This document shows positions 1 through 64,000 of a stretch of 64,000 nucleotides of DNA, piece by piece (position 1 is the first letter of the stretch; each line of letters starts with the position of its first letter). The notes beneath the pieces are model-generated. The model worked only from the letters and a program-made list of their open reading frames with translations. It was not told the origin of the DNA and ran no database searches. The stretch covers positions 2,604,001-2,668,000 of the forward strand of contig NC_089435.1 in assembly GCF_026210795.1 (NCBI RefSeq). The letters are read 5' to 3'. The stretch comes from Rhizophagus irregularis. Lineage: Eukaryota. Both the position numbers and the translations under genes were made by a program.

Positions 1-1023
1 CATAAACCAACTACTTTAATTATTGGATTAATGCAAGAAGATAAACGTGCTAATATCACGCGTGAAAATCTTACTATAGGTTTCGTTGTATTAAAAGTTG
101 AAGAGAATAGAAAATATCGTATTCATAAATCAACTTTTGACGTGGCTGGTCGTGTTACTTATATTAATACCAGAGAAGTTACTGCGAGAATTGCATTAAA
201 AAGTGGTAATTACATTCTCATACCAAGCACTTTTAATTATGGTGATGAAGGACATTATTTTATGAGAATGTTTTCTGGCAATAGGATTAGCATTAAGAGA
301 TTAGAAAAAGATAAGCCCAAGAAAAAATGGTGGTATCCATTGATTTATTGGGGAAAGAGTTACTTTGTTGGTACGATAAGAATAAAATTATTAAGTGTTA
401 ATCTAAAAAGATATATAGGAAAAGCGTACATAAAAATCACTTTTGCTGATTTAAATGGTAGAATTAAACAGAGAATAGTTTCTCCTAAATTTATTACTAA
501 TGATGATGATGATGATGGTGGCGTAACTGATATTCTGACGGAATATACATTTTTTACGAGAGATCCTTCTACTGCTGGTTTGTTATTTCAATTATATCAA
601 AAGAATACTTTTTCTAAAGACAAATTATTGGGCGAAATGCGTTTATTAACTGATTCTTATTCAAAAGAAGAAAAAGTAAGTAAAATGTGGGAAATAACTA
701 AAACTTTTACAAAGACTGTCAAAATACCTAAAAGTTATTTAACGAGTAATACAACTACGACGGAAACTGAAGGTGAAGTCTCACTGGACGAATGTGATGA
801 CGTTGATAAAAAATCGGAAAAAACTGTTACAAGAATTAGCGCCAAAATGAATGGTGATCGTAGCGTTAAAAAAAGTTCACGAAATGATAATAAACGACGA
901 AAGAGAAATGGAAATGGACATAAGAAAGGTTTAAAAAGTAAAGATTTCGTACCTCAACTTATTGATGCAAATATTGGTGAATTAAAAGTAAGAATAATTT
1001 ATTATCCAGATCTTAATTCTTGA
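1..1023 (+). CDS. 3' part of a calpain-5/Tra-3-like protease (domain III followed by a C2 domain); 5' truncated by the window edge
   Basis: Frame is open from base 1 (HKPTTLIIGLMQEDKR...). ENLTIGFVVLKVEENRKYRIH...YINTREV...GNYILIPSTF...G.YFMRMFS is calpain domain III and resembles CAPN5 as I recall it. It is followed by a C2-like region (IRIKLLSV...AYIKI...FQLYQKNTFSKDKLLGE). No penta-EF-hand region. Confidence 0.85.
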   Translation, partial: HKPTTLIIGLMQEDKRANITRENLTIGFVVLKVEENRKYRIHKSTFDVAGRVTYINTREVTARIALKSGNYILIPSTFNYGDEGHYFMRMFSGNRISIKRLEKDKPKKKWWYPLIYWGKSYFVGTIRIKLLSVNLKRYIGKAYIKITFADLNGRIKQRIVSPKFITNDDDDDGGVTDILTEYTFFTRDPSTAGLLFQLYQKNTFSKDKLLGEMRLLTDSYSKEEKVSKMWEITKTFTKTVKIPKSYLTSNTTTTETEGEVSLDECDDVDKKSEKTVTRISAKMNGDRSVKKSSRNDNKRRKRNGNGHKKGLKSKDFVPQLIDANIGELKVRIIYYPDLNS

Positions 1024-1323
1024 AATTTTTAATAGGACAATAATTTTCAATAGGACAATAAGACACTATTTATTTATAACTTTACTGTTTTATATTTTGT
1101 ATATTATAATTTTTTTTTTATTTAATTTGTGTATACTGTATATATAAGTTAAATTATGATATATAATAATTTAATATTTATTTAAATTTGGGAGAAATAT
1201 TTTTTTAAAAAAAATCTAAAATTTCACGTAATATTTTATTTTGTCGAATGTAATTTAAGTTATTACTAATATTATTATATTGCTCATTAGTCCCAGAGTC
1301 CCGGAGCGTGAACGTACCAGCAT

Positions 1324-1411
1324 AGTTATTTCACGGGGAACTGTGGATATCAATGATTTTCACGGCGCAGTCGTGAAAATCATGATATTCCAGTGACTCC
1401 GTGAAATAACT
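1324..1411. repeat. 88-bp imperfect palindrome, possibly a Crypton-type element terminus
   Basis: AGTTATTTCACGG (1324-1336) pairs with CCGTGAAATAACT (1399-1411). The inner arms ATGATTTTCACG / CGTGAAAATCAT flank GCGCAGT. Confidence 0.75.
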
Positions 1412-2142
1412 GATTTATCCCACGGTTCCTAGTTAAAATTTGTTTTTTTTTCTTGATATTCTCACGGGTGATGTTTATTTAAAGATAGGTAAAAAGTCTA
1501 TCATTATTAGTCAAAATAATTATATTAAAGGGCTTTATGGTATGGATCCCATGTGATAAATAAATTTAACTAAATTTATATTTTCTTTTCACCAATTAAT
1601 CGTCATATTCGAATATCCGATGTACAACATAAGAATTATAATATTGAATAAATTCAGTAATGTCTTCCTTACTCGCAATTAATTAGTTTCATATTGTATA
1701 CTTTCATGTTGTATGCAGCATTGTAAGGTTTAAGAATTTGATCGCCATGTGTTTGAAAATCCTTTTTGCCAATAACGGTACAACGTTTATTCCATTCTAC
1801 CACAGTCGAAAAATTCTTATCCGAATCTTTTACTAATCTGTTAAATAACCGTGGAAATTAGAATTTTTTCTCGAAAAAATCCTGTGAAGCACGTATTATT
1901 TCTCTTATACTAAATATATAAACGTCATTATTAGCATCTTTATTTTAATTCCGATAAACTAAATTTAAGGTTGTACGTTGCACATGTTATGTAGGATCTT
2001 AAGGATCAATTCAATTTTTTTTAAAATAAAAGATTGTCACTCCGAAAATATCATTTATATTATATAAGACTTATGTAAATAATTTATTTTTTTAAAAAAA
2101 AAGAGGAAGAAAATATATTTATACATTTAACAAATTGAAAAA

Positions 2143-2808
2143 TTAAGAAGCACAATCTTTACATTCTTCAGTTGTCTTATTATCACTGTTATTATCGTTA
2201 TTATTCGCGGTATTAGTAGTAGTTGCTTTAGCACCATCCTTTTTATTTGCATCACTATGACCAAGTTCCATATCAGGAGCAATTTTATTTCTAATAAGTG
2301 TTTTCTATAAAAAAAAAAAAATAATTAATTAATTAATTAAATTAATTAAAAATTATTAAAACTTTCCGACGTAAAGACGATAAATCCATATCTTAATATC
2401 TTACCAATTCTTTCATTTCAGGAAATCTTCCTGCTTGTTTACGATCCCAAATAAGTTCTAATTGTAAAAAATAATTTTAGGTTGAATTAAATTATTTAGA
2501 CATACATAATTAAATTATTATTTCATTACCTCCATCGACATGAACTTTGAAAACAGCGCTAGAACCAGGAATTAAAGCTACTTCACCAAGAAGTGTACTA
2601 AAAGTAATTAATAATTCTTGTGCCATCCATCCTGCACGTAATACCCTAACAATAGAAAATCTTTGATTTATACACAAATATGATATTTATACGAAAAACT
2701 TTTTTAGACATACCAACGGCACTGAACACAATATTCGATTGAAACACGCGGTAAACGAGGTTTAGCTGCATCTTGTTCAACGGTTTGAGTAGATTGTGTT
2801 GATGACAT
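2143..2808 (-). CDS. Rdx-family (SelW/SelT/SelH-like) thioredoxin-fold protein, Cys form, 4 exons
   Basis: Manual splicing at GT-AG introns gives MSSTQSTQTVEQDAAKPRLPRVSIEYCVQCRW-VLRAGWMAQELLITFSTLLGEVALIPGSSAVFKVHVDG-ELIWDRKQAGRFPEMKEL-KTLIRNKIAPDMELGHSD...EECKDCAS*. The IEYCxxC, WMAQELL and WDRK..G.FP motifs are characteristic of the family. Not in the ORF track. Confidence 0.9.
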
Positions 2809-2980
2809 TCTTAAAATTTTTAAGATAAAATTATTATTCTTTATTTTAAAAGGAAAGGGAGTTACAAAAAGGAGCCTTCAAATTTATATTTAATTAAGTG
2901 ATACATGTACAACAAAACTAGTATAAAAGATAAGAGATAATCTCCGGTTTTTCCGCTAGTATAATTTATCTATTTATAGA

Positions 2981-3714
2981 TCAAGGTCCTGCAATTTTGA
3001 CTCCTCGTAATATCTCATCAGTTTTTGTTTTGATAGATACATTCAACATTACACATTCGTTATCATAATCGAAATACCTCTTCCATCTAAACCCATAATT
3101 GTTAAATCTTTCGATAAAATGTGATTCACATCTTTCGTTGATTTTCCTATTTTGAAGCAAATTATACCCAACTTCATTAAAATTATCAAACATTCTATGA
3201 TCCAATTCACAAGGGATCTCGTGGATAATATATCCTTTTCGGACAGGGGAAGAATGTTTATAAAAAGTAATGGAAATTTTTGGTGACCGTTCTAGTGTTT
3301 GAATGGATTTAATAAGAATATAATGAATCGTCATGATAAAAGCATCAATTGCTTGAATTGCCTCAGATTGTGCCATTGTTGGCGAGACTGAAGAAAAAAA
3401 AAAGAAAAGAAAAAAAAATTATTTCAGAATCATTAATAAATGTCATAAATAAAATTCTAGTTTTGTTTTTATACCTCGCCAATAATCTTCAAGCTATTTT
3501 TTTAAAAAAAAATAAAAAAAATGAGAAAATAAAAAAGTTAGAAATAACACGAAGGATAAATCGTTTTTTTAAACAAACGATAACTTACGTTAGTTTGAAT
3601 ATTATCAAACATAGAGAATTTGGGAGTCAAACTAATAAATCCAGGTTCTTCTTGAGCGATTGAATTTAGGTCATACGACCAATCTTCACTATTAGAATAG
3701 TATATATCTGACAT
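2981..3714 (-). CDS. Hypothetical protein, 3 exons (~183 aa)
   Basis: ATG at 3714 (MSDIYYSNSEDWSYDL...DNIQTN), micro-exon LEDYWR, then VSPT joining in frame to the 2981-3376 ORF. Splice phases are consistent. Confidence 0.65.
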
Positions 3715-3952
3715 TAATTTTTTTTTTCGTGAAAAAAAAAAATTTTTACAATAAAAAAAAAAGGATAAAGGTTACATATATAGACATGAAAAATATTTTA
3801 ATTGTTTAATTAATCTTTTATATGCAGAGTTTATTTTAACTGATAAAATCCTTAAATTTCATTACACAATTACTTAAATATTTTATTTGCATTGTTTGAT
3901 TACTGATTAAATTATGATATTTGTGTGTAAAAAAAAAATTGTCATATTTTAT

Positions 3953-4691
3953 TTATCTGTTCAAGGATAATTCAATTGAGTTAGTCCAGTGAATACTCCA
4001 CTCAGACATTAATGATTGATTATTTTTTTCATTACAAATACAATGAACTAATTCATCCGGTATTTTTAGAATATTCTTTTGTATAATTATTCTTATATTA
4101 CGTACTCTTTCGTCGAAATTTATTTCTCCGACTTTATTATTATTCTCTTGTTGTTCTAGTTGTTCTATAAAATTATCAGAATATGGACATTGTTGCCAAT
4201 TCTCCATTATAAATTTCCATACTTCGAATAAAATTTTGTATATATCTTTTGTATTCAAATACGGTAAAACTTTTCCAACTTCTGTCATAGGATGTCGAAT
4301 ATCCCCGGCCTATCATTAAAAAGACGTATTAATAACAAGAAAATAAAATACGTAAGAAATTAAGTTTAAACTTACTTTACGCATTGAATCTATTAATCTT
4401 ATGGAAGCATCTAATTCTAAACTACATTTTCGTGGATCTGATTTTTGAGTTAAATACCAAAACTGTATATTTTCTGCAAAAAGTGGCCGAATCAAAACGT
4501 CATGAAATTCTCTATATTTTTCGTGTTTCACTGCAATACAATAAATGAAAATTATTATTTTTCTTTTCTAATAATAAAGAAAAAGTTATAATAAAAGAAA
4601 ATGACGTACCATTAGACAAATAATCAAGTAAAATCCAATACTGAGGATGAGATTTGAAGACTTCATTTAATATCCAATCACTTTAATTTTC

Positions 4692-4726
<35 letters not shown>

Positions 4727-6156
4727 ATTATGATTTTACAATGGCAGAACAGGAAATGAAGCAGACGTAATATTATTTACCGAGATTTTACTAATCTAGT
4801 TCCCTTTGGTATAATTGCATGTGTTTCCACCGAAGTTGGTGGTTCTATAGTTGTAAGTTTGTCTGTGAGTAGCTGGATCAACTCGTTGGCTCTCTCATTA
4901 TCGAATGCCAATAAATCTAAAATAAATTTTTAGTTTATGTGAATATTTTTTAATCCAAATCTATAAAATTTATAAACAACCTATCACCTGATCTCATACA
5001 ACACATCTTAATTAATGTTCCCGTATTTATTGCATTTGATATATAACGTTTTTCTAAAGGACTTAAAAACAAATTGACAAGAGTTTCTTTTTATTTTTTT
5101 TAAAATAAAAATAAATAAACAAACAATTACCTTGTTTCACTGTTTGCAAAGTTAAATTGCCATGAATTCTTATTTCTCAGTTCATTTGTTACTTGTTTCT
5201 TGAATGTCCAATTTTTACGATAAAGTTTAAGTCTTGGTCGATAAACTACTTTACGATCTACGAACGATTTGTTTTTATCAACAATCAATTCAGTTGTCTT
5301 CAGCACTGACAATTCCCTTTGTATATTCATTTTCAATTCTGAAATAATTTTCGGGGATGATTTTGCCGGATCCCAGAAACGTTCTCTTTCAGGATTGGTC
5401 CAAATCTCATTCATAATTAAATTTGATATAGATAAAAACGCATCTGAATCTTTTGATAAAGTAGCGAATATAACTTGCAAATAAGATATAATCTTGTCCC
5501 ATTGAATATTTTGTCGATTATTATTGACTTGTTTCTCCATCACAAGGAACCAAATGTTGACCAATTCATCAAGACACTTCGCTAAATTGCCCGCTTTCGT
5601 TTTTCGTGCAAACTGTGAACTGTATAATAAAAGTGATAGAACCCACTGTATATCCGTTTCTAAATTATCACCATTATATGAATTTAAGATATAATGCAAA
5701 TTTTCTAGCATGATATGAAATGATTGTCCAAGAGTATCCAATATGGTCTTAGAAAGATCGCTTGTTACAAGTGAAGATTGAATAAATTCTGTTAATTGAA
5801 GATTTGAAGTTTCCGAATCCAAAATAATAATATAAACTATAGATTGACACATTTTCGTGAATCTTGTATCATTCTCATTAGTAATTTTGGTCTTTTTCAT
5901 TGCATTTTCCAAAGATGTTCTAAATGGTAATGAATAAATAAATAATTCGATGGATTGTAAGAATTTTTTTTTATTAACTCCACACTTACTTTATTATGTC
6001 ATTCCATTTATTATGGAAAGACGTTAAAATTTCGCGTATCTGATCAATTCGTTTAATCACAGAATCATCAAACATAGGAATTTTTGAAAAATCCATTCTA
6101 ATAAATAATTGCTCTATCTTTTCGATTGCATTTTGCTTTCCCTGAAGTTCCATCAT
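3953..6156 (-). CDS. INTS5: Integrator complex subunit 5-like protein (INTS5 C-terminal region), 7 exons
   Basis: Seven phase-consistent exons join ORFs 5127-5912, 4316-4531 and 3953-4288. The C-terminus RDWILNEVFKSHPQYWILLDYLS...VLIRPLFAENIQFW...LDASIRLIDSM...PMTEVGKVLPYLNTKDIYKILFEVWKFIMEN...IRIIIQKNI aligns colinearly with the animal INTS5 C-terminus as I recall it (RDL.I...F...P.L..LL; VLLRGLLA.LL.HW; LEAS..LV.VM; EVF..L...EV..LL..VW.FL.E; LH.VL.RNI). Confidence 0.7.
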
Positions 6157-7152
6157 TATTTCTAAAGATAGAAAGAAAGTAACAAAGAAATTTATAATAA
6201 TGTCGATGTGAATTAAACGGTGGAAGCAAGAAGTACAAATCCCATGTAAATCACAAATATTTATAGAAAATTAAGATAATCACGTGAAAATGTCAAATGC
6301 ATATTAAACTAGGATAATTTGTCACATATGCGCATAACATAAATAGCCTTTTAAGAGTAAATCAAAGTGACAAATTATGCGGTGATATTCATAAAAATTT
6401 TTTGGCTGTTAAAAATATATAAACTGAGAATCCCATTTTTGCCGTGGAGAAAAAATTTTTCTGCTCCTCCGTTGTTAATGAATTAGCTTGAAGTTGAAGG
6501 GCTACAAATTTTGGCTACAGCTTTTTTATGTTCAGTTTGATCGTATTTGATTGATTTTGATCTTGTATAAGTCAAGAAACGTAGTAACTTAGAAGTTGAC
6601 CGAAAATCTAGTTTTTTAGTAAGTTGTTAATAAAGCTTTGCATTTGGTTTGTTAGTAGTATATTATACAAACCTTTCACTTGATAATTCTTTTGTAGTTC
6701 TTTTAGTAGGGTATTAAACTTAAATTTAAACCAAAATTAAAGTGAGAACTTCTGAAATAATAGGTTTCGAAAGGCGCAGTTTTTTTAATTTTTTTTAAAA
6801 AAAGATTTTATCAAAATTAATTTGATGACATGATTTTATATTTTCAGATCAGAAACTTTTTGAGTGGGATACTGTAAATTCACAGGTGATTATAGATTTA
6901 AGGACGTTATTTTTTTGGAAAGAATATTTATTATTTCATTTATTAAATAACTGCGGTAGTTACGTTGATTTAATTTCATATTGTTATTTTTGATCTTTAA
7001 AAACTATATTTTATTAATATTATCCGATATCTTTGGGTTCGATCAAATTTTTTTTCAATGTATTTAATAGTGTTAATTTACGCGGGTTTCAAGTGTATTT
7101 ATGATCTTCGATATTTGATTAAAGATCAGGTACGGTATCGACTTAAAAAGAA

Positions 7153-10117
7153 ATGGATAGGAGATCTTGGCGAAGAAGCAGCACTCATTCATCATCATCG
7201 TCATCAAGATCATCAGAGTACGATATCTTTTTACTACATTATTATGTCTCTAAGATAAGTGTCTTATAAGCGAATATTTTTCATTTTTATACATATATAC
7301 AACTTTAGCGTACAACGACGTATTACTAGGTCTCTCGCTAATTCAAGTCAACAAGCAAACCAAGAAATAGGTGAAAACGTGCCCGATCATTTAAGATACT
7401 TTTACCGAAGTAGACATATAAGTATGAGTAATGCCATCGAAAATGCCATCGAAAATGCCATCGATAATTACGAGGCTATGGATATTGATGAACCAGAACA
7501 AATGGAAATATCTTCAGAAGTTATGAGTAGAGATAATGCGGATACTGGTGAGTTAATTATTTTATTATTTAATATTGAAGGATGATTAGATTCGACGAAA
7601 ATCATATCGAATTTTTTCAATGAATAATTTGTGTGAATGGAATAGATTAAAATATTTGAATAATAATTTCCTATAATTGTATGTAAAATCATTACATTTT
7701 GTAACATATAATTTTAACATAATTTATATTTCATAGAATCCAATATAATGAGTATAGATCAACCTCTTGATGTGGAATTTAATTCAGATGGAAATGAAAT
7801 TGAGCAAGATATCCATTATGATGGAGAAGAGAATGATAGTGATACTGGAGATGAAAATATTCATGACCATAGCGAAGCAACACACGAAAATGAGCCACAA
7901 ATTATAAATCCAAATGTTTTCTTACCTCCTGACATCAAAGAACTTTTAAAATCAATATCTCGAACAGAATGTAACAGTGAGCAATTGGGCAGGCTCGCAG
8001 GTTTTTTCCTAATACTTGATAGATCCGTACTTAATAATTGGAATCTTGATTTACTGGTTCAAAAATTGTTAGCTATAGTTCAAAAAACTGCAAATAGTGA
8101 TTCTATGCCTTCAATTGAAGCCTTAATGTTGCAGCAATTTGAGCCAGAAGTTTTACGCCAATTTTTGGAGCGTGATATGTATCAAGGTGGTACAGGAAGT
8201 GATCCGAATGTTATAACGATGGCAAGTCGATGTTTAGGAAATTTGGTGTTAACCTTGGGTGATAGCTCTGAGCGTATGGTTGGGCGTGCTATCAGAGAGG
8301 AAGCTATTCCTGTGTTATGTAATATTTTAACAGAAGGGCCGCGTACTTATGATTCAGAATATTTAAAAGATATAATAATGGTATGTTAATTAAAGTAATA
8401 ATAAACGATCAAAAATGAGCATTTTCAATTTAATTATATTCGAATCATCATTTATTTATTTATTGGAATTAGGCATTGTATAATTTTTCCAAACCTACTT
8501 TTATCGATTGTACAGAAAGTATTGTCAAGAAAGATGTTTTCAAAAATATAATGGAAAGTATCCTTCCTTTCTTAATCGATGAGGATCGTGTTTTACCATT
8601 GAAACTACTAGCAAATTGTACTAGTAAAGCTCCTCGACGTTATATTAAAAAGTTATTATCCGAAGTTTTCAACACAATGGACTTTCAGGCATTATTTGCC
8701 GATCATGAAATGCCTGAAGTTACTAAATGGTGCTGTGTTAGTTTAAGTTCTTTAATAAGTCGACACAATGAAGATGTTGAATCTTTATTGGTGTTATCAA
8801 GTCCAGAAGTAATTAAGAATATTACTTATCGTATGAAACAATTTGAGTAAGTAACGATTTATTCTTTTAAAAATTTTCCTTAATTTTTAATTTTATAATG
8901 TACAATTTTTATAAACAATTTTTCTTTTCAATACCATTAAGTGAATATAATCAGTTGAGAATGTGGAAAATGTTCAGTATTTTAATAAATAAATCACGTA
9001 GAATAACAAATACACTTATTGAAAATGGAATAGTTAAGGCCTTATTCGATGTGTTATCGAGGAAAAGTATAAATAATCCCGAGAAGGATCAAAATGAAAA
9101 TGAATTTGTTAATAATGTTAATCCTAATCCCAATGCCAACAATGTTAATACCAATGGTAACCCAAATGGAAATGATAATGGTAATGGCAATGGTACAGAA
9201 CGACGTAGAAACGTAGAAGATCTTTATTCTGAATTGCCGATTGATAGTAAAACTAAGGAAATAGTGACTGAAGTTAATGCAAAACTACGCTATAGATATG
9301 TAAATATGGAACCAATCAAGCTTTATATGCAAGTTTGCCAATTTATTTTGTCATTATTTCCTGATGTACCGGATCCAGGAAAGTTATATCTCATGTTTCC
9401 GGATGGTAAAATTAGCCATCAATGGTCATCCGAAGGTTAATATTATTTATTATTTTAAGTAGCTAATTTAACAATGTTTTTGTCGAATTATTTTTAAATT
9501 TTATTAAATTTTTATTAGATTGGTTAGACTTAGCGATGACGGTTGATCCTGGCAATACGACTACGACTTCACAGCCAATATTGAACAAACAAGCAAGACT
9601 TTTTGCAATTGTGATAATACCAACATTATTTAAAGCGTATCGTGCTTCAGAAAGTTGGGAATTACGTAAATTAATTATGATGTGTATATTAGCATTTTTG
9701 ATTTATTATCCCGAAGATCTATTATGCAATATTTTTGAGGTTTGTACTCGTACTCATTATTTAATTCAAAAATTATTGAAAATTTTATTTATTAATATAT
9801 GTATTTATATATTTATTTAGTATTCACATATCGAGAAGTTCCTTTCAAATATTTTCTTTACTAGTTCTAGCGTAAAACAAGAACATGAAGAAAGTGAAGA
9901 GGACAAAGATAGTACTTACATTCATGATGTACGTACGTATGCCGAAGACTTACTCATACAAATTATCCTTAGGTGGAATGATACTTTCACAGCAGCTTTT
10001 GAGAAGGAATGTATTTATGAGGTGTATGAAGCAATTCTTGAGAAATATCAACAAGAATTGAATATTAAAGAACAAAATGATGATGCAGCTAATTTAACGA
10101 ATGGTATTGTCGAATAA
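7153..10117 (+). CDS. TRIP12/Ufd4-like armadillo-repeat protein without a HECT domain, 7 exons
   Basis: ATG at 7153 (MDRRSWRRSS...). Phase-consistent exons link ORFs 7259, 7748, 8476, 8898 and 9536, and a last exon 9821-10117 ends in TAA. DPNVITMASRCLGNLV...AIPVLC, LKLLANCT, IPTLFKAYRASESWELRKLIMMCILAFLIY and FTAAFEKECIYEV resemble the TRIP12/Ufd4 N-terminal ARM region. Confidence 0.7.
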
Positions 10118-12263
10118 TTTGTTAAGTGTAAGTAAATATTATGGGACTCTTTAATTAAGATAAGTAAAAAAAAAGATTCTATTTTTGAACATTAAAGAAA
10201 AGAGTATAAAAAAAAGAAAAAGGCCATATTTGTTAGGATTTTTTTGTTCTTTGTAAATAATTTTTTTTTTTTACTTTTTCACAAGAAAGGTTGAGAAGAG
10301 AAGAAAAGAGTATTTTATTAATTTACTAACTTCAAATTATTTATTAAATTTGATGAAAATGTATTCATGAAACACGGAAAGATAACGTACATAATGTATA
10401 ATTCTATGTTATTAAAAATAAATAAAAAATCATATTGATAAATTTCACGTGAAACTAGTAATCACATGTTATATATTAATCTTGTGACTTGTGAGTCATG
10501 TGATTGATTCAAGTGTGGGATGAGCGGTTACACCATTTTATAAATTGAATAGTCTTCTTCGTCAAAGTCGATGTAATTCATAACTTTGAACAACTTCCTA
10601 TTATTTACATTTCAAATTCCGATAAAAATATTCCAAATAAATCTCACTTTCTTGTAACTCCTTTTTTTTAATAAAAAAAAAAGCGAATTGCCAACTCAAT
10701 TTCTAATATTGAATATTTGAATCAAAGTCATTGAGTTTTAAAGATTCGGATTTTAATAGGATAATACGTGTAATGAATTTATTCACTGTTGGTCGAAATT
10801 TATTATGTTTAATTTGTCCAAACATTTTAATTTCTTACAAGTTATGGTCATCTATAAAACAAATGCATTCCAACAAAGGAAAGATATGCATTGTCCTAGA
10901 CGAAGATAGATAATCCGATAATTACAAAAGGAAGGCATAATTGAAAGAAACTTTATATAATCTATGATGATAACATAGATGCAGCCATTCAACATAATTA
11001 TGTTAAAGAGGCATAACGGCTCACGATTGAGGTAATACGGATGCGCCTCATCACTGATTGGTGAAAGGTAGATATATACTCATAAAGGAAATGTTGAAAT
11101 ATAATATATGTGTGTTGAAAAGAGTAAGAAACAAAGACGTGGTCGATAATAGAAAATAATATAAAGTTAAAAATAATAATGAGAGACGGTAGTTGTGACA
11201 AATACTATATTACATTAAGATCGTCAACGCACGCAAATTTACCATAAATAAAAAAACCCCAAAACTGTTATAATAACGGTTGACAAATAATGTTATTATA
11301 ATATATAAATGAAAAACCTTAAATGGAAAAATTATGTGTTTTAGAGTATAAATAACATTTTTTAAATAAATGAATTTTATGAATTTTAAAATTAAAGTTT
11401 ATTATTACATCATATTGATTATCCTAAATTACTTTTTGTGTCGATCGTAATGAGAAAAAAACGCCATCATGCATATTGGAAGACCACGTTAATTATTAAT
11501 GTCTAATAACGCCTTTTTCATGCAATAAGGAATTTCTGATTTAGGCATCATTTCAATGTTAATTTTAACTCAATGTCCTTATTTATGGTTATTATATGTT
11601 ACGCTGTCGTTAATCGTTGCATTGTTAACGTTTCCTATTAAAATTGGATGTTATACAGATAACCTAATTTTGTAGATAATTACCTGGCTGAATCATTCTG
11701 CATCGAAAAAAAAACAAAAAATCGAATTTAATTAATTTTGAATTACTAGTGAATTAAATTACTAATCACAAAAAAGGACTCCTTCAATTCCTTTTGTAAC
11801 AATCGGATTACTTTCATTTACTATTCTTTAACGGAATATACGGAATGAATCATAAAAAAAAAAGAGATACCAGATATGATGCTTTTATTACCTACTTTCA
11901 ATTAATTACTTAAATAGTTTTAGAGTAACTTTATTTGTGATGACTAATATTCATATATTCTCTTTAATTCTTTTCTTTAATTGTAGTTTTTATAATACGA
12001 CATTCATCGAAATTTTACGATAAGATTCTTTAAGTATTTTCCATTTCTTATGTGCAACGCGTTCAATATAGGAATAATTAGAATGAATGTCGGTCATTGA
12101 TATTTTGTGTATGAAAGGAAAACATTCATTGCAAAGTAAATATTTGTGCCATAATCGTTTATAATGGATTGAAATAATTTATAAATTGGATTGTGATTCA
12201 TGAACCTTTTTTTTCTGTCCAAAACATCGATAAAAAAAAAAAAATTTAGAATATATTTTCAAG

Positions 12264-15200
12264 ATGCGTCCATCAACATTCCAACATGATGAAAAAAAGA
12301 AGTTCCAAATTAAAATTAGTCAAGATGGTGAATTCGCTATGACTTTTGATGCAGGTAAAGACATTGCAGCCTCTAATTTTTGTTAACATTCCTTTAAATA
12401 TTGTACTTAATAAATCAATTATTATTTTTCAGAAAATCTTCGTATCAAAATTTATAGGAATACCGATTTTCGTCAGTTCACATATTCAAAGTACTCCAAT
12501 AAAAACCCCAACAATATTCCTGATAGTGATATAATTGATGAAGTAATAGTTAATTTCGTAATAAGTAATGATTTAAATATTATTAAGATTTACAACGACC
12601 CGCGTTATGAAGAACCACAAGATAATCACGAAAACAATCGAAACGGATCAAATGAATCCAATCAATATAGGTGGTCATTCGATATATCAAGTTTACAAAT
12701 TTGTGATGGTAACAAATATATCTTTGTAGCAATATCCTACATAGATCTTGAAAATGATATGAAAGGTAAAGAAAGAATAAATATTAATGAAACAATTAGA
12801 GATACTAAAAATGAATATAAGAACAATAATGTGATAAATAAGGAATTAATTAAAAAAGCTAAAGCCTCATCTTATATTGAATATAATGTAAATAACAATG
12901 TTGTTATTAATGCTGATGGCATGGATGATTCAAATTCTTCTCGGAGAAAAACCATCATTTATTGTTTTAAGTTGAACAAAAATTATAGTTTAGATAATGA
13001 TTATATCCCGACTTGTTGCTCTTGTAATTATGTTTCAGGTATTCCAAAATTCATCAATAATGAAAAGATTGATCATTCAGAAATTTCAAATGATCAAGAC
13101 CGTATCTTAAAAAGATTTATATTATTAAATTTTAATGGAATATATAATTTTGAGTATAATCATCAAGATAGAAGTTTTGATTTAAATGAGAGATTTGATT
13201 ATCCGAAAAGTTTCGAGGATGAATTGAATAATTGGCATACAAATAAGTTAACGGATTGTATGAATCGACTTTTATCATGTCTTACCAATAAGAATTTTTT
13301 GGTCGAAAAATATAAAGATAAAGTACAAGTAATTGAAGGTAAATATTGATTATAAACTTTTTTTGTTAAAAAATCTTTTGTACAATAATATTAATTATTA
13401 TGTATTACTTCAAAACTTACAGTTTATGATTTGGCAGAAATGAAATTAGAAACTGCTGCAAAAATAGTTAAAAATAAGGATAGGCGTATGAAAAAATACG
13501 ATAATAAAAATGATTTTACAATAAGTAAAAACAAATTACAATTATGTTACACTCGAGGTTTTCATTCTATTAAGTAAGTAATAATATAAGGAATCTTTTG
13601 TAAGTTATATATATATATATACTTACTATATTTATAACTTATACTCGCTAACTTTTTGAAATTTCATTTCACAGATTATATTTAGTTGAAAACGGTTTGC
13701 AAATTGCGGCAAAAAATTTTGAAGATAAAATAGAAAAAATAAACTTATTAGAATTCATTAATAATGATGAAACATTACTTATAATTGGAAATGATAAAGA
13801 AAAAAACCCGAAAGCTATAACTTGGGATTTATTTAATACTGGTAAAGTTGATTCAATATCGTTAAAAGATCTTGGCATCTGTTGTCTAGCTAGAACTTCG
13901 GGAAATGTTTTACATGTTGATAATAAAGGAAAAGTAAGATCGATTCTTAATATTATTGAAAAAAGGAAACCGCGTAAAGATATCGGAACAGAGGGAAAAA
14001 TAAGGACAATAACTGAGGATAAATTAGAAGAATATGATGAACATTTTGAACAGTCAATAGTCGATGGCAAAGTACCTTGGGTAAAGAATAGTTGTAAACC
14101 TTATCCTTTTTGCCTTTATGATAATGAAGAAGGAACACATTTCAAAGAGCCAATAGTCTGTGGTAAAGAACCTTGGGTAATGGATAGTTATAAAACTTAT
14201 TCTTTTTGCCTTTATGATAATGAAGGAGAAACTATAGAACTAATAGTTGGCAGATCTACTGTTCAAATTTGGCATCAAATTCGTCCTAATTCGGGCTTTA
14301 ATGAGGATGATTGTCCTAACAAAGGGAACCCATTTCTTGAATATATTTGGACAAATGGTGTTCCATTAGATCAAGAATATGATACTCAGTTTGACACGAG
14401 ATTACATATTAAAAAGATTGATTATGGTTGCAAATATTTTAACCTGGAAGTTTACTGGGAAGAGAAAGGACTAACGAAACCTAAGAGCAGAACGATCCAA
14501 TGGAACGATATTGTTGAAAAAGTAAATGCAGTAAGATCTGCGTGTAAAGCATTGGAGCACCTGAATAAACGTAAAAGATATCTTTCAAATTTTCCTCAAA
14601 AGCATTGTGTAAGTTGACTTAAATTATATATGTATTCATTTCTACTTTAAAATTAAACATTTATTTTTAATATTTTTTAAAGTATGAAGAGATGGTTAAT
14701 TACATTAATCATATAATATGGAGATTTATTGATCATGACCCTGATCAATATAGATTGTTGGACGTCAGGCATAATGTTATGAAAAATCTAATTCTTGGCG
14801 ATTGTGATCATTTGATTAAGTACATTTTATTTGGAAACGATGAGGATAATTGCCCCGTTTGTGATCAATGTTGTAACAGAGGGAAAATGAAACAAAAAGA
14901 GAAGTTTGTAATCAAACATGTACCAAGAAGTATAATATGGAAAAAGGATCAATGCTTTGTAAACGATGATGATCTTGATCCTTTTGATAGAGATAATAAC
15001 TCCAAATCTAGGAAAACGGTACCTACTAATGATCTGGAATTAGCAATTTATCATTGTAAAGGTACGCACACTTTATTAATATAACATCAAGTTAATGTAT
15101 AATTCTAATTCATAATTACCTCATACTGTAGGGCGTGAACTCAAAGATACGATGATTGTAGCGTATCTTTTAGAATATTATACGAGCCATGCAATAGAAT

Positions 15201-17344
15201 ATGCAGGTTGGATGACTACTGTTTCTAAGGCTCTTCCCTTTTTATATAAGTATAATTACGGTTAGTTTTATTTTATTTGATAACAAACTTTATAAAAGAA
15301 TGATTTCCAAATATAATGAATCTTTTCTCTATAACAGATGATTATGTTAGAAAATTATTTCGTAAAGAATGTTTTGCAGACCAAGATCATTTTTCGGCAC
15401 AAGATCCTTATGAAATTATTCCAAGAGGATTTACATCGGGACATTTTCGTGAAAAGAATTTTATGGCATTTAGACCTAAGGACAGATTGCAGTCAGATAA
15501 AGATAATGCTTTTACTCTAAAAACGAACAAATTTATTAGAACGATGAAAAAGTTACTCAAGTTCTTCGAGAATGATCGTGTGAGAAAGATACTTGAATTC
15601 TTTAGTAATGATCACGAGAAACCACCAATAGCCTTGCGTGTAGTACCCCTTCCCGGATTCACTGTACATGAAATCAACAAAAGATTTAAAAACAAAAGCA
15701 AAATAGAAATTAAAATAGAAAGTAAAAAAACTGCTGCAGATTATGATATCTGGAAAACTTTGTTGTATATTCTCTGGTTTACATTCGTTCCCCGGTGGTA
15801 CAAAATTGGTAAATCTGAACACCACTTATTAAGTCCCTTTTCACGGGTTACTAAGTATGAGGATAATGATGACATGTATGATAATCCAGCTACAGAAGCT
15901 GTTATCGATTTTCGTTGGCGAAATACAAGAACCTTTTTTATACTTCTCTTTCTTCGATTTATTATTTTTGCTGTTTGTTTTATATTTGTTAGTTGGGCAT
16001 ATATAACTCATCAAGCTACGGAACCAAAATTTCAAACTTTTTTGCTGGTCCTAATTATTTTATTCTATTATTTAGCACTTTATTTATTAGTAACCGAAAT
16101 TATTCAATTTTTTCATCATGGTTATAAAGAATATCTTGGTACAATTTTTAATTATTTCGATTTGTTTTCAATTATTCTTCCAGCAATTGTAATGTATTAT
16201 ATGCTTGCCCATTTTAAATTTTCTGATGGATTTGGAAGTATTGGTGAAGTTGATCGTGGATTAATTGTTGGGATATCTATGTCAATTTTTATAATGTGGA
16301 TCGAATTTGTGAGTACTAAAAATTTTATACATAATTCGCTTATTAATTTACTTATTAACATTTATTCTATATAATTTTAGATTTTATACCTTCGCTTAAT
16401 TTCATGTAAGAATATCTTTAAAGATTTTCACTCATTTACAGTATAATAACTAATATTAATTTATATTATAATTAATTAGATATTGCCATCTACATTTACT
16501 ATGTTATGATTATCGTCAAAACTGTATTTCCATTTATTTTGTTTTTCATGATTGTTATAGTTGCGTTTGCACACACCATGTATGTAAAAAATATTTTTCT
16601 TTTCTATTTTAACCATATAAAATAATAATATTAATATGATTATTTATTATAATTAAAAAATTATTACAGGTTCATTTTGCTTAAAAATCGAGAAATTATT
16701 GAGTTTAAAGCAAGCACATTTAGCGGAAATGTTACAAATAATGTAACACATGAAAATATCAATATCAAAATTAAATCTGAATTCGATGATAAGGATAATC
16801 CATTTTCTGAATTTTTAACTTCTATAGAAGCCGCATACTTTTGGACCGCTGGTAATTGGGTTCAAAGAGATATGTTTGACTTTTGGGCGGTAGATTTATT
16901 TAGTATAATCGCTAGCATTCTATTTGTGACCATTTTACAAAATATGTTTATTGCTTTAATGAGGTAAGTAAAAAAAAATTTCAAAAACTTATTGTAAAAT
17001 TAAAATTTTAACCCATTTTCTTTTCCTCTTTTTTTAGTGGTGTATATGAAAGAGCAGCAAACAAAGGTAGACAAGCTTTATTAAGATTTAGAGCGAGACA
17101 AATAGCGGATTATGAAGCATTACATCATATTCATATTTGGCCTCGCGAACCGGATCCAAAATATATTTATTATATTGGTAAATCAAAAAATTTTGAAGAA
17201 TGGAGTAATAAAAGAGAACAATGTGTTATTTATAAAGATTTTGAAGAAAAATCTACGTATATAAAACATAATTTTCAAGAAACTGATTATGATGGTAATT
17301 CTATATGGAAGTACAATAAGTCCAATACTAAAAAAATGTTATAA
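12264..17344 (+). CDS. Large TRP-like (6-TM) cation channel with long N-terminal domain, ~11 exons
   Basis: ATG at 12264. GT-AG exons link ORFs 12759, 13697, 14692, 15316 and 16677 to a final exon ending TAA at 17342-17344. Contains DNPATEAVIDFRW before S1, several hydrophobic helices, FNYFDL, the pore region DNPFSEFLTSIEAAYFW, and S6 LQNMFIALMSGVYE followed by TRP-box-like LLRFRARQIADYE. Confidence 0.85.
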
Positions 17345-17569
17345 CAGATAATATATAGTTTTTAATTTAGTATATAAATTTATTAATCTATTTGTAATTT
17401 TATTATTATTTTTCAAAATTTTAATTTTAAAATACATTTATAACTATTTTACGTCGATTATAGGTTTAATTATAAATAAATATTAAAATCATTTTTTATA
17501 TATGTATTTTCATAATCCTTTCATATCGAATTGATTTACTGCCGACTTTTACTGCACGTAGTAAAAATT

Positions 17570-17939
17570 CTAGATAATTTTTTTTGAGATTCGTGTAAGT
17601 TATTTTGCTATTATCTCGTGATCTCGTGATCTCGTGATTCAATTTCGAACTAACTTTTTATTGTTTTATAGCTCTACAAAATAAAAAGATCACCGAAATT
17701 AGACCAATAGATCGTGAATGATGACTGATATTTCGAATCTGATATGTTCCGAAAAAAATCGTTTTTACGATTATCTCACGGTCTATTGGTCCAATTTTGG
17801 CGATCTTTTTTTTATTTATTTATTTATTTTATTACTTCTTTTTTTTTATTTTGTAGAGCTTATACGACAAAAAAAGTTAATCGAAATTGAATCACGGGAT
17901 CACGAGATAATCGCAAAGCTGATTTTTTATTTGCCCTAG
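17570..17939. mobile_element. Foldback/MITE-like element with long imperfect inverted arms
   Basis: The left arm (ATTATCTCGTGATC...GATTCAATTTCGA...AGCTCTACAAAATAAAAAGATC...GACCAATAGA) mirrors the right arm (TCTATTGGTC...GATCTTTT...TTTTGTAGAGCT...TCGAAATTGAATCACGGGATCACGAGATAAT). It is absent from the paralogous segment near 31.5 kb. Confidence 0.7.
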
Positions 17940-18223
17940 TGATTATAGTGATTTGTCGAATCACGAATTAATTGTAATAATATTTATTTTCAAAAAAAAA
18001 AATCTAATATAATCATGTTTTAAACAGCATTCAAGTAACTTATCTCATTAGCCATTCTAATCTTTTTCTTGCTATCATTGACTGTATTTGTGAAAAATGC
18101 TTTGCAATATAGAATAAGTTACATGATTAAGAGTAAGTGTGAGGTGCAAACAACTCTCCTAAATTATATTCATTAATAATTTTGAATTATTTCTTACTTT
18201 AGATTTGGGAATAGGGATGGAAA

Positions 18224-18443
18224 AGGACCCCGAGCTATACATAAAAAGGTAGGGTAAGGTTTGCGTAGAATTGACCAAAATAATCATGTAGATCTTTCCT
18301 TTTATAGATGATTCCGGCCGGAATTTATTTCCTTTTTTAGACGCTGACTGGTATTATCATAATCCGGCCCTGAAAAATGTGTAGAGCTAATAGTAATTTT
18401 TTTTTGGCTGCACCTTACCTCTGTATATATAGCTCGGGGTCCT
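18224..18443. mobile_element. 220-bp MITE (AGGACCCC-terminated family) inserted at the left end of the hAT MITE
   Basis: TIR AGGACCCCGAGCTATA / TATAGCTCGGGGTCCT with an 8-bp TSD GATGGAAA (18216-18223 and 18444-18451). Confidence 0.9.
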
Positions 18444-18490
18444 GATGGAAATGACTCGCTCGGTCTGCCGGTTCCGAACCGATACTATTA

Positions 18491-18710
18491 CAGCAAATTT
18501 CAAAATATACGGGACACTTGAGAAATTTGATTGTCGGGTTGTCGGGTAGCCGGGTTACTCAGCAGTAAGTTGTTTATTAGAAAAGTATAAATAACACGTG
18601 ACGAGTATAATGAATAGTAGTATATCAGATTATATAATAACCTACTGCCGGCTACCCGACAACCCGACAATCAAATTTCTCAAGTGTCCCGTATATTTTA
18701 AAATTTGCTG
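18491..18710. mobile_element. Tc1/mariner-pogo-type MITE (TA TSD)
   Basis: ~63-bp near-perfect TIR CAGCAAATTT.AAAATATACGGGACACTTGAGAAATTTGATTGTCGGGTTGTCGGGTAGCCGG, with TA on both flanks. Confidence 0.9.
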
Positions 18711-19000
18711 TAAAAAACCGAGTCGAGCCGACTTGGTCACTTGGACGGTTAGACCCTGAAAAACTCATAATCGGTTTTTGTCAGTTCAGTCTGGATCTGA
18801 GTCAGTACATATGAAATTCATCAAACCGATTTGGGACCGAAGTACCAAACGGACCGACTCAAGCCGCTCAACCGGAACTTTTCCCCATCCCTATTTGGGA
18901 AACCTCAAAAATGTTTGCGATGAGTTTCATCAGCTTTTCGTGTTGAACGTGCGACAACGTGACTTTTTATAAAATAAATTATAATTTTAGATCTCACCAT

Positions 19001-19147
19001 TAATCCACCCTATAAAAAAAGAATATCCGAAAATACCCGGAAAATGTCCAAGAGGGCTCTCCAGAAAGTGTCCGGATATTACAATTTTCCAGACATTTTC
19101 CGGACACCTGGACATTTCCGGACATCCTTTTTTTTATAAGGGGATTA
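19001..19147. mobile_element. Small inverted-repeat element with TCCGGA-like subterminal repeats
   Basis: CCCTATAAAAAAAGAATATCCG mirrors CGGACATCCTTTTTTTTATAAGGG. Internal TCC(G/A)GA motifs are repeated. Confidence 0.6.
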
Positions 19148-19172
19148 TAGGACGGAGTTAAGTTACTTGTTA

Positions 19173-19362
19173 CAGCTGTTTTCATAAGACCTGGGACAAA
19201 CTAAATTTTTGAACCCGATCCGCCGATCCGGTATTTTTAGCTGGGCACGTGATCCTGATTTGATAGTTTGATTTGTAAAATAAATAACAACTGAACCGGA
19301 TCAGTGGGTTCGGCGGTCGGGTTCAAAAATTTATTTTGTCCCAGGTCTTATGAAAATAGCTG
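19173..19362. mobile_element. Tc1/mariner-type MITE (TA TSD)
   Basis: TIR CAGCT.TTTTCATAAGACCTGGGACAAA.TAAATTTTTGAACCCGA, with TA at 19171-72 and 19363-64. Confidence 0.9.
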
Positions 19363-20431
19363 TAATAACACCAATAACACCGCCGTCAGAATTACTCCTC
19401 GCTATCCAAGGACTGGTAAGGCATTCAATCAATCAACTCTTAAATTAAGGATGAAATATTTTTATACATACCGATATATTATTTATTTATTTTGTATAAT
19501 AATAGCAGCAATAATGTATTGCACGAATAAAAAATCAATCTTTTTTGCATGCATTTCGTTTCGCCAAGTTTATAACAATACTAATAATTTTGATTCAAGA
19601 TTTGTGTAACAAATATTTCAGATCAGATGGATTTTCCCTTTTGGTATTTTAGATACGTACTTTACTTTTATAATCCATTATTACACACGCGGTAGTAACT
19701 TTGCGTATAACGCTAAATTTATTTTTATTTCCCTTTAAAACGATTATATTAAATTAAACGTAGAAATAAATAACGAGACAATTAGCAAAACCAAGTGAAT
19801 GTTAAATAAAGACGCATTAAATAATGTATTATTAGCAATGAAAAATACGCTATTAAAATTTTTTTTTTCTTTTATTTTTTTTTTATATAAAAAAAAATCA
19901 TTTAAAATTCTAATCAATTTAAAATTTTTTGACCGGTACAAATGATGTTTATAAAATTGTGGAAGATACATTTTTTAATTTAAAATATAATGTTTTTGAA
20001 TTTTATCGGTTTTTTAGGCTTTGTAGTAGTAAGAGGAAGTAACCCTGACCTGTCCGGAAACTGAAATGAATATTCAGGCATATTTTATTTTCAAACTTAA
20101 TTACTTTAAACATAATAATCTACAATTGTACTTTATTTAAGCTTGAAAAGTTTAACTCATTATTTCTCACGTAATTTCGTAATTTTGTTAAAAATAAATC
20201 TGTCATAAAATCCAATATAATAAATTACTGATATAATGGTGTAGTTAGCCGAAAAATAATTATTATCGTTATAGAAAATACAAGATATAATAGTGAGTAA
20301 TATTTGGAGTAAAAAGAAAAGAAAAAGTATTAGAGCTCGAGTGCTATCTTTCTATTGATTATGTAATATATTATGAAGTTTCCATTTTAAATTTTTCCGG
20401 CCATCGGAATTAATTTTACAAAATTTAGAAT

Positions 20432-23138
20432 TAGGGATGGTAAATTACTGTAATTTATGAAATTTATTGTTACGTTACGGTGATTTTCTATAAGTTACGT
20501 TACGTTACACTATTTTATTGTAACATTCAATTTGATATAAATTAAAGATGATCAAAGATAATCAATTTTTAAAAAAATGCTGAAACAAAGATATTCTTTC
20601 TGGTCAGAGTTTGAAGAAACAATAGATTCCAATGAAAAAAATGATATAAATGCATATATTGTAATTCTAAATGGGCAAAAAACGCGACAAGATTACAAGA
20701 ACATCTTAATACTTGTCTTGCAAGGAAAATTACAATGGAATCCATCGTATCTGAACCTGAACCTACTGTAAACCAAACTAATAAACGTAAACAAGCTACT
20801 TTAAATCACTATATACCTTCTTTTACAAAACAAGATCAGGAAGAATTAGAATCATTATTAGTTCGTGCATTTTGCAGTACTGGAATTCCTTTTAATGTAA
20901 TAGAAAATGTTGATTTTCAAGCATTTTTACAAAAGCATGTTTTTCATTTCACATTCCATCACATCACACATTATCTGGTAATTTACTAAATAAAGAATAT
21001 AAAGATTTGAAAAAATTAGTCCGAAATTTTTTTAATGAAACACCATATTTTTGTATAACTAGTGATGGATGGTCAAATGTAAATAAAGCTCCAATAGTTA
21101 ATTTCATGATAACCACTCAAAAACCTATTTTTTATAAATCAGTATATACAAAAGAAGAGCATCATACTGGGGAAAATATAGCCAAAGGTATAGAAGAATG
21201 TGTGATATCAATTGGAATTGACAAATTTACGGCTGTAATAACTGATAATGCTAATAATATGAAATCAGCATGGAGAATACTTAAAGAAAAGTATGCTGAT
21301 AAGATTTTTCTTGGATGTTGGGCACATGGAATTAATTTGTGGGTAAAAGATATAATGAAACACAAATGGGCTAATGATATCTTAGAAAAAGCGAAACGAT
21401 TGGCTTTATATTTTCGTAATCACCAAATTCCATTAGCTACACTTCGGAGAATACAAAAAGAAAAGTATGGATATTAAGTTGCTTTAACATTAACTGTTGA
21501 AACAAGATGGATGTCAGTGTTTGAGTGTTTAGATCATATTTTGAAAACAAAAATTGCAATGAGAGCATTGTTGGCGGAAGAAAATATTATTTTAAATCAA
21601 GAAATTAAAAATTACATTATTGATGATTGTTTTTGGGAAGAACATAAAAATCTTCGTGATTTTTTGGAACTGTTTATAAATTTTATACGAAAATTAGAAG
21701 GAAACGAACCTTATCTTTCATCAGCTTTTGTTACATTACGAGATATTGAAATTATATATATATATTATAATCCTTTTATAATGTATTACATTAAACATAT
21801 GATTACATTTAACATCTATACGATAACATTTTATTAAATAATAAAATTCCAAATGATTTAGTTGAATATTCAATAGATAGAGCTAAATATCGGTGGGACA
21901 ACTTTTTATATAATCCTGCGGTTATTATTGCATATAGATTAGATCCTAGATTTAATGGAGAACTAGTAAATAGTGGTAATTGGCATGATATTATAGAAGA
22001 AGAAATTATACGTATTGCCGGAAAAGAGAATGAAGTTGGGTATTAATTGAATTAAGTGAATATATAGGAAGACACGGAGGATTTGCTAAAAAAATTTGTG
22101 GAGTGGTTTAAATCAAATGCCAATTAATTGGTGGAATTTATTAAAGTCAAGATACCCACTACTTAGTTCGGTTGCAATTAAAGTTTTATCAATTCCGGCT
22201 TCTTCAGCAGCAAGTGAAAGAAATTGGTCTACATATAATTTTAAATAGAATGGTTATTGATCGAGCAGAAAAATTAGTATATATATATTGGAATATTAGA
22301 ATTCTTCGAGAATTGGAAGTGCCACTTACGGTCAAAGAATTAATTAAAAGTGGCGTGAAAATGAGTGATTTAGAATCAGATGACGAAAAGTTAGGTGAAG
22401 AATCAGATAAAGAACTGGAAGGTGACATTGATAGCAATTTCGAAACTTTAACAGAATATGAAGAAAATGAGTTTGATTTAGATTTAGATGATTGATATGT
22501 ATTTCTTACGATTTAAAAATAAATGATTATGCAATCAGCGGTTCGTTGCCATTTCTATAAATTTAAAGAAAAACGTTAGTACTGTTTTATAGTACTGTTT
22601 TATTAAGTAAATGCTGACGTTCCCTCATACTCACTCATTTTGCCTTTTAAACAGTTTCCCAAAGCTCTGTTTTCCTACGAATAGAAGAAGAATATTACTA
22701 ATGGTTCATTAAGTAAATGCTGACGTTCTTCCTCATACTACTAACCCATTTCGTCTTTTAATTAGTTTTCTAAAACTCCGTTTCCAACAAAATTTAAAAA
22801 ATATTAGAACTGTTTCAGCTCTTTAAGTAAATTCTAGTGTTCCTTCTTGGTCTTACAAATAGTTTCTCTATTCCGATCCCATTAAAAAAAAAAAAATTTT
22901 TATTAATCGGTCACACCAAAAAAATAATTATGTAATTAAACTGCGCCCAATTTTTTTTTTATGCAAATCTTTCATATAAATTATATAACTCGGCCAAAAT
23001 TAGTTTTTAACTGAGTAATGCTGGCCGAATCAGCTTAATTCTGGTAAACATATAGATGTAATGTTACATCAAGTCTATGTAACTTACAACGTAAGTTAAA
23101 TAATGTAATGTAACGTAACGTAACATTTAGCATCCCTA
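20432..23138 (+). mobile_element. Full-length defective hAT DNA transposon (2707 bp)
   Basis: TIR TAGGGATGGTAAAT / ATTTAGCATCCCTA (13 of 14 match), exact 8-bp TSD TTTAGAAT (20424-31 and 23139-46), GTTAC/GTAAC subterminal repeats, and an internal transposase remnant. Confidence 0.95.
20577..22495 (+). pseudogene. hAT transposase pseudogene (BED finger, DDE core, C-terminal dimerisation region)
   Basis: Fragments WSEF...CIYC...HL (BED), ITSDGWSN, VITDNANNM, CWAHGINL, ETRWMS and SIPASSAASERNWS are split by frameshifts and stops. Confidence 0.9.
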
Positions 23139-23345
23139 TTTAGAATACGGAAATGATGATCAAACGAATGTGTATCATTCTTCGCTATTGTAACTCCGAA
23201 AATGGCGTAAATGCATATCATTTACATTTTAGTATAAATTTATTTCCAGTAATTAGTTTATCTAATAAATTTAGATACTGAATATATATTCAGTATAGTT
23301 AGAAAATTATTTTGTAGGTAATTAAATTCTACTTATATATTAAAT

Positions 23346-25002
23346 ATGACTAAAAATTTAAAAATGACGGAAAATACCAATTTACGTACTTTAAATGAAT
23401 GTGAACAAGAAGTAGTACCTGAACGACATTATGGTTTTTGCACTGATTGTAAACAACCAAAAACCTATTATGATTGGTGCAAAAATTGCAGTAGGAGAGG
23501 ATTTGAACATGATTTTAATAAATGGACTAGTGGAAATAAATATATTGACAAGTTTATTCAAGAGACTCAGCAAAAAGCAAGATGTGAACCTGAAGTTATA
23601 GAATGGATTCCTTATAATAAATTAAGAAATATTAAATATCTTACTAAAGGTGGTTTTAGTACTATTTATAGAGCTATTTGGTTGGATGCAATAGACAAAC
23701 CAGGGTGGGGTAATGAATTCCAAATATGTAATCAAGATTCCGGTCATCTTCATCGTCTTAATGAAAATGATTATGAAATTGCAAAAGAAAAAGACGTCAA
23801 GTCACCTCTTAATAAAAATGAAGTGAAAGGACGTCGTGTAATATTAAAAAGTCTAAATGATTCTTCAAATATTAATGATGATTTCTTAAATGAAGTAAGT
23901 TATTTTAAAACATTACGCATTTGTTCATATAAACAACATTACTATTTGTATTTCTTTCAAATTTTAGTGGAGAAATTGTTTACGGTGTATCAATTCAGCT
24001 TATGAAAGTGACACTTATCTAATTACACGCATATTTGGAATAACTCAAGATCCAGAAACATCGAATTACATGATAGTAATGAAATCAATAAATAGAGGAA
24101 ATCTAAGATCTAATTTACTAGTAAAAAAATATAACCAATTTGAAAAATATAGAAATTTAATGGGTATTGCGATATCACTTTTAACTTTACACAAGTGTAA
24201 TTTAGTTCATGGTGATTTTCATAGTGGAAACATACTTTTAAATAGTAGGGATACCAATTATTTAAGTGATTTTGGATTAAGCAGACCAGTAAATCAAACT
24301 ATTAATTCAAATGAAATTTTTGGAGTAATTCCTTACATGGCTCCAGAAATTTTACGTGGAAAACCATATACTAAAGCCGCCGACATTTATTCTTTCGGAA
24401 TCATTATGTGGGAATTTACATCAGGGATTCCTGCTTTTAATGATAGATCTCATGATTTTGACCTTTCTTTAGATATTTGTAGAGGATTGAGACCGAAAAT
24501 TGTTGAAGGTACATTGCCGGTGTACGTAAGACTAATGAAGAGATGTTGGGATTCTGATCCTAATAAAAGACCAACAACTGATGAATTAGTTGAAATCCTT
24601 TCTTGTTGGTATGATTATTATCCAAAACCTGGGCTTCATGATAGGATACCTGTTCCTAGTAAGTTAAAAAAATTTCAAACAATTCATATAATTTTTACTT
24701 TTATTGCAAGTAGTTTATTATATCTAATTTTATATATTTAAATTTTTTAGTCAATGAACCTACTACTAAAAGTCATCCATCATCTTGTTATACAAGCAGA
24801 AAAATTGATTATTCTGCAAAGCTAGACGGAATTTTAAATCAAGAAGAATTAAGCTCTAAGTTTGTGATAGACGAAGAAAGAAATTATAATAATGAACCTA
24901 TATTAAGTGAAAGTCTAGGTATAAAACTTGTAACTAATTTTCTTGTTTTATTTACAAGCATAAATTTAATTTATTTGTTTGTTAGAAAACTGTAAGATTT
25001 GA
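23346..25002 (+). CDS. TKL-type Ser/Thr/Tyr protein kinase with an N-terminal CxxC...CxxC region, 4 exons
   Basis: CTDC...WCKNC, WTSGNKYIDKFIQ, KGGFSTIYRA, VILKSL, HGDFHSGN, DFGL, GVIPYMAPE, DIYSFG, CWDSDPNKRP. Exons approx. 23346-23894, 23969-24658, 24751-24918 and 24986-25002. Confidence 0.9.
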
Positions 25003-26133
25003 TGCTTTGAATTTGAGTTGGAACCAACTGTTACGCAGTAAATGTTAGTCCCGTTTTTTGAGATTTTGAGCATACAGTCCTACGATATGTTGACTTGTGA
25101 GATAAACTAAACTTGATGCTTTGGATAACTTACGCCTGACCGTTTGGAAGATAGTTCGTTGGTTGTTTGATTGTTTTGTCTTTTATTGAACACCTTACGG
25201 ATATATTGCAGATTGCCGGATGAAGCAACATTATTCTTTATTTTCCTTTATTTTCCTTTATTTTCTTTTATTTATATTTGTTATTATTTTATGATATTTA
25301 TTTATTATTATATTCAATTTTCTTTATTTAATAAATCATACGTTCATACCATTGCTGTTTACATAAAACTGTACATTTTTCTTACGGTAGCTGGGAGGTG
25401 GGAGGATATTAAGTTCGCGAATCGAGAATTTGATTAAATGTACCGTACCAGTTTTCAAAATCGTAAAGTACTGAATATAGGGTTTAGATACTGGTTCTGA
25501 TTCAAAATAGTTCGAAACAATTGCTCATTTTGGAGATCATTTTTTCTTTATTGACAATTTATTGAATTTTTCAAGTAAGTAAAGTTTCTTATTAGAGTAA
25601 AGTAATTCGACTCATCGGCTTGTTCAAATATAGTCTTTTATTAAAGAACAGGCGTAAACAAGCTGATTATCATTATCTTATCAAGCATAGATATGATTTG
25701 ACAGTTTCAAAAATTGTTCAAATTGCTTCCGAATTACCTAACATCCCTGGTCACTGCTACTCATAAATTGTAAGCGGATTATTAAAATAATTTATTAAGA
25801 TTTCTTGACTAAAATCAAAATAGCCGAATAAAGTGCAGTACAGGCTTATTATGCTTGTATAAATAATTTCTAAAAATTTTAGAAATTTAACATTTACATG
25901 TTTCACATTTTCATTAATTAGCTAACGAAATAAAGTAACTGGAATGCAAACTTCTACTGCACACCTATCAATTATATTCTTCTTTGGAAAAGTTCGCTAC
26001 TTAATTATTAGAAAATGCATTATTATGAAATTTTTTTTGTAAAAAACATATTTTTAAAAACTTTAAAACTTATTTATAACGTTTAGTTTTTGATTTATTT
26101 AGCGGAGGTGATTCTTTTTCAACGAATATAGGC

Positions 26134-26352
26134 GCCGTCGGAATTGACGAGTTGAAATTACGGCATCGCATAACAAATCATCGAGACCAGCATTATAGGT
26201 TTACAGATTGCAAATTATCTGCGGCATAACCAGAAAAAAATATTTACTTACTTTGTGTAATTTTTGTATTTTTTACATTAAATAATTACGGAATTACGGC
26301 GATTTAATATATTACGGTATAAGCTTCATATGCCGTAATTAATTCCGACGGC
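26134..26352. mobile_element. Probable MITE
   Basis: 12-bp perfect inverted repeat GCCGTCGGAATT / AATTCCGACGGC with internal ATTACGG repeats. TSD not resolved. Confidence 0.5.
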
Positions 26353-27199
26353 AAGTACAGTATACCAACGAATAATAAAATGCGTTATAGTAATTTTTTA
26401 AAAAATTTATTAAAATTTTTTACGAAATTATCTTCTTTCAAAGCTAGTAGTAAATTTTATTATTGAATAAATTGGTACCAAATATATAGGTTACGAAAAT
26501 ATTTTCTTAACAAAGTTATTTTAATATAAGATTAAATGAAACTTATAAAATTTAAGACAAAAATATTAACATTCATGGAGTATACTGTATAATGTATATA
26601 TATACAGAAGTATGAATCTCATAATATAATATAAAAAAGATTATCTCACCTACTAGTTCTATTTTAATTAGTTATAATCTGTCAAAGTTAATAAAAAGAA
26701 AATTTGAACAATCAATAAATCATTTGTTTGATGATTCGATGCGTCTTAATGTGTCCGCTCCATTATTAATGGGGTATTTAACATCTGTTTTCTCTACCGT
26801 TTATATATTTTCGAGAGAAGATAACTCCAACCTGATTTATACATATAAATTTACCATTCAAGCGCATAAATTTAACTTCAGTATATGAATAACTGTGATT
26901 CTAATTTATTATTGATCGTACCATTCGTACGTTATGTAATAAAATTGACTTTCAATAAAAAAAATCATAATATTTTAAAAATATTATGACAACAAACTTA
27001 TTTATTGAATTACAGGCCAAAAACTTAAATAATTATTATTTCCAAAGAGAATACATTTAGTGGAAATAATGCAACAAATTTTTATGACCATTTTACAAAT
27101 ATTGTACGTTTATTATTTTTGTGAAATAAATGAAAAAATATTTTTCTAATAAAAGCTAAAATCATTTTTTTTTTATTAGTTGTGTACTTGTGTGATGAA

Positions 27200-27652
27200 A
27201 AGGTCATCCGTTCCAGTAAAAATATCCGGTATATCGAGATTTCTGATGTCAAATTTCGATATACTGGATTTCATATAAAATCAGGTAAAAATTCCGTTAT
27301 ATCAAGTTTTTATTTTGTGCGCGACGTGCACGAAAATTTAGGTTATTTTATTTTCAGAAAGTTTTATATATTAAAACTAACTGATGCTTAAGAAAATCAT
27401 CTATTCTACCTACTTTTTTAATAAAACATTTCAAAAATATTATCGGTATCACGTGAAATCAATTTTATTGGTTTGAAAATGTATATCATCACGTTCCGGT
27501 AAATCAATTGTTCCGTTATAGCGATCGAGATTTTACTAATATATTCCGTTGTATCAAAACTATTTTTAATATATATGATTTTGTTCCAGAAAAAAGTTCC
27601 ATTATAAGGCCAGTTCCGGTTTATCGGGTTTCCGTTATATCGAATTTCACTG
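27200..27652. mobile_element. Degenerate pogo/Tigger-like MITE remnant
   Basis: Right end CGTTATATCGAATTTCACTG (reverse complement CAGTGAAATTCGATATAACG) with repeated CCGTTATATC-like motifs. Left end not resolved. Confidence 0.45.
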
Positions 27653-29786
27653 TGTATTAATAACGTAAAATTTGACATGTATTTAATTGTAATAATATCA
27701 CAACGCCATAATTAATACGATTAAATTAAAAATCGAAAATCCTAAAAATTGTATTCTATAGTATACCTTATAACTCCTTATAACTCCTTATAACTTAATA
27801 CCGCTAGCATACATGCAATATTATGCATATGATACTGTAACATTTAACAATTTATTAAAAAAAAAGTTTGAAACTTTATTGTTTTTTTTCCTATTATTTT
27901 CTTTCCATCTCTTCATACATTCAGTCTCTTTTCATCTTGTGTAATGGCTCGTGATTAACAAGAACAGTCATGTGGACTTTATTTATAATAAATGTTTTAC
28001 AAAAATATAATTTAAGAAATAAAGAGATCGACATGTGAAACTAAAAAACGGAGAAAACCGATTATGCACTCGCATCAGGAGGATAAAATAAATATCAGGA
28101 TCCATTTACATTTCTTTTACCGTCTATGTCTATGTATCATATGAAGTATAAAACTTAAAAAAGTTCAAACCATTTCTTTGATATATTATAAAAATCTTAC
28201 CTAAAATTTTTAAATCTAAATTAAAAATAGTTAATTAGATTAATATTGTTTGGTGTTTTCGATCACGAGAATCTGCTTATTCTACTTCAGGAATTTTTTA
28301 TTTAACATCATCGCGGGAGAGCGGGAGAAGTCTACGTATATTTCCGAACAATGAAAATCTTGTTATTTCCACGGTTTTTCTCACAATAAAAAAGAATATT
28401 CTTTTTTTTATATATATATATTAGATTTTTTAAATAATGGGCATGTTTGATGTTTTTCTGAATTTCATCCCAAAAAAAAAAAACTACTTTCGACCATAAT
28501 TTGACACTTAAAAATTTTTTTTTTTTCGATTAGTAATAAATTATTAAACATGGAAAGACCATCTAGTACACATGTATTTGAATACTTTTTTTCGTGCTTT
28601 TTATTTTTTAATTTTTTGTAATAATTTTTTTTAAAAATTTATATGTGTATTTATTATATTTTTTTTTATTAAACGTTGTTTATAGCTAGTTATACAATTT
28701 TCCCCGTTAATCTTTCTGCTCTTTTTCACGCTATTTTTAATTCTACTTATAAAAAAAGCATTACAGGGAATAAAACACGTGATTAACGGTAAATGCAAAG
28801 TATATAACTTTTCTAAATAAAACGCAACAAAAATATTGAATATTTTTTTATTATACAGGTATAAAAAGATTTTTGGGAAGATCTCGAAGGTGAGCTCTTC
28901 TCTTTGGATAATTAACCACGCACGTGAATTTTTATACATAATCACGTGATAGTAACACCTTAAATATCTTCATAGAACCACCAGAACCACTGATCCCAGG
29001 CATACAATCGATTTCCTTTTGAATAGGGATTATAGAATGGATATAAGTTATATATTAAATAACGCCATCATCACAATTAATCCTCGTGATCCAAGGCACT
29101 CAATCAATTATCTCTTAAATGATGATTACAGATGAGTGGGACTCTAAGTGATAATTTGAAATTTGTTATTTCATTTCCGATGATTCCGATTTATTTGTAT
29201 TTTATTTATTTAATGTTTTTATTTATTTTGAGAGACAATAAACATAGAAATGTTCCTGTGACTTTTTCATGACTATTACGTAACGATTTACATAAAATTT
29301 GCTCAATAAAGTTTAGTGGTAAATTTAGACATACTGCGCATAATTGCGGAAAATGTTTGTTTTTAAGAGTAACTACGTGTAACATTAAATTTACTATCAA
29401 ATTTCAGCACGAACAATACTAAGTGATAAACTATAATTACTAATTTGGTAAATAATCATGGTTATCACCTTTGTTAGCCTTCTTACTTTGGTTAACCTAT
29501 TTTTAGTGAATGAAAACGTCGTCTATTCAATCTATTCATGTTATTAATAAGCAACGTCCTAAAAATGTTTTCATTTGTAGTTTTTATGGTTTTATTAACT
29601 TACAGGTAAAAATATAAATATATTATTATTATATGACATAATTATTTGCTGATCGACTTGAAAAAATACGCAACCTTTAAATTTCCAATGCAAAATTAAA
29701 ATCTAATTGATACTAATTCACTTATTAAGTGCGATCATATTCTAAAATACAACAAATCGGATAAAATAAAGTTTTTACTTGCCTAT

Positions 29787-30051
29787 TAGGGATGGCAACG
29801 GTTATAATCATAACCGTTTAACCGACCGTTTAACCACATTTAACTGACCGTTTGACCGACCATTTAAACATTTGACCGACCATTTTTAACCGTTTAACCG
29901 ACCATTTGACTAATTATTTAAGTAAAATAGTATAACCGACCGTTTAACCGACCGTTTAACCGATTTTTAACCGACCATAACCGACTGTTTAAATTTCTAT
30001 AACTGATTATAACCGACCATAACCGACCATAACCGACCGTTGCCATCCCTA
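29787..30051 (+). mobile_element. hAT MITE with TAACCGACC repeats (copy 1)
   Basis: TIR TAGGGATGGCAACGG / CCGTTGCCATCCCTA with an exact 8-bp TSD TTGCCTAT. Confidence 0.95.
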
Positions 30052-30929
30052 TTGCCTATAATCCGAAACGTATTATTTTTAAGGGATGACTTTTTTCGAA
30101 TCTACAAAAAAAAAAAAAAAAAAAAATATTTTATTTATTAGATAAATAAAAGATAAGAAGAATGCCCAAAGATTGTACTTTGAATCAAAACGTCTGATAT
30201 AAAATATGCATAATGATTATTAACGGATTGCAGAATTCTGTAATCATATGATTATTTGATTATTTCCTTTTTAGTCCGTTCAGCTGATCAAAATAATCGT
30301 AATTTTGATGAATGAAAAAAATGACTTACTCAAAATTTTTAATTTACACCTGTACACGCTTATTTGAAAAACTAACGTTCATAGTCGTAGTCGCTCTTTT
30401 TTATATAACAAAATAAAGTGATAACAAAATAAAGTGTAAATTTACTTGACTTCCAAAAACAACCGCGGAACCAACGCTGTGTAAATATGAAATAAATTAT
30501 AGTTATTGGATAAGGTAACACCCGTATGCATTTAACTCAAAATCATACCTAATTTTAATATGGTATAATAAAAACTTCATGGAATTATACAATATTATAA
30601 ATTTTATCATCTTATACTAAGTAACGGAGACCGTTGGAGCGTCCGAAGCGTCGATGAAGATTTTTAAAATAGTAACATAGTAACGCAGTAGGCTGTTCAA
30701 CGGTCCTGTTCATGTCTAAAATGTTAAATGTTACACATTCTTAAAATTTCATTATTGTTATTGTTGTTAGTTTCTACACACCTGATCTTAAATTTTCATT
30801 GGTTATACACGCGGCGTGACAGACGGACATTGCATGGGTCTCGAGTCAGTCCCACGCTATGCTTCGGACAATTATTAATTTAATAGTGTTAGTATAAATT
30901 AGAATTACTTACTATTTACGTCACCATCG

Positions 30930-32090
30930 ACCTTACGTCTAGTACCCTTCCCGGATTTACTGTACATGGAATTAAACAAAAGATTTAAAAAGGAAAGCAA
31001 AATACCTGTTTTACAAGGAATTAAAAAGAAAGTAAAAAATCTGCGGATTATGATATCTGAAAAACTTAATTATATATTCTCTGGTCCCACTTATTAAGTC
31101 CTTTTGCAAGGGTTGCTAAGTATGAGAATATGATGCCATGCATGATAATTTCAGCTATAGAAGCTGTTATCGATTTTCGTTGGCGAAATACAATAATTTT
31201 TACACTTCTCTAATCTCTATCATTTTTGCTGTTTGTTTTTTTTTGCTAGTTGAGAATTACGGAACCAAAATTTCAAACTTTTTTATTGATCCTAATTATT
31301 TTGTTCTATTATAGTACTATAATATGTTTTAACGGTTAATATATAGTTTTTAATTTAGTATATTAATTTTTATAAGTTTAATAATAAAATACATTTATTA
31401 TAGTAACTATTTTACATCGACTATAGGTTTAGTTATAAAATCATTTTTACATATGTATTTTCATAACCCTTCCGTATCAAATTTTTAATTTTTCGTTCTT
31501 TTTGTTTTAATTTCAATTGTAATAATATTTATTTTCAAAAAAAAAAAACTATGTTTTTAGTAAAATTTAACTTATCCCAGTAGCCATTATGATCTTTCCA
31601 TGCTAGCTTTGATTGTATTTGCAAAAAAATCCTTTGCAAAATACATGATCAATATTAAGTAATGTTTTAAGAGAAACCGAGACGGGCGAAATCTCCGAAA
31701 TTTCCGTAACTACGTAACTTAAAAAGAAATTTATTGGCTGATTTTCCATATCACAACTTGCGGCACAGTATGGATATATATAACAATGTGGAATAAATAT
31801 TGGAAAATAGGAAATTTGAGCAATATTAAATTTAGATGTAGAGGCGTTCAATAAAATTATTGTGGCTATATAAATTTTATGATTATTGGCTAGGTTTTAT
31901 GTATATTTTCGGAAGTTTGAGCAAGTTTCGGAATTTGACGAAATGTTTAGTCAATCACAAAATAGTTTCTCCCACAATATTAGTAAGTGCGAACGTGCAA
32001 ACAACTCTTCTAAATTATGTTCATTCAATTAATAACTTTGAATTATTTCGATATAAATGATTTGGAATCTCAAAAAATATTTCGGTGAGA
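30930..32090 (+). pseudogene. Decayed, internally deleted copy of the TRP-like gene 3' region and its downstream DNA
   Basis: 30930-31310 resembles 15630-16070 (GTACCCTTCCCGGATT, GAAGCTGTTATCGATTTTCGTTGGCGAAATACA, GGAACCAAAATTTCAAACTTTTT) with frameshifts. It then matches 17350-17530, 17970-18210 and the sequence just after 18900. Confidence 0.85.
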
Positions 32091-34695
32091 GATCATCGCT
32101 CAATCAATTTCCTTTTTTATGAAGTTAATTACCTAATGTTTTTAGATCAAATCATCACGATAGACTCCGCGTACCTTCTTGAATACAAAAAAATTAAAGA
32201 ACAACTCCAAAACAAGAAAGGTAGAATGCCTAGATGGTATAAATTCTTACAAGATCATATTACGCTTACCAACGATGGTCGACTTAACTTCATCATCAAC
32301 ACGCCTTTAATACAAAACCCCATGATTACGTGACCTGCTTTACCACGTTAATCATGAACCGCAACATATGAAAGGAAAACCTAAATGGGTTACCGCTTGG
32401 GTTCCTAATATTACCGATATAGTGTATGGAAAAATATTGAGTATCACACATTATCCTAATTATTCTACACCAGTCTCTTATCCAGAACATTGGAAATATC
32501 AAAATGTTTCCTCGAATCCTCAACCAAGAACACCTTGTTCCCAAACTATAACCATCGTTCCATGCCAAGGTTGTTCCCAGCATTTTAGTTACTATGTTGG
32601 AAATCTAAAACCAAAATGTATTATTCAAATCAAGCACCTTGACTTAATCGTTGTAGACACGCTCACTAAAAAGAAAAACAACTGGCAGTCCCTGCTCCTA
32701 CACAGAGACATAATACTGTACCTTTAATGTACTCAAATATAGTCATCCACATCATCGTCTTTTAGCGTATATTGATCATCTTATCCAACATGGTCATATT
32801 CCTTCGATGAATTTTACACCATGCGCTCCTCCTTCTTTGGATACTCGTATACCACCTAACCATAAATTGGTTTCTCAACTTGTCGATAATGACAATGTAG
32901 TGAAAGATTTACAGAATTTATCTAACGTTCTGGCTCCTTTTATAGAATTAGAAATTTATACTGATGGAGCTTATGATTGCGAATTTGCTCAAAATGAATT
33001 TCCTATGGGCTATGGTTGGACTACAGCTAACCTCACTAATATGAACATTGCATACAATGGTTCATTAGAATACTTCTCCTCGTCAACTAAAGCGGAAACT
33101 ATGGCAATTTTAACGGCCTTAATTGTTTGTCCACCTAATGGAGTGATCAATATATACACAGATTCACAGGCTGCTATTGATTCCGTCTTTCTACAAATCT
33201 AAATACCTCAATTCTATTTCTCCTAGAAGATTCAATAAAATCAACAACAACATTTTATGGTCGTCTATTCACCATACATCAAAACCTTATCCTTTGAACA
33301 TCAGATTACATACCTTCAATGATATCAGCAAAAGTAGGTCATTTACACCTTCGTTTACACCTGTATTCAACTAAGATTAAACATGAACATCTTCCAACGC
33401 AAACGCTCACATTATTATGGAACGTGGAGATACCTTTAGACAAGGACGTGCGAAAGTGTATTGGCACGATCTCAAATTACAAACCATATCAACCACCCTT
33501 CGTTATTGGAAATAAAAAATGCAACAAAAAATAATTTAATAAATTGGTTGTTTACCTCCAAATGGTTTAATTTTAACAGGCGCGAAGATACAACTAGTCC
33601 TCAACATACCAAAGACACCAAATGGAAAATTTGATGCTCAACTTTAACTCTTCCTACTTTGGATATAATGAACCGTAACTACCCAGCCCTTTGAATAATA
33701 ACGTTCAATGTTTACTTTGTAACAAGCAAGCAGAAACAAATAATCATTTTTAGTTATGTCCTGACCTCAAAGAAACTATAAAAGACGTCTTCATACGACT
33801 TGGAAATCAACTTATTAATTTGATACGACAACATACTGATAAACATTCACTCATTATATCAGATTCCGTTAAATACTCACCAACATTTCGTTGGGCATTC
33901 CGAAATGAACCTAGCTATACACCCGGTGGCAGATCATATATTACTAATGATCTTGTCAGCATCTGTAACCATTTTAATACCATCAAAACTATATTAAAAA
34001 GACTCCTCCCCTTCGTCCATGATTGTAGCAATACCTTTAAGACAGAAATTTGGAAAAAATGTAACGACAAATGGAAAATCATGCGTTCTGATATGGGCCT
34101 TTCAAAAAGGAGTTTCAAAAACTACCATAAAGACTTCCCTCGTTCCAATAATAACTAGAATATGCGATTTGCTGGGGGACTTCGTCCCCCAAATATAACA
34201 TTTATAATTAAAAAAATTCTTTGATATAAATAAATTGAATTGTTACTGAATAATAAAATTTTATTATAATTAGACCCTATAAAAAATCATGTTTTAATAA
34301 GATTTATACAATTTTTTCTTAAAAATAATGTATCTAAACTATATATAAGGATATAGGAAAATGCACAATTCCATATCACAAAAATGCACCATTTGTATGA
34401 TTGACCATAATTTATACTGAATTTATATTGATTTGATCAAAGAAATTACATAATTTGAGCATAGAATTTACAAGAATTGGTCAATGAATTTACTGCTTAA
34501 ATTATAATTATTAATATTAGTTGCATTTATATGAATTTAATTTTAAATAATAATATTTTATTAAATTATTAAATCAAATAGTATCATGTGATTATAATTA
34601 GCCAATAATATAAATTAATTTTTATAATTTAAAATAATGACATAAGCTGTAATAAGTGTTCTAAAGTTAATACAGCTACAAAAAAATGAAATCTT

Positions 34696-37283
34696 ATGAA
34701 AACTAATATTCAAGTAGTTTCAACTTGCCTGAACAACTTTCAATTAATAAATAAAGTTGATTTCATTTGCCCAAAGTGGAAATATTACGCTCTAAATTAA
34801 AAAAACAGAAAAGAGAGTTAATATCATCAAGAAAAATGCAATTTTCTCTAAGCACTATACCTATATTCATGAAAATTAATATTCAAGTGGTTTCAACCTG
34901 CCTGAACAACTTTCAATTAATAAATAAAGTTGATTTCATTTGTCTAAAGTGGAAATATTACGCTCTAAATTAAAAAAAAACAGAAAAGAGAGTTAATATC
35001 ATCAAGAAAAATGCAATTTTCTCTAAGCACTACACCTACATTCATGAAAATTAATATTCAAATGGTTTCAACCTGCCTGAACAACTTTCAATTAATAAAT
35101 AAAGTTGATTTCATTTGTCCAAAGTGGAAATATTACGCTCTAAGTTAAAAAACAGAAAAGAGAGTTAATATCATCAAGAAAATGCAATTTTCTCTAAGCA
35201 CTACATCTACATTCATGAAAATTAATATTCAAGTTGTTTTAACCTGCCTGAACAACTTTCAATTAATAAATAAAGTTGATTTCATTTGTCTAAAGTGGAA
35301 ATATTACGCTCTAAATTAAAAAAAAACAGAAAAGAGAGTTAATATCATCAAGAAAAATGCAATTTTCTCTAAGCACTACATCTACATTCATGAAAATTAA
35401 TATTGAAGTGGTTTCAATCTACCTGAACAACTTTCAATTAATAAATAAAGTTGATTTCATTTGCCCAGAGTGGAAATATTACGCTATAAATTAAAAAACA
35501 GAAAAGAGAGTTAATATCATCAAGAAAAATGCAATTTTCTCTGAGTACTACACCTACATTCATGAAAATTAATATTCAAGTGGTTTCAACCTGCCTAAAC
35601 AACTTTCATTTAATAAATAAAGTTGATTTCATTTGCCCAAAGTGGAAATATTACGCTATAAATTAAAAAACAGAAAAGAGAGTTAATATCATCAAGAAAA
35701 ATGCAATTTTCTCTAAGCACTACACCTACATTCATGAAAATTAATATTCAAGTGGTTTCAACCTGCCTGAACAACTTTTAATTAATAAATAAAGTTGATT
35801 TCATTTGTCTAAACATCACGATGTTGGACCAACTGAAACCTTATGTTTACTGAATAGCAATATTTAATAAGCATTAAAATTTTATATTTATTAAGCAATA
35901 AATGCTTAATATATTAAATAAGTACTAAATTTTAATATTTATTAATCATTTAATTTATTAAGCATTTTATTAGTATTTTAAGTAAATACTCAAATGCATT
36001 TTACCAACATACCTTATATTTTATAAGTGCTAATAATAAATATTAATAAATTACTTTAACCAACATCGTGATGAAGTGGAAATATTACGCTCTAAATTAA
36101 AAAAACAGAAAAGAGAGTTAATATCATCAAGAAAAATGCAATTTTCTCTAAGCACTACACCTACATTCATGAAAATTAATATTCAAGTTGTTTTAACCTG
36201 CCTGAACAACTTTCAATTAATAAATAAAGTTGATTTCATTTGTCTAAAGTGGAAATATTACGCTCTAAATTAAAAAAACAGAAAAGAGAGTTAATATCAT
36301 CAAGAAAAATGCAATTTTCTCTAAGCACTACACCTACATTCATGAAAATTAATATTCAAGTAGTTTCAACCTGCCTGAACAACCTTCAATTAATAAATAA
36401 AGTTGATTACATTTGTCTAAAGTGGAAATATTACGCTCTAAATTAAAACACAAAAAAGAGAGTTAATATCATCAAGAAAAATGCATTTTCTCTAAGCACT
36501 ACACCTACATTCATGAAAATTAATGTTCAAATGGTTTCAACCTGCCTGAACAACTTTCAATTAATAAATAAAGTTGATTTCATTTGTCTAAAGTGGAAAT
36601 ATTACGCTCTAAATTTAAAAAACAGAAAAGAGAGTTAATATCATCAAGAAAAATGCAATTTTCTCTGAGCACTACACCTACATTCATGAAAGTTAATATT
36701 CAAGTAGTTTCAACCTGCCTGAACAACTTTCAATTAATAAATAAAGTTGATTTCATTTGTCTAGAGTGGAAATATTACGCTCTAAATTAAAACACAAAAA
36801 AGAGAGTTAATATCATCAAGAAAAATGCAATTTTCTCTAAGCACTACATCTACATTCATGAAAATTAATATTCAAATGGTTTCAACCTGCCTGAACAACT
36901 TTCAATTAATAAATAAAGTTGATTTCATTTGTCTAAAGTGGAAATATTACGCTCTAAGTTAAAAAACAGAAAAGAGAGTTAATATCATCAAGAAAAATGC
37001 AATTTTCTATGAGCACTACACCTACATTCATGAAAATTAATATTCAAGTAGTTTCAACCTGCCTGAACAACTTTCATTTAATAAATAAAGTTGATTTCAT
37101 TTGCCTAAAGTGGAAATATTACGCTCTAAATTAAAAAACAGAAAAGAGAGTTAATATCATCAAGAAATGCAATTTTCTCTAAGCACTATACCTATATTCA
37201 TGAAAATTAATATTCAAGTGGTTTCAACATGCCTGAACAACTTTTAATTAATAAATGAAGTTGATTTCATTTGGCCAAAGTGG
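34696..37283 (+). repeat. Tandem satellite, ~172-bp unit, ~13.5 copies
   Basis: The unit ...GTGGAAATATTACGCTCTAAATTAAAAAAACAGAAAAGAGAGTTAATATCATCAAGAAAAATGCAATTTTCTCTAAGCACTACACCTACATTCATGAAAATTAATATTCAAG...AAAGTTGATTTCATTTG recurs about every 170-175 bp. I count 14 AAGTTGATT.CATTTG markers. Confidence 0.97.
35814..36073. mobile_element. 260-bp AT-rich MITE inserted in one satellite unit
   Basis: Perfect 14-bp TIR CATCACGATGTTGG / CCAACATCGTGATG. Comparison with the intact unit TGTCTAAAGTGG shows a 2-bp AA duplication. Confidence 0.9.
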
Positions 37284-37877
37284 AGATTATAGTATATTTG
37301 GAAAAAGAAGTTTAATTTAAAAAAATTTTATATAAAAAATAAATGTAATATAAAAATTAAGAACTGAGATGATAAAAATTTGAAAATGACCTGACATAAA
37401 TTTTTAATTAATTTTTTCATTAATTATAAATTCAAGTAGTTTAAAAATAAAAATAGTAAGAAAAAATATTTTTTATGAAATATCACATTATTTTCTAAAA
37501 AAAATACACTTAAATACACTTATAAATTTAATTTGTGATTATGTAATATCCAAATATTTAATCTTACAAATAGAAAAAAATGTAAAAAAATTTATAAAAA
37601 AAGAAAAATTTTTGAAAAAAATTTTCGTCTAACACTTTTTTATTTTGATTATCACAAGATCTACATGATCATCTACACGTTTCAATTTTTTTAACGAAAA
37701 AGAAATATATTTGAATCTATTTTTATTGAAAATCAATAAAGATCAACAAAATCAAATACAAATATAAAACTTATTGTTTGATGCCTCAAGTTAATATGTA
37801 GCGAAAGTGGCACAAAAATGAATATTTTGTAATTTTATTCTAATGATATCAAAGAAGCAATATTGCAATAACAACGT

Positions 37878-37971
37878 CTATAGCTATATAGCTATTGCAA
37901 TTGCAATAGCAATAGCAATAGCAATAGCAATAGCAATTGCAATTGCAATTAGCAATATATATAGCTATATA
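37878..37971. repeat. Quasi-palindromic (GCAATA/GCAATT)n microsatellite near the Helitron 5' end
   Basis: TATAGCTATATAGCTATTGCAATT(GCAATA)x5 GCAATTGCAATTGCAATTAGCAATATATATAGCTATATA. Confidence 0.85.
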
Positions 37972-39314
37972 AAAAATTGAATCAAAAAAGTTCACATTGA
38001 GCATTTCCGAAATTATGAAAAAATGCATGTAGATCGTATGACAAACTACAAATTAAGCGAAAAAGTGAATAAATTTGGAAGATGATCGTCAGAAATTTAT
38101 CATCCAAAAGCATACTATCGCTAAAAAAGCATACTATCGCTAATCAAGCAGGTATAATAGATAGTACTATCCATACGCGGCGTAATTATGAAAATATTTA
38201 TGTTAATCCTTATAATGATTTTAGAAATTTTAAACTTCATAAAGATTTTTTATATATTTTATTTTCCTCATCTAATTTTTTACATAGTGGTCCTTTTATA
38301 AACATTTAGAATCTAATAACGTTATTAATTATACTTCACCTATATGTATAGACGATAATTTTATTTACAATGTTTAAGTTCTCTATAACTTTAATTGTAT
38401 AGCTCCTGTTTCATTAGTTTAGTCTTTCTTTCCAGTTCAATTTTAGTATCCTCTGTTGGTCGTAATATGGGATAGGTCTAGGGGTACATATAATTAGAAG
38501 TAAAGGGTCTGGCTTGGCTTTGGCCTTGTTGGATGACAGGTTCTAAGTTAAACTGTTTCTTTCTTTGTATCGAACATGTTTTTATTGACAATCTTGCCAA
38601 CTTCACATAAAATAAAATAAAATAAATAAAATAAATCTGATAGTTTAATACGAATTCTAATTGTCAGAAAAGTGGAGAAAATCGTTATTACCTCATTATT
38701 TTAAATATTTCAAATTATTTATTCAAAATTTTGATCCTATAATTTTAAGCTTGCATTATATAGAAAGGTTTAAGAGTCTGTCTCTAATATAATCAATTTT
38801 GAGATAAAGAGCGCTAATTAAACACGAAATACGATTACAATAACTGAATCTTTTAATTTATAGTCTTCTGAGTATTGCAAGTATAAAAAATGTATTACAT
38901 AATAAAATATACCCGAATATTCATTTTCTGTTTTAGTTTCTGGGTGAGTTCACTGCGAGACTTCAAAATCAGACAAAATTAGTTCTACGGCTCGGCTTTC
39001 TACAATTAAATTAAGTCACCGAAAATATTTTTGTGAAGATTCGAAAAAATTTGTCTTTTACAAATTTATAAAAATAGTTGTAAACAAATTACAATATTTT
39101 CAACACACTATTTTTTTTTTTTTGAAATGAATGAAAACGAAAGAATAATCAAAAAAGTAGTTACATCAAAAGTTTATTATATTACTCAAAAATTTATGTA
39201 AACTAAAAAAATCCATATGGCAAAAGTCATTTATGGCGTCATACGACAATGTGACGCTACTGACGGGACGTTGAAAAAATGACGCAACTACCTAAGGCTC
39301 AAAAGTCTGCACCA

Positions 39315-39565
39315 CTAAACGTCGAATGAAGCTTTTTCATTAAAAAAACGTCAACCGGACGTTTCTTCATTAAAAGAAACAAAAAAAAAACAATTTTTTA
39401 ATTAAAAAACGTCGAACCAGACGTTTTTTTCATTAAAAAATTATATTTAAAAAAAGCCGAATCAGACATTTTTTCATAAAAAAAAAAAAACGTTTTTTAT
39501 TAAAAAAATTGACCCGACGTTTTTTTTTCATTAAAAAAAAAAATAAATAAAAAAACGTTTTTTTT
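39315..39565 (+). repeat. Degenerate ~30-bp tandem repeats
   Basis: Recurring TTTTCATTAAAAAAA-CGTC..CC.GACG units. Confidence 0.6.
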
Positions 39566-39924
39566 TTTAACTTTATTTTTTAATTTTCTCAACAAAATGG
39601 TTAGGCCAAATTTTTTCTGAATTATTAGTCCTATACCATTCTATTGGATTAATTATTGAAATGTATTTAAAATATATTTAGTCTAGTCTTAGATGCCACA
39701 TACATAACGCATAAAGCTGACCCGAAGGTTATTAAGAAAAGTATTTAGGCATGTTTTTCTTGTTAAGAAATAAACTAATTAATTTAGAAATAAACTCTAA
39801 TTTTTAGTACATAAATTTTATTTTCAGACTAGTTAAAAATGAATGTAAATCTATACTAAAAAGCTCAAAAATCCAATTTCCAAAAAAAACCTATTACCGA
39901 AAACACCTGTTGTAAAAAAAACAA

Positions 39925-40038
39925 CTGCCGCGATCAGGCGCTACCTGCCGCAACACCTGCTGTACCTGCTGCTGTACCTGCCGTACCTGCTGCCGTACCG
40001 CCACACCTGCCGCGACACCTGCCGTACCTGCTTTACCT
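39925..40038 (+). repeat. GC-rich low-complexity repeat (ACCTGCCG/TACCTGCT)
   Basis: Direct reading shows repeated CCTGC(C/T)G motifs in an AT-rich background. Confidence 0.7.
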
Positions 40039-40376
40039 AAAAAAAGTCAATCCGTTTTTTATATTCCATCTTTTTTCTTTAAATGGCTCATATTTCCGGA
40101 ATTAATAGCCTTATATTACGGAATTTATCAAATTCTTTACATTTTCCGTGAATGGATCCGTGAAAGGCTCATTTTTACGGAGTTTTTAGAGAAATAACGG
40201 ATAAAATTTTCTATAGGGCGTAAAATGCGGCACACTTTGTCAAGCACGGCTCGCCATACGAAATGACGTAAATTTCTTTATAGAGTTTCCTAAATAAATT
40301 AGCTTGTGTAAGACGTTTTAAATTATGAATTAAATTTTGTACAATTAAAAAAAAATAGTTTGCAAAAGAAATTAAC

Positions 40377-42000
40377 ATGTCTGAAAAGTCTAATAGGAAC
40401 TTCGAAAATTTCAGAAGTAATAATTCAAATACTTTGAGTGAATATGAATATAGAAAAAATAAATATGGTTTGTGTACCAAGTGTGAACAACCAAAAACCT
40501 CTGCTGAATGGTGCCAAGATTGCAATAGTAAAAGATTTCAACATGATTTTGATAAATGGACTAGTGGAAATCAATATATTGACAAGTTTATTCAAGAAAC
40601 TCAACTGAAAGCAGGAAATGAAATTGAAGTTTTAGAATGGATTCCTTACAATAGATTTAGAAATATTAAATATCTTTCTAAAGGTGGATTTAGCACTGTC
40701 TATAAGGCTATTTGGTTAGATGGGTATATAGTATGTTGGGGCATAACATCATGGAAAAGGTACACTGTTTCATTTAGGCATTATAATAACCATGAAATTG
40801 TAAAAGAAGTTAAATCACCTCTTAATAAAAATGAAAAAAGGGGATTTGATGTTGTATTAAAGAGTTTAAATAATTCATCAAATATTAATGATGATTTCTT
40901 AAACGAAGTAAGTTATTCTTTTTAAAAAAAAGTACATATTTGTTTTAGTTTAATTAATATTATTGTTTAATTTTTAGTTAAAAATCCATTTTCAATGTGT
41001 GTCACGTTCAAGTCGTATTTCTAGTTCAGCCGTACACATATATGGGATAACGCAAGACCCAGAAACGTCAAATTATATGATGGTAATGAGATTTATGAAT
41101 GAAGGAAGTCTTAGAACTAATTTAAGGAAAAGATGTGATTTTCAAAGATATCATAGTTTAGTGTATATTGCAAAAGCACTTTATTTCATGGTGATTTTCA
41201 TAGTGGAAATATACTTCTAAATAAAGCTATTAATGTTATAAGCGACTTTGGATTAAGTAGACCAGTAAATAAATCTACTAATACAAATGAAATTTATGGA
41301 GTGATTCCTTACATGGCTCCAGAAGTATTGCGTGGGAAGCCATATACTAAAGCTGCTGATATTTATTCTTTTGGAATTATTATGTGGGAACTTACATCTG
41401 GTATTCTGCTTTCAATAACAGACCTCATGATTTTGACCTTTCTTTAGATATTTGTAAAGGATTGAGACCCAAAATTGTTGAAAGCACATTACCTATATAT
41501 GAAAGATTAATGAAGAGGTGTTTGAATTCTGATCCTAATAAAAGACCAACAGCTGATGAATTAGTAGAAATCCTTTCTATTTGGATTTATTATTATCTAA
41601 AACGTGGTAAAAAAATTGAAATACCAATTCCTAGTAAGTCAAAAAAAAAAAATTTAATATTTTTATTGAGTTAATTTAATTTATTTCTTATTTAATTGTA
41701 AAAGTATATTTTATCTAATTTTATTTATTTAAACTTTTTAGACAACGAACCTATTACTAAAAATCATCCATTATCTTGTTATACAAGCAAAAAAATCAAT
41801 TATTCTGCGAAGCTAAATGAAATATTAACACAGGAAGAATTAAGCACTAAAATTGTAGTATACGAAGAAAAATTATTAAGTGAAAGTTTAGGTGTATATA
41901 TATATTTTTTTGAACTCATAAGTAATAATATAAAAGCCTAAATCTAATTCCGTCGTTATTATTTTTTTATTTATTAGAAACTTGTATGATTTTAGATTAG
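40377..42000 (+). pseudogene. Frameshifted paralog of the 23346-25002 kinase
   Basis: Same exon layout and motifs (WTSGNQYIDKFIQ, KGGFSTVYKA, GITQDPET, HGDFHSGN, GVIPYMAPE). A deletion just before HGDFH (~41180) and a 1-nt loss at GGTATTCTGCT (~41405) break the frame. Confidence 0.85.
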
Positions 42001-42626
42001 GTAAATTATAAAATTATTTTTGATTTATTTTCGATCACAACTAATAAATAATAATGATTATAAAAAAACTTTCATATTAATAATTACTAAATTGGGAAAA
42101 GGAATTTTTTTATTTTTATACGAAAGGTACAATAGATATTTATTTATTTTTTTTTTAAAAAAAAAATATTTACCTAATTTAGATTTATTGGGATCTTAGA
42201 AGCCTTTTTATCATAGCAGCTTTGCACAAATACACATTCAGATTCATGATTGTACAGTACGTTAAAAAGAAAGGATAATTTGAATTATGAATAACCTGGT
42301 TACTTCTTACTTCTTTATCTCATCCAGCTCCCAAACCTCGTTGTTCCGAATGAACAATATTCTATATTTATACAATTCCTTATTTACCAGAAAATTTCAA
42401 TTATATTTTGTATATTTGATATTGAGAATTTTGAATTTAAGTAATATTCAGTTAATATTCTGTCACTTTCAAATTTAAATTGTTAGTATTTTAAATAATT
42501 TTAAATAATGACAATTGTTTCCTACGATTAAATAATTCAATCAATTTATTTAAAAATTTTTTAAAGTCGAAATCCACTTTCATTATTTCAAACTTGTAAT
42601 TGTCATATGTAATCACCACCAAAAAC

Positions 42627-43014
42627 TACTGCACGTGATCAATTTTGCCGATCATAACTAAAAATGGCTAGAGCAATTTATCAAAAATTTGGTTTTTTTT
42701 TAAACTAAACTTATAATATAGGAATGCTTACCTTCCAAGTTTTGACTTTAGTTAAAAGAGAGTTACGAATGCCATTTTTAACTTCTATATTGAATTCCAA
42801 AAGTCGACTTTATTAAGAAATTGGTATTCAAAATCTCCATTTTTTCTCTAAGTAAATTTGCAGAAAAAAAGTAAAAATGCGGTAGGGTTTGATTTTAAAA
42901 ACTGCATGATACTTTTACTAAGTTTATCTGAAAAACAAGAACATGAAATTTTTTTCGGTAAATTTTTATCATCTATTTTTGGAAATGAACTGCAAATTTG
43001 ATCACGTGCCAGTA
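42627..43014. mobile_element. Probable MITE
   Basis: TACTGCACGTGATCAATTTTGC mirrors GCAAATTTGATCACGTGCCAGTA. Confidence 0.65.
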
Positions 43015-43375
43015 ATTTTCTGGGGAAATCCCGAACCACATGACAGATATTTAAAGCTACAAGTTGAAACGTTCGTTATTGATTAGTATTGATCTTTTTA
43101 TGTCTTTTGGAATTTCTGAATTCTGATAGCGTTAATTATTCTCAAGCTTTCCGGTGGGCGTTCCAATCCGAACCTATCCACCCTATCGCGTTATTATTTT
43201 TACGATCATATATAACCAATGATCTTTATAGAATATTTAGCATCCATATTAATGGTGTCAAAATTATATTAAATCTTCTACTCCCTTTTATTTATATTTG
43301 TAGTATTGATTTCAAAACCAATGTTTGGAAATTACGTAACGAAAAATGAAAATGTAAACAGATGGATATGGGTAT

Positions 43376-44000
43376 TGTTACGATAAAAAACGATGTGACG
43401 AAATCACGTGATATAACCGTTGATCGATGGTAATGATTAATATTACCGTTGGATGATATAACGGGAGGATCAATGTTCGAAATGTTTGATATATCAAATA
43501 TATCAAATATATTAGATATATTGCACATATTAAATATATCACACATGTTAAACATATCAAACATTTTAAACATTTTTAGCTTAGTGTTTTTACATATAAA
43601 TAGATGCGTTATTTTTTTATGTATTTAAGATAGATATCCAAGTCACTAAGATATTAAGTGATAATTTATTGATATTAAATAAAAATATTTTTATTGTTAT
43701 AAATATCTTTGGTTATCTCATTGTTAATTGTTGTCATATACACCTAACCTATTGTTTTATTGTCATTTATTGTCATAATCCTTTATTTGTGTCTGATCGT
43801 ATTTGCCATTGGGAGTGCAATACTTTATTCACATCTGATCGGATTTGAAGTAAATTTGGTCAATTGTAATTTAGAGATATTAATTTTATTTATTAAACTT
43901 GCATTAACTATCGTTATATTACATATACACATATACCTTCTGCTTACCCTAAATAATCTTTTGTTTATATTAATAAACGATAAAAGAACTGATATTAACA
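43376..44000. mobile_element. Solo LTR (625 bp)
   Basis: Termini TGTTA...TAACA with a 4-bp TSD GTAT (43372-75 and 44001-04). Contains 9-bp ATAT..... tandem repeats, TATATAAA and AATAAA. Removal restores the LINE peptide MDMGITKKDFKAY. Confidence 0.75.
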
Positions 44001-44069
44001 GTATTACAAAAAAGGACTTTAAGGCGTATAGTCAAAATTATCGCCAATCAACTAATTCATGGGCGGATG

Positions 44070-44746
44070 AGCATAAGCGAACATCCCGATTTTATCACAA
44101 TTTTTCTGATCATCTGTAGATCATTTGTCGATCATTTAATCAATTTTATCACTTCGCAATAATTAAGTTAATTAACTTCGATTGAAAAATTCTACATAAT
44201 AATATATACTCAAATTTTGCATACAGTTTAATATTGGTTTGAAATTACTGTATATGAAATTTTATTTGGATCGCATTACTATTGGATAACTTTTACTAGT
44301 AGAAACTTTTAAATTTTAAGCATTTTTTTATTAACCTTATAACAATTGCAAGTCTTTATTTAATGATAACTTCTTGGTTATTAAAAATTATTCTTGGTTA
44401 TTTTAGCCATTAATTCTTGAATACCTAATTAATATATTGTAAAAGTTTCAAATTTCGCCCGAACATCTGTGGCTTCGCCCGAAGCTCCAAAGTCCGATTA
44501 GGAAATGATCAGCATATATATCAAATATTGAAAATTTCGGCCTAAAAGCTAACTTTGGCGCCACATTTTATTTTGCTACAAAATTTTTATACTAAATTAT
44601 TAATATATTATACTATTAAAAAAACAATTTAAAATAATTTTTTAGAATATTTATGGCCTGGAATAAAGTCTCAAAATTAGTGTGATATTACATATAATAT
44701 GATCGGCAAATGATCAGCAAGGTGATATAAGCATGTTCGCTATGCT
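44070..44746. mobile_element. Mutator-type (9-bp TSD) non-autonomous element
   Basis: TIR AGCATAAGCGAACAT / ATGTTCGCTATGCT with an exact 9-bp TSD GGGCGGATG. Removal restores NSWADATSTQTRTHR in frame. Confidence 0.85.
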
Positions 44747-45954
44747 GGGCGGATGCCACATCTACGCAAACTCGCACACATCGATCTTGTGATCATAATT
44801 ATATTAATCCTTATTGTGATTTTAGAAATTTTAAATTACACAAATATTTTCTTTATATTTTATTTTTTTCATCTAATTTTTACATAGTGGTACTTTTTAT
44901 AAACATCTAGAATCTAATGATTTTAATAATTATACCTCCCGTATTAACTTAGACGAACGATTTATTTATAATGTCTAGTTTCCTACACCTTTAAATATTA
45001 GAATCTCTTATAATTTAGGTCTTTTTTTTTTCTTTTAGTTGTACCATTGCGTTGGCTATTACTCCTTTATTGGTCGTGGTATTGGGTAGAACCTCAGGAT
45101 TCTTTTAATTAGAAGTAAGGGTCTGGCTTTGCTAGATGACAGGTTCTATGTTATGCTGTCTTTCTTCGGATCGAATATAGCTATTTCTTTAATCTTGCCA
45201 ACTTCACATAAAATAAATAAATTAGTATTGATCTTTATAAGACTTATTATTGGTTACTTAAAATTAATGTTGGACTTGGCTCACTTGCTTTGATTAATAT
45301 ATGAAATAAAATTTTTTTTCAAATTTGATAAATACTTTTAACCATTAGAGTACCAGTTGGTACAGCATGTGTTATTCTTACAAAGTTAACAACAGATCAT
45401 CTCAATTGACTATCAAAATCTACGTCACATTCAAGATGATGAAGATCGAGGTATCCCTTCCAAAAGTGTTCATTATTTTTATAATCAGAATTGATAATAA
45501 TATGACGTGTTAAAATGTTTGTTCGAGGAGATAAAATAGCAAAATTTAGTTCGTCATAGAAATGCTTCCACCAAAGGCTTGTTTAAAATTTCGAAGTTAG
45601 AATGTATCATCTGGTATGGAATTATAGATTATTTTTTTTTTTCTGATTAATGATTATTGCGGTTATTGCAACTTATTAAGGACTTAAATTTAAGAGTATT
45701 ATAAATATACTTTCTCCTTTTTTGTTCTCATTACCTTCACTTTCTTATTTGTTTTGAACTATTTATTTTTTGTACGAAAGAGTAAGAGAATGCTGAAAAA
45801 AAAAAATTGGAAAAGTGAGAGGATTGTTAAAATTGATGCTTTTACACAGTAATACATAAAAATCTTATCACGTTATTCGTCTTCTACGATATGATTTTAA
45901 TTTTGAATTTTGATAAGACAGAAACTTTGTACGGAAATACATATAGCTAAAAAT

Positions 45955-46150
45955 GTTATGAGAGCTCCTGCTAATGAATACATTGGACTTTTACCAATTA
46001 AATTACAAGGTAGACTAATTTGTCCTGGAGGGACCTTTAGTGGACTTTTCTTCTCTGAGGAACTTAAATTTGCCTTAGAAAATGGTTACCAATTACTAGA
46101 AATGAAACTAGCCTATTCTTTTAAGAGAGGGGCAAATACTTTCTTACGAA
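45955..46150 (+). pseudogene. Fragment of a protein-primed/organellar B-family DNA polymerase (DNA_pol_B_2, dpo-like)
   Basis: APANEYIGLLPIKLQGRLICPGGTFSGLFFSEELKFALENGYQLLEMKLAYSF matches the LP.K...LI.P.G.F.G.(Y/F)FSEEL..A...GY pattern of plasmid/mitochondrial DNA polymerase B. Confidence 0.75.
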
Positions 46151-47096
46151 AATAAATATTAAGTATACAAAATTTAAAGCTGTTTTAACTTGCCACAGTG
46201 AGTTTTTTTTTTTATAATAGATAATTTATTTTTATTGTGCCACCATTTGGCGTAAATTCTAACATAATATAAACATAGAAAATTCAGATTTTTTTGGCTT
46301 TGTTTTCTGATTTCTCTAAGTTATCGTTGTTTCAAATGGTTAGTGCCCTACACTTTTTTGAAATCGGTATATTTAAAAACCACGATTTTGAAAAATTAAA
46401 AAATGAACTCTATTTTTGATTTTGGAATATGTAAATACAACGAACAATTAGTAAAGATTAGAGGGGAGGAATTTGTATTTTGAATGATTTAACAAATTTC
46501 TTAAATTATTTCATTATTGATTTACAAATGGGTCCTTTACGGATTTTAACAAGTCGAAGTTATGACTTTAAACTAGCATACTAGGTAATTGGAATTTATA
46601 AATATAATTGTTAATAAATATATCTCTAAAAATTAAAACATATTAAGAATAATTAAGAATACAAATTCGCTCTTACGAAATCTTTGATTCATTGGAAAAA
46701 TTTAGAAAGTGAATATAATTATGATAATAGAAGAAATTTTTTTTAGACGTAAACTTAATCCTCATCTGGGCACAATATAACATTAATTTTTAAATATGGC
46801 TAGGGGAAAAGATTTCAATTAAGTAATATTTTCCATCAGCGCTTTCAAACGACTCAAACGATTTAGCTCACACCACTTGCTGTAAAAGGATTTTAACCGT
46901 GAACAATTAATAGTTTATTTCAATTACGTGCTTTCATATTAGCAATATTAGTAAACAATTCCAAAATCTTTTTTCCAAAAGATAAAAGATGTAGTATTAA
47001 CGTCTTATTAACCAAATAAATATGACATAGTATTTACTGTTAATAATTTTCTACATTACATAAATAAATGTACATACTGTATATACATATTTAAGT

Positions 47097-47618
47097 AGGT
47101 CCCAGAAAATACATATACAGGGGTAGGTAGGGTACACAGATGTGTCGTCATCATAGTGGAATTAGACGGTGATTTGCGTACAATTTAAGAATTTTTCATC
47201 CATAGTTAGGTCATCAAGATTGCGTTTTTTTTATCAAAATTTTTATATGTAAAAAATTAGTTTGCGTATTTTGGGCTAATTTTATATATATAATACTGTA
47301 TATTTACTGTACGTTAAGCGCATTGTAATATTTGGTATTAATTGAAAGAAATTTCTAAGGGTTAAAAAGTGAAATTTTGGTAAATTAGAATAAATTCTAT
47401 TTTTCACATTAGTATTTGGTTTTATAAATAATATAAAATCATGATAAAATAATTTATAACTTTATAACTTAATGTCTGGAGTTTTATTTGCGTATTTTTG
47501 CAGGATTTTCAATATCAGGTGTCAATTATACGTACTATTCATATAGAAGTCACTGCGTACAGCTCATAGTAAAAAAATTTTTCGCCACCTGTCCCCTATA
47601 TATATATTTCTGGGTCCT
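47097..47618. mobile_element. AGG(T/A)CCC-terminated non-autonomous element (522 bp)
   Basis: TIR AGGTCCCAGAAAATACATATACAGGGG / CCCCTATATATATATTTCTGGGTCCT with an 8-bp TSD ATTTAAGT / ATCTAAGT (one mismatch). Confidence 0.8.
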
Positions 47619-47727
47619 ATCTAAGTTACTATCTAAGTTAGGGTGAAATAAATCTTTTTAATTGCATTTGCTTTAATAAATCAGTCTAATCGAGATTCTA
47701 AGATAAAATTTTTAGAATTTATGTTAT

Positions 47728-50700
47728 CTATTTTAATAAAAAATTTAAACCTTTTTCAGCCTCTTGGCATCCATTTTCTGCAGCTTTTTTGTACCAATAA
47801 ATAGCATTCTCAATATTTTTTTCGGCTCCTTCTCCTCGTTCGTATAAAGATGCTAGGCTATATTGTGCATCAACATTTCCTCTCTCTGCAGCCATCTTAA
47901 AGTAATTAAATGCCTTTTCTTTATCAATATCAATCTGAGTTCCATAATTATAAATATACCCAACTTTATATTGAGCATCTATATATCCTTGATCTGCTGA
48001 TTTCATATAGAATTCAAATGCACGTCTTTCATTTTTATCAACACCTTTATCTAATTCATAAAATTCACCTAGTTTATATAATGCAAGTTTATTATCATTT
48101 TCGGCAGCTTTATGATACCAATAATTAACCTTGTCTAAATCATTTACTAGTTCTTCATCACTTTCAATAAGGTTAATTCGGATATTAGTGCCAGCTGCCT
48201 CATTATATAATTCAAATCCTTTTTCTTTATTAATTTCAGTTCCAATACCATTTATATAACAATATCCAAGTTGAAATTTTGCACTAATGTCTCCATTTTC
48301 GGCCGATTTTTCATAAAATTCAAATGCTTTTGATTTATTAATTTCAGTTCCAATTCCTTCTTCATAATAATATCCAAGTTGATACTGAGCATTTATATAA
48401 TCTTTTTCTGCTAAATCTTTCATTAATTCAAATGCTTTTAATTTATTGATTTCAGTTCCAATTCCTTTACTGTAGTAATAGGCAAGTTTGTATTGAGCAA
48501 TTATATTATCTTTTTCTGCTAAATCTTTCATTAATTCAAATGCTTTTGATTTATTGATTTCAGTTCCAATTCCTTCTTCATAATAATATCCAAGTTGATA
48601 CTGAGCATTTATATAATCTTTTTCTGCTAAATCTTTTATTAATTCAAATGCTTTTAATTTATTGATTTCAGTTCCAATTCCTTTACTGTAGTAATAAGCA
48701 AGTTTGTATTGAGCATTTATATTATCTTTTTCTGCTAAATCTTTCATTAATTCAAATGCTTTTGATTTATTGATTTCAGTTCCAATTCCTTCTTCATAAT
48801 AATATCCAAGTTGATACTGAGCATTTATATAATCTTTTTCTGCTAAATCTTTTATTAATTCAAATGCTTTTAATTTATTGATTTCAGTTCCAATTCCTTT
48901 ACTGTAGTAATAAGCAAGTTTGTATTGAGCATTTATATTATCTTTTTCTGCTAAATCTTTTATTAATTCAAATGCTTTTAATTTATTGATTTCAGTTCCA
49001 ATTCCTTTACTGTAGTAATAAGCAAGTTTGTATTGAGCATTTATATTATCTTTTTCTGCTAAATCTTTCATTAATTCAAATGCTTTTGATTTATTGATTT
49101 CAGTTCCAATTCCTTCTTCATAATAATATCCAAGTTGGAATTGAGCATCTACATCATCTTTTTCTGCTAAATCTTTCATTAATTTGAATGCTTTTGATTT
49201 ATTGATTTCAGTTCCAATTCCTTTACTGTAGTAATAAGCAAGTTTGTATTGAGCATTTATATATTCTTTTTCTGCTAAATCTTTCATTAATTCAAATGCT
49301 TTTTTATCATCTTTATTAACTCCCTCCCCATATTGATATAATATAGCTAAATCAAATTGTGCAATAGTAACTCCTTTTTTAGCAGCTATATTATATAATT
49401 CAAATGCTTTTGATTTATTAATTTCAGTTCCAATTCCCTTATTATAATAACATCCAAGTTGATATTGAGCATTTAAATCATTATTTTCTGCTAAATCTTT
49501 TATAAGTTCAAATGCTTTTTTATCATCTTTATTAACTCCCTTCCCATATTGATATAATATAGCTAAATCAAATTGTGCAATAGTAATTCCTTTTTTAGCA
49601 GCTATATTATATAATTCAAATGCTTTTGATTTATTAATTTCAGTTCCAATTCCTTTATCATAGTAACAACCAAGTTGATATTGAGCATCTACATCATCTT
49701 TTTCTGCTAAATCTTTCATCAATTTAAATGCTTTTGATTCATTGATTTCAGTTCCAATTCCTTCACTATAGTAATAAGCAAGTAGAAATTGAGCATCTAC
49801 ATCATCTTTTTTTGCTAAATCTTTCATTAATTTAAATGCTTTTGATTTATTGATTTCAGTTCCAATTCCTTTTTCATAATAATATCCAAGTTGGAGTTGA
49901 GCATCTACATCATCTTTTTCTGCTAAATCTTTCATTATTTCAAATGCTTTTGATTTATTGATTTCAGTTCCAATTCCTTCTTTATAATAATATCCAAGTT
50001 GGAATTGAGCATCTACATAATCTTTTTCTGCTAAATCTTTCATTAATTCAAATGCTTTTGATTTATTGATTTCAGTTCCAATTCCTTCTTCATAATAATA
50101 TCCAAGTTGGAATTGAGCATCTACATCATCTTTTTCTGCTAAATCTTTCATTAATTCAAATGCTTTTGATTTATTGATTTCAGTTCCAATTCCTTCTTCA
50201 TAATAATATCCAAGTTGGAATTGAGCATCTACATCATCTTTTTCTGCTAAATCTTTCATTAATTCAAATGCTTTTGATTTATTGATTTCAGTTCCAATTC
50301 CTTCTTTATAATAATATTCAAGTTGGAATTGAGCATCTACATCATCTTTTTCTGCTAAATCTTTCATTAATTCAAATGCTTTCTTCTCATCTTTAGTAAC
50401 TCCTTCTCCAAATTGATATAATATAGCTAAATTAAATCGTGCTTCATTGCTCCCCTTTTCAGATACTTTTTTACATAATTCAAATGCTTTTACTTTATTA
50501 ATTTCAGTTCCAATTCCTTTATTATAGTAGTAAGCAAGCTTATAATTTGCATCTAAATCTCCTTTTTCTGCTAATTTTTTAATTATTTCAAATGCCTTTT
50601 CTTCATTTTTATCAACTCCTTCTCCTAATTCATACAGAAAACTCAAATTAAATTGTGCTTCACTATTTCCTTTTTCTGCTGCTACTTTGTATAATTCAAA

Positions 50701-53172
50701 TGCTTTTACTTTATTAATATCAATTCCAATTCCTTCATCATAACAATAACCAAGTTGAAATTTTGCATTTATATTTCCTTGTTCAGCTAAAAGTTTATGG
50801 AATTCAAAAGCATTTCTCCCATCTCTTCTTACACCTTTATTTTTTTTATAATGACTAATCCAATCAAATGGTAACCCTTCATTTTCATTTTCTGCCACTA
50901 TTCGAACTTTGCTAAAAATATTATCTTGATTATTTTTCGTAAATTTAGTTATAAAGTTCCTGAAACCTTTAAAACTTGGTCTTTTTTGAAATTTAATTTC
51001 TTTAATATTACTTATTTTTAACTTTTGCCTTTTATTATAGTACTTTAAAAGATTATCGTTTGCAATAATATTTCCATTGTTTGTTGCTTTTTCATACCAA
51101 CATTTAGCTTGTATTTTATCTATTCTTGTTCCAATCCCATTATAATAACAATTTCCCAGTTGACATTGAGCATCTGAAATTTCTTGTTTAGCCAAAATTT
51201 CATAATATTTAAATGCTTTAATTTCATCTTTTTCGACTCCTTTTCCTAACCTAAAACAGTTTGCAAGATAAAGTTTTGCACTTTTATTTCCGCTTTTAGC
51301 TGCTTTTTTATACCAATGTACTGATTTTATAATATCTTTTGCAGTTCCAATGCCAAATTCATAACAATTTCCTAAATAGAATTGTCCAATAATACTGTCA
51401 TTCTTTGCAGATTTTTGATACCAATTAAATGTCAAGTTTTTATTACTCTCAATTCCAAATCCATGATAATAACATTTTCCAAGATAAACTTGTGCAGTCA
51501 AATAATTGTCTTCAGATGCTTTTAAGAATAATTTGAATGCTTTTGTACTATTTTCCTCTGTACCAATATTATAATAATAAAGTAGTCCAAGTAAATAAAT
51601 ATATTGTGGATTTACTTGTTTAGTTAGCCATTTAACGAGATTATCTGAACTTTGATTCAATTCTAATATTTGCTGATTGATAAATCGTTGAAAATCTTGA
51701 AAATTAATACTTTCCTTATCATGTTTCCTATTTATAACCTTAATTAACTTTTGAACAATTATATTATTAGTCTTATCAAATGTTGACCCATATGAAATTT
51801 TTGACATATTTGTTTGAATTGATGTACTTGATAAATTATTTTCACAACTTATATTTAATCCAGTATATGATATCAATTCATTATTTAAATCCACGGTTTC
51901 GATTGATTTAGAAGTCGTTTCACATTTTTCCAGTTGATTATTTTCTTTTTCTTTATTAACATTAACAGTATTAATTATACCTTCTTGTTTGGGAAATATT
52001 ATTTCATAAAGGATAGAAACGACATTCTGTATATTTGGACGTTCATCCGGATCATCTTTCCAACATTCTAGTTAAATAAATTACATTACTAAACTTTCGA
52101 TCAATGAATTAATAAAATTAAAATATTAAAAATATTAATTACCTGTATATAAATTACTATATTCTATAGGAGTATTATCAATAGTTTTTTCTCGTTTTCC
52201 ATTTACTATGGACAAGGACAAACTTACGTCATAATCATAATCAGAAAATGGTTGACGGCCACTTGAAATTTGCCACATCAAAACTCCGATGCTGTATACA
52301 TCAGATTTCTTGTTTAATTTGTAACCTTGTTCATATAACTTTTTCGGATCAATAAAAGGTATTACGCCAAGTATTTTTGATGTATTGCTTGATGCTTCAG
52401 AAATTTTTTTTGATAAACCAAAGTCTGTTAACTTTATCTTTTTCTGATGTACTAGTATATTATCTCCATGCTATAATAATAAATGGAATTTTATTAAAAC
52501 GAATATAATAAATTAATCTATTATCAAATTACAAAATTAATTCATTATTACCAGATCACGATGAATTATATTACAATCATGTAAACATTCTACCGCATTT
52601 GCTAGTTGAAATGCCAACTGATATTTATCAATCCAATTAAGTTCATTACAATGCTTATTTAAATAACTTTTTAGTGTACCATTGTCGGCATATTCCAAGA
52701 CTAACGAATATTTTTCTGGATAAAAAAAAGAGAGTATTTTAAACCAAATTATTATTGTAGCACATGCTAGAACTTGAAACTTACCAGTTTCCACTTTCGT
52801 GATGCCGTAAAACCGTATAATATTTTCATGATAATCAACTCTTTTTTGTAATTTTATCTGGAAAAGAAAACCATATTTTAATTTTAATATTTGAAATTTA
52901 TAACAAAGTTAATTGAGATTAATTACCTCATTAACAAGTTCTTTTAACATTATATTGTCATAATATTTAAAAGTTTTTAAAGCAAAAAAAATTCCAGCAT
53001 TTTTCCAATTAGCACGAACGACATTTCCATGTGAACCATTTCCTATAGATTCTAAATTTTTAAATTCAGAATATTCATAATAATTGAGATATTCATTTGC
53101 AATCGATTTTTCTAACCACTTGATATAATAATTTGGTTCTTTAGGGTCAGTCTCTTTCGTTTCTTTTGACAT
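47728..53172 (-). CDS. TKL-type protein kinase fused to ~32 SEL1-like repeats, 5 exons
   Basis: MSKETK... at 53172; [74 protein letters not shown]. The last exon runs in frame into the 1388-aa SEL1 ORF ([25 protein letters not shown]...). Confidence 0.92.
48200..50780 (-). repeat. 108-bp (36-aa) coding tandem array of highly similar SEL1 units
   Basis: TTCAGTTCCAATTCC and CTTTTTCTGCTAAATCTTT recur with a 108-bp period. About 24 contiguous units, several nearly identical. Confidence 0.95.
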
Positions 53173-54004
53173 TCTCAATAAATTGTTTATCGATTTTAAC
53201 GATAATTGAAACCTTATAGTACTTCCTTATCTGCTTAATTAAATATGAGAGCAAAGGAGTAATGTTTTACTTTAAAAAAAAACTTTTTATACGATAAAAT
53301 GGGTATAACGATATCAAAAGAAAGGTTTCCCAGTTAGAAAAATTCGGCGAAAAGTCTATAAAAGACCAAACCAAATAAGAGAAATGGGACTAGATAGACG
53401 AGACGAACTAGATAGATGAGACTAACTAGTAGATAGATGAGACGAAACAAAAAAAAGCCAGAAGAACAAAACAAGTTTTGAAAACAAATATGACCAAGAA
53501 ATAAGGAAATATAAAAGAGAAATTAAAGCGTTATGGAATTCAGCAGATTTTGAAACTACACATACAGAAGAATACTAATCAAAGTAACAAAATCTATAAA
53601 AAATAATAATATCTTCAGATGCATCGGGCAGCATCGCGGACATCACGCGCTTTCAAACAAAAATGGAAAAAATGTAGATCGCAATGTACCAATGAAGAAT
53701 AGTCCTCATGGAAGTCTAGACGATTCGATTCATTGTGCAAGAGGTCGATCAGAAACAAAGAAAAGATTTTACGTAGGCAGGGATCATGTGTTACAGTATA
53801 CCAAGCATAGAAGGGCAAGACGATAGGAAAAATAGGAAACTTAATTTTATTTCGAAAAAGCGAAAGAATATAATATAGAGTGTGTACAGTCAAATCCTGT
53901 TATAACCTAAACCTGATCTACTGTACAATAGTATCGATGATAGAGTTGCGGTATACTTCTTGATATTATGTATTATTTTATTATTGATATACCAAGACTA
54001 TCCC

Positions 54005-54186
54005 AGGACCCCGAGTTATATATATATAGTCTAGGGAGATCGGCACACGTTTACTATTAGCTCTACGCATTTCTTCAGGGCCGGCACTATGTAATGCTGG
54101 TCGGCATTATCCACAAATGGAAGCGATCTACATGATATTGCCGCAAATGATCAGGACCTGACCTTCCTATGTATACCTACTATAGT
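54005..54186. mobile_element. Relative of the 18224 MITE, inverted, with the right TIR eroded
   Basis: Starts AGGACCCCGAGTTATATA. Internal TTACTATTAGCTCTAC...TTCAGGGCCGG is the reverse complement of 18363-18396. 8-bp TSD ACTATCCC. Confidence 0.75.
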
Positions 54187-54769
54187 ACTATCCCTCTGAC
54201 CTTTAAAGTTCTATACCTTAGGTTAAGTTTCCCTTCTTCAAGAATGCAAACGCGTTAATTGACTCTTTCTCGTAATTTTTGGTACAATTTCTCGCCTTGC
54301 ATCGTTCCGCACTTCTCTAAGTTAAGAGTAAGGGACCTTTCTCCAAAAAACACCCAGAAGAGTTTTTAGCACAAATACAACTGAAACAAATAAAGACTTA
54401 TATTTTCTTATATTTCTCGGTTATTTTATTTTTGTTGAGTTATTGTGAAAAAGCATGGGCCAATATTCAGCGGTTTTTACTCTAAACAACACCCACACTT
54501 CTCAACAACGTTCAACAACGGTACTATAATCAAGAACAACAACAAACCTACGAAGACTTTTTCTGTGTGTCGACTGCGACGATATGTCAGTTCGTTCTCA
54601 ACAACAAAAGGAAAGATGGAATCGTCTTACCCGTCTCAAGAATCCTCGAATAATAGATTAAACCATTTTTCTCTTGCATACAAGGAATAAGAAAATTAAT
54701 CCTACTATTATTAAACGAATTCAACATGTGCCTTAAATAGTGGAAAGTTCATGGTCCACGCCATAAATT

Positions 54770-55502
54770 TAGTGCTCCGTACGGGTCGGATCAGACCCGG
54801 GTGATCGACCCGACTCGAATTTTGAATCTTGATATTACTAAACCAACAAATCAACTCGGAAAAAATAAAGATGCAAATACGCATCAGGAAGTCATGTGTC
54901 TTAACTGTTCGTAAGTAAAAGTTTTTATTGTATTTAATTTAAAATATATATTTAATATTATTTCATAATTCTTTTTAAAACTCTAGAGTTAATAAGACTT
55001 GGTTACGGAAAATTGATGACTCCAATACGTCCAAGGTTATCTGATAAATAAGCTTATTGTATGCAATTATTGATAATATTATTGAACAAGTGTTCCAGTA
55101 GAACGAATTTTTTCTGGTGGAGCTGATCTACTGGCAACAAAATGATGCAGCCTTAAAACACAAACTGTTCGTGCATGTATGAGTTTGGAATCTTGGTAAG
55201 TGTGAAAAATCAAAGAAATTTAAACTGAATTTTATATTAATTAATAAATAAACATTATTACAATAAAAATTGTAAAATTTTTCGTAAAAAAATTGCGTAA
55301 CTTGATGATTAACTTAGCTGATCATAAATTTAATATAAATTCGAATTTGATCCGGGTTATCCGGGTTAAACTATGATCGGGCCGAGTCAAGTTCGGGTTA
55401 CACGGTTGATCGATCTCAATTTTCAAGTCGAATCACATGAATATTCGAATCGAATTCAAATATCCCTTAAACCCGACCCAACCCGACCCGTTAGGAGCAC
55501 TA
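54770..55502 (+). mobile_element. Internally deleted hAT element (TAGTGCTCC family)
   Basis: Termini TAGTGCTCC / GGAGCACTA, GACCCG subterminal repeats, and the dimerisation-domain remnant SVPVERIFSGGADLL...TVRACMSLESW. Flanks GCCATAAATT / GCCATAAT form an imperfect TSD. Confidence 0.8.
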
Positions 55503-57303
55503 GCCATAATACGGAAACTGCCAAGAAAGTCCGTAAAACCTTCAAAAATTGGAAACGCCGTAAAAAAAAAGAAAGAATCAACGGAAATTACCTTAACCTA
55601 CACTTCCTCTCAGTACTAGAAGAGTTCAACCCTAAATAAAGAAACGCCACGATTGTAGCAGCTTACCCGATTTTTATGAACGTGCCGCTTGGTACAGATA
55701 TCTCACATGGTGATCACTGCGGCGATCGATCATCGAAGGTGTTACAGTACTTCTTCCCAGACGATACTTTCTTTCTTTGATATTTCAGAACAAGGACAGC
55801 AAATTACTTTCACAACCAGATTTGTTCCTTCAAAAGAACTCCCCACTCCGATAATGATACATCAACGATTACAAGTTACAGTACTGTTAGTTCACAAGCG
55901 GAAACTATTACGTTTCCGCTCTCACCTCCGAATACAAGAAGCTATAAAATACGATTTTATTTCGCATAGATTTTACTAACTAAAGTAATATAAATTATTT
56001 AGATTATTCAATTTATAACCAAAAAAAAAGTTATGAATCCTCTTAAATTAGTAATTCAAAGCGATTAATATTATAAAATAACAAGTAGTTGAGCTTAGAG
56101 GTTCTGTACTATATTATCCATCACGCTATTGCTTTGAAGGATATATCTTAATGGTGACAACCTATTTCTCCTACGCCCATCGATAAAGTACAAAATGTTG
56201 ATAGCTCAATAACAACATGTGTTCCTTTTGGAGGGGTTAACTTTGAATCAAAATCCCAGTCCGACGTGAATGGAATTACCTTTGTCATCACAATGATGGG
56301 AATTAAAAAATTTGGGTTTCTTTAGAACATGCACTCTGAAATTTTCGTTATTTTTACGATAACTAATTATATATATATAGTATATGATATAAAGGTAAAG
56401 TGACCGATTGCGTGAGTATATATTTCTCTTCCATTTGCATCCTTATCACTGATATAAGTCGTGACTGTGATTCTGCTCGGTGAAAATGTCGCATTCTGAA
56501 TCTGAGAACCTATGTAAAAAAGGATGGAATTAATTTTTTTATTAGTAGAGTTGTTAAATAATGGTAAATTAAAAATTGATTGAATAATAAGGAAAATGCA
56601 ATGTAAATTATATAATTATGACTCATGACTAAATTATGATTGTTATGAATAATGTTCAAATTGTTACAGTATATGCCATTAACGTGTAAGAGAATTGGCT
56701 TATTTATATCACTTGTTTAAGAGCATTTTTTCTTTGAAAGAAATTTTTATCAATGTCAATCCATCGTGATTTCCCGTATATTATTTTTCAATCTGGATTG
56801 ACCATTAAGCTATGATTCTCAAAGGGATAATGTCCTACATCGAAGCATCAAATAAGAATATATTATATTATTACATATATATATATTTTTATATTTATAC
56901 TGTATATAAATTTACATATTTTTTACATATATATATAGTGACCGATGTCGATAGGGACAATCCTGACAAATCATAAATACCGAAAATTTCAATACTCATT
57001 ATTCAGAACTTATCTTTTTTTTTACGTTATTATTAATATTTTTTTGGATATAATAATTCTGTAATACTTAACAATTAATATTTTTATTAATATATAATAA
57101 TTTTAAAATGTTTCGCAAGAATTAACGCTTTTATTGTAAAAATCAATATTTTTTTATTAATACATCACAAAAATTAAAAAAATTAAATATATATTTTTTT
57201 ATTAATATGTAAAGATTTTTAAAGTACTTCAGAAATTAATATTTTATTAAAATAATTTTAATATTGTTGTGTTAACGTTAACATTAACGTTCGTTTCTTA
57301 ACG

Positions 57304-57780
57304 TTAAATTAACGCCAAAGCCCATCCACCACCCGCGTGACCGCCATACCAAAGGTCTTTTATTTCTTTCTTTATCATCTTTTTCTTATATTTCTTTTTT
57401 CTGATTGGTATTGAATAGTTATATCCCCATCCAATAACTGAGTTATACTGCGGTGACCAATAGGAATTAATGCTACTAATACTGATTTCAATGTTGGATG
57501 TCTCATGAAAATATCGGTAAGTAAAATCCCGCATATTTCTAATCGACTGAACAATAACATCAGGTTATTACTTTCTATAATTATATGATAAAAACTGACC
57601 CATTGCAATATTGATTTTTGCCAGAATTTTGGGACCCGTGTGAATAGATATCCCAGACCCATGGCAATGTCGTTTTTTGCCAGAACTTTGAGACTAATAC
57701 CTTCTTGAGTAAAATCACAACTTATAACTATAATCTCCTCTTTGCACTATAAGAGTATTGATATGCCATAATTATAGTGT
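57304..57780 (-). other. Possible small or decayed spliced gene of unknown function
   Basis: Coding-like frames (KFWQKTTLPWVWDIY...; RDFTYRYF...WSPQYNSVIGWGYN...GGHAGGGWALALI*) with a plausible intron. No family recognised. Confidence 0.25.
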
Positions 57781-58348
57781 AAAGAAAATAAATATTAACT
57801 AATATTAATATATATACAATTTTTTATTTATTTATGGAAAAGATAATTCCAACAAGACATGCTATTTATTGATTTCTGATCGCACGACTTCATATTTTAT
57901 TCAATAAAAAAATAATTTTTTTTTCTCCATCATATTAAACGTATGGGGGGACAAGGGCAGTTCCCACTAGAGGAGTACGCCTCCCAGAGTGCCTTCTTGC
58001 TATATTACTTTGTATTCTTTTTTTATTCCTTGCACCTCTAGCTCATTAAAATTACTAATTTGTTTTCCTGCCTAGCTGGAGACTCCGCAATCTCAGAAAT
58101 ACTAATTTGTAATCTTACTTAGCTAAACTCTTTGGAATTGTATAAATACTAATTTGATATTTTATTTAGCACTGGTTTTTTGAAAGCAAATAAGCTTACT
58201 GTATGCGGAACGAAGTGGAGCGGTAAGCAAATTGTAAATACAATAAGTGGGCAAATAGTGTTTGCAGTTTGCGGAGCGAAGCGGAGCATGTACGCAAGAT
58301 ATGGTATACAAATTGCCTCCCAATAGCATACTGCTTAGGTAGCAAGAG

Positions 58349-58626
58349 TAGGGATGGCAACGGTCGGTTATGGTCGGTTGTGGTCGGTTATAATCAGTTA
58401 TAGAAATTTAAACAGTCGGTTATGGTCGGTTAAAAAATTGGTTAAACAGTCAGTTAAACGGTCGGTTAAACGGTCGGTTATACCATTTTACTTAAATAAT
58501 TAGTCAAATGGTCGGTTAAACGGTTAAAAATGGTCGGTCAAATGTTTAAATGGTCGGTTAAACGGTCAGTTAAATGTGGTTAAATGGTCGGTTAAACGGT
58601 TATGATTATAACCGTTGCCATCCCTA
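58349..58626 (-). mobile_element. hAT MITE (copy 2, inverted relative to 29787-30051)
   Basis: TIR TAGGGATGGCAACGG / CCGTTGCCATCCCTA with an exact 8-bp TSD AGCAAGAG. Nearly the reverse complement of copy 1. Confidence 0.95.
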
Positions 58627-59126
58627 AGCAAGAGAGAACAAGCATGAGGAGGAGCAGAGCGACGACGAATGCGCATTCGATATAGGAGAATAAGTATGAG
58701 TAGGCAAAGCCCTTTAGGGCGACGCCTATGAATACGCATTCGACGGGAGGGGATAATAGCAGGAATATGAGCAAAGCCCTTTAGGGCGAAGCGAATATGG
58801 ATGCTATTATCTCCGACCCATATGCTACCTATTCTAATGTATGCTATATATGAGGCAAATATGAATGCCAATGTTGCGGAGCGAAGCGGAGTATGTAACC
58901 AAACTATAAAGCAAATCGTGAAAGCATATAAGATCACTCATGTTTCTAACCGGCAAGACAACAATGTCTGCTGGCCAATGTTGCAGAGCAAAGTGTGTAG
59001 ACCTAGACCCATATCTGCGCCATTAGGCACGTTTAGTGAATTGTCGGGCGGGGTAGGTGGCCGGAGACAGTATTAGAAAAAATCTATTGTTCTTGAATAT
59101 CAAAAAAACATATTTATAAAAGACTT

Positions 59127-59510
59127 CTATTGCCTAGAAGCTGTAATATAGAATCTTGCCTCGGCTTTTTTCATCATTGGGCCACCAGGTCTATATAGCC
59201 AGTTTCGGACATATTCTTGGATTACCCGGGATGCTTGATCACGTTTTTTGTCCTGAAGTTCTTGGATTGCCTGGGATATTTGACCCCATTTTTTGAGCTG
59301 AAGTTTGATTTTATAATAATTAGCTTTACTATAATACTTTCCAGCATGTTTGGTGCACATTCCATAAGAAGAAGCCGTTAGTATGCCACAATCACCACAA
59401 GGAATACGAGTTCGTCTTTTCCAATGAATATGGCATCCTTCTTTCCGGTAACATTTTTTTTCACATACACGACCATCAATATAGGTGTATGGACAAGAAT
59501 AAAATGCCAT
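59127..59510 (-). CDS. Small Cys/His-rich (putative Zn-finger) accessory protein with an IQ-like C-terminal motif
   Basis: CPYTYIDGRVCEKKCYRKEGCHIH and CGDC...MCTKH, then ASRVIQEYVRNWLYRPGGP. Intact ATG-to-stop ORF without introns. Confidence 0.7.
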   Translation of the reverse strand: MAFYSCPYTYIDGRVCEKKCYRKEGCHIHWKRRTRIPCGDCGILTASSYGMCTKHAGKYYSKANYYKIKLQLKKWGQISQAIQELQDKKRDQASRVIQEYVRNWLYRPGGPMMKKAEARFYITASRQ

Positions 59511-59561
59511 GTCTTTCTGTTATTTTACAAATTAAATATTTTCTGAGGTTATTAAAACGAG

Positions 59562-59987
59562 ATGACATCTAATATTATGGATTCAGATAAAAGAATGGAA
59601 TCTTTATCTCAAGTGATGCCAGAAGGGCCAGCAAAAAAAGTGGAGAAAGTATTGCTAGAAGTATTGGAAACGGCAATATGCCAGAAATTTAAAGAGAATA
59701 GTAAATTTGTTAAAGATCATCTTAGCTCTGTAAAAAAATTGTGATTGGCAGAAAATCCTGATGGATATGCTAGGTATCTTGCAAGAAAACAAGTTCCAGA
59801 TGAATTATCATATAATACAGGAATAGAGAAAGTTCAAACATGGTATCGGGGGGAACTGCGTACTAAACTAGAGAAATTATATAGCCTTTATTATAAAATA
59901 TCTTAGGAAGAAAAATGTGAAATATCCAAAGAGAATGCGAAAGGAATTATTCAAGGACTTCTTAACATGTCACTTACAGATGATTAA
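59562..59987 (+). pseudogene. Accessory ORF (~141 codons) with two in-frame stops
   Basis: The frame continues past TGA 59742-44 (LAENPDGYARYLARKQ...WYRGELRTKLEKLYSLYYKIS) and one TAG to TAA 59985-87. Confidence 0.6.
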
Positions 59988-60009
59988 ATATGCAAATCTG
60001 ATAACTTTC

Positions 60010-61110
60010 TTAACTTGTTAGCACCCACTGGGGTGGCAATTCAGTATCATGAGGAATTACTAGCAATTCTTCACGTACAAATGATCGTTCAGGACTATTG
60101 CCTTCATTATTTATAAGCCAATAAAGAACTGGCTGATTTTTTTGTACTAGTAATTTTTTAATATGGTAAACTTGTGGAGACCAATTTTTATCAGTTGCAC
60201 GTCGTTTACTATCTCCTTCTAACTCGCCAGGTTCAAGCAAATATCTTATTAAAACATCATAAGTTAATCGCGGTTCATCATAGCCCATAGGCCCTTCTCG
60301 AGTTTTAGAAGACTGGGAAATGACCTGCTTCTTTTTTATTGCCATAGCTGGAGATAGATCTATAAGTCGGGTTATAGAATTATTAATATCTTCTACAATT
60401 ATAGGCAGATTCTTTACCCAAGCCTGAAATTTTTCAGATAAATGCAATGTTAATAAGTCATGCGCATCCTGCATACGAAATAATCTCTTAGATAAAGTCT
60501 TGTTATAACTTTCAACAATACCCATAGTACGCTTAGACTTGGCCTTCTGAATTTTTACATTATGCTCTCTCATTAATTTCTCACAATCGCCTCTAAACTC
60601 TGGACCCTTATCTGTTAAAAATGTTTTCGGCCAAATAAGAGGGCACTCAGGGTCATCATATTTCTCCTTAAGCGCTCTAGCAATAGTCTTTGAAGTTAAG
60701 ATCCCTTGCCTATCCCTGACACTATATGCACCTATAGGGACAGAAACTTTATATCTCGAAGCTACGTCCACAATATTAAGGCAAAAAAGATATGTAATCC
60801 GACCTATCTTATCATAGGGCATATAGAGAACATCCGCCTGGTGTACTTCATTGGGTATAGTGATAGAGCAAAAACTTGCTCAAGGAATATATCTAGGACG
60901 AGGTTTATGTATTTGGTGTATAGCCTGTCTTTCGAGCCAATCCCTCACTTCGTCTAGACTAAAATCATACCCAGCTTTTTGAGAGGTCTCAAACAATTTT
61001 TTCGCATTTCTCTGATAGCCAGCAGGCTGGTAGTAAATTTTTTGCAAAGTAGTAGTTACATCAAGTTCGTCTCTTCTAGAGGTATTTATCTGTATTATAG
61101 GAATCAACAT
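60010..61110 (-). pseudogene. DDE (rve) integrase of Polinton/Maverick type with one in-frame TGA
   Basis: ORFs 60880-61110 and 60010-60822 share a frame. LQKIYYQP...KLF...EVRDWLERQAIHQIHKP, HQADVLYM (D), IVDVASRY, LTDKGPEF (D), GIVESYNKTL (E), NWSPQVYHI...P.LY.L...SFVREELL. Confidence 0.88.
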
Positions 61111-63136
61111 GGATCAAGCATATATAGAAATCCTAGATACTAATAAAGAGTTGCGCAAAGAATTGGAGGATGAAATAGGCGAAAACAAACTTAAGAATAA
61201 AAAGCTAAAAGCCCTTTCAAGGGAGCTAGAAGCCTGTTATAGGACATTATCTCACCAGGATTCAACAATCTTAGCTCATGAAGACGAGATAGCATCTCTT
61301 AAGTCCGAGATAAAATCTCTTAAACAGCGTCTCTACAAAGCATTGCAGGATTTAAGGCATAAAGATGATGCCAGCACAGCTCAGGATATCCATATTTTAA
61401 GGCTAGAAGACAAAGTCGATCAGCTTAAGAAGCGAATTAGGGAGATTACAGATAAAAAATTATCCCAAATTAATAATTCGCCAATGGCACTGCCAGATAT
61501 CTTAAGAAATATTGGTACAGCTTTAGATCGGGTTGAAAATTATATTGATGGGGTGGATACGACATTTAATCCAAAAAATACTCTGAATGGAATACGGATC
61601 TCATTAACAACTGTTCGTGGTCATATGCAAAGGCATGCTCAAGATGCTATTAACTTATAAGGCCAGCTTAATACTGCTCATAATTTGCTCAATAATGCTA
61701 ATGGGCAGATAAATAACTTTTTTAATGATATGGCAAATGTTAGAAATGAATGTCTTCGAAGAGCTCAATTATTAACTATAGCATATAATAATGAGGCAAA
61801 TGAGCGTCGCCGTTGGTGGCAAATAGCTCAGGAAAGGCAAACTAATGGTCAAAGAATGGCCTTTAGAAAGCAGAATCAGATTAATATATTAGTACGAGAG
61901 AAGGCAGTTCTCCAAATATTAGCTAGGAGGCGCAAAGCTGAGGCCGACTTGGCAGAATTCAATCGGGCATGGGTATTTAATAGATACCAAAAATGGAAGG
62001 CTAGGGAATTAAATTCACGACAAATTATTTTGAATTTACAAAACAACCCACTCGGAAACATGGCTACTATTCAAGATGTTATGCATACATTATCACCTTT
62101 ACTTGCACAATTACCCAGTTATGATGGGCAGGAACCACCAGATGTATATTATCAAAGGCTTAGAAATATAAATGAGACAGCACGTCCCTTAGCTGTTGTT
62201 GGTTTTAATCCTGGTGTAAGATGTCAAGTTATGATAAATAAGATGACAGGTAGATTTGCACCTGTTCCTGCTAATGATCCATATGCCGGAGGTAATCCAG
62301 CTATTGTTACTGAACCTCTCTTCCTAAACTGGTTGCGTGAAAGATATAGAGAAGTTATGGTAGGGACTAACCGAAGTGCTATATTTGCTCTTGTAAATGA
62401 AAAATTCTTTGAAACAGATACCCCAGATAGTTATGAAAAACGAATTAAACCACTAGTACAAGCAATGCAAGATGCTGATGCCTTACCTTATCTATTTAAT
62501 CATTTGCCTTCTGATTTAGAAATGAGAGTTAGAATTGCTACCCCTGCTACCGTCAATGCATTTTTTACAGACTTACGCAATATATGGCATGAAAGTGCAG
62601 GCAAAAGAATACAAGCTCCTGCACCAACCTCAGTTAGCTTTACTACTCAACCACAAAAAGATGATTTTAAAATTCGGTTAGCAAGAGATTTAGCTTATAC
62701 AGGAATAGGAATAAATGACGCTACATTAGAAAATTTTATTTACGAAGAACTTAAAAAGAGGTTAGGAGGCACAACTGCCCATGTTAGAAAAAGCCCTTTT
62801 ACGTCCAGAAGTGCTTATGCTACAAAGAAAGTTATTCGAAAGGTAGTGCCAAAAGCATCTGCAAAGCAAACTCGGCATTGCTCAGCATGTGGAAAGGCTG
62901 GTCATACAAAGGTTAATTGCCCCAAAGGCAAGCGGACTAAAAAAGTTAACTATGTATACCAAGATGAGGTAGAAGATCCTGAAGACTCCGAAGAATACAT
63001 AGTGGAGGAAGAAGTGGTGGAAGAAGAGGAAATAGAAGATGATGAAGAATATGATGAATATGTTGATAAAAATGATGACGAACCTCGAAATTGCTATGCA
63101 TCAAAAAAAAAGTGGTGCGAAGTGGAGTACCTATGA
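61109..63136 (+). pseudogene. Gag-like polyprotein: coiled coil, capsid-like region, CCHC knuckle and acidic tail, with one in-frame TAA
   Basis: ORFs 61109-61660 and 61685-63136 are in the same frame, separated only by TAA at 61658-60. Contains LPSYDGQEPPD.Y, the knuckle CSACGKAGHTKVNC (CX2CX4HX4C) and an E/D-rich tail. Confidence 0.8.
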
Positions 63137-63846
63137 AAAAGAGCGGGTCCCAGAAGGACCGTGCCAAGACGAAAGAAAGAGCAACCAAGAAGTCCCCTAC
63201 TTCCAAGTCTCATACTAGCAATATAGTTATGGCTGAAAATTATATGTTTCAAATAGCCTTAAAATCTACAATATCATCATTAGTCCCTCATTGTCCTAGA
63301 GAGATTCTTATAGAAATTTCGAAATTTATTAATATGATATTCACCAAAATAAAAGACCATTGCTTGAATACTGCTATGTCGAATGATACGGTTAAAAGAA
63401 GGGAATTAGCATGGGGAAATGTTATAAGTAAATTCGAAGACATCTTATTTCCACTATTGCAGGCAGTAAATAGTGAGCAGAAGCCTCTTTTACAAGTTCC
63501 AGATAATAATGAATCTATCCTGAATGCCCCCAGTCTTAAAGAAGATATAGTTATGGCTGATTCGACTAAAATTAAGGAAATTAATACTACATCCACTAGT
63601 CATGTTTTACCAGAGAACATCCGGCTAGAACATGCTATTAAGGCTTATGCATCGGCTCAAAAAAAAAATAGCCAAATATATTGGCCCAAGCCCTTAGAGA
63701 TAAATTTTTTACAAATAAAGGATGCTGACGACGTTGCAACCATCTCCTGTAAGGTGGGGAGCGTGACTATACCCTATGCAATGATTGATAGTGGATCAGG
63801 CTCGTCAATAGTCTCAGAAAATGTTGCAAAACATTTGGGTCTAAAA
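63091..63846 (+). CDS. Retropepsin-type aspartic protease ORF in the -1 frame relative to gag, cut by a hAT insertion
   Basis: ISCKVGSVTIPYAMIDSGSGSSIVSENVAKHLGLK contains the DSG motif. It overlaps the gag end across an A9 run (63103-63111). Confidence 0.8.
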
Positions 63847-64000
63847 TAGTGCTCCGAATAATCCGAGTTAACCCGGGTTATTTTGACCCGACTCGACTTT
63901 TAAATCGGGTCGATACTTGTAATTTTGAGTGACTCGTGACCCGCATGACCCGCATGACCCGACCCGACGGGTCGGGTCATATATTTCCTTGACCCGGGTT
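63847..64000. mobile_element. Terminus of another TAGTGCTCC-family hAT element, continuing past the window edge
   Basis: Begins TAGTGCTCCG, identical to 54770-54779, followed by dense GACCCG/CGGGTC subterminal repeats. Confidence 0.85.

Follow-up and report, generated by a model that had tools for sequence, protein, structure and literature searches.

Organization of the element at the end of the window

The window analysed here, a 64,000-nucleotide stretch of Rhizophagus irregularis DNA, ends inside a mobile element whose genes, non-coding end and nested insertions are listed in Table 1. The five open reading frames reported by a first-pass annotation of the same sequence are present in the order (-)(+)(-)(+)(+), and its spacing is exact: gaps of 51 bp (59510/59562) and 22 bp (59987/60010) flank ORF2, and the integrase and gag start codons overlap within a single CATG. 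The integrase is encoded by a separate gene, antisense to gag, and not inside pol. The proposed start of the element was correct to within 6 bp, in that 57945-57946 is where contigs of other copies in public runs depart from the window; contigs beginning at 57945/57946 are among the pieces listed for all four public runs, and loose ends of other-copy contigs at 57945 occur in two of the four. This left end starts with GGGGGG, unlike the usual AG of Polintons.

At 63847, where an interruption had been recorded, a MITE starting with TAGTGCTCC cuts the protease gene; it is related to a MITE at 54770-55502. The MITE nested in the left end, which we take to be hAT-like from the length of its target-site duplication, has a further copy at 29787-30051 (94% identical). 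The annotation did not record that the ORFs are not intact: with four premature stops and two MITE insertions, the window copy is dead.

Table 1. Features of the element in the window (positions within the 64,000-nucleotide stretch).
Feature	Position	Strand	Remarks
Left non-coding end of the element	57945..59126	.	Repeat boundary at 57945
Nested MITE	58349..58626	.	Ends TAGGGATGGC...GCCATCCCTA, 8-bp TSD AGCAAGAG; absent from the first-pass annotation
Small Cys/His-rich putative zinc-finger protein	59127..59510	-	Conserved terminal gene of the family
ORF2, conserved protein of ~140 aa	59562..59987	+	Tail-to-tail with integrase; two premature stops
Polinton-type rve (DDE) integrase, 366 codons	60010..61110	-	One premature TGA; Pfam rve, homologs, tree
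Gag, 675 codons	61109..63136	+	One premature TAA; AF2, CA fold, Atlas, dN<dS
A9 slippery run and hairpin	63103..63134	+	Likely -1 frameshift signal, gag to protease; conserved in L008 and L013
Linker domain and retropepsin-type aspartic protease	about 63103..63846	+	-1 frame relative to gag; cut by MITE
Start of second MITE (TAGTGCTCC...)	63847..64000	.	Interrupts protease; runs off the window

The element continues past the window end, and the window contains neither its right end nor a TSD for it. Neither a protein-primed PolB (pPolB) nor an A32 ATPase match was found within the 64 kb; no LTR-like direct repeat was seen in the part of the element that lies inside the window. The Cys/His-rich ORF gave no match in a Pfam search, and its homologs come after the integrase in 24 of 45 informative loci; ORF2 homologs adjoin the integrase in 29 of the 45.

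A Polinton-type integrase linked to gag

The window integrase retains D93, D167 and E200 and matches the Pfam rve model at an E-value of 4.5e-7, just under the curated cut-off. It has 598 homologs, the named ones all from Glomeromycotina, and the family ranges over Rhizophagus, Glomus, Diversispora, Gigaspora, Cetraspora, Acaulospora and Entrophospora. The earlier assignment to the Polinton type is borne out by the nearest non-fungal relatives (40-44% identity), which adjoin pPolB and A32 ATPase genes, and the lack of an N-terminal HHCC finger extends to the family, since none of 42 aligned integrases carries one. The integrase tree contained no Gypsy or Ginger rows. Comparison with PDB sequences was uninformative: the best E was 0.054, and retroviral integrases scored no better than 0.13.

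Recurrence of the divergent arrangement, for which the annotation had proposed a tblastn check, was found in 34 of 42 informative relatives, where gag lies head-to-head with the integrase; with the window gag as the sole tblastn query the figure was 31 of 80 loci. Both genes start within one CATG in 10 of the 13 cases shown. The locus tags of the integrase and gag homologs are consecutive in R. clarus (GBB93332/93333) and close together in R. irregularis (GET52948/52951), and integrase and gag distances are correlated across 20 elements (Mantel rho 0.49, p 0.002). One exception to the layout, L041, has the protease fused in frame to the integrase. At three loci (L004, L043 and L054), an A32 ATPase gene rather than gag lies upstream of the integrase; a 'GAG+' match in L004 was discounted as probably due to a coiled coil. 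Because the two ATPase-type loci present in the integrase tree nest among gag-bearing ones, gag is not universal in the family, and longer elements may contain both gag and the ATPase.

Gag, protease and the absence of reverse transcriptase

Gag consists, in order, of an N-terminal coiled coil, a two-lobed CA (about 62060-62610), a small helical domain, a CCHC knuckle and an acidic tail. The structure prediction that the annotation had suggested for comparison with retroviral CA yielded an AF2 model (pLDDT 90) that takes the retroviral/retrotransposon capsid fold. In a VIA structure comparison the top 29 rows were all retroviral, retrotransposon or Arc-type CA, led by the PEG10 CTD (Z 11.1, rmsd 2.2 over 82 residues) and including the Copia capsid (Z 10.4 over 153), where a Z below 13 for helical proteins is not decisive alone; Foldseek E-values of the CA match were weak, the best being 0.016. 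As modelled, gag has a true CA fold. Pfam did not recognise the window CA region and returned only Retrotrans_gag (E 0.021) for the gag of L030, and the comparison of gag with PDB sequences was uninformative. dN was below dS in 15 of 15 CA pairs and 10 of 10 protease pairs. Gene content and order, the CA fold and selection on gag and protease are treated below as observed.

The protease DSG motif (63787-63795) is intact, and full-length protease relatives match Asp_protease_2 and gag-asp_proteas; against PDB sequences only DDI1 was returned (E 0.4). The A9 run, its phase and the hairpin in the window are shared by L008 and L013, which among the relatives that have gag and protease are the closest. 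The step from gag to protease is into the -1 frame in five of eight sequences examined, and within the L030 family the phase varies (+1, -1 or in frame). Full-length protease models (P0123, P0125, P0126, P0127 and P0144) end about 120 aa past the catalytic DSG, and stops come after the protease in L013, L030 and L047. RT and RNase H matches were absent both from 31 long gag/protease homologs and from 102 aligned members. The question of an RT, which the annotation had left open, is therefore settled at the level of the family: RT is absent in the relatives, and the replicase is pPolB.

Polymerase and termini of the relatives

pPolB is present on nine gag-bearing loci. R. irregularis proteins match that of L037 at about 95% identity and that of L030 at 70-75%; the L030 pPolB is in addition 45-48% identical to PF03175 pPolBs. 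The pPolB ORFs of relatives contain polymerase motifs; a direct Pfam scan of these ORFs did not match DNA_pol_B_2, and comparison with PDB sequences was uninformative. In three annotated gene models, parts of pPolB are joined with gag or protease. L047 has about 1.2 kb of non-coding sequence between pPolB and the neighbouring ORF.

The L034 and L030 contigs overlap over 6013 bp at 99.9% and together give an element of about 11.24 kb, a composite of separate contigs, that encodes pPolB, integrase, gag and protease between inverted repeats of about 150 bp, the left end of L034 matching the right end of L030/L032 at 87% with a gap. It is distant from the window copy (integrase 47%, gag 23-35% identical). 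Neither RT nor A32 ATPase was matched in L030/L034, which leave no room for an RT; every ORF above 270 aa in the 11.2-kb element is assigned. For a 265-aa ORF, a single-sequence model was alpha/beta at low confidence (pLDDT 36), with no meaningful fold match, and PDB sequences were uninformative for it and for a marine 423-aa candidate capsid. A viral collection scanned with the integrase, the integrase alignment, pPolB, gag and the 265-aa ORF yielded no relatives. Against the 5'-AG termini and 6-bp TSD expected of Polintons, a candidate end reading CTACT occurs in five loci, of which L009 and L011 diverge directly after it, no locus spanning both flanks; no TIR partner for the window left end was found among 120 loci. 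The lack of RT, the pPolB and the terminal inverted repeats are likewise observations, made in relatives.

Discussion

What kind of element is this? The evidence favours, with reasonable though far from complete confidence, a decayed copy from a Glomeromycotina lineage of Polintons/Mavericks in which a conserved, integral Gag and aspartic protease likely replace the jelly-roll capsid and packaging ATPase. The hybrid character suggested by the first-pass annotation, retroelement particle genes joined to a Polinton-like integrase, stands; its suggestion of an unclassified family probably does not hold for the backbone, which is likely that of the published Glomus Polintons, and the Gag-protease module is the new part. 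No description of a Polinton-Gag hybrid was found in the literature searched, a search that did not extend to the two founding Polinton papers and Repbase.

The backbone probably falls within the Glomus Polinton/Maverick group, described in the literature as capsid-less. In the portions of the sources available to us, one Glomus Polinton (11954 bp) is listed without MCP, penton, ATPase or protease and another (11019 bp) with the ATPase only (PMC4028283, PMC7805220). These elements, P_Gi1.1 (Polinton-1_GI) and P_Gi1.2, share the host group and, at 11.0-12.0 kb, the approximate size of the 11.2-kb element (PMC4028283); they are given there as lacking a jelly-roll capsid and cysteine protease (PMC4028283, PMC7805220), as the L030-type element probably does, and, one having the ATPase and the other not, they parallel the two arrangements in the present family. 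Those portions mention neither Gag nor an aspartic protease, and identity with the window family is drawn from the descriptions. In animal-type Polintons/Mavericks (Polintoviricetes, with EndoVII-bearing pPolB), the rve integrase is 40-44% and pPolB 45-48% identical, and integrase and pPolB are arranged tail-to-tail, as they are in the L030 family. An A32 ATPase is part of these elements, which according to PMC4028283 also have MCP, penton and Ulp1 protease, in place of which Gag and retropepsin are found here.

A CA-CCHC Gag followed by a frameshifted aspartic protease is also the arrangement of Ty3/Gypsy and Ty1/Copia. LTR retrotransposons (Ty3/Gypsy, Ty1/Copia, BEL), however, have RT, RNase H, LTRs and an HHCC integrase inside pol on the gag strand, whereas the window family has none of these, its integrase being separate and antisense and the ends of its relatives inverted repeats. 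An ordinary LTR retrotransposon was rejected. To our knowledge, the Bidnaviridae lack an integrase. They show that a Polinton pPolB can go together with an unrelated capsid, but differ as ssDNA viruses with a parvovirus-derived capsid and no Gag (PMC11161782). Ginger/GingerRoot elements are TIR DNA elements with an rve-family integrase, as here, but are described in PMC6839031 without pPolB or Gag, and Ginger1 keeps the HHCC and GPY motifs. HHCC is absent here, and a Ginger element was rejected.

Might Gag instead have been captured as an accessory gene, with no part in packaging the DNA genome of such a hybrid? We regard this as unlikely, at perhaps one chance in a few. Elements of the family do capture cargo, such as an F-box gene, the domesticated CA proteins PEG10, Arc and Drt2 are among the nearest folds, CCHC knuckles usually bind RNA, and ATPase-type siblings without an adjacent gag exist. 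Against this, purifying selection has kept the coiled coil-CA-CCHC-frameshift-protease unit entire in elements whose integrases are 35-85% identical, whereas a restriction-type role usually needs CA only. Roles that could be named for such a Gag are binding of element mRNA, Arc-like action and interference with resident Ty3/Gypsy particles.

It is more improbable still that the window subfamily has lost pPolB and persists as an integrase-gag-protease element of about 7 kb, mobilised in trans by the pPolB of autonomous copies or the RT of LTR elements. The window and L008/L013 contain no pPolB, the latter contigs ending before any could appear; the window terminus differs from AG, and the layout from ORF2 through the zinc-finger gene to the end differs from that of the L030 family. 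Yet pPolB of one lineage occurs both in L007, whose integrase is 70% identical to that of the window, and in L047, which has the same gene order (L047 and L081 pPolB are 61% identical), and the part of the element in the window has no LTR-like direct repeat. Chance nesting of an LTR-retrotransposon fragment beside a Polinton integrase, conceivable in a region so full of nested insertions, is refuted by the conserved gag-integrase junction (recurrence in 34 of 42, common CATG start, correlated divergence) and by the lack of RT/RNase H in gag/protease homologs, and we give it hardly any weight.

If Gag and protease do replace the capsid, how might an intact copy propagate? By analogy with Polintons, pPolB would copy linear DNA from the inverted-repeat ends and the rve integrase would insert the product. 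By analogy with LTR elements, Gag would be produced in surplus, with a -1 frameshift on the A run giving a small amount of Gag-protease; Gag would co-assemble around the element nucleic acid through its CCHC knuckle, so that no packaging motor would be needed, and maturation of the particle would fall to the protease. The replicating element would be protected inside and would be carried, together with its integrase, from nucleus to nucleus in the coenocytic hyphae. The copy in the window is incapable of such a cycle. We advance only tentatively, as a possibility somewhat short of even, that the Glomeromycotina are host to a chimeric virus spanning two realms: a DNA replicon of Polinton descent, replicated by protein priming, with a retrotransposon Gag shell in place of jelly-roll capsid and motor, its DNA genome carried in retrovirus-like particles without reverse transcription.

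The Glomus Polintons are a standing example of Polintons without a detectable capsid (PMC7805220, PMC4028283). The Gag-protease module would account for this absence and turn it into a question open to experiment. Should Gag package the element, the retroviral CA fold would be functioning in a replicon that goes from DNA to DNA with no reverse transcriptase, and modules of two virus realms would have been combined. The element could also be a starting point for a gene-delivery tool. Because Mavericks have been reported to be recently active in R. irregularis, it could be a DNA route between nuclei in these fungi.

Results

The five ORFs recorded in the first-pass annotation were all reproduced in the window, on the strands given there and with gaps of 51 bp and 22 bp, and the DSG motif of the protease is intact. 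This copy carries premature stops in the integrase (one), gag (one) and ORF2 (two), and is interrupted by two MITEs, whose families have further copies in the window. Contigs of other copies, from four public runs, diverge from the window at 57945-57946, which places a repeat boundary there. Among the matches listed, all named homologs of the integrase and Gag are from Glomeromycotina, which makes a Rhizophagus-like member of that group the likely host. Elsewhere in the window lie two transposon fragments unrelated to the element and a host gene encoding a kinase, in which 36-aa repeats of Sel1-like type (108-bp period) form a long array.

Coordinates of the features discussed (positions in the window, or in the named metagenome contig)
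Feature	Position	Strand	Remarks
Integrase	61110-60010	minus	catalytic D93/D167/E200 intact
gag	61109-63136	plus	start in a CATG common with integrase
gag/integrase junction	61107-61112		divergent, no intergenic space, one CATG; also in homologs
Modelled part of Gag	62060-62770		
MITE	58349-58626		8-bp target duplication; inserted in window copy
Second MITE	from 63847		cuts protease of window copy
Further copies of the MITE families	29787-30051; 54770-55502		
Host kinase gene	47728-53226	minus	repeat array
Non-LTR retrotransposon fragment	32326-34158	minus	RNase H-bearing, by eye
hAT transposase fragment	20914-21477	minus	by eye
265-aa protein	L034:864-1658		cargo; two repeats
F-box protein	L034:2001-2621		cargo
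Divergent gag CA	L008:2170-2730		
A32 ATPase	L004:622-1554		upstream of integrase
Protease-integrase fusion	L041:3-1694		one strand
Integrase and pPolB	L085:9995-19130		tandemly duplicated in a Polinton-like element

Scanning of metagenomes yielded 454 confirmed relatives of the integrase, and the best 80 of these were used, comprising 65 fungal-type and 15 more distant loci; in an integrase tree of 67 rows, from which 14 short loci were omitted, the two groups separated with support of 100/100. The adjacency of gag and integrase noted at first pass recurs: the genes lie head-to-head in 34 of the 42 fungal-type loci with a complete integrase start and at least 200 bp upstream, a count that includes near-identical loci (L030/31/32/34/36; L053/55; L058/61) and uses a gag profile built from seven of those loci plus the window, with three matches weak. 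With the window gag as sole query, 31/80 loci matched. Upstream of the integrase in the remaining eight, we found an A32 ATPase (three), an in-frame fused protease (one) or no recognised gene (four). The gag and integrase starts share a single CATG at 10 of the 13 junctions shown, and each promoter must therefore sit inside the opposite gene. In L008, the CA of Gag is 38% identical to that of the window and the N-terminal part 89%, a sequence comparison that suggests recombination within gag and is one sign of module exchange. dN was lower than dS in 15/15 CA, 10/10 protease and 10/10 gag N-terminal pairs, with dS near saturation in many.

Nine gag-bearing loci encode a large family B polymerase, which received no family name in a direct Pfam scan; it has exonuclease and polymerase motifs and an EndoVII insert, and its Atlas neighbours carry PF03175. 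The pPolB of L030 shares 70-75% identity with R. irregularis proteins and 45-48% with animal-type Polinton pPolBs, and the polymerase of L037 is ~95% identical to R. irregularis proteins. As to the RT, on which the first-pass annotation had left the question open, RT/RNase H was matched by 0/31 long homologs. Judged by sequence, the replicase of the gag-bearing family is a pPolB and not an RT. Contigs L034 and L030 overlap by 6013 bp (99.9% identity), and ~150 bp at the left end of L034 recur as an inverted repeat at the right-hand ends of L030 and L032. Combined, the contigs cover ~11.24 kb and encode in order a 218-aa ORF, a 265-aa ORF, a short ORF, an F-box gene, protease, gag, integrase and pPolB; this composite, pieced together from separate contigs, is distantly related to the window copy. 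Every ORF of >270 aa was assigned, and neither ATPase nor RT was matched anywhere within this composite. The two repeats of the 265-aa protein look TBP-like by eye; the protein itself found no match in Pfam, PDB or fold tests.

The AlphaFold2 model of Gag (102-row alignment) had a mean pLDDT of 90. In a wide structural search, the top 29 rows were all CA of retroviral, retrotransposon or Arc type, covering both lobes; the top Foldseek ranks were MLV, HIV and Copia CA, with weak E-values, and the Atlas clusters returned were Retrotrans_gag/Ty3_capsid/CCHC (0.93-0.95). By its predicted fold, Gag is a capsid protein. A CCHC knuckle follows CA, and an A9 run stands immediately before the gag end, with the protease read on in the -1 frame. 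This phase was found in five of eight sequences; the other three belong to the L030 family, in which the run length is variable. The run is followed by a hairpin in the window (z -3.3), L008 (-1.5) and L013 (-2.2); none was found in the L030 family or L047. Full-length protease models stop ~120 aa beyond the catalytic motif.

Three loci (L004, L043 and L054) carry the A32 packaging ATPase where others have gag, and no capsid gene was seen in these short contigs. In L041, on a long branch of the integrase tree, an aspartic protease is in frame with the same Polinton-type integrase, resembling a pol gene without RT. The 15 distant loci resemble Polintons and encode pPolB, an A32 ATPase and a conserved ORF of 420-450 aa. 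Some fungal-type and Polinton-like integrase/pPolB contigs (L081, L082, L083-L090) are filed under MAGs of archaea and bacteria, for which binning contamination is the most likely cause.

Discussion

How might such an element work? Gene content, fold, selection and ends are established at the family level, where the findings are those of a Polinton and not of an LTR retrotransposon. We consider it very probable that Gag-protease is an integral module of this Polinton-type element. By analogy with Polintons, the element would be copied by protein priming and then integrated; by analogy with LTR elements, Gag would assemble, with frameshifting and protease maturation.

Gag, known here from sequences and models, is probably a replacement capsid. 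This reading is favoured because the entire particle module is conserved, and because the sole complete gag-bearing element has no packaging ATPase, which co-assembly of Gag would spare it; the Polintoviricetes, in contrast, possess that ATPase. A non-packaging role for Gag is unlikely but deserves weight: RNA is the usual ligand of CCHC knuckles, and ATPase-bearing siblings are nested among gag-bearing loci in the integrase tree, both of which count against a capsid role. It is rather improbable that the window's subfamily is non-autonomous and without pPolB: the composite is a distant relative, but closer ones bear pPolB, namely L007 (integrase 70% identical to the window's) and L047, which has the window gene order with pPolB beyond the protease after 1.2 kb of non-coding DNA. 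Chance nesting of gag beside the integrase is scarcely credible beside the recurrent layout and the correlation of integrase and gag N-terminal identities across 20 elements (rho 0.49, p 0.002).

In the sections of the literature retrieved, P_Gi1.1/Polinton-1_GI (11954 bp) lacks MCP, penton, ATPase and protease, and P_Gi1.2 (11019 bp) has the ATPase only (PMC4028283), a published Glomus form that L004, L043 and L054 match. Excerpts of other reports state that MCP was never found in the Glomus element (PMC7805220), that Maverick is among recently active elements (bioRxiv 10.1101/2021.03.30.436303), and that A32 ATPases occur in Glomus and Rhizophagus, with 'gag' not mentioned in the part available (bioRxiv 10.64898/2026.06.19.733378). 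A Gag-Polinton hybrid is likewise absent from the accessible portions of PMC11296320, PMC6431247, PMC6839031, PMC5751038, 10.1101/2025.06.16.659975 and PMC10748475. No description of a Gag-bearing Polinton was found in the literature searched, itself partial; an earlier mention is possible in Kapitonov and Jurka 2006, Pritham 2007 or Repbase. The consulted part of PMC11161782 offers bidnaviruses as a precedent for capsid replacement.

The hybrid is real, conserved and surprising, and it works like a Polinton that carries the particle module of a retrotransposon.
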